From NCBI GenBank assembly GCA_947458095.1, contig CANGYO010000003.1, positions 1 to 55,588 on the forward strand: 55,588 nucleotides of DNA. The letters run 5' to 3'. Made by a program: the position numbers and the translations under genes. A model generated the notes under the pieces. The model was not told the DNA's origin. It made no database searches and saw only the letters and a list, made by a program, of their open reading frames with translations. This stretch comes from Vampirovibrionales bacterium (GTDB lineage Bacteria > Cyanobacteriota > Vampirovibrionia > Vampirovibrionales > JAJTHC01). Below are positions 1 to 55,588 of this stretch, in pieces (the stretch's first letter is position 1; every line of letters starts with the position of its first letter).

Positions 1-1411
1 CGATTTCACGCAAGCCTTCACGCATTTCCGCTTCTTTGTCACGCAATTCAGTGGCTTTGTCAAACTCTTGAGCCCGAATGGCTTCTTCTTTTTGACGCAC
101 CAAGGCTTTAATTTCACGCTCCAATTTCTTGCCATCTTCAGGCAAGGCACTGTTATTCAAACGCACACGAGAAGCGGCTTCATCGATGAGATCAATGGCT
201 TTGTCAGGCAAGAAGCGGTCGGAAATATAGCGATCCGACAGCGTAACCGAAGCTTCAATGGCTTCATCACTAATGGTAAGCTTGTGATGCTCTTCATACT
301 TTTCACGCAAACCACGAATGATTTCAACGGCTTCAGAAAGCGTAGGTTGATCCACAAAAACAGGCTGAAAACGACGTTCTAAAGCAGCGTCTTTTTCAAT
401 GTGCTTGCGATATTCTGAAATCGTGGTGGCACCAATGACTTGCAATTCCCCACGGCTCAAGGACGGCTTGAGGATGTTGGCGGCATCAATCGCTCCTTCC
501 GCAGCGCCAGCTCCGATGAGGGTGTGCATTTCATCAATCACCAAAATAATGTTGTTGGCTTGGCGGATTTCATCCATAACTTTTTTGAGACGTTCTTCAA
601 ACTCGCCACGATACTTGGTACCCGCGACTAATAAGCCCATATCCAACTGAATAATTTTTTTGTCTCGCAACATTTCAGGCACGTCGCTATTGACGATGCG
701 TTGAGCCAGTCCTTCGGCTAAAGCGGTTTTACCCACACCAGGTTCACCAATAAGCACAGGGTTGTTTTTGGTACGGCGACCCAAGATCTGCACCATACGC
801 TCGATTTCAACTTCACGCCCAATCACAGGATCCAACCGCAATTCTTCCGCGGCAAGCGTCAAGTTTTGCGAGAATTCGTCTAGGGTAGGCGTTTTGGTTT
901 TGCCACCGCTGGAACCGCCTGAGCTGGAGGATGATCCTGAACCACCGCCACTGCCTGAAGAGGCACTGCCACGGGTTTCACCTAACATACGAATCAAGTT
1001 GCCACGCAACTTGGTCAAATCCACGCCTAAGCTTTCAAGCACTTTGGCTGCGACGCCTTCGCCTTCACGAATCAAGCCCAACAAGAGATGTTCTGTTCCA
1101 ATATAATTATGCCCTAGTTGACGAGCTTCATCCCAAGAAAGTTCCAAAACACGCTTGGCACGAGGCGTAAAGGGGATTTCAACGGCGACAAAACCGCTTC
1201 CACGCCCAATGATTTTTTCGACTTCGGCTCGTGCTTCTTTGAGGTTGATGCCCATGCCTTTAAGGGTTTTGGCGGCAATGCCTGTGCCTTCGCCAACGAG
1301 TCCCAATAAAATTTGTTCGGTTCCAACGAAGTTATGCCCCAAACGACGTGCTTCTTCTTGTGCCAACATAATGACTTTAATGGCTTTTTCAGTAAAGCGT
1401 TCAAACATCAT
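1..1411 (-). CDS. clpC: ATP-dependent Clp protease ATP-binding subunit ClpC, N-terminal ~470 codons (runs off left edge)
   Basis: Own translation of the minus strand; it is absent from the ORF track because it has no stop in the window. ATG at 1411 gives [30 protein letters not shown] (Clp_N repeats). A Gly/Ser linker follows, then Walker [36 protein letters not shown], and a UVR-like [17 protein letters not shown] near the edge. SD-like aaggaa lies upstream. Confidence 0.9.
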
Positions 1412-1652
1412 AGCAGTGTATTCCTTCACAAACAATCGACGAGCAGATTTGTAGGCACAAGATCTCCACGCTTCTATATATGTTATTAGTTTAACGGCAT
1501 TTTGAAAAAGAAACAAGTCATAAATAAAAGCTCCTCCTAAAAAAGGGGTAAGACTATCGTAACGATTGTAACTAATTTGGCGAAAGACTAGAAAAAATAA
1601 CGACAAGGTGCTTTAATTTAGGCAAACACATTTATAAAAAGGATCCCCTCCC

Positions 1653-2198
1653 ATGACCCGCCTTGACACGCAAACCAAACCTCTTTTCACCTCTGAACGC
1701 TTGGCATTCAGAGCCTTTAGCCAATCCGATTTCGATGCCTTGAAATCCCTGCACCAGCACCCCGATGTAGCGGTCAGTACCTTTACAGGCTTTAGTGATG
1801 ATGTACGAGTCCTTGAAGAACTCAACGAATATATTGAAGAATACAGCCGTTTAGGGATTTCTCAACTCTATGTTAGCGAAAAAACCACGGGTCATTTTGT
1901 GGGACGCATGGGCTTACAACATCGCGTTTGGAACCCTGAACGTGAAGAACGTGACTATGAACTGCGTTTTGCCATTCATCCTGATTTTTGGAGCAAGGGT
2001 TACGCCACAGAAGGCTCTCGGGCTGTTTTGCAATACGGCTTTGAAGAACTGCGTTTGCCTAAAATCGTGATGGCTCACTTTGACGACAACACGAAGTCTG
2101 AAGTGATTGCTCAAAAGCTGGGCTTTAAACGTACCTGCGATTTCACCGTCAAAGGGCGTGTCATTATTGGCTACGAGCAGTTGAATCCACTTGTTTAA
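1653..2198 (+). CDS. GNAT family N-acetyltransferase (RimJ/RimL-like)
   Basis: 181 aa. Contains FTSERLAFRAF...FDAL, then YELRFAIHPDFWSKGYATEGSRAVLQYGFEELRL...NTKSEVIAQKLGFK, typical of the Acetyltransf_3/GNAT core. Confidence 0.75.
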   Translation: MTRLDTQTKPLFTSERLAFRAFSQSDFDALKSLHQHPDVAVSTFTGFSDDVRVLEELNEYIEEYSRLGISQLYVSEKTTGHFVGRMGLQHRVWNPEREERDYELRFAIHPDFWSKGYATEGSRAVLQYGFEELRLPKIVMAHFDDNTKSEVIAQKLGFKRTCDFTVKGRVIIGYEQLNPLV

Positions 2199-2215
2199 AA
2201 CACTATATTAGAAAA

Positions 2216-2244
2216 GTTCCCCTTCTTTCTGTAAGAAGGGGAAC
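2216..2244. terminator. Intrinsic terminator hairpin between convergent genes
   Basis: A perfect 11-bp stem gttccccttct / agaaggggaac with a 7-nt loop. On the minus strand it is followed by uuuucuaaua, which suits the 2266-2691 gene. The plus-strand tail is weaker. Confidence 0.6.
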
Positions 2245-2265
2245 TAAAGAAATTTAGGTGCCTAA

Positions 2266-2691
2266 CTAGATTTTAAAATCTAACGGAGGCGTTTTCTGTT
2301 CTTTGGTCAGTGATTTCGGATCCATAAAGTCCCAGTTTGCATTAGAGCCTGAAGGCATACGAAATTGTCCTTGAGGAGGTGGGGGTGGCTGTAAAACACC
2401 TGATTCAAGAGCCGTGCTAAATTCAGCTTTTGAAATCTCGCCATCATCCCCAGCAATTTTATCAAACTTGGCCTTTAAATCTTGAAGGGGTTTGGCATGA
2501 GGACTTGAAGCATCCAGCTTGCTTAAAAAGTTGTCAAAATCAGCTTTTTTGATATTGCTGGAACCGTCGCCTCCTGTGGAAATAGAAAGCTTGGAAAATA
2601 AATCATCGGGGCTAGGAGGGGTAAAAGAGTTTTTATTTCCCATTCTTTGCAAAGGATTAAATGACGAATGCCCTACGGAATTAATAGACAT
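2266..2691 (-). CDS. Hypothetical Pro-rich protein with two EF-hand-like motifs
   Basis: 141 aa. Contains GGDGSSNIKKADFDNFL and GDDGEISKAEFSTAL, resembling DxDxDG-type Ca-binding loops, plus a PPPPP tract. Confidence 0.4.
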   Translation of the reverse strand: MSINSVGHSSFNPLQRMGNKNSFTPPSPDDLFSKLSISTGGDGSSNIKKADFDNFLSKLDASSPHAKPLQDLKAKFDKIAGDDGEISKAEFSTALESGVLQPPPPPQGQFRMPSGSNANWDFMDPKSLTKEQKTPPLDFKI

Positions 2692-2902
2692 AGTACGACT
2701 TCCTTCCTTAAGGTTGGCTAAAGAGACATAGCATATAAATTAAGGAGTGCTTTTGACACGCCTTAACTTAATAATGACAAAAGTATAGTAGGCTTAACTC
2801 CTTCATGAGATGTATTTTTGACCCTGTTACGATACTTGTATCTTCCACATATTTATGTTAAAAATAAAGTTGATTTAGTCTAATTGATAAGGTGGTTGAT
2901 TC

Positions 2903-3946
2903 GTGCCTGTTTCTAAAGAACGTCTTTCTGCGATAATTGACGAGTTTTCATCTAAGACGCACGCCGTCTTGGGGGACATGGTCATTGATGAAATGGTCTA
3001 TGGTCATGTGGATCGCTTGAGCCGTGAAGCCCCTGTGATTATTCTGCGTCACCATAAAACCGATGTCGTCATGGGTGGCGGAGCCAATGCCGTCCATAAT
3101 GTCGCTGCTTACGGTGCCACAACCCACGCCCTAGGCGTTTGGGGAGACGATTACTACGCCCCCCAACTCAAAACTGTGATGCAAAACGCAGGCATTCACA
3201 CCGAAGGCATGGTCACGGATGCCAGCCGTCCCACCACGACGAAAACCCGTCTTTCGGGCATGGTGAACTTTTCCGTGACGCAACAAATGTTGCGTTTAGA
3301 CCGAGAGTCTCGTGAGGCGTTGTCGGATTCCTTGAATCAGCAACTCAAAAACCAGTTAGAGGCTTTATTACCTCAAGTGAATGGTGTTTTACTGTCGGAT
3401 TACGACTTGGGCGTGGTGAATCCTTGTACGGTCGCCTATGTGCTAGACAAAGCAAAGCTCTTGGGAATCCCTGTGGCGGTGGACAGTCAAGGCGATTTGA
3501 GTCAGTTTAAAGGGGCCAGCATTCTAACGCCCAATCAGCCTGAAGCTGAAAAAAATGTGGGCTTCCCTCTCGATTCTAAAGATGCCATTAAAAAAGCAGG
3601 CAAGCTCCTGCTGGAAAAGGCGGACGCTCAACATGTCTTGATTACCTTGGGGCAAGACGGCATGGCGTTATTCGACGCCGAAAACGCCTGCGTGTCATTT
3701 ATTCCTGCCTTCAACAAGCAAGACGTCTTTGATGTGACAGGGGCAGGAGATACCGTCGTGGCGACGTGGTTGGTGGCATACGCCAGTGGGGCATCGGCTT
3801 TGGAAGCCGCGGTGTTGGGTAATTTAGCCGCAAGTTTGGTGGTGCGGATTTTTGGTTCAGCGGTGACCTCTCAAAGCGAACTGCTCAAAAGCCTGCAACA
3901 CTTGGATGACTCTTTACTTCTCTCTATTACAACTGAAACTCTATAA
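2903..3946 (+). CDS. PfkB-family sugar kinase, D-glycero-beta-D-manno-heptose-7-phosphate kinase-like (RfaE domain I / HldA type)
   Basis: GTG start, 347 aa. Contains VLGDMVIDEMVYGHVDRLSREAPV...GGGANAVHNVAAYGA and the C-terminal DVTGAGDTV anion hole. No adenylyltransferase domain is fused. Confidence 0.7.
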   Translation: MPVSKERLSAIIDEFSSKTHAVLGDMVIDEMVYGHVDRLSREAPVIILRHHKTDVVMGGGANAVHNVAAYGATTHALGVWGDDYYAPQLKTVMQNAGIHTEGMVTDASRPTTTKTRLSGMVNFSVTQQMLRLDRESREALSDSLNQQLKNQLEALLPQVNGVLLSDYDLGVVNPCTVAYVLDKAKLLGIPVAVDSQGDLSQFKGASILTPNQPEAEKNVGFPLDSKDAIKKAGKLLLEKADAQHVLITLGQDGMALFDAENACVSFIPAFNKQDVFDVTGAGDTVVATWLVAYASGASALEAAVLGNLAASLVVRIFGSAVTSQSELLKSLQHLDDSLLLSITTETL

Positions 3947-3957
3947 GGAAAATAATT

Positions 3958-4191
3958 ATGATCAACATAAGAAAGATGCCGACTACATATAAAGAACAAA
4001 TTCAAAAAATTAATGAACTTCGTCCTGTCATAAACGCCATTAAAGAAACAGAAGCAATTCGTCAAAAATGGCTAAAGGATCTTTATCCACAGGAACAAAA
4101 TCAAAGCTCTAAAAAAGTAGATTATCGTGCTTTAGCCCTACCTTATTTATCTAAAGAATTGAACGATATAGTACAACAACAACTATCTTAA
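3958..4191 (+). CDS. Small hypothetical protein
   Basis: 77-aa ORF with an aagga SD-like sequence upstream, packed between two same-strand genes. I recognise no family. Confidence 0.35.
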   Translation: MINIRKMPTTYKEQIQKINELRPVINAIKETEAIRQKWLKDLYPQEQNQSSKKVDYRALALPYLSKELNDIVQQQLS

Positions 4192-4204
4192 AAGGAAAAC
4201 CCCT

Positions 4205-4732
4205 ATGCCCCTACTCGATACACACGGTCGCTTGTTTGGAAAGTTTAACGTCCTTGATGCAGGACTCGTCTTGCTCCTCGCCGTCGGAGGCTTAGGCGTC
4301 TTCTTGGTGCAAAGCAACTTGCACGCCACGTCCCAAGCGATGGTCGAAGGCGAAACGGATATTGATGTTCGCATCATGTTCACCCTGCGTAGTGAAGATG
4401 CTCAACTGCTCAAAGCGGGCGAAAAAACGAACATCACCATTCGCAACCAGCCTCGTGGCGAAGTGAAAATCTTGGATGTCCAAAAAGCCCCCGTGCAAGT
4501 GATGCTCGCCGTCAATGGCAAGCCCACCGCTGTTACCGATACCACTGAAAAAGACGTAAATAGCTACTGGGTTACGCTTCGGGATCACGCCACGATCACG
4601 AAAGAAGGCTATGTCGCTGAAGGCGTGAAAGTCAAGGTCGGCGTGCCTGTGGACTTAGAAGGCTTCAAATATTTTGTGCATGGTGGCATTGTGGATGTCC
4701 GCCCTGTTGCGGATGCCGTTGGAAAAGCCTAA
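4205..4732 (+). CDS. DUF4330-like membrane-anchored protein
   Basis: 175 aa. The N-terminus PLLDTHGRLFGKFNVLDAGLVLLLAVGGLG matches the characteristic DUF4330 start (GRLFGK.N..D plus a TM helix). An aagga SD is present, and the stop overlaps the next ATG (TAATG). Confidence 0.55.
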   Translation: MPLLDTHGRLFGKFNVLDAGLVLLLAVGGLGVFLVQSNLHATSQAMVEGETDIDVRIMFTLRSEDAQLLKAGEKTNITIRNQPRGEVKILDVQKAPVQVMLAVNGKPTAVTDTTEKDVNSYWVTLRDHATITKEGYVAEGVKVKVGVPVDLEGFKYFVHGGIVDVRPVADAVGKA

Positions 4733-6216
4733 TGACAGATTCTATCCAAACAAGCTATCCTCCTTTTTTAGGGGAATCTAAACTCTTTCAAACAGGCGTG
4801 CAGGGGCAAGTTAGTTTGCATCAGTGGCTTGTTTCAGGCTGGGAAACATCGATTTTGGGACGTTTGTGCATCCAAACCTTGGCTCGCAACGTGCAAAATG
4901 CCGACACGAATCACGCCTCGTTGTGGCTAGGCATCTTACCTGCGATTGGCATTTTAGGCATTTTAATCGGCGTGACCTTCTTAGGCACGGGCGTTTTGGG
5001 TGGACTCGTGCTTGCCTTGGGCGGATTCATCTTGGTTGCCAGCGTGGTGAGCGGTCGTAACGCATGGGTCAAGCATCCCCATCTCTTGGATGCCTTAATC
5101 ATCTTATTTTTTCTCACTTATGCCGTTTCTGCCTGCTTTTCAAGCCTTCAACCGCAGGCTTTTATCGGCTTTATTAAGCAGTCTATTTTCCTCGTGGCGT
5201 ATTTGAGTTTTCGCTCCACATGGCATCACGCCCCCTCCCTCTTACGTTGGGGATTCCCCCTGCTCCTGCTTTTAGGAGGCATCCAAGCGGTGATCGGCTG
5301 GTTGCAAGTGCATGGTTACGCTGGTGAACTCGCGGGCTGGACGGATGCCAACACGCCCGAAGAACTCAAGTTGAATCGTGTGTACGGCACGCTCAAGCCC
5401 TACAATCCCAACTTGCTGGCTGCTTTTTTCGTCGCCAGTAGCGGTGCGGGCTTGTGGACGCTTTTACAAGTCGCCACAAAACCCTTTCGCTTTGTCTTTC
5501 CGTGGCTTTTGGTAATTTTAGGCTTGACTGCGTTGGTCTTGTATGGCGTGGTGATGACGGGTTGTCGTGGGGCGTATCTCGGGGTTTTTGTGTCGATGTT
5601 GGCTCTTTTTATGTTGAGTTTTCCATTGCTGAAAACCGACACCACCTTAAAAGAAGTGAAATGGCTCGCTTCGGCGTGGATGGCTTCATCGGTTTTGGCA
5701 ATTGGGGCTGTTGCGGTGGTTTTATTCAGCAGTGAAAAGCTCATGCACCGCGTCACCAGCATTTTCGCCTTTCGTGGGGATTCTTCTATTTCGTATCGCA
5801 TGAACGTGTATATCAGTGCATGGCGTATGTTTTGCGACAATTGGATCTTTGGCATTGGGCCTTCTAACACGGTTTTTAAAAAAGTCTATGGCTATTACAT
5901 GACCCCTGGTTTCAACGCCTTAGGGGCGTATTCGGTGCCGTTAGAAATCCTCGTCGAGCAAGGGATCTTAGGCTTTGGCGTCTTTTTGGGCATCGTGGGG
6001 AGCGTGTTTCAACAAATGGTGCAACATCTATTTGATGAGAGGAAGGCGTTGGCTCCAAAATTGAGCGTTTTGAGTCTTGCGGTAGGGTTGTTGGCGTTTA
6101 TGGGGCATGGCTTTTTTGACACCGTTTTGTACCGTCCGCCGATTATGTTGCCCTTTTTGTTTATGCTCAGTGCTTTGGTCAATTTTGTGTCGTCTGATGT
6201 TGATACCAATTCTTAG
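4732..6216 (+). CDS. O-antigen ligase (Wzy_C) family polytopic membrane protein, IctB-like
   Basis: 494 aa with many TM segments. A central GCRGAYLGVFVS block and a large loop are typical of the O-antigen ligase/IctB family. Translationally coupled to the DUF4330 gene. Confidence 0.65.
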   Translation: MTDSIQTSYPPFLGESKLFQTGVQGQVSLHQWLVSGWETSILGRLCIQTLARNVQNADTNHASLWLGILPAIGILGILIGVTFLGTGVLGGLVLALGGFILVASVVSGRNAWVKHPHLLDALIILFFLTYAVSACFSSLQPQAFIGFIKQSIFLVAYLSFRSTWHHAPSLLRWGFPLLLLLGGIQAVIGWLQVHGYAGELAGWTDANTPEELKLNRVYGTLKPYNPNLLAAFFVASSGAGLWTLLQVATKPFRFVFPWLLVILGLTALVLYGVVMTGCRGAYLGVFVSMLALFMLSFPLLKTDTTLKEVKWLASAWMASSVLAIGAVAVVLFSSEKLMHRVTSIFAFRGDSSISYRMNVYISAWRMFCDNWIFGIGPSNTVFKKVYGYYMTPGFNALGAYSVPLEILVEQGILGFGVFLGIVGSVFQQMVQHLFDERKALAPKLSVLSLAVGLLAFMGHGFFDTVLYRPPIMLPFLFMLSALVNFVSSDVDTNS

Positions 6217-6324
6217 ATTAAATAGCGTCTGGCGTCTTCGTTGTCGCTACGATTCTCGATGTGCTTATGTACGTTTGTGTACACCTCACACATCTGCGAG
6301 TCTAGGCTCCTAGAATCCGCCTAG
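6216..6324 (+). repeat. Dispersed intergenic repeat, family 2, full copy A
   Basis: The blocks gattaaatagcg..cttcgttgtcgcta..gatgtgcttatgtac..gtacac..tctaggctcctagaatccgcctag recur at 15421, 20221, 32651, 33862, 48484 and 49741. Confidence 0.7.
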
Positions 6325-6475
6325 TCGCTTTTCAATCTAAGAAATGGTATGAATAGGTTATGGCATAGCTTTCTATACAAATAAGCCCTTGTAATTTGAC
6401 GATGTTTTGCTTAGAATAAGTAAAGTTCACGGATAAACTCGTGAGTCTTCTTTAATCTAAAAAGGATTCCCTATT

Positions 6476-6685
6476 ATGAAAGCTGGTATTCACCCTGATT
6501 ATCAACAAGTTGAAGTGGTTTGCGTTTGTGGCAATAGCTTCTTGGTTGGTTCAACATCCAAAGTCATTCGTGTGGAAATTTGTTCCGCCTGTCACCCTAT
6601 TTATAGCGGAGACGGTTCTCGTATTGTGGACACGGAAGGTCGTGTGGAACGTTTCAAACGTCGTTATACCAAAGCCAACGGTTAA
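6476..6685 (+). CDS. rpmE: 50S ribosomal protein L31
   Basis: [22 protein letters not shown]...[10 protein letters not shown]...VERFKRRY is a canonical L31 with a CxxC zinc motif. Confidence 0.95.
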
Positions 6686-6702
6686 AAACGTATTGCGTGA
6701 AA

Positions 6703-6750
6703 AAGGGAATGGCGTCATGCTGTTCCCTTACTCTATTTTCTGTATTTTTT
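6703..6750 (+). terminator. Possible rpmE terminator
   Basis: A 7-bp stem aagggaa/ttccctt with a 13-nt loop, followed by the T-rich tail ctattttctgtatttttt. The stem is weak. Confidence 0.35.
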
Positions 6751-6770
6751 AGGAATGAAAGTGCTTCTTT

Positions 6771-7865
6771 ATGGATATTAAATTTGTTCGTCAGTTGGAA
6801 ACCATTGAATCCACTTACGCACAATTAGGCGATGAGTTGATGGATCCTGCGGTGTTGACCTCGCCGTCTAAAATGAAGGACTTGGGCAAAAAGCGTGCCA
6901 GTCTTCAAGAAACCATTGATGCCTTTGAAGCGTGGAAGGCACTCACCGCAAGCATTAGCGATTGCCAAGTTTGCTTGAAAGAAGAAAAAGATCAGGAAAT
7001 GCGGGATTTTTTGAGCGAAGAACTCGCTGAAAACAAAGCCAAGCTTGAGATTTTAGAAGCCGCTATTGAAGTCTTATTACTGCCGAAAGATCCCAATGAC
7101 ACCAAAGACATTGTGCTTGAAATTCGTGGCAGTGCAGGAGGCGATGAAGCCAACATTTTCGCAGGCGATTTAATGCGGATGTATCTGCGGTTTGCCACTC
7201 GCAAGGGCTGGAAAACCGAAATCGTCACCATTAACGAATCGGATCAAGGCGGTGTTTCCGAAGTCATTATGAACGTCAGCGGAGACAACGTTTACGGTCA
7301 GTTAAAGTACGAATCAGGGGTGCATCGGGTGCAACGGGTGCCGACGACTGAATCGCAAGGGCGTGTGCATACATCCACCGCTACAGTTGCCGTTATGCCT
7401 GAAGTGGATGATGTTTCCATTACCGTAAACCAAGCCGATATTGAGATTCAAACCATTCGATCTGGCGGAGCAGGTGGGCAGAACGTCAACAAGGTGGAAA
7501 CGGCGGTTCGTTTGTTTCACAAGCCTTCAGGCATTCAAATCCACTGTACCGCAGAACGTAGCCAGCATCAAAACCGAGAAGTGGCGATGCAACTATTAAA
7601 GTCTAAATTGTACGATTTAGAGCTTCAAAAACAAAATAAAGAATTGAGCGATTTGCGTCGTTCGCAAGTCGGTTCAGGCGATCGTTCGGAACGCATTCGC
7701 ACTTACAATTTCCCGCAGGACAGACTGACCGAGCATCGTATTGGACAGAACTTTCCGTTGACGCCTGCGATCGGTGAAGGCGAGCTAGAAGACGTGATTT
7801 CATCGCTGATGATTGCGGATCAAAAAGCCAAAATGGAAAAGCTTTCGCAATTTGGTGATGCTTAA
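6771..7865 (+). CDS. prfA: Peptide chain release factor 1
   Basis: 364 aa. Has the GGQ motif [18 protein letters not shown] and the RF1-type PxT ([14 protein letters not shown]). There is no SPF motif and no frameshift site. Confidence 0.95.
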
Positions 7866-7953
7866 CGGTGTTGGGGGCCTTCTCTGTGCCTTCCATAGGA
7901 AGCTCTGCAAAAGTCTGAAAATGGCTAAAAGTAGATCCCAAAAGGATACCCCC

Positions 7954-8718
7954 ATGGCACGCAAACGCCTTTTCTTGCCAGACAATTCCACCCCGTGGAC
8001 GTTTGAGAGCCTACACAGCCTTGATGATGCGGATACCCTGCATCATCTCTTGACGGTGCAACGGCTCAAACCCACCGATACACTGGCTTGCGTCGATACT
8101 CAAAACCAGCAGGTTTTTCATGCCGAAATTGAAGTGATTCACAAAAAAAGCATTGTCTTAAAAAACGTGCAAACGGTTGAGGTGCCTGATACAACGCCTG
8201 CCTTAAAGGTGACTTTATACGCCAGCTTGCTGAAAGAACAGGCGTGGGATGTCTTGCTTCAAAAGGCTTGCGAATTGGGTGTTTACGCTATTCAGCCACT
8301 ATTGAGCGAGTTCACCGTCATCAAGGGGGGGCATGGCTCGAATAAGCAAGAGCGTTGGCAACGCATCGTGAAAGATGCGGCACTTCAATGCGAAAGCCTT
8401 TACATTCCGCACGTTTACGCACCGCTTGCTTTTCAAGATGCCCTAGAGCAAAGCCCGTCCACAAGCTTTGCCTTGGTGGAACGTCACGACGAAGCGGTGA
8501 AACCCTTAAGCCAAGCCGTGCAAGGGATGAATCCCCATTTGCAAGCAGGCTTGTGGGTCGGTGCCGAAGGGGGTTGGTCGCCTGCTGAAAAACAGGCGTT
8601 GACGACTCATCCGCAAATAAAACCGTGCCACTTAGGCAACCGCATCTTGCGAGCCGAAACCGCCAGCCTCGTAGGATTGACACTCTTATTACACGGAGGC
8701 TTCCATGAATCCGACTAA
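7954..8718 (+). CDS. rsmE: 16S rRNA (uracil1498-N3)-methyltransferase RsmE
   Basis: C-terminal VGAEGGWSPAE...LGNRILRAETA motifs. The ORF opens at 7813, overlapping prfA. I prefer the ATG at 7954 (MARKRLFLP), but the ATG at 7921 is also possible. Confidence 0.8.
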   Translation: MARKRLFLPDNSTPWTFESLHSLDDADTLHHLLTVQRLKPTDTLACVDTQNQQVFHAEIEVIHKKSIVLKNVQTVEVPDTTPALKVTLYASLLKEQAWDVLLQKACELGVYAIQPLLSEFTVIKGGHGSNKQERWQRIVKDAALQCESLYIPHVYAPLAFQDALEQSPSTSFALVERHDEAVKPLSQAVQGMNPHLQAGLWVGAEGGWSPAEKQALTTHPQIKPCHLGNRILRAETASLVGLTLLLHGGFHESD

Positions 8719-10150
8719 TGTTTTCACCCCCCTTCTAAGCGATGCTCGTATTGTGGCGTTGAATGACGTGCTACAATCCTTCACTGGAGCAGAAGCCTAC
8801 CTCGTGGGCGGTGCGGTGCGTGATGCTTTATTAAAAAAGCCGTTGCCTCTTGAAGATATGGATGTCAGCGTACTGGGAGCGTCCGCCAAAGCGGTGGCTC
8901 ACGCCGTGCAGGAAGGGGTTCCGCATACACGGCTGGTGGTGCTGGATGAGTCTTGGGGGATTTATCGGGTGGTCTTTTTGCATGAAGACAAGCAAAGTCC
9001 GCCGCTATTTTTGGATGTCGTGCAGGTGCAAGGCGATGATATTAAAGCGGATTTGGCTCGTCGGGATTTGACGGTGAACGCCCTTGCGTTGCATACGCAA
9101 AGTGGTGAATTGCTCGATTTATACGAAGGTCAAGCCGATTTAGACGCTGGTATTATTCGAGCCCTAAGCCTTGAAAACCTCAAGGACGATCCCTTGCGGA
9201 TTCTGCGGATTTTTCGCTTTCATGCGAGCTTAAACACGGTTCAAACCCCTAGCACGATTGAAACTACGACCTTAAACTGGGCAAAAGATTGCCTGCCTTA
9301 CTTACATAGCGTCGCCAAAGAACGCATGGCAGTCGAGTGGTTTAAATTACTTTCGGCGGAACGAGCCTTTCCCACGATCCAAATCATGGCGGATGCGGGT
9401 ATTTTAGAAGCCTTATTCCCACCGCTAAAAGCCTTGAAAATGGTGAGTCCTAACACGCATCATCATTTGCCGTTGTGGGAACATAGCCTAGAGCTGGTGA
9501 ATCAAGCCGAAACCATTTATCCGCAACTCGACGCCCAAACGCAAGAGGCTTTGACGCACCCCAGCAGTCATGGAGCTACGGAATACGGCTTGGTGAAAAT
9601 GGCGTGCTTGTTTCACGATATTGCCAAACCGCATACATGGCAGGTAGAAGCCAACTTTCGGCATCGATTCTTGGGGCATGAAAAAAAGGGCGTTGACGTG
9701 CTAAGTCCTTTGTTGAGTGAATGGAAACTGAGCCAAGCGGTGAAGCATCGGGTGAGTCGCTTGGTGGAATGGCATTTGTATCCGTGTACGTTTGACGAGC
9801 AAAGCAGTGAAAAAAGCAGGCTCCGCTTTTTTAGGCGTATCGCAGAAGACACGCCGTTTCTCATTGTGCTGGCTTTGGCGGATACCTTAAGCACACGAGG
9901 TCACGCCTTTACGCCTGACGCCCTTGCCACCGCCCAAGCCGACTTGCTGGATGTGTTGCATCGCTATTGGCAGGGGAAGTCTCAACGCCAAGCCCCGCCA
10001 TTGTTGGACGGTGAAAGCATCATGCAGGCGTTGGGGATTCCCCCGAGTCCGAAAGTCGGTCAGATATTCGGACAACTGAAAGACGCCCAAGCCTTGGGAC
10101 GCATCCATACGAGGGAAGAGGCTCTAGATTTTATTCGTCAATTGCAATAA
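8705..10150 (+). CDS. cca: CCA tRNA nucleotidyltransferase / poly(A) polymerase family enzyme with HD domain
   Basis: YLVGGAVRDALL...DMDV, RRDLTVNALA, and an HD region LFHDIAKP...GHEKKG. 481 aa. Confidence 0.85.
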   Translation: MNPTNVFTPLLSDARIVALNDVLQSFTGAEAYLVGGAVRDALLKKPLPLEDMDVSVLGASAKAVAHAVQEGVPHTRLVVLDESWGIYRVVFLHEDKQSPPLFLDVVQVQGDDIKADLARRDLTVNALALHTQSGELLDLYEGQADLDAGIIRALSLENLKDDPLRILRIFRFHASLNTVQTPSTIETTTLNWAKDCLPYLHSVAKERMAVEWFKLLSAERAFPTIQIMADAGILEALFPPLKALKMVSPNTHHHLPLWEHSLELVNQAETIYPQLDAQTQEALTHPSSHGATEYGLVKMACLFHDIAKPHTWQVEANFRHRFLGHEKKGVDVLSPLLSEWKLSQAVKHRVSRLVEWHLYPCTFDEQSSEKSRLRFFRRIAEDTPFLIVLALADTLSTRGHAFTPDALATAQADLLDVLHRYWQGKSQRQAPPLLDGESIMQALGIPPSPKVGQIFGQLKDAQALGRIHTREEALDFIRQLQ

Positions 10151-10570
10151 GGTCGGCACCAGCAACGCCCCTGCCTGCGATTTGGTCACCACCGTGTAAG
10201 GATGCGACGGTACATCATCCGCCCCACTCACGATAATGACTCGTTCGGCTGGCAAACCTTGAGCCACCCAAGCATTCACCAACGCCAAGCCGTCATCGCC
10301 ATTCGCCAGTTGCCAATCCATTAACACCACATCCGCCCACTGGGGAGCCGTCTGCTTGGCACTAAGGGTTAACCAATCTTGCGTTTTTTCAGCACAATCG
10401 GCACGCTGAATATGAACGTCGGGGAATGCCATGCCGACTAAAAGCGAAAAGGCGTCTTGCCATTTGGCTTCATCTTCCACGATCCACACGGTGGGGGTTG
10501 TCGGGGTAGATTTTTTAGGGGAACGTGTCCGTCGGTTACTGCGAAGGCTTGTATTTTTAAGGGGTATCAT
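10124..10570 (-). CDS. Single-domain response regulator (CheY-like receiver)
   Basis: VWIVEDE...VVLMDWQLANGDDG...VIIVSG receiver motifs. I chose the ATG at 10570 (MIPLKN); the ORF-track start at 10711 is less likely. The 3' end overlaps the cca 3' end. Confidence 0.7.
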   Translation of the reverse strand: MIPLKNTSLRSNRRTRSPKKSTPTTPTVWIVEDEAKWQDAFSLLVGMAFPDVHIQRADCAEKTQDWLTLSAKQTAPQWADVVLMDWQLANGDDGLALVNAWVAQGLPAERVIIVSGADDVPSHPYTVVTKSQAGALLVPTLLQLTNKI

Positions 10571-10721
10571 CGTGTTAACTCTAATCCTTGTGCTAGGTTC
10601 AACGTAGTGGCAACTAACCTTGAGGTGTACATTAAGTATACGATAACAAAAGGGCGTCCCAAAAGCATCCCCTATATGGTTGAAAATTGTCTTCTGTAGA
10701 AAGATCTGCAAAAGGGGAAAT

Positions 10722-10803
10722 CGTCATCCTGAGTGAAACGAAGGATCTCCCTAGCCCTTGCGGTTTTCATTTTGGGAGATGTTTCGCTGTGCTCAACATG
10801 ACG
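10722..10803. repeat. Long imperfect hairpin repeat (family 1, copy P1)
   Basis: Arm cgtcatcctgagtgaaacgaaggatctccc pairs with arm gggagatgtttcgctgtgctcaacatgacg at about 22 of 30 positions. Related copies lie at 32753, 37301 and 39456, each preceded by a ggggaaa-like motif. Confidence 0.75.
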
Positions 10804-10813
10804 GTGTGTGTTT

Positions 10814-12187
10814 TTAAACTTCCGTTAATAGAGGTGCGACTTGAATCGTTCTACGATGTTGACGCTGGTACTTACGCAACCACGACACCACAACACGAGC
10901 CACTTTATAAGGATTATGACGCAAGGTCTTATTCCCTGCGGTAATTTCCGCCACAATGGGACGCAACAACACTTCCGTACCACGAATACGCAACAGTTCC
11001 GCATCCAAAATCACAGGAGGCGATTCATAGCGTTCATAACGAGCCACCAAATGTTCAGGCAAGGCAGAAGAAGCCACCACCATGTCAAACTGAAAGAGAT
11101 GATCCGCATGGGCTTCAATGGCTTCGACATGTTGACTTAGGCTCATGTCATCCGTTTCGCCGGGTTGGGTCACGATGTTGGCGACGTAGATTTTAGGGGC
11201 ATGCGTGTTGGCTTGCATCGCTTCACGGATTTCTTTCAACAACAAATTGGGAATCACGCTAGTAAATAAGCTACCCGGTCCTAAAATGATAAGATCCGCC
11301 TGTAAAATAGCTTCAATGGCTTCATCGGTGGGTTTTGCATTAAACGGTTCGCAGAACAAACGCTTAATCTTCCCCTTGGCTTCAGGAATTTGAGATTCCC
11401 CACGAACCAAGGAACCATCTTCCATTTCAGCGATTAAGGTAATCGGCTCAAGCGTAGAAGGTAAGACTCTACCTCGAATATTCAAGACGTTTGAAGACGT
11501 GCGAATCGCTGAAAGCATGTCGCCTGTAACAGCAGACATCGCCGTTAAAAAGAGGTTGCCAAAGCTATGCCCCCCCAAGCCTCCACCGCTTTTAAAACGG
11601 TATTGAAATAAAGAGGTCATCAATTCTTCTTCACTGGCGAGTGCTGCGATGCAGTTGCGAATATCACCAGGGGGGATGATGCCGTGATCTTCACGTAGAA
11701 TCCCACTACTTCCGCCGTCGTCGCCCACTGTGACAATGGCGGTGATGTTATTGGTGTAGGTTTTGAGTCCTCGCAGCAGCGTGGAAAGCCCTGTGCCTCC
11801 CCCAATGGCAACAATTTTTGGGCCTCTGGCGAGTTTGTGGTTTTTATAGAGGTCATCCATAAATTTGGTCACCCAGCCGTTTTCGCCCATCACGGTGTTC
11901 ATGGTTTTGCGTGTACGCAAGTAACCAAAAACCAATAAGCTCACCCCTAAGACCAAAAGAGCTGAGCCTGTCACATGAGACGGTGCAAGCGTTGCCAGCC
12001 ATTTTACGATGTTTAAAATAAACGTAACGGGTTGTAGGTTGAACAGGATCGCCACACCCATTGTCAATAAAGAAAAACCTGCTACAAACATCAAGATCCA
12101 CCGCTTGATTTCATAACCAGGGAGCATCCATGTCAACGTTTTTAGAAAAGAACGGGATTTTGCCACAATGGTAAACCTTATCGTCAA
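10814..12187 (-). CDS. yvcK: YvcK/CofD-like (UPF0052) gluconeogenesis-factor family protein with N-terminal TM segments
   Basis: KIVAIGGGTGLSTLLRGLK.YT.NITAIVTVGDDGGSSG...PPGDIRNC. The start is uncertain: TTG at 12187 or ATG at 12127. Confidence 0.85.
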   Translation of the reverse strand: MTIRFTIVAKSRSFLKTLTWMLPGYEIKRWILMFVAGFSLLTMGVAILFNLQPVTFILNIVKWLATLAPSHVTGSALLVLGVSLLVFGYLRTRKTMNTVMGENGWVTKFMDDLYKNHKLARGPKIVAIGGGTGLSTLLRGLKTYTNNITAIVTVGDDGGSSGILREDHGIIPPGDIRNCIAALASEEELMTSLFQYRFKSGGGLGGHSFGNLFLTAMSAVTGDMLSAIRTSSNVLNIRGRVLPSTLEPITLIAEMEDGSLVRGESQIPEAKGKIKRLFCEPFNAKPTDEAIEAILQADLIILGPGSLFTSVIPNLLLKEIREAMQANTHAPKIYVANIVTQPGETDDMSLSQHVEAIEAHADHLFQFDMVVASSALPEHLVARYERYESPPVILDAELLRIRGTEVLLRPIVAEITAGNKTLRHNPYKVARVVVSWLRKYQRQHRRTIQVAPLLTEV

Positions 12188-12278
12188 TGTTTAGATCAGT
12201 GCCACACTCTTATTAAACCTAAAACATAAAAAAATGTGTCCCTTTTAAGGATTTTAAGAACGTTTTGAAAGCTGTTTC

Positions 12279-13187
12279 CTAGTAATCTTCATAGGGGCAA
12301 GTCGGCACAATATCTTGACGATCATCATACTCTAGCAACCAGCCACTTTCCCCAGCACTGGCGACATTTAAGGGAATCGCCTGCCCGAGTTCAGCGGCAA
12401 GTGATTCGGCTAAAGTCCACGCATTCGGCATTGTGGGACTGATGTGTAGGGTCTTGAAGCGACAGGTCATTGGCGTGCCGTTTTGAGCGACCAGCTCGTT
12501 GGATTCCAACAATAAACGTCCTTGCTCTAAGGATGCGGAAGGACTCAACCATTCATGATGTTGTTTGGGGGCTTCTAAACCACTACTCAAGTAACGTTTG
12601 CCCAAAATAATTTCAGGGGCGACAATCACATTATGCGATTTTTCCAAGTCGTCTAAATAGGATCCGTAAGAGCCGATTAAAGGCAACCAAATATCAAATT
12701 TCGCCACCGCATTGGCAACCGCCGCAGCGACTTCTGCATCCTTTGCCATGGCTTGGTACAAGGCTCCATGGGGGCGGATATGTTCAATCTTGAGTGCTTC
12801 AGGCTTTAAAACTGCCGACAACGCCCCCAATTGAACGAGGATCCACTGTTCGAGTTGTTCAGAACTCAAGGGCAGTTGCTCATAGCCCATCGAAACAGGG
12901 TCAGGGTAAGCGATATGTGCGCCTAAAGCACAGCCAAAGGCTTTCGCTTTAACCGCTTGTTCTAAGACTTTGTCAGGCAAACCGTCATGCACAAAGCAAG
13001 GTAGGTTCACGCTCGAAACGAAAGAAAGCAAAGCTTCCGCTTCTTCTGTTTCCCAAAAGGCAAGGTCACGGGTTTGGGCAATGTCGGTGTTGAGATCCAC
13101 AAAACGCTTAATTTGTGTATTTTTTTTGAGAAGCTTGCCTCGTTTTTCAAGTTCAGCTTGTGAAACTGTAAAGCTTTTGGTCACCAT
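12279..13187 (-). CDS. LamB/YcsF (5-oxoprolinase subunit A, PxpA-like) family protein, divergent
   Basis: VDLNTDIAQ (compare DLN.D.GE), GAHIAYPDP, IRPHGALYQ (compare KPHGALYN). 302 aa. No pxpB/pxpC genes are adjacent. Confidence 0.55.
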   Translation of the reverse strand: MVTKSFTVSQAELEKRGKLLKKNTQIKRFVDLNTDIAQTRDLAFWETEEAEALLSFVSSVNLPCFVHDGLPDKVLEQAVKAKAFGCALGAHIAYPDPVSMGYEQLPLSSEQLEQWILVQLGALSAVLKPEALKIEHIRPHGALYQAMAKDAEVAAAVANAVAKFDIWLPLIGSYGSYLDDLEKSHNVIVAPEIILGKRYLSSGLEAPKQHHEWLSPSASLEQGRLLLESNELVAQNGTPMTCRFKTLHISPTMPNAWTLAESLAAELGQAIPLNVASAGESGWLLEYDDRQDIVPTCPYEDY

Positions 13188-13311
13188 GGGCTTATTTCCT
13201 TCAATAATCTTATGCGTGATTCTACTATAACATAAATGCGTGTAAACTGGAAGAAGAAGGCTTTTTATGCTTTAATTAACAGAATACCTTGACAAGAAGG
13301 ATTAACTCACC

Positions 13312-14424
13312 ATGATCAGCCCAAATGCCTTAGAACAACTTGCACCTCCCTTGCTTGATGAAGCCAATAACCCTTGGCTTTTAGCACTCACGCAGATGGG
13401 GCAAGGCGTCATGCTCTGTGATGCGTCGCTAGAGATTCTATGGCTCAACGACACGCTCAAGCAAAAAATGGGTTTAGACAAACTCAATATGGTGGGTGAA
13501 TCCCTCGCTTGTTTTACCAAAACCCCGTTGCAAGGGGCTGAACAACTTCAAGAAGCCAGTCAAAAAGCCTTAGAAACTGGCGAAATCCAAACATTGAGTC
13601 TTTCGTTTAAACCTGTTTCACAATTGCGTTCTTACTTTGAAATTAAAATTGTAAAATGTAATACCACCGTAAAAGGCACACCGAATGTCTTAGCCCTTGT
13701 CTTTGAAGACAAAACAAAAGTCGTTTTAAATGAAAAAATGCGTAAGGATTTTGTGGCTAACGTCAGCCATGAGCTTCGCACGCCTCTTTCTGTGGTTAAA
13801 GGCTATGCCGAAACGCTTCTTTCAGGTGCCATTCACGACACGGAACTCGCCATAGACTTTATCAAAATCATGGAACAACACGCCAATCGACTCACCAATA
13901 TGGTCGAAGAACTGCTTGATTTGTCTCGCTTTGAAGCGGACAATTTCACCCTGCCCATGGAAGCGGTTGTTTTAGATCATGCCATTGAACGGGTGATTGC
14001 CTTAAGCCAGTCACGAGCATCCAGCAAAGGCATTCACATTCAGGTGGAAGATGCCGTTAAACGCTTACCGAAGGTCTTGGCTCATATTTCAAGCATGGAA
14101 CAGGTTTTTGCCAATCTCATTGAAAATGCGATTAAGTATAGTCCCAATCAAAGTAATGTGACGCTTTCGGTTGAAGATACAGGACAATGGTTGGTGTTTT
14201 GCATGCAGGATGAAGGCATTGGCATTGAAGCAAAGTTCATTCCTCGTTTATTTGAGCGTTTTTACAGGGTAGATAAAACCCGTTCCAAGCATTTGTCAGG
14301 CACAGGCTTGGGGCTTTCTATTGTGAAACATATTATGCAAGCCCATGAAGGGGATATTTGGGTGGAAAGTGAAGCGGGCAAGGGAAGTCGCTTTTACTTT
14401 AAACTCAAGCGTATTCAAGCTTAA
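13312..14424 (+). CDS. Sensor histidine kinase (PAS-like + HisKA + HATPase_c), soluble
   Basis: H-box FVANVSHELRTPLSVVKGYAETL, N-box NLIENAIKYSP, G-boxes DEGIGI and GTGLGLSIVK. Confidence 0.85.
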   Translation: MISPNALEQLAPPLLDEANNPWLLALTQMGQGVMLCDASLEILWLNDTLKQKMGLDKLNMVGESLACFTKTPLQGAEQLQEASQKALETGEIQTLSLSFKPVSQLRSYFEIKIVKCNTTVKGTPNVLALVFEDKTKVVLNEKMRKDFVANVSHELRTPLSVVKGYAETLLSGAIHDTELAIDFIKIMEQHANRLTNMVEELLDLSRFEADNFTLPMEAVVLDHAIERVIALSQSRASSKGIHIQVEDAVKRLPKVLAHISSMEQVFANLIENAIKYSPNQSNVTLSVEDTGQWLVFCMQDEGIGIEAKFIPRLFERFYRVDKTRSKHLSGTGLGLSIVKHIMQAHEGDIWVESEAGKGSRFYFKLKRIQA

Positions 14425-15344
14425 ATGGTATTAGAAGGGTTTTTCGTCAACACCACAAACCCTTCTAAAAATGTCATCACTTCACCCACCTTACCAGGTG
14501 GAGGCGTTGGTTGAAATAAGCCCGTACCAACTTGACGTGATCTAAATTGCTTGTCAGGATCCACCACCTTAAAGGCTCGTTTTTCTTCAGGCACGGAACG
14601 TAAATCTAATCGATAACGGGGCGTGCGTGATTGAAAGGCATCTACCGTGTCTAAGGGGTCCATTAGCTCCACATAATAATGCCCTTTCACTTCAGGAGAT
14701 TCATACACAGCGGTGACCAACACATAATGCCCCCCCTTTCGCAAAAAGCGTTTTTGTTTGGTTTCTTCCACATACCAACCCAAGTGAGCCATCACAAGTC
14801 CGCCTGAATTAAGGGCAGTGAGGATGTCGGCATTAAGGCTTGCCCACTGGGCTTGGTGTTTACGGTTATGGTAATAGTGAGCAGGCACTTTATGGATGCC
14901 TTGGTACCAAACAGCAGTCCATTCTTGAGCAAGGGCGTCTTGCGTATTTAAGTAATCCAACGCCTCTAAAACTTGGAGCATGGAGGTACCTGAACGAGGA
15001 CTCGTGTCCAAATGCCTGGCAAAGGTTTCGACGTAAGTCACGGGGGTACCTGTCACCAATTCAGGAAACAGGGGTGAAAAAAACATCGCCAGCACCGCTG
15101 GTCCACAATAGACTTTGGGGTGTGCGGTGTCATGCTGGCTAATAAAGCGATACGCATTGGGGGTGCGAGCAATAAGCTTAAGCGACGGATTAAAAGCAGG
15201 TGAACTAGCGTTTGGCATAGGTTTTTTAACCCCTTTCGTAGTGGCGGAAGAAGGGCGTATTCCATAAATAAAGAAGGTGGAAATGATTAAAAAAAAGAAA
15301 AGCAGTCGGCTTATGTTTTTTAGCATATGTTTAGCGGGAACCAT
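14421..15344 (-). CDS. Secreted or membrane-anchored hypothetical protein, possible C39-like papain-fold peptidase domain
   Basis: N-terminal hydrophobic segment. YCGPAVLAMFF is a candidate nucleophile Cys and GGHYVLVTAV a candidate His. This rests on pattern only. Confidence 0.35.
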   Translation of the reverse strand: MVPAKHMLKNISRLLFFFLIISTFFIYGIRPSSATTKGVKKPMPNASSPAFNPSLKLIARTPNAYRFISQHDTAHPKVYCGPAVLAMFFSPLFPELVTGTPVTYVETFARHLDTSPRSGTSMLQVLEALDYLNTQDALAQEWTAVWYQGIHKVPAHYYHNRKHQAQWASLNADILTALNSGGLVMAHLGWYVEETKQKRFLRKGGHYVLVTAVYESPEVKGHYYVELMDPLDTVDAFQSRTPRYRLDLRSVPEEKRAFKVVDPDKQFRSRQVGTGLFQPTPPPGKVGEVMTFLEGFVVLTKNPSNTI

Positions 15345-15420
15345 TCTTTCATCCTTTCTCGTTTGAACAGTATATCATAAAACAAGGCGTTTCCCTATTT
15401 TTAAAAAGGTGTATACTCAT

Positions 15421-15437
15421 AGTATCCGCTATATAAA
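15421..15437 (+). repeat. Family 2 repeat, short 5' block
   Basis: agtatccgctatataaa is identical to 48486-48502. It lies just upstream of the SOD-like gene. Confidence 0.5.
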
Positions 15438-15461
15438 CAGTTCTTAGGAGTATGTTCCCCC

Positions 15462-16232
15462 ATGCTGATTCAGAATGATGAAATAACCCCAGTTAAAGCC
15501 CCTACGCTTCATCGCCGTGATTTTTTAAAACTGGCTGGGGCAGGATTGTCTGGCTTATTGTTGGCATCGAGCGGTCTAAGTTCGATTGCTGCTGCCTTAG
15601 AAGCCCCCAAGCAAGACGCTTCCCTTAAAACGTTACCTGAACTCGGCGTACCCAAACGCTTCCCCCTCATTGAAAATGGAATCGACGGCTTAAGTGCTAA
15701 GCAGATTCAAGCCCATCTTAAGCTTTATGAAGGCTATGTGAAAAAATACCAAAGCATTCGCCAAGAATTGCTCGCATTCAGCCCTGAACAGCTCACCAAT
15801 GTGAATGCGACGTATCACCCTTTTCGGGAACTCTTGGTGGAAGAAAGCTTTGCACTCAATGGCATTTTACTGCATGAAGAATACTTTGGTGTTTTAACGC
15901 CTGAAGCTAAGCCCATGAGTGTCTATTTAAAGTCATTACTTGCCAAGCACTTTGGATCCATTGAAGGGTTTCAAGCTCAATTAGTGGCATCCGCCAAAGC
16001 CATGCGTGGCTGGGCGATTTTAGGCTACTGCCCTCGATACAAAAATTTGAGCTTTTACGGGCTAGATGCTCACCACACGTTTTCACCGATGGGGGTGCAT
16101 CCTGTTTTGGTGGTGGATGTGTATGAGCATGCCTATCTCATTGATTACGGCACAGACCGTTCCGCTTACTTAAACGCCTTGTGGAAGCAGATTGACTGGA
16201 CGCTTGTCGAAGCTCGTTTGTCGTCGATATAG
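15462..16232 (+). CDS. Fe/Mn superoxide dismutase family protein with twin-arginine signal
   Basis: N-terminal RRDFLKLAGAG is a Tat motif. The C-terminal DVYEHAYLIDY...YLNALWKQIDW resembles D.WEHAYY...W..vnW. Candidate ligand His residues occur in QAHLKLY and ILLHEEYF. Confidence 0.65.
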   Translation: MLIQNDEITPVKAPTLHRRDFLKLAGAGLSGLLLASSGLSSIAAALEAPKQDASLKTLPELGVPKRFPLIENGIDGLSAKQIQAHLKLYEGYVKKYQSIRQELLAFSPEQLTNVNATYHPFRELLVEESFALNGILLHEEYFGVLTPEAKPMSVYLKSLLAKHFGSIEGFQAQLVASAKAMRGWAILGYCPRYKNLSFYGLDAHHTFSPMGVHPVLVVDVYEHAYLIDYGTDRSAYLNALWKQIDWTLVEARLSSI

Positions 16233-16240
16233 TATCTCTT

Positions 16241-16525
16241 TTAAATGGTATCAACATCCGTCACAACCACAAAGACTTTTGTTCGCTCAAAACGACTTTT
16301 CAAATCTAGGGCGAGTTCCGTGGCATTTTCAGCAGGCACCACCAAAAACGTATACAACGACGTAGGGGTCAAGTATTCACTACGGTACAAACCATGGTTT
16401 GGCCCTAAGCTGTTAGATACGGTAATACTGGTGAATCCACCCAATTTTTTTTCGGCACAAAACTCGGTAATCAAATAAAGATCCACTTCATCATGCACAA
16501 AGGCAATTTTCTTATGAGTTGACAT
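16241..16525 (-). CDS. Small PII-like (SbtB-like) protein candidate downstream of the SbtA-like permease
   Basis: 94 aa and same strand, 71 bp after the permease. The size and alternating beta/alpha-looking pattern are consistent with PII-like partners of DUF897 transporters. The call rests mainly on context. Confidence 0.4.
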   Translation of the reverse strand: MSTHKKIAFVHDEVDLYLITEFCAEKKLGGFTSITVSNSLGPNHGLYRSEYLTPTSLYTFLVVPAENATELALDLKSRFERTKVFVVVTDVDTI

Positions 16526-16596
16526 GGAACAGTTTCCTTTTCTCTCTGATTTTTAAAGACTTTAAATATAAATTTACCTAACAGTTGACGGCTTTT

Positions 16597-17613
16597 TTAG
16601 TGAATGAACTGCTTTAGTAAGTAAAAATACAAGGGAATGCCAAGGGTCACGTTAAAGGTAAAAGTGACCCCTAGTGCCACAGGCAATAGCAAAGACATAT
16701 TGGCTTTAGGAATGGCGGTACGCATCGCGGCAGGAACCGCCACATAAGAAGCGGAAGCCACCAAGACCATCAGAATCAAGGCATCGCCAATGTGTAGATT
16801 GATCAATTTGGCAATCAACAAACCTAAGGAAGCGCCCACCAAAGGGTAAAGCAAACCAAAGGTGATGAGGAATCCGCTGGATTCTTTGAAGTCTGAAAAA
16901 CGCTTGGCCGCAATAATCCCCATGTCGAGCATGTAGAAGGACAAGACGCCTTTGAAGATGTCGTCCACAAAAGGCTTGAGTTCTTCAGCCCCTGCTTTTC
17001 CGCCGAGAATACCAATCACCAAACTACCGACGAGTAAAATAATCGATCCATTGAAAAAGGCTTCATGCAACACACCCTTAATGTTAATCGGACGAGCAGG
17101 TCGTACCGCAGGAGCATCTGTGCCGGCTTCAGCAAGTGCAGCCTTACGCTGGGTTTTAGAAACTTGATAGAGTAATAAACCCGCAATAATTGCAGGCGAT
17201 TCCATTAACGCCATACAAGCAACCATGTAGCCTGAAAATTCAGTGTGTTGTGTGCCTAAGAACGACACGGCAGTGGCAAAAGTGACCGCACTCACGGATC
17301 CGTAGGTGGCGGCAATCGCAGAAGCGTCATGCGTTTGCAGTTTGAGACGCAAGACTTTATATAAGGCAAAAGGCATAAGAAACGAGATTGAAATACAGAC
17401 CGTCATCATCACAATCATGTGAGGATCCAAACCGCTTTTAAAGAGGGCTTCTCCCCCATGTATCCCAATATCAAAAAGCAAATACAGGGACAAAAACTTA
17501 CTCACTTGCGACGGGATTTCAAGGTTTGAACGCACCAAAACAGACGTCAACCCTAAAATAAAGAACATCACAGGGGGATGCAACACATTCTGCAACAGGG
17601 ATTCTAAAAACAT
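16597..17613 (-). CDS. Sodium-dependent bicarbonate transporter family permease (SbtA/DUF897-like)
   Basis: 338 aa. Contains PPVMFFILGL...SNLEIP...LSLYLLFDIGIHGG and the C-terminal ASASYVAVPAAMRTAIPKANMSLLLPVALGVTFTFNVTLGIPLY, typical of the family. Confidence 0.75.
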   Translation of the reverse strand: MFLESLLQNVLHPPVMFFILGLTSVLVRSNLEIPSQVSKFLSLYLLFDIGIHGGEALFKSGLDPHMIVMMTVCISISFLMPFALYKVLRLKLQTHDASAIAATYGSVSAVTFATAVSFLGTQHTEFSGYMVACMALMESPAIIAGLLLYQVSKTQRKAALAEAGTDAPAVRPARPINIKGVLHEAFFNGSIILLVGSLVIGILGGKAGAEELKPFVDDIFKGVLSFYMLDMGIIAAKRFSDFKESSGFLITFGLLYPLVGASLGLLIAKLINLHIGDALILMVLVASASYVAVPAAMRTAIPKANMSLLLPVALGVTFTFNVTLGIPLYFYLLKQFIH

Positions 17614-17833
17614 AAAAACGACCTCTTTTAAACGGATTTATAGGCCCGATCGAAAAGAAAGGTATACGCAACACAGGATAAGTTAAAAGATAAAAATCAC
17701 ATCTTTGGGAGGGGGCTTTTTGTATCATACACCCATTTGAAAAAGGGACAAGTTTTTTTTAAAGGGTTCGTCTGCGAAGAGGACAAAAATCTCTTCGTAC
17801 GTAGGGGCTGTCTATTCACTCGTTTAATTGGTA

Positions 17834-19120
17834 TTACAAGACCCGCAAAACACAATCCACCGCCTGCGTCGAAGCCAATGAGCGAATGGCAGACAAGGCT
17901 TCTTGCACCGAAGATTCTTGGGCGATGTGCGTGACGACCATTAAGCTCGTGTGCGGATTGTTCTGCGGATTCGGCAACTGCAAAAAGGACTCCAAACTCA
18001 CGCCAGCATTGCCAAAGGCTGTTCCCAAAGCCGCTAAAACCCCAGGTTCGTCGGCGGTGGTCATACGAATATAATAACGATTCGTGGTTTCGCCAATGGG
18101 CTGTAACACCGCAGGCTCTTTCAAGTCTAAGACCATACCCACCGCCGTTTTCGCATTGCCTGCCTCTAAATCCGCCACAATCGCCAAAACATCACCCATG
18201 ACCGAACTGGCGGTGGGCAGCTCACCTGCTCCCTTGCCTGAAAACATGGCATCGCCGACGGCATCGCCACGCACCCAAATGGCGTTATACTCGTTATGCA
18301 CGCTTGAAAGCGGATGCTCATTCGGCACCAACATCGGATGCACACGCACATCGGGGCGTTCATTCTTCAAGCGAGCCAACGCCACCAAGCGAATCGTGTA
18401 GCCAAACTGCTTGGCATAATCCACCTCTCGTGGGGTAATCGGCGTGATGCCTTCCACCGTCATATCTTTGACATTGACCCAATGCCCTGTGGCAAGCCCT
18501 GCCAAAATCGCAATTTTATAGGCGGCATCAAAACCTTCGACATCACTGCTGGGGTCGGCTTCGGCGTATCCGAGGGCTTTGGCTTTATCCAATGCATCCT
18601 CATACGTCCAGCCGTCTTGCATCATACGAGTCAAAATATAGTTGGTCGTGCCGTTTAAAATGCCGGCGATTTCTTCAATTTGATTCGACGCCAAACCCAT
18701 TTTCAAAGGCGTGACAATCGGCACACCTCCTGCCACGGCAGCTTCAAACAATAGACTGACGTCATGCTTTTTCGCTAAGGCAAAGAGTTCGGTTCCATGT
18801 TGAGCAATGAGGGCTTTGTTGGCGGTGACCACATGCTTGCCTGCTTGAATCGCTGCTTCGAGCAACTCTTTAGTGCCTTCGACACCCCCAGCGACTTCAA
18901 TCAAAATATCGATGTCAGGATGCACCGCCACCGCATGAGCATCCAGCGTTAAGAGTGATGTATCCAAATCGTCGATGCCACGCTCTTTTTCAAGATTCTG
19001 CACCGCAACAGCGACGACTTCAAGCTGAGGCAAGCGTTGAATCAGCTTATACGTGCCTTGCCCGACCGTGCCTAAGCCGATCATACCGATTTTAAGGGGT
19101 GTTTTTTGGGAGGGATTCAT
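17834..19120 (-). CDS. hom: Homoserine dehydrogenase with C-terminal ACT domain
   Basis: KIGMIGLGTVGQG, VVTANKALIA, and an ILNGTTNYIL-type core. 428 aa. Confidence 0.9.
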   Translation of the reverse strand: MNPSQKTPLKIGMIGLGTVGQGTYKLIQRLPQLEVVAVAVQNLEKERGIDDLDTSLLTLDAHAVAVHPDIDILIEVAGGVEGTKELLEAAIQAGKHVVTANKALIAQHGTELFALAKKHDVSLLFEAAVAGGVPIVTPLKMGLASNQIEEIAGILNGTTNYILTRMMQDGWTYEDALDKAKALGYAEADPSSDVEGFDAAYKIAILAGLATGHWVNVKDMTVEGITPITPREVDYAKQFGYTIRLVALARLKNERPDVRVHPMLVPNEHPLSSVHNEYNAIWVRGDAVGDAMFSGKGAGELPTASSVMGDVLAIVADLEAGNAKTAVGMVLDLKEPAVLQPIGETTNRYYIRMTTADEPGVLAALGTAFGNAGVSLESFLQLPNPQNNPHTSLMVVTHIAQESSVQEALSAIRSLASTQAVDCVLRVL

Positions 19121-19155
19121 GGGGAAGCGTCCTATACAATTAAAAAAGCAGTGGG

Positions 19156-19920
19156 TTAAACAGCGGATGTTTTGGGAACCGTGGTAATCACCATTGCCCG
19201 AAGCAGTGCTTGATTAGACTCTATTTTATCACAAATGGTGTGATTGGCATCCTTCCGTTCTTCGGCGTTTTGGAATGCCGTTTCTAAAAGCCTTAAACAC
19301 GCATTCAAGGTGGTGCCTGTGGTCATAAAATCGTCGACGACAATGAGATAAGGGTGCTTTTTTTGATGCCTTAAACGCTCAAGAAACGCAGGGTTGAGCG
19401 TGAATCGCTTTTGCATGAGCCGTTGTCGTTCAGCGATGCTTTGACTGTGGTGCAAAGATTTCACGCCGTCTTCTGTCTGATTAAACGCAATGGCATCAGA
19501 AAAATAATGCCAGTTTTGCGTTTTAGCGAGTGGGGCTAAAAACGGAGCAAAGATATTGGCTTTACCTGCTTGAAACGGCGGATGCACCAGCCATACAGGA
19601 CGATCCTTATTCACAAAATCCATGTGAAAAACCGCTTGCTTGAAAGCAGTTTCGATCAAAAATAAATGCCCGTAACGCTTGTAAAACTTGACGCCATACC
19701 AAATCCGCTGAATGCGACGGTTCCATGTAAACAGTCGCCAAATCGGGATGCCTCCTTCCGTGGGGTTGAGTTGTTCAGGCTTAAACTGAAGGGTTTCAGC
19801 ACAAGGCAGGCAGATGGCATAGTCATCTTGCAGCACTTTACACTTGGGGCAGTGTGCCTTGCCAAATAAGACGTGTAGTTCTTGAAAGAAATGGATAAAG
19901 GCACGGAACGTATTTTTCAC
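19156..19920 (-). CDS. comF: ComF family protein (phosphoribosyltransferase domain)
   Basis: N-terminal CPKC...CLPC zinc-ribbon-like motif and the C-terminal PRTase motif YLIVVDDFMTTGTTL. GTG start, 35 bp downstream of hom. Confidence 0.75.
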   Translation of the reverse strand: MKNTFRAFIHFFQELHVLFGKAHCPKCKVLQDDYAICLPCAETLQFKPEQLNPTEGGIPIWRLFTWNRRIQRIWYGVKFYKRYGHLFLIETAFKQAVFHMDFVNKDRPVWLVHPPFQAGKANIFAPFLAPLAKTQNWHYFSDAIAFNQTEDGVKSLHHSQSIAERQRLMQKRFTLNPAFLERLRHQKKHPYLIVVDDFMTTGTTLNACLRLLETAFQNAEERKDANHTICDKIESNQALLRAMVITTVPKTSAV

Positions 19921-20128
19921 AGAAAACCTCTAATCAAGACAACAATAAGCTTGCAAGGCTAATGGGTGTGACATCCTTACACTTGAAAGTGTAGCAAAGA
20001 TTCCAAGTCAAGCAAAGGCGTAAAAGAAGGATTATACTCATTATATAAGCAAATGCTTGAAAACCTCTTTTTCTTTTGAAGAGCTTAGAACCAACATTCT
20101 TTTTCTTTTACCTATTTCGTCACTCGCC

Positions 20129-20183
20129 TTGACGTCTTTGACGTCAAACAATAGGGATGCGTTCTGTTGTACAACGCATCCCT
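20129..20183. other. Two adjacent perfect hairpins downstream of fusA
   Basis: ttgacgtc-ttt-gacgtcaa at 20129-20147, and agggatgcgtt-(9 nt)-aacgcatccct at 20153-20183. There is no clear U-tract on the minus strand. Confidence 0.45.
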
Positions 20184-20220
20184 GTTGACGGCGGGCTTTT
20201 AGAGTTTTCCGTACAGAGTC

Positions 20221-20326
20221 TATACTTTGTCACTACGATTATTTTGTTCTGTTATGTAGGTCTGTCTACACGCCTTCACAAAATAATCTAGGCTCCTCGT
20301 CTAGCCACCTGTACAGAAAAACTAAA
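20221..20326 (+). repeat. Family 2 repeat, copy C
   Basis: ttgtcactacgatt..gttatgtagg..ctacacgcc..tctaggctcct..gtacagaaaaacta is collinear with copies A and B. Confidence 0.6.
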
Positions 20327-20341
20327 GATGCCTATAGAAGA

Positions 20342-22438
20342 CTAAGCTTCTACAGAATGCCCTTTAAACTTGGTCGCTAAGGCTTCTGCTAAGCTCGTAG
20401 GCATGGGTTCGTAGTTGGCAAACTCCATGCTGAAGGTACCGCGTCCTTGCGTTTTTGAGCGTAAATCCGTGGCATAACCAAACATTTCACCCAAAGGCAC
20501 CGTCGCACGAATAACCGTACTGCCTGTTCCTGCAATGGAATCCATACCTTCCATGCGTCCACGACGGCTGGAAAGATCACCGATGACATCACCCATGAAG
20601 TCATCAGGCACTTCAACTTCCACTTTCATGGTGGGTTCAAGCAATTGAGGACCCGCTTTAGGCACACCCGCTTTCAACGCCATGGAACCAGCAATTTTAA
20701 ACGCCATTTCGCTAGAGTCCACATCGTGGTAGCTACCATCGTAGATCGTCGCTTGAACGTCGATCATTTCAAACCCAGCGATGACGCCTCCCTTAAGGGC
20801 TTCTTCAACCCCTTTGGAAACAGGCCCGATAAACTCTTTCGGTACCACACCACCGACAATTTTGTTGACGAAGACATAACCCGTGCCACGCTCAAGCGGT
20901 TCTAAACGCAACCAAACATGACCGAATTGACCACGTCCACCTGACTGGCGAACAAACTTGCCTTCGACTTCCACCATTTTGGTAATGGTTTCACGGTACG
21001 CCACCTGAGGCTTACCAACGCTAGCGTTGACTTTGAATTCACGCAATAAACGATCAACGATAATTTCAAGGTGAAGTTCACCCATCCCTGCAATAACGGT
21101 TTGAGAGGATTCTTCATCCACACGCACACGGAAGGTGGGATCTTCTTCCGCCAATTTAATCAAGCTCATGGAAAGTTTGTCTTGATCCGCTTTGGAGTTT
21201 GGCTCAATGGCGACTTCAATCACAGGTTCTGGAATGAAAATCGATTCCAAAATAACTTCTTTGCCTTCAGCCGTAAGCGTATCCCCTGTGGTGGTATTTT
21301 TGAAGCCCACACAAGCGAAAATATCGCCAGCACGCACTTCGTCAATTTCAACACGAGCATCGGCGTGCATTTGCACGATACGACTCACACGCTCTTTTTT
21401 GCCCTTGGTGGCATTCATCACATAACTTCCGCCACTCATTACACCACTATAAGCACGACAGAAGGTCAAACGACCCACAAAAGGATCCGTCATAATTTTA
21501 AAGGCAAGGGCAGAAAATGGCTCATCATCACGAGAATGACGTACGATTTTCGTTTCGTGATCCATTGCCACCCCTTCAATCGGAGGAACATCATTCGGTG
21601 CTGGCAAGTAATCAATAACCGCATCCAACAACGGCTGAACGCCTTTGTTTTTAAAAGCGGTTCCGCATAAAACAGGGACGATTTTTACATCAATAACAGC
21701 TTGACGCAAGGCTTTTTTAAGTTCGGCGACGCTGATTTCTTCACCACCCAAGTAGCGATCCATCAACGCATCGTCATGCTCAACAACCGCTTCCATCAGC
21801 ACTTCACGAGCAATGGTGGCATCATCTAGCATATCAGCAGGGATGGCTTCAATGCGAATGTCTTTACCAATGTCGTCATAGAAACGAATGGCGTTAAACT
21901 CAACCAAATCAACCATGCCTAAGAAGTTTTCTTCAGCACCAATCGGCAATTGAATAGGCACCGCGTTGGCTTTTAAACGATCCCGCATTTGAGCGACGAC
22001 TCGTGTGAAGTTGGCTCCCGTCCGATCCATTTTGTTAACAAATGCCATACGAGGCACTTTGTAGCGATCGGCTTGACGCCACACGGTTTCAGACTGAGGC
22101 TGAACCCCACCCACTGAACAGAACACCGCACAAACGCCGTCTAAAACACGCAAGGAACGTTCCACTTCAATGGTGAAATCCACGTGACCAGGGGTGTCGA
22201 TAATGTTAATTTGACAATCTTTCCAAGACGTTGTAATCGCAGCGGATGTAATGGTGATACCACGCTCACGTTCTTGTTCCATCCAGTCGGTAACGGCGTT
22301 ACCGTCATGGACTTCACCAATTTTGTGTACTTTGCCTGAATAGAACAAAATACGTTCTGTTGTGGTGGTTTTACCAGCATCAATGTGAGCAGCAATACCA
22401 ATGTTACGGATTTTTTCAAGGGGGGTTTTACGAGCCAC
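20342..22438 (-). CDS. fusA: Elongation factor G
   Basis: [28 protein letters not shown]. About 698 aa from the GTG at 22438 ([12 protein letters not shown]), which has a gagga SD. No rpsL, rpsG or tuf gene is adjacent. Confidence 0.95.
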
Positions 22439-22664
22439 GAGCGTGATTCCTCTGCAGTTTAGGGACAATGAAACATATGATAATTCTATTATACCCCAAA
22501 ATAAGTAAAGTCCAACGAAATTTGATAAATTAACTAAATAGCTGTTGCCATATCCTTAAGTTTATTAAGGTGCTTTTATAATGCGGTAGCTCTGAAAAGT
22601 CTAAGGCTGGATTTATCGGCTAAAAACAACGCTATTTAATCGTTTAGATGTTATAAGAAGGGGC

Positions 22665-23096
22665 TTATGGAAAAGCAATGCCTCGTAGTTTTTCTAGGTT
22701 TTGTTCTTGTTTGAGCCAATCCGCTAAATCGGCAGGAATGTAAATGCGTATACGATCGCCCTTCGACTTACGCCCTGACCCTGTACGACGTCCGCCATGC
22801 TTTTTGGCAATATCCGTCTGTATCCCTGCTTCAATCAAAGGATTTAAAAACCCCTCGTGGCGAGCCTGTAACATATTCGTAATACAGACCCAATAATTAA
22901 ACAACGCACTTTCAACCGTGTCGCCGTCGGAATCTTCAGGGAACATGGGGTGAGCCACCACATACGCTTCAAACTCTTCATTCCATTCAGGAGAAAGCTC
23001 GTGATGAATCAGCGTCATGGCTTCTTTGACATAAGAAATGGTTTGCTTATCATACGATTGAGCTAATTTGTCTAAAATAAAGTCTTTAGTACTCAT
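22665..23096 (-). CDS. Putative antitoxin/regulator partner of the HicA-like gene (C-terminal RHH-like segment)
   Basis: ATG at 23096 (MSTKDFILDK), 37 nt after the HicA-like stop. The C-terminal RIRIYIPADLADWLKQE resembles a ribbon-helix-helix strand-helix. The N-terminal domain does not look like canonical HicB. Confidence 0.4.
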   Translation of the reverse strand: MSTKDFILDKLAQSYDKQTISYVKEAMTLIHHELSPEWNEEFEAYVVAHPMFPEDSDGDTVESALFNYWVCITNMLQARHEGFLNPLIEAGIQTDIAKKHGGRRTGSGRKSKGDRIRIYIPADLADWLKQEQNLEKLRGIAFP

Positions 23097-23133
23097 AAAA
23101 GATTCCTTTGGGTGATTGTTCTTTCTGAAAGGG

Positions 23134-23328
23134 TTATTCAAGCCCTTGTTCCTTGAGTTTGATTTTGGTTTTGTGAACGTCTCGTTTTGGTATTTCACCA
23201 CCGGGATGGGTAATTTTAATGGTACAGATTCTTGTGTTTGCACTGTCCACAAGCGTCCAATCAATACCTGATTTTTCTAGGATCCAACCATGTTTGCGAA
23301 TCCACTTTTCATAGTCTCTTCGCTTCAT
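23134..23328 (-). CDS. HicA-like (YcfA family) small protein
   Basis: From the ATG at 23328: MKRRDYEKWIRKHGWILEKSG...HPGGEIPKRDVHKTKIKLKEQGL, matching HicA ends. The usual GSHH catalytic block is replaced by GIDW. Confidence 0.55.
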   Translation of the reverse strand: MKRRDYEKWIRKHGWILEKSGIDWTLVDSANTRICTIKITHPGGEIPKRDVHKTKIKLKEQGLE

Positions 23329-23447
23329 GGGCGTTAGTCTCGTGCGGAAATACCTTATCAATTAAACGATGCTTTTAGTATACTTGATAATTGTCCTAAA
23401 AATCAAGACATATTGCAAAACTGATACATTAAAAAAAGGAGAAAGCC

Positions 23448-25805
23448 TTACTTATTCATGCGATAGCGAGAGCGTTTGACGGCGATGACATCGGGCAATT
23501 GCTTGATGTTGCGAATGAGTTTCTCCAACTCTTCCAAGTTCTTGACTTCAAGTCCTAGCTCGATATACACACTCTTTTCGCCCGTTAAGCGACGACAATT
23601 CGCCGAAAAAATGTTCACCTGCATATCCGACACTTTCGCCAGCACATCCTTAAAGACGCCCACTTGATCCATGACCTGCATTTCCAGCAAGACGTTGTGC
23701 AAGCTCTGCTGCATTTCAATGGCTCCTGTCCACGACAGGTTCATCACCCGTTGCGGATTGGCTTGAATGATGTTCATGCAATCGTCCCGATGAATCATCA
23801 CGCCCCGACTGCGAGTCACAATCCCCACAATCGCATCCCCTGGGACAGGCATACAACAGCGAGCAATGTGGTATTGCAAGCCTTTTAGGGCTTGCAGGGA
23901 TCCGCTAGCGTTTAGGGGATCGCTCGTGTGATCGACCTTTTGAAGCTTCGCCAGTTCTTCGGCAAAACGTTCAGTGGTGCTATTTTTGGCTTGCAAGGCT
24001 TCAGGGCTTTGCGAATTGGGTAAATCGACATAGCCGTGTTCTTTGAGATGCTCCGCTTGTTCCGCTTGAATCTGGGCATGATGATCCGACGTGGTTGAAA
24101 CGATCTTGCCCTTTTTGACTCGGTTGATAATGCGAGACAGCGTGATTTCACCATAACCCAAAGCCACGTACAAATCTTCAATATTCTTATAGTTCAGTTC
24201 GTTGGCGACTTCCAGCATTTTGCCCGATTTCACCAGCGTATCCACCTTTGCACGAGTGAGATCGGCTTCCAAGAGTTGGCGTCCTTGCGTTTCGTGTTGA
24301 TCCCGATAATGCTTTTTGTACCAGTGACGAATGCGGTTCTTGGCCTGTTGCGTCACCACAAAGTTCACCCAATCTAGGCGAGGCGTGGCTTTTTTATTGG
24401 TGATAATTTCAATAATATCGCCGTTTTGAAGTTCCGTGTCCAACGGCACCATTTTTTCATTGACGATCGCGCCTGCACATCGATTGCCCACTTCGCTGTG
24501 AATGCGAAAGGCGAAATCCACAGGCGTGCATCCACGAGGCAAGCTAATGACCGTGCCTTTGGGCGTAAACACAAACACTTGATCAGGGAAAAGATCGAGC
24601 TTCACATTTTCGACAAACTCAAGAGCGGTATTGGCATTGGCTTGCATTTCCACCAACTGCTTCAACCAACCGAGCTTTTCATCTTCTTTAGAACTTTGAT
24701 AGGCGGTAGCCTCATCGCCAAAACGCTTATAGTGAAAGTGGGCTGCGATACCAAATTCCGCCACCTTGTGCATTTTTTCCGTGCGAATCTGCACTTCCAC
24801 AGGGCGTTTATTCGGCCCGATAATCGTGGTGTGCAAAGACTGATAGAAATTGCTTTTCGGCATGGCAATGTAATCTTTAAAACGCCCCGCCACTGGCGTA
24901 TATTGATGATGAATAATCCCCAAGACTTCATAGCACTGGGCTTCCGTCTGCACAATGACTCGCAAGGCGGAAATGTCAAAAATATCGTTGAGTTCTTTTT
25001 TTTGTGAACTCATTTTCTTATAAATACTGTAATAATTCTTCAAACGACTGTAGATTTTTGAATGGATATTATGTTGCAAAAGTCCCTTTTCAAGGTGTTC
25101 GGTCATTTGTTGGATGACACGCTCTCGTTCTTCTTGCGAATCGGCGAGTTGCCCTTTGATTTCGTGAAACTGTTCAGGATCCAAAAAGCTCAACGACAAA
25201 TCTTCAAGCTCCGCCTTGAAGTTCCCCATCCCGATGCGATTAGCCAGCGGTGCAAAAACTTCCAGCGTTTCCGTAGCGATTTTTTCTTGCTTATGAGGCA
25301 ACATATGCTCAAGCGTCCGCATATTGTGGAGCCTGTCCGCCAATTTCAGGGTCAGCACTCGAATATCTTCCGCCATGGCAAGGAACATATTGCGGAAGTT
25401 TTCCGCCTGCTCTTCTTCCTTGCTACTAAACTGATACTTGTATTTCCCCAGTTTCGTCACGCCCTGCACGATTCGGGTGACTTCAGCCCCGAACTGCTTT
25501 TCCATGTCTTCGGCGGTGGCGGTGGTGTCTTCTAGCACATCGTGCATGAGTGCGGCTTGAAGGGTTGGCACATCCACCCACATATCAGCGAGGATGAGAG
25601 CCACGCTCACGGGGTGCATGATGTAATTGTCGCCGTTTTTGCGTTTTTGCCCTTCGTGGTAGTGGCGAGCGTAGTCGAAGGTGCGTTGCACCAATGCCAA
25701 GTCATCAGGCTTGGCACCATGCTGAGCCAATTTCGCCAACAAGGCATCCATGAGGACATCTTCAATGAGCCGTCCTTCTTGTGGGGGTGTGTTAGACGCA
25801 GTCAT
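23448..25805 (-). CDS. Bifunctional (p)ppGpp synthetase/hydrolase RelA/SpoT family
   Basis: 785 aa. HD hydrolase motif HPVSVALIL...LMHDVLEDT, a synthetase core (YQSLHTTI, EVQIRT), a TGS region (VFTPKG...LPRG.TPVDFA) and a C-terminal ACT-like domain. Confidence 0.95.
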   Translation of the reverse strand: MTASNTPPQEGRLIEDVLMDALLAKLAQHGAKPDDLALVQRTFDYARHYHEGQKRKNGDNYIMHPVSVALILADMWVDVPTLQAALMHDVLEDTTATAEDMEKQFGAEVTRIVQGVTKLGKYKYQFSSKEEEQAENFRNMFLAMAEDIRVLTLKLADRLHNMRTLEHMLPHKQEKIATETLEVFAPLANRIGMGNFKAELEDLSLSFLDPEQFHEIKGQLADSQEERERVIQQMTEHLEKGLLQHNIHSKIYSRLKNYYSIYKKMSSQKKELNDIFDISALRVIVQTEAQCYEVLGIIHHQYTPVAGRFKDYIAMPKSNFYQSLHTTIIGPNKRPVEVQIRTEKMHKVAEFGIAAHFHYKRFGDEATAYQSSKEDEKLGWLKQLVEMQANANTALEFVENVKLDLFPDQVFVFTPKGTVISLPRGCTPVDFAFRIHSEVGNRCAGAIVNEKMVPLDTELQNGDIIEIITNKKATPRLDWVNFVVTQQAKNRIRHWYKKHYRDQHETQGRQLLEADLTRAKVDTLVKSGKMLEVANELNYKNIEDLYVALGYGEITLSRIINRVKKGKIVSTTSDHHAQIQAEQAEHLKEHGYVDLPNSQSPEALQAKNSTTERFAEELAKLQKVDHTSDPLNASGSLQALKGLQYHIARCCMPVPGDAIVGIVTRSRGVMIHRDDCMNIIQANPQRVMNLSWTGAIEMQQSLHNVLLEMQVMDQVGVFKDVLAKVSDMQVNIFSANCRRLTGEKSVYIELGLEVKNLEELEKLIRNIKQLPDVIAVKRSRYRMNK

Positions 25806-25871
25806 ACGCAGGGGCTTTCATCACAAAGGAGTGGCACAATCTATAGAAAGCTATGCGAAACTGTCTTTACT

Positions 25872-25892
25872 CCCTCCCCTTTAAGGGGAGGG
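25872..25892. repeat. G/C-rich hairpin (ccctcccct-tta-aggggaggg)
   Basis: A perfect 9-bp stem. A related hairpin lies at 54700-54725, and a second type (cctctcct/aggagagg) at 25949-25966. Confidence 0.6.
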
Positions 25893-26160
25893 TTGGGGTG
25901 GGGAGTAGGTGTCAACAAGGGTTTTGGACATCCCCCCCTCTCCCTAGCCCTCTCCTCAAGGAGAGGTAACAGGACACTTATAGAGCTTTCTATTGTACCA
26001 CTCCTAGTATAGCGTATTTTTTGCTTTTTGTGGGGATTACGATTTCCCCTTGAAGAAAGCACAGGTTTACGCTAGACCAACGCTATAACTCAAACAAAAC
26101 ACGTCATTGCGGGTTTCTGTATTTCAGAAGGCGAAAACGGCGAAATGAAATTCGGCGTCC

Positions 26161-26490
26161 CTAAACGCCTAAACCCCATGATGGCAAGGACGACAACGCA
26201 TTTTTCAAACTACGGTAAAAATTTTCATGTGGTCCAATCAACACCACATAAATCACACGAGCTTCTTCATTCAACTGATACCCAATTCGCCATTCTAAGC
26301 CTTTGTACCGCACATGATGCGACCTTAACATCGTCAAAGGCTGCTTGAGCCGTTCCCCCAAGCCTGTGGGATTCGTCGCCAACAGTTCCAACGCCTGCTT
26401 CAACAACAAACGCAAGGGCTTGTCGAGCTTCTTTTGAGCTTTCACGGCGGAACTGCTGAATAATACGTCGTAAACAAGCAATGAACTCAT
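26161..26490 (-). CDS. RelE/ParE-family type II toxin
   Basis: 109 aa. YDVLFSSSAVKAQKKLDKP...LATNP...GERLKQPL...RSHHVRYKGLEWRIGYQLNEEARVIYVVLIGPHENFY fits the RelE/StbE/ParE pattern. It starts 6 nt after the upstream small ORF. Confidence 0.75.
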   Translation of the reverse strand: MSSLLVYDVLFSSSAVKAQKKLDKPLRLLLKQALELLATNPTGLGERLKQPLTMLRSHHVRYKGLEWRIGYQLNEEARVIYVVLIGPHENFYRSLKNALSSLPSWGLGV

Positions 26491-26496
26491 CGTGCT

Positions 26497-26721
26497 TTAA
26501 TCCATCAAGTCCGCAAAGACATCTGCCGAACGTACGACATCGCCTTGCTTGACTTCTTTCAAACTTTGCATCACCAGTTCAAATTGATCGTCTGACAATA
26601 GAATCGACATGGTTTCTTGTGTGGGGGCATCCCACCTCGGCAGGGCTTGATGCAAAATATGGGCAAACCACTGCGGAATAGATTGAGAAGACGTGTGGTT
26701 CATAAAACGGCTGAAAAACAT
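26497..26721 (-). CDS. Putative cognate antitoxin
   Basis: 74 aa and acidic at the C-terminus, located immediately upstream of the toxin on the same strand. Family not recognised. An alternative ATG lies at 26703. Confidence 0.5.
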   Translation of the reverse strand: MFFSRFMNHTSSQSIPQWFAHILHQALPRWDAPTQETMSILLSDDQFELVMQSLKEVKQGDVVRSADVFADLMD

Positions 26722-26930
26722 GAGGGGTGTCCTTTATCGGTGAAGAGATCTACAAGCATTAAAACAAAAGACTTTCCACTTTGTGCTTTTCTCGGTATGA
26801 TAGAATCTGTGATATACATCAAGCATAGGATTAACACACCCGATTGCAACATGAAATCCGTAGAATGTGTATGATAAAAGCTATCGTACCGTTCATTTAG
26901 ATTTATATTGCTAAAAAGGGTCGCCGCATT

Positions 26931-28598
26931 ATGACGAGTCACACAATTCAAGACACATTTGCCAAATATGATATTCACCCACAACAATTGCGAGACTGGG
27001 AAGATGCCCTTGGCATGAATATTCCTACCGATGCACAAGGCAATAAGTTGTACACCCGTCAACATTTAAACCTCTTTAAAAATATCAAGAAGCATATCGC
27101 CTTAGGGCGTAGCTTGGCTCACATCAAGCAGATTATCACCTTGCCGCCTGCTCAAGCCAGCCAGCCAGTAGAACGCAATGTCAAACAAGCGTGGGGGCAT
27201 GCCCCCAGTCTTCAAAAAAAACAACCCCTTCAGCCACAAGAGATCCCGCTGAGTGTGACGAATCCCTTGCCCCATCAAGCGGAATCGTTAGCCGTTCCGT
27301 TAAGCTTAGAAAGTGAAGCCTTACTCGAAAGCTTTAAAGAAAGTGCGGAAGCGGTGGTGCATCCTGTTGAAGCGACACCTATTCTGGAAACAGAGGCGTC
27401 TATTGACCCCTTAATGAACCTTGATTTAGAAGCCAGCCTTCAAGCAGATTTAACAGCGGATGTACCGCAGGATGTTACGGACATCATCACTGAACCGATT
27501 GAAACGACGCCTGATACAGACCCTGCTGATTCTGAAAGCATCGTCGAAACGCAGGTCTCTGTCCAACACTTAGAACCCGTTTTGGAAGACAGTATTACGA
27601 TTGAAATCACGCCCAATGAAGAACCTGTGCTGCCTGTGGAAGAAGCTCCAAGTCGCCATGCGTCGCAGCAAAACAATACGGTGATTCATGCGTCGCTTGC
27701 AGATGCCATAGAAGCGTCTGATGCCCCTAAGTCCGAATGGGCGTTTACCCCTGCGATTATGTCACCTCACGCTTTGATAGAATCCCTTAAGGCTCAACCT
27801 ACCCTTGAAACGGTGGAAACGCCTGAAGCCTTAAAAAGCAATAGTATTGTAGAAAAGCATTCCACCGAAGCCAGCCCAACGCAGTATTTGTCGGCTCCTT
27901 TAGCGGTTGTTCATGAAAAGCAAGAACATTCCCTGCAAATTGTGGATCGCTTGCTTACGGAAAAAGACGCCCTTCAAACCCGCTTGATTGAAGCGGAAAA
28001 GTTGAATTCACACCTTTATAATGTGAATAACTTGTTTAATAAAAAAGTAAAAGAACTCACCACGCTCATCAAAAAAATGAAGCATACTTATAATGAAAAT
28101 GACTTAATGAAGCTCATGGACGACAAAGCCAAGTTACAACGTCAGTTATTGGATGTGGAAAAAGACAAGCTCGATGCCCAGCGTCACGCCGAAAAATCGA
28201 AAGATGCTGAAAAATACGCCCAAGCTGCTCAAAAGTACTTGGCGGATGAGTTGAAATCGCAACGTCAAGGCTTTGCAGGGCAACGCTTCTTAGGCAATTG
28301 GCGTGAATCGCTCAAATTGCGTGAAATTCAGTACGACACCTTTGGTTTAAATGTGGAAGAAGAACGCCGTCAATATCGCTTGATTGATGCCGTTCCCACT
28401 CGCATTGTGGGCAATGTGGCGTTTGTGACGACTCGTTACGCTTACCCCGACAACACCTTGTGGCAGCGTTTAGAAACTTTGACGATCGTGTACATGGAAG
28501 AAAACAAAGCCCAAGGCGAATTGCAGGTGGACTACATTTTAGACGGCATCCCTGTGTGTCGAGCCATTTACACCGCCACCCTTGAACGCATTAGCTAG
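26931..28598 (+). CDS. MerR-like HTH N-terminal domain protein with long acidic low-complexity region, coiled coil and C-terminal globular domain
   Basis: The N-terminal FAKYDIHPQQLRDWEDALGMNIP.DAQGNKLYTRQHLNLFKNIKKHIALGRSLAHIK matches the MerR HTH pattern. An approximately 250-aa Glu/Pro/Thr-rich stretch follows, then K/E-rich heptad-like sequence. Confidence 0.5.
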   Translation: MTSHTIQDTFAKYDIHPQQLRDWEDALGMNIPTDAQGNKLYTRQHLNLFKNIKKHIALGRSLAHIKQIITLPPAQASQPVERNVKQAWGHAPSLQKKQPLQPQEIPLSVTNPLPHQAESLAVPLSLESEALLESFKESAEAVVHPVEATPILETEASIDPLMNLDLEASLQADLTADVPQDVTDIITEPIETTPDTDPADSESIVETQVSVQHLEPVLEDSITIEITPNEEPVLPVEEAPSRHASQQNNTVIHASLADAIEASDAPKSEWAFTPAIMSPHALIESLKAQPTLETVETPEALKSNSIVEKHSTEASPTQYLSAPLAVVHEKQEHSLQIVDRLLTEKDALQTRLIEAEKLNSHLYNVNNLFNKKVKELTTLIKKMKHTYNENDLMKLMDDKAKLQRQLLDVEKDKLDAQRHAEKSKDAEKYAQAAQKYLADELKSQRQGFAGQRFLGNWRESLKLREIQYDTFGLNVEEERRQYRLIDAVPTRIVGNVAFVTTRYAYPDNTLWQRLETLTIVYMEENKAQGELQVDYILDGIPVCRAIYTATLERIS

Positions 28599-28605
28599 TG
28601 GACGC

Positions 28606-29364
28606 TTAAATCAGGGCGGTTTCTTGTAAAAAACAAATCGTTGAAACAATCGTTTGAAACGTGACGATATCCACAACGGCGAAGGCTTCAGCATAATCGA
28701 TGTTTTTCAACAAACCACGATACGCATTTAAGCCTAGCATCTTATCCGCATAAGACTTGCTTGTCACCTGTGACGCATGGGCATTGATCATGGCACGCTT
28801 GGTTTCAGCGACACTTGAAATATCCACAAACGCATTGGGCAAGGCAAGGGCATTCCATACTTCATAAAAAGCAATTTGAACCGTGGGCTTTAAGCGTGAC
28901 GGAAAGTCCTTGATGTATCGAGACAAATGCCCTGCCAACGCCTTGTGATCGGGGTGTTGATCCAACAGGTTTGGCAGAAAAATGATGTCGGCGTCTGAAA
29001 AATTGAGGCTTTTAAAAACGTCATAGTGGTTTAGGACGTCTTTGTCTTTTAGTCTTAAACATTTAAATGCTTCAACCCCAGCAAGACTTAAGGCATTTTC
29101 GAGTTCTTTTTCTCGGATGTGACCACGTCCATTTTCTTCGAAGCACTCTGCCGCTTTTTCCCCTGAACTCACACTAATTACCTGAAAGTTTTGAGGGTAT
29201 AGTGCCAAGCTTCCGCCCATGCCAATGCTTTCATCATCAGGGTGAGGGGCGAGTACGATCCCTTTTTTATTGGCTAAATCAAGCTTCAACGGCTTTAAAT
29301 TAAGCTTGAAGTATAAATGAAAAACTTGGATGAGGACTTCTTTAAAAAGCCAGGACTTTAACAT
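28606..29364 (-). CDS. PIG-L/LmbE family N-acetylglucosaminyl deacetylase
   Basis: VLAPHPDDESIGMGGSLA and QHPDHKA metal-binding motifs. The ATG at 29364 overlaps the GT4 stop by 7 nt. Confidence 0.8.
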   Translation of the reverse strand: MLKSWLFKEVLIQVFHLYFKLNLKPLKLDLANKKGIVLAPHPDDESIGMGGSLALYPQNFQVISVSSGEKAAECFEENGRGHIREKELENALSLAGVEAFKCLRLKDKDVLNHYDVFKSLNFSDADIIFLPNLLDQHPDHKALAGHLSRYIKDFPSRLKPTVQIAFYEVWNALALPNAFVDISSVAETKRAMINAHASQVTSKSYADKMLGLNAYRGLLKNIDYAEAFAVVDIVTFQTIVSTICFLQETALI

Positions 29365-30512
29365 GCTAAGGCGTTCGCTTTCTGGGTGATTTCTTGAGGG
29401 AATAAGGCGTGTACAACCCCTTCCGTAAAGGCGTGCCATGTGTAAGCATGACTGCTGTTGAGGGCTTGGCTTTTTAGGCGAAGCACGTCTTCGTCTTTTA
29501 GATTTAAAAAGTGTTTCAGGGCTTGAAAAAGCGTCCCAAAGATCTTGGCATTGCGGGGAAAAGACAAGCCGTTTTCTCCATGACGAATCAATTCCGCTAC
29601 CCCCGCAGAAGCAGACACGATCGGCACCACGCCAGATGCCATCGCTTCTAGCACGACCAAGCCAAAGGCTTCATTCAAAGACGGCAACACAAGGGCATCG
29701 ATTTGGGCATAAAACGGCGTCATATCCGCTTGAAAAGGGAGTATTTCCACACAGTTTTTCAATTGAAAAAGACGGATAAGACCTTGAGCCAGCAGGTCTT
29801 TTTGATACTGTGGATGAATCATCCGCACACGAAACGAGGGTCCCCACAGCTTTAAAACGCCCATCACCATAAGAAATAAAAGCCCGCCTTTGTTGAGGGA
29901 ACGACTATTGACCATGCCAACCACCAACGGCTTAGAAACAGGCAACACATCGCTGATGCCTGCTGTAGAAACACCGGGATACACCACATTCACCTGATGA
30001 GGGGGCAAGTCAAAATAACGAACATAATCGTCCTTCACGGTTTGAGACACCGTTAAAAAGAGGCGTTTCTGCCCGTAAGCGTCTTGCGGATGAAAGTTTT
30101 CAGCTTGACGCTTGATTTTCGCTTGATTGAGGAGCTGGCTTATGCCCCGAATGCCCCACCAGTCCCCCGCTCGGCGGTGCGGTAAGGAATGCGATTGCAG
30201 TAATAGGTTGCCAAAGGGTGCCAAGACATCCGAAAAAAGCAGAGTCACATCAGGGTGAGCGTCTGTGTACGACTTGATTTCAGCGAGAACACTTTCTCTA
30301 TTCGTATAAATAGACCCTTCAAAAAAGAAAAAGTTCGTAAAGCCTTTATAGTTCGTCTGATGACTTTTCTGTGTGATGATCGTGAGTTCAAGGTCGTCCC
30401 GTTCAATGAGCTGGTTCAATAACTCAACGTTCAGGCGATTTGCACCGCCTTTGATGCCTTCATCTAAGAGCAAGGCATCGAGAGAATGAATGACCAACGC
30501 AAGTTTTTTCAC
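29358..30512 (-). CDS. Glycosyltransferase family 4 (GT-B, Glycos_transf_1)
   Basis: PSLNEAFGLVVLEAMASGVVPIVS is an E-x7-E type motif. 384 aa. Confidence 0.85.
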   Translation of the reverse strand: MKKLALVIHSLDALLLDEGIKGGANRLNVELLNQLIERDDLELTIITQKSHQTNYKGFTNFFFFEGSIYTNRESVLAEIKSYTDAHPDVTLLFSDVLAPFGNLLLQSHSLPHRRAGDWWGIRGISQLLNQAKIKRQAENFHPQDAYGQKRLFLTVSQTVKDDYVRYFDLPPHQVNVVYPGVSTAGISDVLPVSKPLVVGMVNSRSLNKGGLLFLMVMGVLKLWGPSFRVRMIHPQYQKDLLAQGLIRLFQLKNCVEILPFQADMTPFYAQIDALVLPSLNEAFGLVVLEAMASGVVPIVSASAGVAELIRHGENGLSFPRNAKIFGTLFQALKHFLNLKDEDVLRLKSQALNSSHAYTWHAFTEGVVHALFPQEITQKANALAC

Positions 30513-30656
30513 AAGGGCTTAAGCTTTCTATAACACGATCATTCTTTTAGTATAAAGCGAAAACAAAAACTAACAATTGAAAAATCTGTCTTTTGTTTGT
30601 GATATGCTTAAAAAAATTGCTCCCACTTTGAAAATACTGAAAGAATCGAACGTCCC

Positions 30657-32606
30657 ATGCTTCAAGCTCAAAATGTGTCTGTCTTTTTTGGATCCCACCA
30701 AGTGCTTCACGATGTTTCGCTGAAAATCACGCCGCATAGCCGATTAGGACTCGTCGGTGCCAACGGCGGAGGTAAATCCACCCTGCTGAAATGCCTCATG
30801 GGTGAACTCACGCCGAGCGAAGGTGAAGTCAACCGCCTGCCCAATGTGCGGATCCGTTGCTTGACGCAGAACCCCGAACTCAACCCTGCCTTCACCTTGC
30901 AAGAAGAATTGTATAGCGTGTTTACCGAAGTCAACGACGCCAAATCCGAAGAAGCCACGCTTTTGGCAAAATTGGAACACCTAGACGGTAAAGCCTATGA
31001 TGAGGCGTTAAACCGCATCGCTAGCTTGCAAGAAACCTTGGATCGCTTGGGCGCCAAAGAACTCGATGCGAAAATCAGCCGTATGGTGACAGGCTTGGGC
31101 TTTGCCTTGCATGAGCTAGAACGCCCTGTGCATAAGTTCAGCGGTGGCTGGCAAATGCGGATCAACCTCGCCAAAGTGCTGTTGCAAGGGGCGGACGTCA
31201 TTTTAATGGATGAACCGACCAACCACTTGGATATGGAAGCCTGCGAATGGCTGGAAGGCTTTTTGCGTGAATACCCCGGTGGTTTGCTGGTGGTGTCGCA
31301 CGATCGTCGCTTTTTGGATGAAGTCGTCACCGAAATTGCCGAGCTGGAACGTGGGCATTTGACGCTTTATGGCGGAAATTATAGCTATTATGTGGAAGAG
31401 CGTGAACGCAACCGTGAATTGCAACAGGCGGCAGCCGACAGGCAAGAAAAAAACCTAAAGGCTCAAATGGCTTTTGTGGAACGGTTTAGAGCCAGTGCAA
31501 CGAAAAGTACGCAAGCCAAAAGTCGTGAAAAGCAGTTGGCGAAAATCGAACGTATTGAAGCCCCTCAAGCGGAATTGAAGCGTTTGCATTTTCAGTTTCC
31601 GCTGGCGAATCCGAGTGGTCGGGAAGTTTTAGAGATTAACAAGATCGCCAAAGCCTTCGGTGAAAATAAAGAACATCAGCTCTTTTCAGAAGTGTCTGCC
31701 AAGCTCGAATGGACGAAAGATGCCCCACAACGGGTCTTTATTTTGGGGGCAAACGGATGCGGAAAAACCACCTTGTTTAAATTGTTGATGGGGCTTGAAA
31801 CGCCTGATACAGGGACGATTCAGTTTGGCAATCGTGTGGAATTGGGCTACTATGCCCAGCATCAATTGCAGATTTTGGATCCGCAGAAAACCGTCTTTGA
31901 AACGCTTGAAGAAGCCATGCCTCCGACGCATCAATCGGAAATTCGGGGCGTTTTGGGACGCTTCTTATTCACCGCCGATCAAGTTTTCAAAAAAGTCGAC
32001 GTCATTAGCGGTGGCGAAAAAGGACGGCTTGCCATGGCAAAGCTCATGGTCGGAGGCCCCAACACCCTCTTGCTAGACGAGCCCACCAACCACCTCGACA
32101 CACCTGCCCAAGAAGCCGTCGAATCGGCGATTCGGGCGTATCAAGGCACGGTGCTTTGTATTTCGCACGATCGCTACTTTATTCAAAGTTTGGCGACGCA
32201 GATTTGGGAGTTCGACAACGGTAGGCTCATTACCTTTGAAGGGCCTTACAATCAATACCTTGAAAAGCGAAACCTTTTGTTGATGCAGTCTCGTAAGCAG
32301 GCAGGCATTAAGCCTTCGGCAAATACGGCATCAATGGCGAATGCAGAAGGCGGAGGCGATTCCAAAGCCCAGCGACGTCAGTTGAAAGCTTTGCAAAAAC
32401 AGCTCAAAGCGGTTGAAAAAGCGGTGGAAACCCTCACGAAAGAACGTGATGCGTTGATGGAAGAGATGGCACACCCTCGTGTGGCGAAGGACTACTTGGC
32501 GTTAGATCGCATGGGGCAAGAGCTTGAGGCGATCAACCTGAAGCTTTCGGGCGAAGAATCGCATTGGGAACTGCTTAGTGAAGAGTTCGAAGCCTTGAAT
32601 TCATAA
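30657..32606 (+). CDS. ABC-F family ATPase (two ABC cassettes, no TM domain, C-terminal coiled coil)
   Basis: Walker A GANGGGKST and GANGCGKTT, signatures FSGGWQMR and ISGGEKGR, Walker B ILMDEPTNHLD and LLLDEPTNHLD. 649 aa. Confidence 0.9.
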   Translation: MLQAQNVSVFFGSHQVLHDVSLKITPHSRLGLVGANGGGKSTLLKCLMGELTPSEGEVNRLPNVRIRCLTQNPELNPAFTLQEELYSVFTEVNDAKSEEATLLAKLEHLDGKAYDEALNRIASLQETLDRLGAKELDAKISRMVTGLGFALHELERPVHKFSGGWQMRINLAKVLLQGADVILMDEPTNHLDMEACEWLEGFLREYPGGLLVVSHDRRFLDEVVTEIAELERGHLTLYGGNYSYYVEERERNRELQQAAADRQEKNLKAQMAFVERFRASATKSTQAKSREKQLAKIERIEAPQAELKRLHFQFPLANPSGREVLEINKIAKAFGENKEHQLFSEVSAKLEWTKDAPQRVFILGANGCGKTTLFKLLMGLETPDTGTIQFGNRVELGYYAQHQLQILDPQKTVFETLEEAMPPTHQSEIRGVLGRFLFTADQVFKKVDVISGGEKGRLAMAKLMVGGPNTLLLDEPTNHLDTPAQEAVESAIRAYQGTVLCISHDRYFIQSLATQIWEFDNGRLITFEGPYNQYLEKRNLLLMQSRKQAGIKPSANTASMANAEGGGDSKAQRRQLKALQKQLKAVEKAVETLTKERDALMEEMAHPRVAKDYLALDRMGQELEAINLKLSGEESHWELLSEEFEALNS

Positions 32607-32650
32607 CGACCCCGTCTAAACTTTGTCAAGAAATGCTAAACACAGCTATA

Positions 32651-32684
32651 GATTAAATAGCGTTTAGCGTCTTCGTTGTCGCTA
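32651..32684 (+). repeat. Family 2 repeat, 5' fragment (copy D)
   Basis: gattaaatagcgtttagcgtcttcgttgtcgcta matches 6216-6249 at 32 of 34 positions. Confidence 0.7.
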
Positions 32685-32752
32685 AAACACATCGTGGGGT
32701 CAAATCTTTGTAATAAAAGTTCTGTGAATTGGCTTTACTCCAAAGGAAAAAT

Positions 32753-32783
32753 CGTCATTGCGAGCGAAGCGTGACAACATTCC
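32753..32783. repeat. Family 1 repeat, single arm (P4)
   Basis: cgtcattgcgagcgaagcgtgacaacattcc is related to the arms of P1-P3. No partner arm is present. Confidence 0.5.
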
Positions 32784-32800
32784 TCGCCACAAGCGAACCT

Positions 32801-33829
32801 CTAATTTTTTAGCGGTTGGCAATAAGCAATCAATTTTTTCACCACAGAAGGTAAAGTCTTTTTATGACTCATTAAATGTGCATCAATAGGGGTTTTTAAG
32901 GCATTAAAAAGAAATAGGCTCATTAATAAGCTAGTCAATTCTTTTGCTTTCTTTTCATTGGGGACGTCTTTAAATCCCAAGGTCTGTTGTTTTAAAAAAT
33001 AAGCACACACACTATTTATAATGCCTTCCATGGGGTAAGTTCCCGCATTGATGCCCGCTTTTCGTTCTACCTGTTTTTCTACACTTAAGCCTTTTCCCAT
33101 TTTGATTTGTTTGACACCAATATATTGTTGGGCATGTAAAGTTCTTAAAAAACGAAGTACGCCTAAATCAATGTTTGGTAAAAATCCCAATGCGTGTTGG
33201 AGTAATAAAGCACTATTTGAAATTTTCCCTCGTGTGGTTTTACACATTTCAGGCATATTTTTCAAATCAGTCAAACATGCCTGAAAAAGAGGCGTTACAT
33301 GACTTAATTTACCTCGTTCAGCAATACTTACATCACCTATTTTTTTGACCCATTGGCAAATTGAAGAGTTTTGCGTTTCTTGAGTTTCTAAATCTTTTTC
33401 CATTGCCTGAAGAAGTATTTTGTAAAAGTGTGTATTTAAGTGGGCAACAAGTCCTGTATTTGCGGTCATCCATAGATTGTAACGCACTTTTTCTGGCACT
33501 TCTAAACGTTGAATCAGTTGATCTAAACCAAAGGAAGCCACCCATGTCAGAACAACCGCTGAACGTTCAGCAAATTCAACGCTTGTTAATTTTTCAAAAT
33601 CGGCTTCACTTAACTTTCCTGCATCTTTTAATTTGCCGTATTTGAAGACACTTTGCCTTAGTGCTAATAGGTGTTTGCTTATAGCAAAGACTCCTTCAAC
33701 AGCGACCAATGGTGTTTTTTCCACTACCTTTTCTATTGTTTCTAATGGCTTCGGTACGTTTATTTTTGGAAGTGAAGATGCTACAACCGTACCCAAAAAA
33801 CCCACCACAAACTTACGCCTAGGGATCAT
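32801..33829 (-). CDS. AT-rich orphan hypothetical protein with RR-containing hydrophobic N-terminus
   Basis: 342-aa uninterrupted ORF. The N-terminus is MIPRRKFVVGFLGTVVASS. I recognise no family. It is visibly AT-richer than its neighbours. Confidence 0.45.
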   Translation of the reverse strand: MIPRRKFVVGFLGTVVASSLPKINVPKPLETIEKVVEKTPLVAVEGVFAISKHLLALRQSVFKYGKLKDAGKLSEADFEKLTSVEFAERSAVVLTWVASFGLDQLIQRLEVPEKVRYNLWMTANTGLVAHLNTHFYKILLQAMEKDLETQETQNSSICQWVKKIGDVSIAERGKLSHVTPLFQACLTDLKNMPEMCKTTRGKISNSALLLQHALGFLPNIDLGVLRFLRTLHAQQYIGVKQIKMGKGLSVEKQVERKAGINAGTYPMEGIINSVCAYFLKQQTLGFKDVPNEKKAKELTSLLMSLFLFNALKTPIDAHLMSHKKTLPSVVKKLIAYCQPLKN

Positions 33830-33861
33830 AAAAATTCAAATCCTTAACAGTGTTATATTTT

Positions 33862-33936
33862 TCGCTATGATGTTCGATGTGCTTATGTTCACCTTTATAG
33901 TCCTTAAACACCTGAGCGTCTAAGGCTATTTAAATC
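33862..33936 (+). repeat. Family 2 repeat, 3' two-thirds (copy E)
   Basis: tcgctatgatgttcgatgtgcttatgttcacc...gagcgtctaaggctatttaaatcg is collinear with 6245-6320. Confidence 0.55.
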
Positions 33937-34142
33937 GTTCGCAAGCTATTTCTATGTGTTAGAATTAGTCTATTTCAAATTATTTACCTTGTAAAGCATA
34001 GTGTATAAAATACGTTTGTGTTTTTTTACAATTCGTAACAAACCCCAATCCCTTAAGACAAGACTATACCTTAGATGAACGTAAGCACACAAACGAGTCG
34101 TTATACTATAAGGTAGAGAGAATTATAGAGAGAACAAGCGTT

Positions 34143-36296
34143 ATGATGGCTAACACCGCCGTAATCCCGACAGGCCTGCAAGGATTTTTCGCCAAAATCC
34201 TGCAACATAATGATGTCTTCCTTGCGGTTGGGATGATCCTCATCGTGCTGATGATGATTCTGCCCTTGCCTCCCTTTTTGCTCGATATTCTGCTTACGCT
34301 CAACCTTTCGCTCAGCATCATCATTCTATTGGTGACGCTCTACACCAAAGAACCCTTGCAGTATTCCACTTTTCCCACCTTATTACTCGTGTCTACCTTG
34401 TTTCGCTTGGGCTTGAACGTGAGTTCGTCAAGGTTGCTACTGCTCACAGGGGAAGCAGGGGCGGTGATTGAATCCTTCGGGAACTTTGTCGTCGGCGGAA
34501 ATTACGTCGTGGGTTTGTTGATTTTCATTATTTTGATGATTATTAACTTCATGGTTATTACCAATGGGGCAGGGCGAGTTTCCGAAGTTTCCGCTCGCTT
34601 CACCTTGGATGCCTTACCAGGTAAGCAATTGTCGATCGACGCCGACTTAAACGCAGGCATGATTACCGAAGCCGTCGCCAAAAAACGACGGGTGAACGTC
34701 CAAAAAGAAGCGGACTTTTACGGTACCATGGATGGTGCGTCGAAGTTCGTCAAGGGCGACGCCATTGCAGGCATTATCATCACCGTGATTAACATCGTCT
34801 TTGGTTTGATTATCGGGGTGGTACAATTGGGTATGGATCCTGCCACCGCCGCAGCGACGTTTACGACCCTCACCGTAGGGGATGGCTTGGTGTCGTCTTT
34901 ACCTGCTTTGTTGATTTCATCCGCCACAGGTATTTTGGTGACTCGTGTGAGTGAAGACGACGACGCCAGTTTGGGCGATGAACTCGGCAAGCAGTTATTG
35001 TCGAACTATAAAGTGCTGGCTATTTTATCAGGGCTTTTATTGTTGATTGGTTTCATTCCCGGTATGCCAAACGCTCCGTTCTTATTCATCGGAGCCATTG
35101 CGGGAGCAGGTGCCTTTTATACCTTTAAAAATACCAAAACCAAAGCCAAAGCCGATTCCGACAAAATAACCGCCGATGCCCTCGCACAAGACAAAAAAGA
35201 CAATCCTGCGAAAACCAGCACCGAAGAAGTCTTGGAACTCTTGCATATTGAGCCTATGGAATTGGAATTGGGCTACCGCTTGGTGCCGTTGATTGAAGCG
35301 GAATCGGGGGGGGATTTACTCGAACGCATCGCCAACATTCGCAAGCAAATGGCGCAAGATTTTGGCGTGGTGTTGCCTTCTATTCGGGTGAGAGACAACC
35401 TACATATTGAAGCCGATGCCTACACGCTGAAGCTTAGAGGCATCGAGCTGGGGCAAGGGAAAATCAATGCCGATATGTTGTTGGCGATGTCCACCGATCC
35501 TGATTTGGCGGATGAAGTCGAAGGCATCGCCACTATAGAGCCAGCCTTTGGCTTACCTGCGTTATGGATCGACAAAGACGATCGTGAAGAGGCGGAAATG
35601 AACGGCTTTACGGTGATTCATCCTGCGGCGGTTTTGGCGACGCACTTAACGGAGCTGATGAAACGCAACCAATCGCAGATCGTCACCCGTCAAGATGTCA
35701 AGCAACTCCTCGACAACCTCAAAAAAACGAGCGAAGCCCATACCTCTTTGGTGGACGACTTGGTGCCGTCTCAACTCAGCATTTCAGAACTGCATTACAT
35801 TTTGCAATTGTTACTTATGGAAAATGTCTCTATTCGGGATTTAACGTCCGTTTTAGAAAGCATTGCCTACCATTGCCGAATTTCAAAGTCGCCTGATTAT
35901 TTGGTGGAACAGTGTCGTGTCGCCTTGAGCCGTCACTTATGCAAGCAACATGTGGATGAAAGCAGCGGTAAATTGCCTGTTTTGACCTTATCGCCTGATG
36001 TCGAAGAAAATATGGCGAATCACTTGGTGAATACCGCCACGAATAAGGACGGTCAGCAGACCTTTATGTTGGCGTTGAATCCGCAGTATACGCAGAACTT
36101 GCTTTCTACGATCAACCAGCAGATTGAAGAAGTCTTGACGACACAAGGCGTGCAACCTGTGTTGTTGTGTAACGGAAAATTACGCAGTCATGTGCGTAAG
36201 TTGATCGAGCGTATGTTGCCTCAAGTGGCGGTTTTAAGCTACAACGAGATAGGCCCGCTCACGCAAGTGCAGAGCTACGGCAGCATCAGGGTTTAG
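34143..36296 (+). CDS. flhA: Flagellar/type III secretion export apparatus protein FlhA (SctV family)
   Basis: 717 aa. The FHIPEP core is present: FPTLLLVSTLFRLGLNVSSSRLLL, VIESFGNFVVGGNYVVG, LPGKQLSIDADLNAG, GASKFVKGDAIAG, plus a large cytoplasmic C-domain. Confidence 0.9.
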   Translation: MMANTAVIPTGLQGFFAKILQHNDVFLAVGMILIVLMMILPLPPFLLDILLTLNLSLSIIILLVTLYTKEPLQYSTFPTLLLVSTLFRLGLNVSSSRLLLLTGEAGAVIESFGNFVVGGNYVVGLLIFIILMIINFMVITNGAGRVSEVSARFTLDALPGKQLSIDADLNAGMITEAVAKKRRVNVQKEADFYGTMDGASKFVKGDAIAGIIITVINIVFGLIIGVVQLGMDPATAAATFTTLTVGDGLVSSLPALLISSATGILVTRVSEDDDASLGDELGKQLLSNYKVLAILSGLLLLIGFIPGMPNAPFLFIGAIAGAGAFYTFKNTKTKAKADSDKITADALAQDKKDNPAKTSTEEVLELLHIEPMELELGYRLVPLIEAESGGDLLERIANIRKQMAQDFGVVLPSIRVRDNLHIEADAYTLKLRGIELGQGKINADMLLAMSTDPDLADEVEGIATIEPAFGLPALWIDKDDREEAEMNGFTVIHPAAVLATHLTELMKRNQSQIVTRQDVKQLLDNLKKTSEAHTSLVDDLVPSQLSISELHYILQLLLMENVSIRDLTSVLESIAYHCRISKSPDYLVEQCRVALSRHLCKQHVDESSGKLPVLTLSPDVEENMANHLVNTATNKDGQQTFMLALNPQYTQNLLSTINQQIEEVLTTQGVQPVLLCNGKLRSHVRKLIERMLPQVAVLSYNEIGPLTQVQSYGSIRV

Positions 36297-37011
36297 AAAC
36301 CAAGTGTGCGTGTTGTTCAGCCAAATAGGGGGTTACTGTGTGGTGCAAGTCGTTCACTTTAAAGGCTAAAGATTCACCGATTGTTTCATCTACTCCTAAT
36401 ACTGCTTTGTAGTGTGTTAAGGCATCTGAAGCACGACCAAAAAACGGTGCCCACGCATCTAAGACTAAAGCATTTCCCCACGTTTTGGGGTCGTGCCATT
36501 GAGTCTTTGGGTCTACTAATGTAACTAAAAAATGGTGATCTAAACAAATTTGAGTCCTTTTTTGATTTACGATTTGGGTGTGTATCATAGCTGTGTTGAT
36601 ACCCATACGGTACAAAGCGTCTTGTAATATTAAATTCAGATAATCGCAATTGCCAATTTTTTTAGTCGTTAACAGCTTTTTTACTAATTCAAAGCGTTGC
36701 ATTGTATATTCCAAAGGAGAGTTGATAGAGGCAAGAGATTCAGCAATTAAAGCCTGTTCCTGTCCTATTTTGGTAAATAAGTCACGTGCAGACTTTTGTT
36801 TCTCCTTTGCCTGCGTTCCGAAATTTAAGTTGCCGAATGAAACTACCTCTTTTGTAGAACTTTTCGTCTCTAAAAAAATACGTTCTTTCTCATAAACTTC
36901 TCGAGCTATTCGAATAACTTCTTCTTCAATCCGACTTTGTGATCCAGAGCGAGCTGAAGGTGGAAGAAATTGGGGAGATAAAGTTGGTATCATAAGAGGT
37001 TTCATTTTCAA
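36286..37011 (-). CDS. AT-rich orphan protein with Cys-His-Asp (transglutaminase/NAT/papain-like) pattern
   Basis: 241 aa. IGNCDYLNLILQDALYRMGI, then DHHFLVTLV about 37 aa later, then LVLDAWAP about 27 aa after that. Its 3' end overlaps the flhA 3' end by 11 nt. Confidence 0.4.
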   Translation of the reverse strand: MKMKPLMIPTLSPQFLPPSARSGSQSRIEEEVIRIAREVYEKERIFLETKSSTKEVVSFGNLNFGTQAKEKQKSARDLFTKIGQEQALIAESLASINSPLEYTMQRFELVKKLLTTKKIGNCDYLNLILQDALYRMGINTAMIHTQIVNQKRTQICLDHHFLVTLVDPKTQWHDPKTWGNALVLDAWAPFFGRASDALTHYKAVLGVDETIGESLAFKVNDLHHTVTPYLAEQHAHLVSKP

Positions 37012-37142
37012 ACTCCAAAATTGAAAGGGTCATAAAAAGCGTTCATCGCTACAAAGACATAAAACACCCTCAAGCTTATTTGATGCCCCCTCAAGCATCA
37101 GGGTTTAGGGGTTTTAAAAAACCAGGGGGTTTTCTCGTGACT

Positions 37143-37287
37143 TTCTGACACACGAAACCCTCATTTCTGACACACAAAACCCCCGATTCTGACACACAAA
37201 ACCCTCGATTCTGACACACAAAACCCCCGATTCTGACACACAAAACCCCCGATTCTGACACACAAAACCCCCGATTCTGACACACGA
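37143..37287. repeat. Tandem direct repeat, 22-bp unit x 6 plus a partial seventh
   Basis: Unit starts at 37143, 37165, 37187, 37209, 37231, 37253 and 37275. The consensus is ttctgacacacaaaacccccga; four copies are identical, copy 1 and copy 3 are variants, and the last copy is truncated. Confidence 0.95.
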
Positions 37288-37300
37288 TTTCAAGGGGAAA

Positions 37301-37374
37301 CGTCATGTTGTTGCAACGAAACATCTCCTCCCTCTGTGTCGGGGGGAGATCCTTCACAGTCGTTCAGGATGACG
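37301..37374. repeat. Family 1 hairpin repeat (P2)
   Basis: Arms cgtcatgttgttgcaacgaaacatctcc and ggagatccttcacagtcgttcaggatgacg. It directly abuts the tandem array. Confidence 0.75.
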
Positions 37375-37459
37375 TCTTCAATTTTCAAGGAGCCACTCTT
37401 CTTCATTATGACCCATTTTCAACACCTCGCCTAGTGGCTAAAACCCACGTTTTTCATTT

Positions 37460-38266
37460 TTAAATCCGCAATAACATCGTCAGCATGACATGGCGGATGA
37501 TTGGGAACAAGGTCGGCACGGTGACGAAAAAGATAATCAAGCCCAACAACGGCTTAATGCTCGCACTCAACTGAAAGACAGGAATCTGTTGAGCGGTTTT
37601 GTTCACAATACCTAAAATACAATCCATTAAAATGGTGGTAATGTAAAACGGTGCCGAAATCAGCATCGCCAAGGGAATAATCGACGCCGACGTGTCAATC
37701 CACTGATAAATGGTAATGACCTTGAAAAAAGCGATATTCAACACATGCAAAGGCACCAAGGCAAGGCTCTTATCCAGCGTTTTCAGCAACAGCTCGATGC
37801 CCCCCACATACACAAACACAATCGACGCCAAGCCACTGAAAATCGGTCCCATAATGGCTGAACTTTGCTTGGTAGACGGATCCATCATGTTCGCCATTTG
37901 AAGCCCGATCTGCATGGTGATGAATCCGCCAGCCATGGCGACCGCTTCAAAAATCAGTCGCATCGCAAAGCCAATGAACAAACCCAGTACGATATTGACC
38001 ACCATAAGCATCATAAACTCGGTAATGACAGTGCTTTTCAATATATGCGCCGACGCCTGCACCGAAGGATGCGACATCATCGCAAACGTCAACATCAACA
38101 ATAAGGCGATTTTAAATTGAGCGGGAATGTCTTTTCGGCTGAGTACAGGGGCAATGCTGATGAATCCGCCAAAGCGACATAGCACCAAAAGCCCTGCGTC
38201 AATGCCTCCGTTGGCTTGGGCATGTAAGACGTGGAAGCCCTGTAATATCGCTTCAAAACCTGCCAT
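37460..38266 (-). CDS. fliR: Flagellar/T3SS export gate protein FliR (SctT family)
   Basis: 268 aa and polytopic. LVLCRFGGFISIAPVLS..IPAQFKIALLLMLTF is a typical FliR N-terminus. Its ATG overlaps the fliQ stop (TAATG). Confidence 0.85.
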   Translation of the reverse strand: MAGFEAILQGFHVLHAQANGGIDAGLLVLCRFGGFISIAPVLSRKDIPAQFKIALLLMLTFAMMSHPSVQASAHILKSTVITEFMMLMVVNIVLGLFIGFAMRLIFEAVAMAGGFITMQIGLQMANMMDPSTKQSSAIMGPIFSGLASIVFVYVGGIELLLKTLDKSLALVPLHVLNIAFFKVITIYQWIDTSASIIPLAMLISAPFYITTILMDCILGIVNKTAQQIPVFQLSASIKPLLGLIIFFVTVPTLFPIIRHVMLTMLLRI

Positions 38267-38673
38267 TAGGGTTCCACCGTTTTACGGCTGGCTTGTGCCG
38301 AATTGCGTGCTTGCCGTTTTTCTTGCATGAGGTAGACCGTGCCTTTTTCACCTGCCTGCTTTTGATATCCCGCATTTTTTTGTTGAGGCGGCAATAAGAA
38401 ATGCCCAGTGGCTGGCACGACTTGAAACGCCAACTGCACAGAATCTCGAATGTACTGCCCTGCCATTTCAAGCATGGTACCGCCTGCTAATATCAGGATG
38501 AGGAAGACCACGATCATTTTAGGTACGGCGGAAAGCGTTTGTTCTTGCACTTGGGTCACGGCTTGCAAAATCCCCACAATCAAGCCAATCACTGCCGCTG
38601 CTAGAATAGGGGGCATCGAAAGCATGAGGCTCAATAAGATGCCTTGTCTCACATGTTCGAGTAGGTAATCCAT
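38266..38673 (-). CDS. fliQ: Flagellar/T3SS export gate protein FliQ (SctS family) with C-terminal extension
   Basis: The first ~88 aa are a typical FliQ (LLSLMLSMPPILAAAVIGLIVGILQAVTQVQEQTLSAVPKM). A further ~45 polar/basic residues precede the stop. Confidence 0.8.
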   Translation of the reverse strand: MDYLLEHVRQGILLSLMLSMPPILAAAVIGLIVGILQAVTQVQEQTLSAVPKMIVVFLILILAGGTMLEMAGQYIRDSVQLAFQVVPATGHFLLPPQQKNAGYQKQAGEKGTVYLMQEKRQARNSAQASRKTVEP

Positions 38674-38730
38674 GGGGGCAACACTTTCTTTGGGGGGCTT
38701 TAAAACTTATGGGCTTCTTTCAGGAAGCTC

Positions 38731-39390
38731 CTAGTTGAAGCTTTGAATGAGACCTCTCACAATTAAGGACCAACCGTCCACCGCAATAAAAATCAAGATC
38801 TTAAACGGCAATGAAATAATCGTGGGAGACAACATCATCATCCCAAGCGCCATCAAGATGTTGGCAACCACCAAATCGATAATGACAAAGGGAATGAAAA
38901 TCACAAAGCCGATTTCAAAGGATGTTCGCAATTCGCTGAGCATAAAAGCGGGCGTGATTTCCCAAATGCTCAACTCATTCACCGAGTCAGGGGCTTTTTT
39001 ACGAGACACTTCTAGGAAGATTCGGACATCTTCTTCACGAGTTTGACGCATCATAAACTGCTTGAGTGGCACGACGCCTTTGTTCATAATATCCATGACA
39101 TTCGATTTTGGGTTGTTCAACAAGGGATTCACCGCCGTGTACATCTCCCCAAAAACAGGACTCATGGTGTAAAAGGTCAAGATTAAGGCAAGCCCTACTA
39201 AGACCATTGAAGGGGGAACTTGTTGCGTTCCCATGGCTTGTTTGAGAATGGAAAAGACGATGACGTATCGTAAAAAGCTCGTCATGCCTGACACCATAAA
39301 CGGAAGCAGGGTCAAGCTTGCCATGAGCAACATGAGTTGCAAGGCAGGGTCTAAATTGGCAAAGGCTCCTGAAAAAGCGGCGGTCGCCAT
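38731..39390 (-). CDS. fliP: Flagellar/T3SS export gate protein FliP (SctR family)
   Basis: TSFLRYVIVFSILKQAMGTQQVPPSMVLVGLALILTFYTMSPV and the C-terminal GFVIFIPFVIIDLVVANILMALGMMMLSP. Confidence 0.9.
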   Translation of the reverse strand: MATAAFSGAFANLDPALQLMLLMASLTLLPFMVSGMTSFLRYVIVFSILKQAMGTQQVPPSMVLVGLALILTFYTMSPVFGEMYTAVNPLLNNPKSNVMDIMNKGVVPLKQFMMRQTREEDVRIFLEVSRKKAPDSVNELSIWEITPAFMLSELRTSFEIGFVIFIPFVIIDLVVANILMALGMMMLSPTIISLPFKILIFIAVDGWSLIVRGLIQSFN

Positions 39391-39455
39391 GGGGTGTCTT
39401 CCTTTTAAGCGGTGTTTTTAGAAAGTTTTACGAAAAAGTCTAATAAAGGGGAATA

Positions 39456-39526
39456 CGTCATGTTGAGCGTAGCGAAACATCTCCCCCAAACGTCTTGGCA
39501 GATCCTTCACATGCATTCAGGATGAC
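39456..39526. repeat. Family 1 hairpin repeat (P3) in the fliO-fliP spacer
   Basis: Arms cgtcatgttgagcgtagcgaaacatctccc and ggcagatccttcacatgcattcaggatgac, preceded by aaaggggaata. Confidence 0.75.
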
Positions 39527-39595
39527 AATAGACTTTTGCAACACTATTACACGCTTATTAAAGCACGCCAAATGCTTTATTTTTCAGAGTTTTCG

Positions 39596-40195
39596 CTATT
39601 TTAAGCCGAATGGTGGATGCGACGACGACGGCGGATTCCCCCACGACTGCGGATTCCCCTGCGTCAAGGGAAAGAGGCTCCGCACGCCTTGTAAAAACGT
39701 GCCTGAACGAGGACTGCTCGGAGCCGTGACCCCTGCTTGAGTGCTGGCACTGTTATAGCCTGTATCGGTTGGGGTAATCGCCATGCCTCGGGTGCCTGCG
39801 GCGTCTTCGTGCGTGGTTTTTTCAGCTTCGTAGGCGTCTTGTAGGGCTTCGACATAGGCTTGAGACGGATCTAGCTTGGTGAGAAAACGCAAGCCGTCCG
39901 TGCCTGAAGAGACGAGAAAGCGTTCATGTTCACATTGAATAATCATCAACTGCTTGTTTTCGTCAAGCTCTAGCGTTTCTTCGACTTTAAGTTTGCTTTC
40001 ATCTTCTTGATGAGGGGGATGCCCCATGCCCACCCAACTACGAATGATTTGCACGACTTCGGGCTTGGTTTTCAGGAGCCACAAAAAAGCCACCAGCCCT
40101 CCGATAATGAGAACGCTCCACAAGCCAACGCTTCCCATGTACTTCCAAATGAGGGTTTGACTACTAGGGGTGGCAAGGGTCGTGGCAATAGGCAT
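39596..40195 (-). CDS. fliO: FliO-like single-pass membrane protein with Gly/Pro/Ser-rich tail
   Basis: ATG at 40195. One TM helix (LWSVLIIGGLVAFLWLL) is followed by LKVEETLELDENKQLMIIQCEHERFLVSSGTDGLRFLTKL, resembling the FliO core. It lies upstream of fliP. Confidence 0.55.
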   Translation of the reverse strand: MPIATTLATPSSQTLIWKYMGSVGLWSVLIIGGLVAFLWLLKTKPEVVQIIRSWVGMGHPPHQEDESKLKVEETLELDENKQLMIIQCEHERFLVSSGTDGLRFLTKLDPSQAYVEALQDAYEAEKTTHEDAAGTRGMAITPTDTGYNSASTQAGVTAPSSPRSGTFLQGVRSLFPLTQGNPQSWGNPPSSSHPPFGLK

Positions 40196-40333
40196 GGTGA
40201 TGTCTCCTTTGTTGAAGATGTTTTGCTTATTATAACATTGAAGACCTGTTTTGTCTTTTTTATTCCAAATACGCCAAACGCACAAAATCGTGTAAAATAA
40301 GGACTGTACCCTTTAGACGTTGAGTCCCCAAGC

Positions 40334-41509
40334 ATGAAACCCATTCCCCTGTGTGAAGCTGATTTAAATGAAGACGACGTACAAGCGGTGGCATCCACTT
40401 TGCGAGACGGCTGGATCTCTTCCGCCGCCCCTGTGGTGGAAGCCTTTGAAGCCGCCTTCCTCGCCCAGCTCCACGCATGGGGAGCCAGTCCCGATTTAGG
40501 ATGCGTCGCCACTCAATCAGGCACGTCCGCCTTGTGGATGTGCTTGCACTTGCTCGACCTTCCCGCAGGCACTGAAGTGCTTTGCCCAGCCACCAGCTTT
40601 GTGGCGAGTATTCATCCGTTTTTGTACCAAAAGCACCGCCTCCGCTTGGTGGATGTGCATCCGCTGACCTTTGCCCCCACGCTAGAGTCGTATCAATCGG
40701 CGAAAACGTCCGAAACGAAGGTCGTTTTGGTGACGCATCTGTATGGACTTGCCATGCCTGAACTGCTGAAATTACGTCAGTGGTGCGACGCTGAAGGGCT
40801 TATTTTGATTGAAGATGCCGCCGAATCGCTAGGCACACTGGTCGACGGCAAGCCCGTGGGAACGATCGGGCATTACGGCTTTTACAGCTTCAACGTCAAC
40901 AAAACGCTTACCACCGCCAGCGGAGGCATCTTGGTTTCGGAAGATCACACCCTGCTCGCTAAACTTAAGCATCAAAGCACGCAAGCCAAGTGCTATAGTA
41001 CAGGCGAACTCTTTCACGATGCCATCGGCTTCAACCTACGGATGAACGCCTTGCACGCCAGCTTAGGTATTAGCCAACTCAAGCGACTGCCTGCATTTTT
41101 GGATGCCAAGTGTCGCATCGCCGAAGGGTATTTTCAGGCGTTTAAGGGGCAAGCGTCTTTGGATTTTGTGCATCATCACAATCCGCCGTATGCTAGGGCG
41201 TTTACAGGCATCACGCCGAGCTATTGGTTGAATCTGCTTTATGTGGACGATCACGCCAAACGCAAAGCCTTGCAAGGAGCTTTACAGGCTCAAGGCGTGC
41301 AGGTGCGACCTGTGTTTATGCCGTTTACGGCGTTTGACTATGTGCATCCGTTTTTGGTGGAAGCGTCGTTGCAGGAAGTACGCTCGCAATTTAAAAATGC
41401 CTATGCCTTGTGGGAAAGGGGCATCAATTTGCCGTCGTCTCCGCACTTGAGCGAAGGCGATCAGGCTCGTGTGATTGAACTTGTTTTAGAAGGAAGTAAA
41501 CATGATTAA
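40334..41509 (+). CDS. DegT/DnrJ/EryC1/StrS family PLP-dependent sugar aminotransferase
   Basis: 391 aa. The N-terminus has L.EDDVQAV..TLRDGWIS. The candidate PLP-Lys region is YSFNVNKTLTTASGGIL. Confidence 0.8.
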   Translation: MKPIPLCEADLNEDDVQAVASTLRDGWISSAAPVVEAFEAAFLAQLHAWGASPDLGCVATQSGTSALWMCLHLLDLPAGTEVLCPATSFVASIHPFLYQKHRLRLVDVHPLTFAPTLESYQSAKTSETKVVLVTHLYGLAMPELLKLRQWCDAEGLILIEDAAESLGTLVDGKPVGTIGHYGFYSFNVNKTLTTASGGILVSEDHTLLAKLKHQSTQAKCYSTGELFHDAIGFNLRMNALHASLGISQLKRLPAFLDAKCRIAEGYFQAFKGQASLDFVHHHNPPYARAFTGITPSYWLNLLYVDDHAKRKALQGALQAQGVQVRPVFMPFTAFDYVHPFLVEASLQEVRSQFKNAYALWERGINLPSSPHLSEGDQARVIELVLEGSKHD

Positions 41510-41990
41510 AGTCTTGATGATTTGCATGGGCAATATTTGCCGATCACCCCTAGCCCACGGCGTTTTGGACTATCTCGTGAAAGACGCGGGACTTAGCGAA
41601 AAAATCCACGTCGATTCAGCAGGCACGCATTACTATCACGTCGGTTGCCTGCCCGATGAGCGTTCGATCGACAAAGCCCGCGACTACGGCATTGACATCA
41701 CCACACAACGCGCGCGGCAACTCACCGCCGAAGACTTCAGCGACTTTGATTACCTGCTGGTGATGGACAAACGCAACTTACGAGACGCTTCAGTCCTTGC
41801 CCCCACGCCTGAACTTGCCCAAAAGTTGACGCTATTTTTAGATTACAGCTTGGGTGATTTCAGCGAAAGCGAGGTGCCTGATCCCTATTATGGGGGCATT
41901 GATGGCTTTGAGCATGTGTTTCAGCTGGTCAAAAGTGCCAGCGTCGGCTTTTTGGCGCATCTCCAAGAAGATGCTAGGATTTCATGTTAG
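41502..41990 (+). CDS. Low-molecular-weight protein-tyrosine phosphatase
   Basis: VLMICMGNICRSPLA is the CX5R(S) P-loop, and a DPYY Asp loop is present. It overlaps the DegT gene by 8 nt. Confidence 0.9.
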   Translation: MIKVLMICMGNICRSPLAHGVLDYLVKDAGLSEKIHVDSAGTHYYHVGCLPDERSIDKARDYGIDITTQRARQLTAEDFSDFDYLLVMDKRNLRDASVLAPTPELAQKLTLFLDYSLGDFSESEVPDPYYGGIDGFEHVFQLVKSASVGFLAHLQEDARISC

Positions 41991-42008
41991 AATAAAAGCA
42001 CTTCTACA

Positions 42009-43439
42009 ATGAAAAAGGATTTTAAGATGACTCTAAATACAGGTAACATTCAAATAAGCGAATTTTCGATTTTAGGCTTGCATGGCAATAAGAACATTCG
42101 CCTAAAGTTGGAAGACAACACGCTTATTTTAGTGGGTGCAAACGGCACGTACAAAACCACGATTTTAACCTTGTTTTACAGCTTCCTCGCTGGAGATGTA
42201 GAGGGGTTGGCGAAGTATATCTTTGATTCGTTAGAAATGGTGATTAATGAGAAAAGTTATTCTGTTCAATACACAGATATTGAAGAGTTTCTATTTGTAG
42301 AATGGATTAAGCAAGCAAATCTTCCGTCAATTGTAAAGCGAGAGTTATTGAATAATAATTCACTTTTATCAAAAAACACACTGCGAAAATTAGAGGAAGA
42401 AGAATCATTAGAGTCTATGTTGAGTTTTCTGTCAGAAAATAAGGCTCCTGTATCTCGTGAAAGATCCCAAAGTCAACAAGCTATGTATCACTACTTAGCA
42501 ATTGTAAAAGAAATAAAAAAAGTTCTGGAGCCACATAACATTCAATTCCTATACTTGCCCACTTATAGAAGAATTGAAGAAAAATTACAAAAACTTGACG
42601 AACCTCAAAATAAACGGCGGATGTTTTCGAGTCTACCTCTTGATAAAGAACAGGATGAAACATTTTGTCGAAAAATTATCGAGTTTGGTATGGAGGATAT
42701 TCAAAAATTACTGGAAAACAAAATAAAATTTTTGAAAAATAAAAAAACAGAAAGTGAAACGTATCTGAAAAATGAGTTTGCCGAAATGGCCTATGATGAA
42801 GAGGTTTATCAAAATATAAGTAAAGATGATTTTGAAAAATATTCAAGCGACTTAATTCAAAAAGTATTCGACCGTATCAAAAAAGACGAACAAATAAAAC
42901 CCAAATTAAGGTCTTCTCTGTTAGATCCACACATCCTTGAAGTAGAAGAATCCAAATCTCTAAAAACATTACACATCTTAAAAAGGTACATTGAATCGTA
43001 TCAGAAAACGTTTGAATATGAAGAACCTTTAAATCAGCTCTGTGAAGCGTGTAATCGCTACTTGCACAGCAACGAAATTGTTTACGACCCGACTGAGCCA
43101 GCAATCTATATTCGCAACCGTAAAACATCCGAAAACTCTCTCGAACATCGGATCGAGCTTTCCCAGTTGTCTTCAGGGGAAAAGCAGTTGGTGTCTTTGT
43201 TTACGCACTTGTATCTGGCAGACGGGACGCAGTATTTTGTGATTATCGATGAGCCTGAAATCTCCCTTTCCGTGGAATGGCAAGAGACTTTTTTAGAAGA
43301 TATTAGAAATGGTACGTTTTGTTCAGGCTTGTTTGTCGCCACGCATTCCCCTTTCATGTTTGACAATTCTTTGCGTAAGTATGCCCATGGCGTAGGACGC
43401 TTTTTGGAAGTCGTGGAGCCAAGCGATGACAAGCAATAA
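42009..43439 (+). CDS. ABC/SMC-type (AAA_15/21-like) ATPase, AriA/AbiLi-like component of a split OLD-family system
   Basis: 476 aa. P-loop LILVGANGTYKTT, a long K/E-rich helical insertion, ABC signature QLSSGEKQ, Walker B YFVIIDEPEISL, and H-loop FVATHSP. It is strongly AT-rich compared with its flanks. Confidence 0.7.
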   Translation: MKKDFKMTLNTGNIQISEFSILGLHGNKNIRLKLEDNTLILVGANGTYKTTILTLFYSFLAGDVEGLAKYIFDSLEMVINEKSYSVQYTDIEEFLFVEWIKQANLPSIVKRELLNNNSLLSKNTLRKLEEEESLESMLSFLSENKAPVSRERSQSQQAMYHYLAIVKEIKKVLEPHNIQFLYLPTYRRIEEKLQKLDEPQNKRRMFSSLPLDKEQDETFCRKIIEFGMEDIQKLLENKIKFLKNKKTESETYLKNEFAEMAYDEEVYQNISKDDFEKYSSDLIQKVFDRIKKDEQIKPKLRSSLLDPHILEVEESKSLKTLHILKRYIESYQKTFEYEEPLNQLCEACNRYLHSNEIVYDPTEPAIYIRNRKTSENSLEHRIELSQLSSGEKQLVSLFTHLYLADGTQYFVIIDEPEISLSVEWQETFLEDIRNGTFCSGLFVATHSPFMFDNSLRKYAHGVGRFLEVVEPSDDKQ

Positions 43440-44247
43440 TACTCCTTTTGACGAGCAACTTATTCAGAAAAAAAAAGCGAATCACACAATTGAATATCAA
43501 CGCTTTTTAAAGCAAGTAATAAGCGAAGAAGCCTGTTATTTTTGTGTGGAAGGGGAGGATGATTTTAAGTTTTATACCTCTTATTTTGACTTTAAGTATC
43601 GAATAAACAAGAGAAAAAAAGTTATCTTAAAAAATAAAAAAGGCGTTTTAAATCTTTTTGAGCTTTATGGCAAAGAACCCTCTCTTTTTGATACTGTTCA
43701 AGGACAAAAGTTGTTTTTTGTGGACAAAGATTTAGACTCCAATTTGACCCATGAACGTTTATTCGTAACCTGTGGTTATTCGTTTGAAAACTATCTGTGC
43801 CATCTCGAAACAGTTTGTCGAACTTTAGAAGAATTAAACAGTGAGGTTAGAGAAAAAGAAATTAAAGTGCAATTCGAGAAATATACACAATCATTCGTGC
43901 AAATCTATTCCCCTATTATGTCTTTTATACAAGAAAAAAGAAATTATTTCGATAATTATAACCCTATCGGCTTGTTTCACAATGTAAAATGGGAGAAAAA
44001 AGATAAAGCAGTTAAACATTTAGAGAAAATAGATCCGAAGTTTCAGGATACTATTCTTTGGAATTTAAATGATGTACGTGGTAAATATGTGTGTGAGTTT
44101 TTAATTCTTTTTGTTCGTGAACACCTTACTGAAGAAGGTGATAAAAATAATCATAAGCTAATCAAGAAAACGCTTTTTTGTCATGTACAAGCACCCATCC
44201 CAGCCCTAGATGATTACTTCAAACGTCACATCAAGGAGGCAAGCTAG
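43426..44247 (+). CDS. DUF4435/Toprim-like protein, AriB/AbiLii-like putative nuclease effector
   Basis: 273 aa, overlapping the ATPase gene by 14 nt. Acidic motifs occur in Toprim order: YFCVEGEDDFKFY, LFFVDKDLD, GYSFENYL. The call is from pattern and partner; no HMM was run. Confidence 0.6.
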   Translation: MTSNNTPFDEQLIQKKKANHTIEYQRFLKQVISEEACYFCVEGEDDFKFYTSYFDFKYRINKRKKVILKNKKGVLNLFELYGKEPSLFDTVQGQKLFFVDKDLDSNLTHERLFVTCGYSFENYLCHLETVCRTLEELNSEVREKEIKVQFEKYTQSFVQIYSPIMSFIQEKRNYFDNYNPIGLFHNVKWEKKDKAVKHLEKIDPKFQDTILWNLNDVRGKYVCEFLILFVREHLTEEGDKNNHKLIKKTLFCHVQAPIPALDDYFKRHIKEAS

Positions 44248-44655
44248 ATGCTAAGCCCCACGCAAGCCGAAGCCTTGTTTCAAGAGGCGAAAAAAGCCAG
44301 CGAAGCGTCCTATTCACCCTACAGTCAATTCCCTGTGGGAGCAGCGTTGCTCCTTGCGTCTGGCGACATCTTCCACGGATGCAACGTCGAAAATGCGAGC
44401 TTTGGACTCACCATTTGTGCAGAACGTACCGCCTTGGTCTCATGGATTTCACAAGGTCGTCAAGCAGATACCATTGTGGCAATCGCCGTGTATGGCGCCA
44501 AAACACCGCATCATCACATCACGCCTTGTGGGGCGTGTCGGCAGTCGTTGGTCGAGTTTTGTGGGGACGATACCGTGCTGGTTTTTCGAGATGCCTTTGG
44601 CGAACTCACGCAAAAGCCTGTGACGGCTTTCTTGCCCGATCGTTTTGAATTGTAA
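44248..44655 (+). CDS. cdd: Cytidine deaminase (homotetrameric type)
   Basis: SPYSQFPVGAALL, GCNVENASFGLTICAERTA, and PCGACRQ zinc ligands. The ATG directly follows the previous TAG. Confidence 0.9.
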   Translation: MLSPTQAEALFQEAKKASEASYSPYSQFPVGAALLLASGDIFHGCNVENASFGLTICAERTALVSWISQGRQADTIVAIAVYGAKTPHHHITPCGACRQSLVEFCGDDTVLVFRDAFGELTQKPVTAFLPDRFEL

Positions 44656-44665
44656 TCATACGATA

Positions 44666-45679
44666 TTACATATTGTTAAGCACGTTCTGCTTCTGCAATA
44701 TCAAGCGAGCTTGCGTCGCACTGCGACGCAGTTCCACATCCACGTCTAATTTCGCAAACGAACGTAAAATCCGCCGAGCCATCACCGTATTGTCTGAAAC
44801 CCCTAAAGCAATCGCATAGTTATACAAAACCGCTTCCTGCCCTTTGATATAACTTTTACTGGCTTCTTCTAAACGACAAACCGCGAGTGCTTGATCAGCA
44901 TCCTGATCCAACATAGCCAAAACCCCCGCCGTATTGAGGGCTTCTACATTATGAGGGTCTATACTTAAAGAGTCTTCTATGGCATGAAACGCCTCTTCCA
45001 AGTCCCCTCGTTCCACATAAAGCAACGCCATCACATAATAGGCCTCAGCGGAAAATTGTCCCAAGTCTAAAAGTGTGTCTAAATACGCTTGGCATTCATC
45101 TAATACACCTAAGTCTAAACAGGTGTACGCCATAGATGTCAACATGTCTTGATGTTGTGGGTCAAGTTCCAATCCCTGTTGAAAAATCTCATACGCCGCT
45201 TGCGATTCGTTTAACGCATCATACGCCAATCCTAAATAATAATAGGTATCGCCTTCAGGATCTTCTTGATATTGAATGGCGTTAATCCAATGATCAATTG
45301 CCAAAGTATAGCGTTCTGATTGATATTCCAAAACCCCTAAATGATACAAACACAAGGGGTCTTCACTATTTTGAAGTAAAGCGATATACAGGTAATCTTT
45401 TGCCCGTTCCAAGTAGCCCAGTTCAAGGTGAATCACACCCATGGTATAGACAAGAGACGGGTAATTCGGTCTGATTTTAAAGGTTTGTTCCAAAATAAAT
45501 AAAGCGGTTTTATGGTATTGACGCTGATAGACGAACCACGCCAAATCAAAAAGATAATGAGACAACTTTTTTTGAAAAAAAAAGTAAAAGATGCCCCAAA
45601 AAAGTCCTATTCCTGCCAGAAAAGCCCCAAGCCCCCAAGCCGTGTAGGTAACAAGTGTAAGCATTTTAGACATGTGCAT
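44666..45679 (-). CDS. Membrane-anchored TPR repeat protein
   Basis: An N-terminal TM helix is followed by repeated A..Y...G.......A...Y..AL..DP patterns along the protein. Confidence 0.7.
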   Translation of the reverse strand: MHMSKMLTLVTYTAWGLGAFLAGIGLFWGIFYFFFQKKLSHYLFDLAWFVYQRQYHKTALFILEQTFKIRPNYPSLVYTMGVIHLELGYLERAKDYLYIALLQNSEDPLCLYHLGVLEYQSERYTLAIDHWINAIQYQEDPEGDTYYYLGLAYDALNESQAAYEIFQQGLELDPQHQDMLTSMAYTCLDLGVLDECQAYLDTLLDLGQFSAEAYYVMALLYVERGDLEEAFHAIEDSLSIDPHNVEALNTAGVLAMLDQDADQALAVCRLEEASKSYIKGQEAVLYNYAIALGVSDNTVMARRILRSFAKLDVDVELRRSATQARLILQKQNVLNNM

Positions 45680-45780
45680 TTCCTATGAAAACGAGAGGGA
45701 TTCTTGTTTATCATTTCGTTGCCAAAAACATTTTCTATAGTAAGGTCTACTAAATAGAGGAGAAAGTGCTTCGATAGGTT

Positions 45781-46221
45781 CTATCGTAGACGATTCAATT
45801 GAATCGTCACATCTGCATCCACCTGCTTGCCTTGATTCGGGGTATATTGCTTGCCGTTTAATACAAGGGTTTGCTTGCCTGATTGGATGTAATACGCCTG
45901 TGGTAAATCCGCACGAGGAATCGTTAGACCAAATTGACGGGCTTGAGCCGTTGCTTTGGTATCGTCCACATCAATTTTGGTAAACGGTATCCCTAAACGA
46001 GTGGAAACGCCCTGAATGCTCGGCACTAATGTGACGCAAGACGCACACCATTGTGCCGTAAACACGACCAACTGATCCCCATCGGCTTGGGATTCGAGCA
46101 AGTGTTTTTCATTTAACAAGGTGACACTCACGATCCAAAATAAGGCGAGTACCATCGCAAATAAACCGACGAAATCCACTTTCTTGGGGGAAAGTTTAAA
46201 CAAAAAATGACCGCTTGGCAT
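45781..46221 (-). CDS. Membrane-anchored thioredoxin-fold protein
   Basis: A TM helix, then VVFTAQWCASCVTLVP (WCxxC active site). Confidence 0.7.
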   Translation of the reverse strand: MPSGHFLFKLSPKKVDFVGLFAMVLALFWIVSVTLLNEKHLLESQADGDQLVVFTAQWCASCVTLVPSIQGVSTRLGIPFTKIDVDDTKATAQARQFGLTIPRADLPQAYYIQSGKQTLVLNGKQYTPNQGKQVDADVTIQLNRLR

Positions 46222-46371
46222 AGGGTTCGTATTTCCTCATGGGTTTGAAATCTTTATTCAGATTTCAAGATAAAACCAGCATATCATATTTTGCAACGCT
46301 TGTCTTTATTTGTTTGTAAATCTTTTACAATTCCGTTATGCTAGGGGAAACTCTTTAAAACACTATATAGG

Positions 46372-47064
46372 GTGAAAATGAAAGGACACAGGCACATGGC
46401 ACTAAAATGGATCCCACTTGAAACGCAATCCAAGCACATTCATGTGCTTGTAACGCCTGTCGGACCCTTGAAATGCAATTGCACCTTGATTTACAACTCG
46501 CTCACCCAAGAAGCCGTCATCATAGATGCAGGGGGCGATGCCGATGAACTCCTGAAATGCTTACGTACCTATAAACTCACGCTCAAGGCGGTGTATCATA
46601 CCCATGCCCATTTTGACCATTTTTTAGCGTCTGAAGCCTTGCGAAAAGCCACAGGATGCCCCCTCTTCCTCCACAAAAAAGACCTTTTTTTGTGGGATAT
46701 GCTGGAAACACAATGCCAACTTTTCGGATTCCCGCTCCACCAAGAAAAAACGCACCCGCCTGACGGCTTTATTAAAGACGGGCAAACGCTTGATTTAGAC
46801 GATTTAGGCACGCATCAAACACTGGTGACCCCAGGGCATACACCAGGTTCCTGCTGTTTTCACTTGGAATCGCAAGGCATTTTGGTGGCAGGCGACACGC
46901 TCTTTCACGGAGGCATCGGTCGCACCGACCTGTGGGGAGGCGACGAATCCGCCATTTACCGTTCTATTACCCAACGTTTGCATGTGCTAGATGTGGACAC
47001 CACCGTGGTGACAGGTCACGGCAAGCTCACCACGATTCAGCAAGAACGCCATTATTTCAATTAA
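46372..47064 (+). CDS. MBL-fold metallo-hydrolase (glyoxalase II-like)
   Basis: HTHAHFDH metal motif, TPGHTPGS, GDTLF..GIGRTD. The start is uncertain: GTG 46372, ATG 46378 or ATG 46396. Confidence 0.85.
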   Translation: MKMKGHRHMALKWIPLETQSKHIHVLVTPVGPLKCNCTLIYNSLTQEAVIIDAGGDADELLKCLRTYKLTLKAVYHTHAHFDHFLASEALRKATGCPLFLHKKDLFLWDMLETQCQLFGFPLHQEKTHPPDGFIKDGQTLDLDDLGTHQTLVTPGHTPGSCCFHLESQGILVAGDTLFHGGIGRTDLWGGDESAIYRSITQRLHVLDVDTTVVTGHGKLTTIQQERHYFN

Positions 47065-47082
47065 AATAGAAGGACACTTCGC

Positions 47083-48006
47083 ATGACTGTTGTCTTAAAA
47101 ACCCTTGACGAACTCGCCACTTGGAAAAACGCCCAAGCGTCTAAATCGATCGCCTTAGTGCCGACCATGGGAAACCTTCATGCAGGGCATTTGGCGTTGA
47201 TTAAAGATGCTCAAAAACACGCTGAAACCGTCATTGTCTCTATTTTTGTGAATCCCACACAATTTGGAGCCAATGAAGATTTAGATCGCTACCCACGTAC
47301 CTTTGACGCCGACTTACTTGCCTGCCAAAACGCTCAAGTGGACGCCATTTTCGCCCCGTCTGTTGAAGTGATGTATCCTGACGGTTTGAAGGTTACGCAT
47401 CACGCCGAAGAATCGCTCGCCAACCGCCTGTGCGGAGCCAGTCGAGTGGGACATTTTGACGGCGTAGTCACCGTGGTGCATCGGCTGTTTAGCGTGGTGG
47501 AACCTCAAATCGCTGTGTTTGGACAAAAAGATGCTCAGCAAGTTGCCGTCATTAAAGCCTTGATTGAAAGTGAAGCCTTCCCTATTCAGCTAGTCGTGCA
47601 TCCTGTGGTGAGGGACAGCGATGGTTTAGCGTTGTCCTCTCGTAATCAATATCTTCAAACGCCCCAAGCGCGTCAAACGGCGTTGGCGTTGTTTGAAACC
47701 ATGCAAGGGCTTGCGGTGGCATTTCATACCTTAAGTCAGGCTCCTTCCGCTCCACTGTTAGATCTTCAAAAAGCGTTTGAACTGTCATGGAAAGCACTAC
47801 AGCCGATGTATCCTTTGGGGCAAGAACTGAAGTGGGACTATGTCGAAGCCGTCGATCATGACACCTTTGAAGCACAAAGCGTTTTAAGCTCCAATAGTCG
47901 CCTGCTTGTTGCGGCTCGATTGGGTGCGTTGCGTTTGATTGATACCTTACATGTGCAGGAATTGCTCGATGAAGTCAAAAGAGAGGGCTTGACATCCTCT
48001 CTTTAA
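47083..48006 (+). CDS. panC: Pantoate--beta-alanine ligase
   Basis: VPTMGNLHAGHLALI, IFVNPTQF, FGQKDAQQ, and a SSRNQYL-type motif. Confidence 0.92.
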   Translation: MTVVLKTLDELATWKNAQASKSIALVPTMGNLHAGHLALIKDAQKHAETVIVSIFVNPTQFGANEDLDRYPRTFDADLLACQNAQVDAIFAPSVEVMYPDGLKVTHHAEESLANRLCGASRVGHFDGVVTVVHRLFSVVEPQIAVFGQKDAQQVAVIKALIESEAFPIQLVVHPVVRDSDGLALSSRNQYLQTPQARQTALALFETMQGLAVAFHTLSQAPSAPLLDLQKAFELSWKALQPMYPLGQELKWDYVEAVDHDTFEAQSVLSSNSRLLVAARLGALRLIDTLHVQELLDEVKREGLTSSL

Positions 48007-48027
48007 AGCAATTTTAAAATAGTTTGA

Positions 48028-48354
48028 TTAATTACAGTTTGGAGTTCTTGCTTTAAATTGACGCTGAGGTGAAAGCAAGGTTTGTTGTTGCATGTCTAAG
48101 CTCACCTTTTCAGGCTTGGTGAACTGTGCAATACGATACCTTTGAGCATCTCTATCACGTTGTCTTTGTATATCGGCTTGTCTGTCTCGCTCAAGCTGAT
48201 CTAAACGAGCCATTTCCGCAGCGATGGCTTGTTCATCGGCGACGTTTCCATTTTGGCTTTGTATCACAACCGCATGAACAGCATTTAGTCCAACCAAGCT
48301 AACGCTTAAGGCAAGGACAAAAGTCAGTGCTTGTTTTGAAAAGAGTGCTTTCAT
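48028..48354 (-). CDS. Small secreted hypothetical protein
   Basis: 108 aa. Signal-peptide-like N-terminus (MKALFSKQALTFVLALSVSLVGLNAVHA), followed by a charged R/D/Q-rich helix. Confidence 0.45.
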   Translation of the reverse strand: MKALFSKQALTFVLALSVSLVGLNAVHAVVIQSQNGNVADEQAIAAEMARLDQLERDRQADIQRQRDRDAQRYRIAQFTKPEKVSLDMQQQTLLSPQRQFKARTPNCN

Positions 48355-48483
48355 TGGGTGTGTTCCTTATATTTGAGAAAATTTTTGAATCCAGATCCTG
48401 CTGATGATTAAAAATCCAAATCAGGCTTTTCACTTCTATCGGTAGATTTTCATCAAAGCTTTAGAGACTGTTACAAACTGTAA

Positions 48484-48618
48484 TATAGTATCCGCTATAT
48501 AAAACGGTCTAGGGTCTCTTCGTTGTCGCACCAATTTTTTTGTTTGGTTATGGTCGTTTATGTACACGCCCGCACAAAAAATATGAGGCTCCTAGAATAG
48601 CCTAAGTACAGAAAACTA
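48484..48618 (+). repeat. Family 2 repeat, full copy B
   Basis: agtatccgctatataaa..tcttcgttgtcgca..gtttatgtacacgcc..tgaggctcctagaatagcctaagtacagaaaacta. Confidence 0.7.
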
Positions 48619-48632
48619 TAAATTCAGCTATA

Positions 48633-49679
48633 TTAAACGTGCGTTGCACGCTTAAGCCGATCCAAAATCGCCAGCCACTCGGCTTGCTCAGGCGGAGCCT
48701 CAATCAAGATTTCCCCACAACCTAAAGCATCTAAGTGGCGTAAATCAGCATAAAGACGCTGTGCATAAAGTGCTGGCGAATGCGATGCTTCCACCCAGTG
48801 TATCGGCACTTGCAAGGAATCAGGCTTTTCGTGAAAGGCTAAAATACCCAAGGGCTTTTCACGTTTTGACGCCTTTTCCCACAAGATCTCCTCAAAATCC
48901 CCGACGTGAACCAACTGACTCGGTGTAGTGGGGGCATAGTGACGGGCGTACGTCCCTGAAGCCACCGTGTTTTCCGTGTCTTCTGCATAGTGATGCTTCA
49001 CCGAAACCGCTACATCGTAAGCTTTGGCGACGGCTTCAACCGCTTCTTGGCTTACATGACCCAAGCGTAAAATCACGATGCCTTGCTTGCCGACATCACT
49101 ACAATCGACAATCGTGGATTCTAGCCCTACGGTAGACGCCCCACCGTCTAAAATCGTGAACAAGAAAGTCCCTAACAAGGGAGAATCCTTGAAAGATTGC
49201 CAGACATGCTCTGCCGTGGTGGGGCTAATCTGCCCAAAGCGATTCGCCGAAGGAGCCGCCAAGGCTAGCCCACTTTCACGCAAGACTGCTTGTGCGATGG
49301 GATGCTCTGGTACACGCAAGCCCACGGTGTCTTTACCGCCTGTTACAAGGGACGAAACGGCGTCTGTTTTTTTGAGAATCAAGGTCATGGCACCCGCCCA
49401 AAAGGCAGACGCAAGGGCGTCTATAATGGGGTGATCCACCACGCCATAACGCTTCCAGCTCACGCCATCATCCGCCACGTGCAGAATCAAGGGATGTTGC
49501 GACGGACGTTCTTTAAACGCAAAAATACGCGCCACGGCTTTAGGGTTTGAGGCATCTGCCGCTAAGCCATAAACGGTTTCAGTCGGCAAGCCCACGAGTC
49601 CCCCCGCCTTGAGGGTATCAATCGCATCCGCCGTATCAGTTGTAAAAGGAGCTCGTTTCATCTTAAAATAGTAACACAT
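48633..49679 (-). CDS. L-threonylcarbamoyladenylate synthase (YrdC domain + Sua5 C-terminal domain)
   Basis: GGLVGLPTETVYGLAADA, KERP...PLILHV, LAAPSANRFG. 348 aa. An alternative ATG lies at 49661. Confidence 0.9.
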   Translation of the reverse strand: MCYYFKMKRAPFTTDTADAIDTLKAGGLVGLPTETVYGLAADASNPKAVARIFAFKERPSQHPLILHVADDGVSWKRYGVVDHPIIDALASAFWAGAMTLILKKTDAVSSLVTGGKDTVGLRVPEHPIAQAVLRESGLALAAPSANRFGQISPTTAEHVWQSFKDSPLLGTFLFTILDGGASTVGLESTIVDCSDVGKQGIVILRLGHVSQEAVEAVAKAYDVAVSVKHHYAEDTENTVASGTYARHYAPTTPSQLVHVGDFEEILWEKASKREKPLGILAFHEKPDSLQVPIHWVEASHSPALYAQRLYADLRHLDALGCGEILIEAPPEQAEWLAILDRLKRATHV

Positions 49680-49740
49680 AATTAGGTTTACGTCGCTTTA
49701 ATAGCATAATGTTACAGTTATCTGTAAATGAACTTTCTAT

Positions 49741-49761
49741 AGGCACCTAGAATAGCCTGAG
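49741..49761 (+). repeat. Family 2 repeat, 3' block only (copy G)
   Basis: aggcacctagaatagcctgag compared with aggctcctagaatagcctaag at 48585-48605. Confidence 0.45.
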
Positions 49762-49903
49762 TCTGCTTAATTCTTTAAAACACTTACAACCCGACTCCGA
49801 ATACTGAAAAATAGCCTTTGGGATTCCGCCTAAATGGCTAGACGTGCTTGTTTTTCTTCTGTGGATGGCGTAAAATAAAACCCAACCCGCAAAGGATGCC
49901 CCG

Positions 49904-51256
49904 ATGCTACACCTCAAGTTTCACGCCCTTGAAGCCGTTAGTCGTAATTACGCCCCAAACCTTGAAGCTCTCTTAAAAGACTTCCCACCACTCGATGCCA
50001 ATGCGGTCGCCGTACTGTTATGGGGGCATATTCCCAAGCTCGGTTTGAAGCGACAAAAGCAGTTGTTTCAGTCCTTTAGTGGGGAATTGTTGTGGCAGTT
50101 GTTTTGGGTGCCTCCGCAATGGGGGGCGGAACATTTTGGCGAAAGCTTTTCATCTTTTCCTAGCACCTTGCTAAAAGCATGGGAAGAAAAGCAAGTCTAT
50201 TTCAAAGAACATTTACGCACCGTTTTGAATCATTACCAAACCCAAGACGTCGGCTGGATGGGCTGCCATGACGAGCGTTTTCCCGAACGGCTTGCTCAAA
50301 TCCATGAATCGCCTTCGATCTTGTTTTTTCAAGGCAATATAGCATTACTACAGTCGGAACATCCCTTTTTGTCCGTCGTTGGCACTCGGCATGCCAGTGA
50401 TTATGCCTGCGAACAATTGATGCGTATTTTAGAAGAAGCGGCTCCCCTAAAGCCGTGCATCATCAGTGGGCTTGCCATGGGCATTGATGCGGTCGCCCAC
50501 CAAACGGCGATCAATAACCAGCTCCCCACGATTGCGGTACTGGCGGGGGGCTTGGATTATGTCACGCCTCCGTGTAATGAGTATTTGGGTCGTGCGATTT
50601 TGGAAGAAAATGGCTTATTGTTGAGCGAAATGCCCTTGGGCGTTCCGCCTATACCGAAGTCGTTTCCTCGACGTAATCGCTTGATTGTGGGCTTAAGTCC
50701 TGCCTTGTGGGTGGTGGAAGGAAGCTTGTTGAGTGGCACGATGGTCTCCGCTCGCATTGCGTTGGAAGAAAGTCGAGATGTCGGCGTTCTACCTATGGAT
50801 ATTACCCGTGACGGTGCCGCAGGGCCGTTGAAGTTGTTGAAAGAAGGGGCGATGCCCATTAGTTGCGGTCAAGATTTGGCGGATTTGCTCGGGATTGTGG
50901 GGGCGGAAAAATTAGTTTCGACGATCAAAGTGCTTTCGGAAGAAAAACGCACCGACTTACTTGAAAACATTCAACGTAAAACGGCAAGTCCCAAAGTGGC
51001 TAAAGTCGAAGTAGAAGCGGTTGAAGAGATCGAAGAAAAAATAGAAAGCCCTCCAATAGAAGCCGAAGTGGATGAAGCAGACGACAACGTGTTGTTGTCT
51101 ATTTTACGGCAAAGTAAAGCCAAAGAACTGCATGTGGATTCCATGGCGTTATTGTCAGGCATGAAGCCCCATGATGTCTTGGGGGAATTGAGTATTCTAG
51201 AAATTACGGGGCGTGTGGAGCGTCGTTCAGGAAACGTCTTCACGTTAGTGGTTTAA
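49904..51256 (+). CDS. dprA: DNA-processing protein DprA (Smf) with acidic linker and C-terminal winged-helix-like domain
   Basis: SVVGTRHASDY, SGLAMGIDAVAHQ, FPRRNRLIVGLS, and a VVEG..LSGT-type motif. Confidence 0.88.
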   Translation: MLHLKFHALEAVSRNYAPNLEALLKDFPPLDANAVAVLLWGHIPKLGLKRQKQLFQSFSGELLWQLFWVPPQWGAEHFGESFSSFPSTLLKAWEEKQVYFKEHLRTVLNHYQTQDVGWMGCHDERFPERLAQIHESPSILFFQGNIALLQSEHPFLSVVGTRHASDYACEQLMRILEEAAPLKPCIISGLAMGIDAVAHQTAINNQLPTIAVLAGGLDYVTPPCNEYLGRAILEENGLLLSEMPLGVPPIPKSFPRRNRLIVGLSPALWVVEGSLLSGTMVSARIALEESRDVGVLPMDITRDGAAGPLKLLKEGAMPISCGQDLADLLGIVGAEKLVSTIKVLSEEKRTDLLENIQRKTASPKVAKVEVEAVEEIEEKIESPPIEAEVDEADDNVLLSILRQSKAKELHVDSMALLSGMKPHDVLGELSILEITGRVERRSGNVFTLVV

Positions 51257-51268
51257 TTCTCTTACATT

Positions 51269-51298
51269 TTCACAGTTCTGCTAAAACAATGTTATAAT
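51269..51298 (+). promoter_or_regulatory. Candidate sigma70-type promoter with extended -10
   Basis: ttcaca (51269-51274), 18 nt, then tg-t-tataat (TG at 51290-51291, tataat at 51293-51298). It lies about 43 nt upstream of the ATG at 51341. Confidence 0.4.
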
Positions 51299-51340
51299 AA
51301 AAGCAAAACTGATTTTATGCCATTTAAAGAGGTCCCTTCT

Positions 51341-51880
51341 ATGAAAATCCCCTTCAAGATTTTAGGCATTGCTTGCCTGTCGATAGTGGTTGCCCACTTT
51401 AGCGGATGCACCGCCCCCCCCACTGAACATAACGAATCGGTCACCCGCCCTGGGGAAGAAAAAATCACCTTCGCCCAAAATGTGCCGCCTGCGGAAGCCT
51501 TGAGCTTGATTCCGTTTCTAAGCGAAAGCCCCTTGCTTTTAACGATTACGGCGGATTTATGTGCGGAATGTCAAGCCTTAAAGCCTGTTTTAGCCGAAGT
51601 ACGTAAATCCTATCTTCAGACCCCTGTCTTAGATTTAAACCTTAACCAAAAACCGCAATGCCCGCTTGGACTCAAAAATTATGATGCCCTCATGACCGCA
51701 TACGCCCCTGTCGTCACCCCCACCTTGATTTTTATTGCCAAAGGGGGAGCGGTGTCGTCTATTTTAGCAGGGAATCAAAAGGTAGAATACCTACACGACG
51801 CCTTCAAAAAAATACAGTTGCCTAAGGAACAATCGCCCAAAGTCCTTCCCAATCCCAATAGCCTATTGAGTTGTGGCTAA
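51341..51880 (+). CDS. Thioredoxin-fold lipoprotein (ResA/CcsX-like candidate)
   Basis: Lipobox-like VAHFSGC, and LLTITADLCAECQALKP (CxxC). I prefer the ATG at 51341, which has an agagg SD, over the ATG at 51317. Confidence 0.6.
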   Translation: MKIPFKILGIACLSIVVAHFSGCTAPPTEHNESVTRPGEEKITFAQNVPPAEALSLIPFLSESPLLLTITADLCAECQALKPVLAEVRKSYLQTPVLDLNLNQKPQCPLGLKNYDALMTAYAPVVTPTLIFIAKGGAVSSILAGNQKVEYLHDAFKKIQLPKEQSPKVLPNPNSLLSCG

Positions 51881-52662
51881 TGATGCTACTCGATTTTTTA
51901 GACGGCATGGGGCAAGAAGCCATGAGCTGGGTGCAGGGGCATCCGCTTGGGTGGTGGTCGCCGTTATTTGCCTTTGTTTTGGGCTTATTGAACACGTTGA
52001 ATCCGTGTAACGTAAGCGTTCTGCCCTTGTGGGGGCTTTACCTGTTTGGGGAATCGCCTCTTCAAGAAACCACGCATGATTCACCTGATTTTCAAGTACG
52101 CTTAAAGGGGTTTCGTCGCTACTTGCACCTCAGTATTTTGTTTACCACGGGTATGGTTTTGGCGTTGTCTGTTTTGGGATTTATAGCCTTGCAGTTACGC
52201 TGGATCGTATTTGGGGCGTGGAATCAGCCGTGGGTGTGGTCGGTTGCTGGGGGATTCACCTTTCTTTTGGGGCTTTCCATCCTACAAAAATGGGATGTCT
52301 CTTCCTGGCTTCAAAACGTCACGCAAGGGTTGTTTAAAATCAGTCAACTGTCTTGGCTTGAAGCCTTAAAACCCTTGCTTTTAGGGGTGAGTTATGCGTT
52401 TATTCTTTCACCGTGTAGCACCCCGTTTTTGCTCGCTTTAACGGTGCTGTTACTACATAGCCCACACCCTGCGGTGAGTCTGCTCAGTATTGTACTCTAT
52501 AGCTTTGGGCAAGGACTCTTGTTTTTGCTTTTGCCGTGGGTCTTACCCTTTTTACAAGAACGCTTAGAATCTTCGTGGTTGGAGCGTTTACAACAGGGTA
52601 GTGCGTGGCTTTTGCTGGTGATGGGGTTGTGGCTGATGCTATATCCGCTTCTTTCTCAATAG
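51880..52662 (+). CDS. ccdA: Cytochrome c biogenesis thiol-disulfide transporter CcdA/DsbD family
   Basis: LNTLNPCNVSVLP and ILSPCSTPFLLAL contain the two conserved membrane Cys. TAATG coupling to the upstream thioredoxin-fold gene. Confidence 0.8.
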   Translation: MMLLDFLDGMGQEAMSWVQGHPLGWWSPLFAFVLGLLNTLNPCNVSVLPLWGLYLFGESPLQETTHDSPDFQVRLKGFRRYLHLSILFTTGMVLALSVLGFIALQLRWIVFGAWNQPWVWSVAGGFTFLLGLSILQKWDVSSWLQNVTQGLFKISQLSWLEALKPLLLGVSYAFILSPCSTPFLLALTVLLLHSPHPAVSLLSIVLYSFGQGLLFLLLPWVLPFLQERLESSWLERLQQGSAWLLLVMGLWLMLYPLLSQ

Positions 52663-52687
52663 GTGGATTCTAGGCTTCGAGAACGAT

Positions 52688-52888
52688 TTACGTCGCCTCT
52701 AGGACGTCTTGGATGCTTTGAAAACGTCCCTTCGCTTGATTCAACAAGGCTTGACTGGCTTTAATATGCGTAACACCCTCTTCAAAGAGCGTCAAAGATT
52801 CTTCAAGAGGCAAGGCTTCTTGGCGAAAACGTTCGATAATCTCGCTCAAGGCTTGGGTGTGCTGGGTAAAGGTTTGGGTGGATGTCAT
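52688..52888 (-). CDS. xseB: Exodeoxyribonuclease VII small subunit
   Basis: 66 aa. ALSEIIERFRQEALPLEESLTLFEEGVTHIKASQALLNQAKGRF fits the XseB helical hairpin consensus. No xseA is present in the window. Confidence 0.75.
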   Translation of the reverse strand: MTSTQTFTQHTQALSEIIERFRQEALPLEESLTLFEEGVTHIKASQALLNQAKGRFQSIQDVLEAT

Positions 52889-52968
52889 GTGTCAGGCTCC
52901 TTAATTTTTGTAACATACTAACACAAAAGTCTTCTCTTGAGACGTTTATGCGACTGTGGTCAAAATAC

Positions 52969-53490
52969 ATGATTAAGGAAATGGAGATTCAACAAATGGG
53001 AATGAACGTAAATCCATCAGGAAGTTATAATGCACCGATGGGCGGGCAAAATATTCCAGCTGAAAAGAAGAAAGACGGCTTGCCTGTCGGACATATCGCC
53101 ACAACGGCGGTTGTGGGAGCAGGTACTTTAGTATACAAACAGTTGGAATATGCAAAGAGAAAAGAGATCCTTCCCCTTTTGAACGACCCTAATTCAGAAG
53201 TTTCTCAATACCTCGCAAAGTCAAAGACTTATCTTGAAAACATGAAGCTTAAGAACGATTTAACTTTCGGTGAAAAAATAGAAAAATTTGAGACACAGAA
53301 AATAGTAGAGGGATTGGAAGAATTACCTAAAATGGACTTAGACAATACCTTAAAACATGTCGGCAAAAACGTCGCTTGGGCAGCACTCTTCGCTGGCGTG
53401 ACCGCTGGCGTTTACGGAGGCGTCAAAGCACTCACGGGCAACAAAGAGGCTCCGCCACAAGCCCCTCCAAACGTTCCACCCACCGCCTAG
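52969..53490 (+). CDS. Hypothetical membrane protein (two hydrophobic segments, Pro-rich C-terminus)
   Basis: ORF with the hydrophobic segments TTAVVGAGTLVY and AWAALFAGVTAGVYGGV. The start is uncertain (52948, 52969 or 52996). Confidence 0.4.
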   Translation: MIKEMEIQQMGMNVNPSGSYNAPMGGQNIPAEKKKDGLPVGHIATTAVVGAGTLVYKQLEYAKRKEILPLLNDPNSEVSQYLAKSKTYLENMKLKNDLTFGEKIEKFETQKIVEGLEELPKMDLDNTLKHVGKNVAWAALFAGVTAGVYGGVKALTGNKEAPPQAPPNVPPTA

Positions 53491-53507
53491 TTTAAACTTC
53501 ATACCGT

Positions 53508-54380
53508 TTAATTGGTATCAGTTAAGCGTGCCAAGTCTTCGGGGGTGTCTACCCCCACAGGGGCTGAACTCACCACGCCTGCGTAAATGCTCATGCCTAA
53601 GGCTAAGGCTCTTAACTGTTCAAGCTGTTCGGCATGTTCTAAGGCATCTTCACCAGCTTCTACAAAACGTTGCAAGGCTTTAACTTTATAGGCATAGACC
53701 CCGATATGTCGAAAATACGTCGTCGACGTGGGCTGAGCGTGTTTGGCTACGTCAAGTCCTGAGCGAAGAAAGGGAATCGGCAAGCGACTAAAATACAAGA
53801 CTTTGCCTGTTGGTGTATATAAGGCTTTGACACGGTTCGTATTATTCAGCAACTGCGTTGCTTCGTCTTGGGTTTGAAGACTTTCTGACGAAAAATAGGG
53901 CGTCACCAGTGTCACAATGTCCGCCTCATTAGCATAGGCTTGCATGGCGTGAAGCAAGGTGTCGAGGTGTTCAGGAGAAATAAACGGTTCGTCGCCTTGC
54001 AGGTTAATTACCCAGTCATACGCATCAGGTTTGTTTTGACTAATCGCTTGAAAGGCTTCCCAAATACGGTCACTGCCTGATGCGTGATCCGTCCGAGTCA
54101 TCACCGTTCTTGTTTCAAACGGGATTAACGCCTCTTGAATACGCAGATCATCGGTGGCAACAATATAGCGACCTTCCACCAAACGGCTTTCTTTCACCCG
54201 TTCAACGACGTGTTGCACCATGGGCAAGCCCTCAATCATCGCCAAAGGCTTACCAGGAAAGCGAGTGGATCCATAACGGGCGGGAATAATCGTCACCACA
54301 CGCTTGAGATCAAGCGTCCCATGGGCATCTTCGTTCTTTGTAACAAGTTCTAAAGTTTTTGAAGCATCTCGTCGATACAT
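53508..54380 (-). CDS. kdsB: 3-deoxy-manno-octulosonate cytidylyltransferase (CMP-KDO synthetase)
   Basis: IIPARYGSTRFPGKPLAMIEG.PMVQHV, NLQGDEP, EQLEQLRAL. It has an N-terminal extension of about 25 aa. Confidence 0.88.
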   Translation of the reverse strand: MYRRDASKTLELVTKNEDAHGTLDLKRVVTIIPARYGSTRFPGKPLAMIEGLPMVQHVVERVKESRLVEGRYIVATDDLRIQEALIPFETRTVMTRTDHASGSDRIWEAFQAISQNKPDAYDWVINLQGDEPFISPEHLDTLLHAMQAYANEADIVTLVTPYFSSESLQTQDEATQLLNNTNRVKALYTPTGKVLYFSRLPIPFLRSGLDVAKHAQPTSTTYFRHIGVYAYKVKALQRFVEAGEDALEHAEQLEQLRALALGMSIYAGVVSSAPVGVDTPEDLARLTDTN

Positions 54381-54699
54381 GGCGGAGCAGTCCTCATGTT
54401 TTTGGAATAGGTCAACGCCAATCCTATTCTTATTCTAATATAAAGGATTTTTTTGTGAAACCACCTTATTCCCCTTATGACAGGGCTTATGAAAATCCCC
54501 GTACGCCCGCCTATTCATTTTCGATGCACGTGCAGGAAAATGACATGATTTTCCCCAAAAACAGGCGTTACAACGGCTTGCGTCAAGAAAATGGCTTGTG
54601 GATTAAGTGGATCCCCAGCCCTGCCTTAGCCAAGTGGAAAAGCAGGCCTTTAGAGGGTTTGTAAGACCCTTAACTAAAGAAGGCTTTGCGAAAATCCTG

Positions 54700-54725
54700 C
54701 TCCTTCCCCTTAAATGGGGAGGGAG
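54700..54725. repeat. G/C-rich hairpin related to 25872-25892
   Basis: ctccttcccc-ttaaat-ggggagggag is a 10-bp stem with one G-U pair. Confidence 0.55.
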
Positions 54726-54965
54726 TAAAGCATTTTGAAAACGCTAGCACAAAATTATATTGAGGCGGTATTATAAAAGGAGAAAGCGTTTTTTGTTCCC
54801 TCGCTTTAAATTTTAAGGAAAACCCTATGCGTTTAGCGTCTCTCTCGACCTGTCAATCCCAAGCCAATCCTCAAATAGGGATGTCAAGTCCAGCTTTTAC
54901 AAGCCTAGCCCCCAAAAGCGGATGCCTTTACGCCTAGTAGCCGCATCCAACGGCAGGGGTTTTCA

Positions 54966-55460
54966 GTGGAACAACTTCAAAAGGAAATTCTTCCAAGACT
55001 TCAAACGAATATTCAAAAATTAGAGGAAGCTATAGAGCGAGGTGACACATACGATTATTTTGAAGGTGCTCATGTATCCGCAATTGATATATGGAAAGAT
55101 ACCTATAAGTTCATAAGCAATCATATCGAAGGTAAAGCTTTAGATGAAAGAGTTGAGATAGACAACCTTAATTTCGAGTCATTAGACTTAAGTGGTGCTG
55201 ACTTATATAAAGCCCATTTAAAAGATGCTAATTTATGTGGTGCCAACTTAAGCGGAGCAAACTTAATAAGCGCTAATTTGGTTGGAGCAGACGTATCTTC
55301 TACAAATCTAGAAAACGCTGACTTATCCTTTGCGAATTTAAGTGGTGCTAACCTAACAAATGCTCATATTGTTTTAAAAAATGGCGAAATTGCGTATTAC
55401 CCCCATGTGAATTCGGAGGGTCAAAAACCTACGATAATGTTTAAGAACCTATCTTCATGA
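54966..55460 (+). CDS. Pentapeptide repeat protein
   Basis: GTG start. The C-terminal half is a run of A(D/N)LxG units: LSGADLYKAHLKDANLCGANLSGANLISANLVGADVSSTNLENADLSFANLSGANLTNA. AT-rich. Confidence 0.8.
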   Translation: MEQLQKEILPRLQTNIQKLEEAIERGDTYDYFEGAHVSAIDIWKDTYKFISNHIEGKALDERVEIDNLNFESLDLSGADLYKAHLKDANLCGANLSGANLISANLVGADVSSTNLENADLSFANLSGANLTNAHIVLKNGEIAYYPHVNSEGQKPTIMFKNLSS

Positions 55461-55588
55461 AAGTTGTATTCTTTTGAACAGAGTACAGCAATGAGATATT
55501 TTGACCTGTGTTTCGGCTGAAGACACACTAATCTCATAGTCTTTACTCAAACGTCGTGACCCATTCATCCAACTGAATGTACGTTCTA
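55455..55588 (-). mobile_element. C-terminal end of an IS5/IS4-superfamily DDE transposase gene (continues beyond right edge)
   Basis: Own translation of the minus strand gives ERTFSWMNGSRRLSKDYEISVSSAETQVKISHCCTLFKRIQLS-stop. The ERTF.W.N..RRL.KDYE block is the conserved C-terminal signature of IS5-type transposases. Confidence 0.6.

Follow-up and report, generated by a model that had tools for sequence, protein, structure and literature searches.

The window, by which we mean the whole stretch of 55,588 nucleotides analysed here (contig CANGYO010000003.1 of a Vampirovibrionales bacterium), contains an AT-rich island of two open reading frames, gene 1 (42009 or 42027 to 43439) and gene 2 (43426-44247), the features of which are collected in Table 1. 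The ORF coordinates confirmed what a first-pass annotation of the sequence had described: two genes with a 14-nt overlap, placed exactly between an LMW-PTP gene and cdd, with the TAG stop codon of gene 2 directly followed by the ATG of cdd at 44248. The 18-bp gap to the PTP gene (end, 41990) given in that annotation holds for a gene 1 read from the ATG at 42009 (476 aa), but becomes 36 nt from the ATG at 42027 (470 aa), which we consider the likelier start because AAGGA lies 7 nt upstream of it, gene callers picked it in every relative, and it is where the family alignment starts. The leader sequence is almost the same in the window and in the loci L008, L010, L012, and L017. Gene 2 is predicted to be translationally coupled to gene 1, as the overlap and an upstream GGAG suggest.

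Table 1. Features of the island and its flanks, in window coordinates.
Feature	Position	Strand	Basis or remark
LMW-PTP gene, left flank	41502..41990	+	3' end EDARISC in all occupied loci, not in empty ones
Left copy of imperfect 7-bp direct repeat, ATGTTAG	41984..41990	+	Gives Cys codon end and TAG stop of PTP
Island leader	41991..42026	+	Alternative in-frame ATG at 42009; AAGGA Shine-Dalgarno at 42015-42019
ariA-like gene (gene 1), ABC/Rad50-type sensor ATPase, 470 aa (476 from 42009)	42027..43439	+	Pfam, PADLOC, PDB profile, Foldseek
Non-canonical Walker A, GANGTYKTT	42135..42161	+	K43 kept; Tyr42 where Gly precedes Lys
Hypervariable region 1 (HV1), aa 76-170, helical insertion with indels	42252..42536	+	Clade identity 0.19-0.50
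Conserved LPTYRRIE motif, Q-loop region, between variable regions	42555..42578	+	Alignment
Indel-rich linker, aa 185-215, predicted disordered	42579..42671	+	Indels; pLDDT <50 at residues 182-211
Hypervariable region 2 (HV2), aa 216-330, coiled-coil or IS2-like helices	42672..43016	+	Two deep allele groups
Conserved C-terminal ATPase lobe	43017..43436	+	GC3 near native
Signature, LSSGEKQ	43167-43187	+	Within C-terminal lobe
Walker B, IIDEPE	43242-43259	+	Within C-terminal lobe
H-loop, THSP	43341-43352	+	Within C-terminal lobe
ariB-like gene (gene 2), predicted DUF4435/Toprim nuclease, 273 aa	43426..44247	+	Pfam, PADLOC, fold match
Toprim Glu42 and Asp46 (VEGEDD)	43549..43563	+	Invariant in 42 DUF4435 homologues
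DxD motif, Asp100/Asp102 (VDKDL)	43723..43731	+	Invariant; aligned to E. coli AriB D88/E90
Glu121 (SFENYL)	43786..43788	+	Invariant; aligned to E. coli E122 (SLENYF)
AAGGAGG in conserved ariB tail (RHIKEAS*), ribosome-binding site for cdd	44233..44239	+	Tail kept in every allele
Cytidine deaminase gene (cdd), right flank	44248..44655	+	Native GC
Right copy of 7-bp repeat, ATGCTAA, cdd start	44248..44254	+	Comparison with empty sites

The low G+C content of the pair relative to its flanks, noted at first sight, was borne out by the full composition profile: at a GC of 0.347, compared to 0.459 on average across the window (sd 0.027, 2.2-kb windows), the island is the minimum of the window, and only 0.2% of 2.2-kb windows have a GC as low. 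GC3 amounts to 0.37 in gene 1 and 0.30 in gene 2, compared to 0.54-0.58 in DegT, PTP, and cdd, and this AT-richness is unevenly distributed, with a GC3 of 0.43-0.60 in the conserved ATPase lobes versus 0.13-0.33 in the variable segments. A tRNA scan yielded no tRNA integration site, no integrase or transposase was found adjoining the island, and a repeat search returned no long terminal repeats, the only relevant repeat being the 7-bp junction repeat found through comparison with empty sites. Matches in a promoter and terminator scan were no commoner than in shuffled sequences, and this lack of an island-specific signal fits read-through from the operon. That cdd might form part of the system as a third component was rejected, since its GC is native and it lies next to PTP in genomes without the pair.

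Comparing the PTP-cdd junction across related genomes, as the first-pass annotation had proposed, revealed empty sites in six close Vampirovibrionales relatives, in which PTP overlaps cdd at ATGCTAA. Empty sites hold one copy of ATGCTAA or ATGTTAG, in which the stop codon of PTP overlaps the start codon of cdd, and insertion exactly at this overlapping stop/start codon leaves the PTP-cdd operon unbroken. The pair is missing in six of seven close species representatives and also in more distant relatives that retain PTP-cdd, while the island occurs with identical junctions, and with both ORFs intact, in at least five lineages. In trees of the flanking genes, occupied and empty genomes are intermixed; for example, the DegT genes of the sister genomes L008 (occupied) and L015 (empty) share 97% DNA identity. 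The horizontal acquisition that had been read from base composition is hence supported by the empty PTP-cdd sites in close relatives, although not as a one-off recent import, given the presence of the island in at least five lineages and the exchange of segments between them. A metagenome scan with PTP returned a single close locus (L094) and did not enlarge the allele set. Many PARIS loci are found on a prophage or satellite or in a defence island; the present cassette is in none of these settings.

These observations bear on the notion that the pair might serve the DegT-PTP-cdd operon itself in a housekeeping role, such as RNA processing in the manner of the Toprim RNase M5. The active site of AriB resembles that of M5 RNase (PMC12409363), and the pair is predicted to be co-transcribed and translationally coupled with housekeeping genes. 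However, a housekeeping function sits poorly with the absence of the pair from most close relatives and from distant ones with PTP-cdd, with its foreign composition, and with its extremely diverse alleles, and we regard it as extremely improbable. Some relatives do have the pair at the same locus, but with a foreign composition, and sister genomes lack it; conservation with native composition, which the first-pass annotation had listed among the refuting outcomes, is therefore not what the relatives show.

Profile searches identified gene 1 as an ATPase of the AriA type. It passed the Pfam cut-offs for AAA_15 (PF13175; 2.7e-14, 54 bits, cut-off 32.1) and AAA_21 (PF13304; 1.9e-13, 51.6 bits, cut-off 27), and it matched the PADLOC AriA model PDLC04164 at 3.2e-29, with the best PtuA model at 5.7e-13. 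Searched against the PDB as a single sequence, gene 1 found AriA first (6e-10); with a family profile AriA scored 1.9e-22 and the next entry, PtuA, 8e-9. The reference structures for this comparison are those of AriA/AriB from E. coli B185, PDB 8UX9 and 8V45-8V49 (Burman 2024, PMC11464382; Deep 2024, PMC10802264). An AlphaFold model of gene 1 (pLDDT 81) placed helices 82-170 and 222-343 between the ABC lobes, and in a Foldseek search of this model against the PDB ranks 1-14 were all AriA chains, with TM-scores of 0.50-0.63 and E-values down to 2e-14. The acidic pair E417/E420 in the C-terminal lobe is the equivalent of E. coli D401/E404 at the AriB interface (PMC11464382), and HV1 would, by its collinear position, match those parts of E. 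coli AriA, IS1 and the pore loops, that sense the trigger (PMC11464382).

For gene 2, the acidic motifs VEGEDD, VDKDLD, and SFENYL that had been singled out by eye are all present, and the five Toprim positions E42, D46, D100, D102, and E121 are invariant among 42 homologues, in which K71 and R218-G219-K220 are invariant or almost so. By motif and ExxxD spacing, E42/D46 probably correspond to E26/D30 of E. coli AriB (PMC11464382). Gene 2 passed the Pfam cut-off for DUF4435 (PF14491; 1.6e-11, 44.9 bits, cut-off 27) and matched the PADLOC AriB model at 4.2e-15, so that both AriA and AriB models of PADLOC were hit. At E<=0.1, Pfam returned nothing besides DUF4435 for gene 2, that is, no RloB, Toprim_Old, or DUF4276. 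A single-sequence phmmer search of AriB against the PDB gave no match, and a profile of 42 DUF4435 sequences found AriB chains only, weakly (E 0.12), so that a fold comparison was needed. While a gene 2 fold lacking a Toprim core had been named beforehand as a refuting outcome, the AlphaFold model (pLDDT 83.5) had AriB as its sole significant fold match in the PDB (8v46_D and 8ux9_A, E 7e-5), with nothing but AriB chains in the Foldseek list at E<1e-3. The first-pass annotation had called both proteins compact, which applies to AriB, some 30-45 aa below the typical DUF4435 length of 300-320 aa, but not to AriA, with 470 aa compared to 464 aa in E. coli.

Overall, the PARIS architecture suggested by the first-pass annotation is supported by Pfam, by PADLOC, and by the fold matches of both proteins to AriA and AriB, none of the refuting outcomes that could be checked by computation was observed, and, judging from these profiles and predicted models, the pair very probably constitutes a PARIS-type (class 4 OLD-like) abortive-infection system. 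A different OLD-superfamily ATPase-Toprim system, whether AbiL/RloAB-, MADS3-4-, or Gabija-like, would act on DNA or another substrate and would not form a PARIS-type hexamer. Such a system could account for the low identity to E. coli PARIS, for the secondary matches of gene 1 among related AAA_15/21 ATPases (PtuA and mad3 in PADLOC, TIGR04435, and the OLD nuclease 6p74), and for the weak structural matches of gene 2 to the Toprim domains of OLD and topoisomerase II (ranks 6 and 25). We nonetheless consider it unlikely: AriA and AriB are the best matches of the two proteins both by sequence profile and by fold, gene 2 matches DUF4435 alone, no similarity is detectable between AbiLii and AriB (PMC13064643), and the NCBIfam alternatives for gene 1 score far under their cut-offs. 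Among these alternatives, MADS MAD3 (NF047739; 17.6 bits versus an equivalog cut-off of 420) and the restriction-system-associated AAA ATPase (TIGR04435; 32.2 bits versus 300) were rejected.

Read as PARIS, the pair is a new, divergent member with an unusual population structure, and one of its peculiarities resides in the nucleotide-binding site. Of the ABC/SMC motifs attributed to gene 1 on first inspection, LSSGEKQ, IIDEPE, and THSP held, whereas the P-loop turned out to be non-canonical, as GANGTYKTT has Tyr in place of the Gly of GxxxxGK[ST]. All eight clade members have H, Y, or N immediately ahead of the Walker A Lys (clade-wide consensus, G-x-N-G-T-[H/Y/N]-K-T), at a position held by G in 41 of 52 family members. 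In E. coli PARIS, trigger recognition depends on the binding of ATP, which such a substitution could compromise. One might suppose that AriA has been inactivated by it and that the locus is a decaying or ATPase-dead remnant, the more so as the glycine is replaced throughout the clade, the ariB of L006 is frameshifted, and the AriA of L012 carries a large deletion in HV1. Yet at least five independent lineages carry the two ORFs in intact form, and K43, Walker B D408-E409, the signature LSSGEKQ, and the THSP H-loop are invariant alongside the Gly-less Walker A, the residues that mark Walker A and Walker B in PARIS being K39 and E393. This strict retention, together with the 87-94% identity of the ATPase lobes across lineages compared to the 22-60% of the hypervariable regions, points to strong purifying selection on the ATPase and makes a remnant very unlikely.

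The pair belongs to a wider family. Pairs of an AAA_15/21 ATPase of ~453 aa and a DUF4435 protein of ~300-320 aa are widespread in Bacteria and Archaea, and AriA from the window is 33-37% identical to the ~453-aa ATPases over 95% of its length; the lactococcal PARIS-i is likewise 453 aa long (PMC13064643). Such pairs occur in defence-island contexts. Gene order and partner are as in the window in all relatives and in distant family members, among which one pair (L174, a 453-aa ATPase with DUF4435) lies inside a type I R-M operon and another adjoins an Abi_2 gene in Vampirovibrio DET50b. The Vampirovibrionales clade is a separate branch of this family, most of which retains the canonical GxGK Walker A: a Vampirovibrionales AriB profile retrieved 3 of 1.84 billion representative proteins at E<1e-30, the next best scoring 4e-18. 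The ATPase family is present on viral contigs and in phrog_7507. Searches with AriB in GenBank phages, PHROGs, and BFVD viral structures gave no significant matches, and the AriB of the clade is hence not visibly phage-borne.

Upon comparing alleles across lineages, we found that the cassette is a mosaic in which AriA and AriB alleles reassort among related species. Next to the well-conserved ATPase lobes, the AriA helical insertions and most of AriB are only 22-60% identical, and these variable segments are the AT-rich ones. A 375-bp tract (42686-43060, overlapping HV2) is identical in the window and L008, between which DegT is only 70.6% identical, and a second exact tract of 123 bp is common to the same two loci. 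Relative to the window, L012 shows 56% identity in AriA and 89% in AriB, while L007 shows 96% and 44%, respectively. Across genomes whose neighbouring proteins are ~90% identical, many combinations of AriA sensor segments and AriB occur on a constant ATPase scaffold. We rejected an assembly artefact as the source of the mosaicism of the main haplotypes, each of which was assembled independently at least twice (separate samples or runs); the short contigs L004-L007 could be assembly chimeras. In E. coli AriA, regions tied to trigger recognition are reported as poorly conserved (PMC11464382), and the variable positions found here coincide, by collinear position, with the regions that this work ties to trigger recognition.

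Such variability is relevant to whether the pair is mainly a selfish toxin-antitoxin cassette, kept by post-segregational AriB toxicity rather than by phage defence. AriA is called an 'antitoxin' by PDB depositors, PARIS is grouped with the type II TA systems in a review (PMC13064643), and the tight gene coupling and operon-embedded insertion would suit addiction. The frequent clean absence in sister genomes, however, indicates that the cassette is readily lost or was never fixed, and hypervariability in the presumed trigger sensor and effector better suits an arms race with an external partner. We consider addiction as the main role distinctly unlikely, while noting that addiction and defence are not mutually exclusive.

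For the PARIS reading, we infer complex formation, a trigger, tRNA cleavage, and anti-phage activity of the pair, which may be connected as follows. A PARIS system would be expected to sequester AriB in an AriA6:AriB3 complex and to set it free upon a trigger such as Ocr. AriA, as a Rad50-like ABC ATPase with helical insertions, would keep the Toprim nuclease AriB inactive until a phage protein binds the variable helical/pore region of AriA in an ATP-dependent manner, whereupon AriB would be released and dimerise; the released AriB would then cut host tRNA at its two-metal Toprim site (E42, D46, D100, D102, and E121), and translation would stop. As to its history, the cassette was probably inserted a single time, in an ancestor within the Vampirovibrionales, exactly at the ATGCTAA stop/start overlap of PTP and cdd, and would be expressed as part of their operon; it would later have spread, been lost, and been reshuffled between related species through homologous recombination. 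Crossovers would be anchored by the conserved ATPase lobes and the gene tips, and the AT-rich segments of the sensor (HV1, HV2) and of the nuclease would behave as exchangeable alleles.

We tentatively take this one step further, and suggest as a possible, though not a probable, reading of the whole that we are dealing with a 'polymorphic immunity locus', fixed in the chromosome and embedded in an operon, with PARIS modules exchangeable within one order. This joint reading supposes that AT-rich modules circulate, a sensor made up of the AriA helical insertions and an effector made up of the AriA C-terminal tail and AriB; that modules may transfer between species by homologous recombination via conserved anchor segments; that phage-driven frequency-dependent selection would maintain the diversity at the locus; and that the loss of the Walker A glycine throughout the clade would reflect an altered mode of nucleotide control. 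If it is true, one could read the determinants of PARIS sensing specificity and of AriB target choice directly from the natural series of alleles.

Experimental work on PARIS comes from E. coli (for which see also Rousset 2022) and Lactococcus. The present locus extends its range to the Vampirovibrionales (Melainabacteria), an uncultured lineage that forms the sister group of Cyanobacteria and has a known predatory bacterium among its relatives. We know of no phages or triggers for this lineage, and literature searches for defence systems in Vampirovibrionales and for recombination in PARIS found nothing relevant. With its allele combinations on a constant ATPase scaffold and its clean empty sites, the locus constitutes a natural experiment; as the variable segments lie at presumed trigger-recognition positions, the alleles may be viewed as ready-made chimeras for trigger and tRNA-target specificity. 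Furthermore, the altered Walker A puts to the test the degree to which PARIS depends on canonical ATP binding.

Among known systems, AbiL (AbiLi/AbiLii) and RloAB likewise combine an ABC/Rad50-type ATPase with a Toprim-type nuclease in trans, but their second component is RloB/OLD-like, whereas gene 2 is DUF4435 only; the AbiL label that the first-pass annotation had offered beside PARIS does not fit, and AbiL/RloAB was rejected for want of an RloB/OLD-type match in gene 2. The class 1/2 OLD proteins (P2 Old, Thermus scotoductus OLD 6P74, and Gabija GajA) have the ATPase superfamily and a two-metal Toprim chemistry in common with the pair, with weak matches of 6p74 to the ATPase N-terminus (E 2.7e-5 with the family profile) and of the class to the gene 2 Toprim domain by structure (probability 0.44), but are one polypeptide with a Toprim_Old domain; with two separate ORFs and PF20469 unmatched, class 1 OLD and GajA were rejected. 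PtuA, of Septu and of retron-associated systems, belongs to the related AAA_15/21 ATPases and comes second among the structural classes matched, but its partner is the HNH nuclease PtuB rather than a DUF4435 protein, and PtuA/PtuB was rejected on this partner and on an NCBIfam PtuA score of 16.9 bits versus a cut-off of 500. From E. coli PARIS, the pair differs in an identity of just 14-17% over structural alignments with modest global TM-scores (0.46-0.63), in the missing Gly before the Walker A Lys, in an AriB that is ~35 aa shorter, in the alpha-2 arginines R28/R31, which dock AriB onto E. coli AriA and are not conserved here, and in its chromosomal position within a housekeeping operon instead of a P4 satellite or prophage hotspot. 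It shares with E. coli PARIS the two co-oriented genes; an AriA of similar length with split ABC lobes, helical insertions, Walker A Lys, Walker B DE, signature, H-loop, and acidic pair; and a DUF4435/Toprim AriB with five acidic catalytic positions and a K64-equivalent Lys. PARIS proteins are the best structural match of both proteins, and the variability in the Vampirovibrionales pair is concentrated in segments that correspond by position to the Ocr-sensing part of E. coli AriA.

The AT-rich gene pair between the LMW-PTP (PTP) and cdd genes is a divergent, previously undescribed member of PARIS, in which an AriA sensor ATPase is paired with an AriB DUF4435/Toprim nuclease. The ORF list and sequence bore out the first-pass annotation of two overlapping, co-oriented genes abutting cdd, and all motifs that it had quoted for the two proteins were found; the gap after PTP, put there at 18 bp, becomes 36 nt, since ATG 42027 is the better-supported start of gene 1 (AAGGA precedes it by 7 nt, and in every relative it is the start chosen by gene callers). 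The composition was likewise as described: the island has a GC of 0.347 and is the lowest 2.2-kb stretch of the window (mean 0.459, sd 0.027), while GC3 is 0.37 in gene 1 and 0.30 in gene 2 versus 0.54-0.58 in DegT (the gene upstream of PTP in the same operon), PTP, and cdd. A second AT-rich patch has a GC of about 0.36, and searches of Pfam and PADLOC with its 342-aa ORF gave no match. The flagellar genes lie directly upstream of DegT, and the gene for DprA, which processes DNA in natural transformation, lies 5.6 kb downstream of the gene pair.

Features of the island and its surroundings in the window
Feature	Position	Strand	Basis or remark
Gene 1 (ariA-like)	42009-43439	+	ORF list, sequence
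Gene 2 (ariB-like)	43426-44247	+	ORF list, sequence; 14-nt overlap with gene 1
LMW-PTP gene, upstream neighbor	ends 41990	+	Pfam confirms assignment
Cytidine deaminase gene (cdd), 135 aa	ATG at 44248, immediately after gene 2 TAG	+	Pfam confirms assignment
Second AT-rich patch	32801-33829	-
Flagellar export cluster (FlhA, FliR, FliQ, FliP, FliO)	34143-40285
DprA gene	49904-51256

Gene 1 encodes an ABC-type ATPase, as had been proposed, and specifically an AriA. It exceeded the Pfam thresholds for AAA_15 and AAA_21, and its top PADLOC match was the AriA-specific model PDLC04164 (3.2e-29), sixteen orders of magnitude ahead of the best PtuA model. E. coli AriA came first in a single-sequence search of the PDB (6e-10) and, with a 52-sequence family profile, scored 1.9e-22, the next protein reaching 8e-9. 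The AlphaFold model (pLDDT 81) places helical insertions between two ABC lobes, and Foldseek ranked AriA chains 1-14 in the PDB, followed by PtuA. At 470 aa, compared to 464 aa in the solved AriA, the protein is not compact, contrary to the first-pass annotation.

The assignment of gene 2 to DUF4435/Toprim also held. It passed Pfam DUF4435 and PADLOC AriB, and its model (pLDDT 83.5, pTM 0.81) aligned over its full length with solved AriB (8v46_D, 8ux9_A), the sole PDB matches at E<1e-3, with the next at E>1. Among the positions invariant across 42 aligned DUF4435 homologues are E42, D46, D100, D102, and E121; D100/D102 and E121 align with E. coli AriB D88/E90 and E122, and E42 and D46 are spaced as E26/D30 are (ExxxD). 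Together, these acidic residues make up the two-metal site described for AriB (PMC11464382, PMC12409363). The nearly invariant K71 aligns with K64, one of two lysines reported to be required for defence (PMC12409363). AbiL, which the first-pass annotation had also considered, class-1 OLD, MADS3, TIGR04435, and Septu each failed a defining test (profile searches, in the case of AbiL those of gene 2; PMC13064643).

The predicted P-loop is present but atypical (GANGTYKTT). Every member of the clade, i.e., the Vampirovibrionales alleles, carries G-[E/Q/A]-N-G-T-[H/Y/N]-K-T-T, lacking the Gly before the Walker A Lys that is kept in 41/52 family members. As the remaining ATPase-site positions are strictly conserved in the clade, AriA is under selection. 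Trigger recognition by E. coli AriA needs ATP binding, and nucleotide handling by the clade AriA may differ from it.

By homology with the mechanism of E. coli PARIS (PMC11464382, PMC12409363), AriA would keep AriB sequestered until a phage protein binds, ATP-dependently, the variable helical/pore region of AriA; the freed AriB would then dimerise and nick specific tRNAs, stopping translation. Burman et al. found the pore residues to be poorly conserved and proposed that they evolve for different triggers (PMC11464382). Mapping positions through the family profile alignment to PDB AriA, the hypervariable region HV1 of the window appears collinear with the E. coli central- and radial-pore loops (113-124, 161-174) and IS1 (122-180).

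Comparison of the PTP-cdd junction among relatives exposed a precise insertion. A PTP scan of species-representative genomes placed the window in Vampirovibrionales (Melainabacteria), and in six relatives with PTP 86-93% identical (L014-L016, L018-L020), ariAB is absent and PTP abuts or overlaps cdd; at the empty locus L015 (TCATGCTAAGC), the PTP stop overlaps the cdd start. Because PTP also adjoins cdd in the more distant genomes L023 and L024, the empty state is most simply ancestral. All occupied loci (window, L008, L010, L012, L017) share identical junctions, ...TCATGTTAG|AATAAAAGC... on the left and ...GCAAGCTAG|ATGCTAAGC... on the right. An imperfect 7-bp direct repeat (ATGTTAG...ATGCTAA) flanks the island, where empty sites carry a single ATGCTAA, and both of its differences are silent (TGC to TGT in the Cys codon, TAA to TAG in the stop). 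The conserved ariB tail (RHIKEAS*) contains AAGGAGG, now serving cdd. A tRNA scan and a repeat search revealed neither tRNA genes nor long terminal repeats in the vicinity, where an integrase is likewise absent. We infer that the cassette was inserted once, in an ancestor, and that the overlapping stop/start was duplicated in the process.

The DegT-PTP-ariAB-cdd block is kept among relatives, and the genes outside it vary. L015 and L016, both without ariAB, carry another AT-rich gene between DegT and PTP (L015:5950-7008, L016:5935-7008; CAZDMD010000003, JBIKTR010000023; GC 0.32-0.35), translationally coupled to both neighbors. Its ~355-aa product is a multi-pass membrane protein that matches DUF2157 weakly; the two copies share only 23% identity, and neither matched in PADLOC. 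Since L008, the ariAB-bearing sister of L015, has no such gene, the operon seems to hold two cargo slots.

In DNA trees of DegT, PTP, and cdd, genomes with the island are interspersed among those without it; L008 and the empty L015 are 97% identical in DegT, 96.6% in cdd, and 95-100% for 1.6 kb downstream. The alleles themselves are mosaic. Conserved segments (the first ~75 and last ~140 aa of AriA, its LPTYRRIE motif, and both AriB tips) alternate with variable ones, namely AriA 76-170 (HV1, with indels), 185-215 (rich in indels, pLDDT <50), and 216-330 (HV2, which falls into two deep groups of alleles), and most of AriB. The L012 AriA allele (5228-6523; 431 aa) has a large deletion inside HV1. 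The ATPase lobes show 87-94% identity inside the clade and about 50% versus outsiders; the hypervariable region of AriA shows 22-60% among clade alleles and 27-36% versus family members of other phyla, so that its divergence within the clade reaches that seen to other phyla. GC3 correlated with within-clade conservation (Spearman 0.72, p=5e-5), and the AT-rich signal is essentially that of the variable cassettes.

The nearest relative of the window switches about five times along 3 kb. Its AriA and AriB are 56% and 89% identical to those of L012, and 96% and 44% to those of L007. With L008, the window has two perfectly matching stretches in common, one of 375 bp (42686-43060) and one of 123 bp; DegT is 70.6% identical between the two, and no flank match exceeds 50 bp; by our arithmetic, a 375-bp exact run at 85% background identity has a chance of about 1e-26, and the tract indicates recent recombination between diverged lineages. 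Assembly chimerism could account for the short contigs L004-L007; each of the main haplotypes was obtained in two or more independent assemblies, so these are not chimeras. In the low-coverage contig L006 (263-1092), ariB is broken after codon 207 and continues in the +1 frame, pointing to either a frameshifted pseudogene or a fault of the assembly. Natural transformation would plausibly allow cassette segments to be swapped by homologous recombination. In 9/9 pairs, the form of the AriA C-terminal tail (…WQE…EPSDDKQ or …WQK…EEKEAS) goes together with that of the AriB N-terminus, as expected from the adjacency of the genes; this linkage also fits the E. coli complex, whose AriB binds AriA at D401/E404 through helix alpha-2 (PMC11464382; E417 and E/K420 in the clade).

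The wider AriA family is very large, comprising ~453-aa ATPases at 33-37% identity from many phyla, and also occurs on viral contigs and in phrog_7507. In both members inspected, the adjacent gene encodes a DUF4435 protein of ~300-320 aa, and one of the two pairs lies within a type I R-M operon: at L174:2378-13362, a 453-aa ATPase and a 318-aa DUF4435 protein sit between hsdS and hsdR, alongside KilA-N, YhcG/PDDEXK, and HipA-type genes, as in a typical defence island. The clade AriB is an isolated branch, its profile giving 880 matches at E<1e-3 among 1.84 billion representative proteins and only three at E<1e-30. Vampirovibrio sp. DET50b (L023:2930-6148, minus strand; JACEUU010000002) carries a second, distinct PARIS-like pair (AAA_15/21, 441 aa; DUF4435, 294 aa) adjoining an Abi_2 (AbiD/F-like) gene; the pair and this gene make up an AT-rich islet of GC 0.27-0.39, which lies upstream of the PTP-cdd locus of that genome at a distance of about 1 kb.

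That standard defence-finder profiles already recognise both components limits the surprise. Less ordinary are the precise insertion at an overlapping stop/start within a housekeeping operon, the interspersion of occupied and empty loci in sister genomes, the Walker A variant throughout the clade, and the way in which sensor and effector segments reassort as modules across species. Whereas ariA and ariB are reported to co-evolve between PARIS clades (PMC11464382), in the clade of the window their segments reassort instead.
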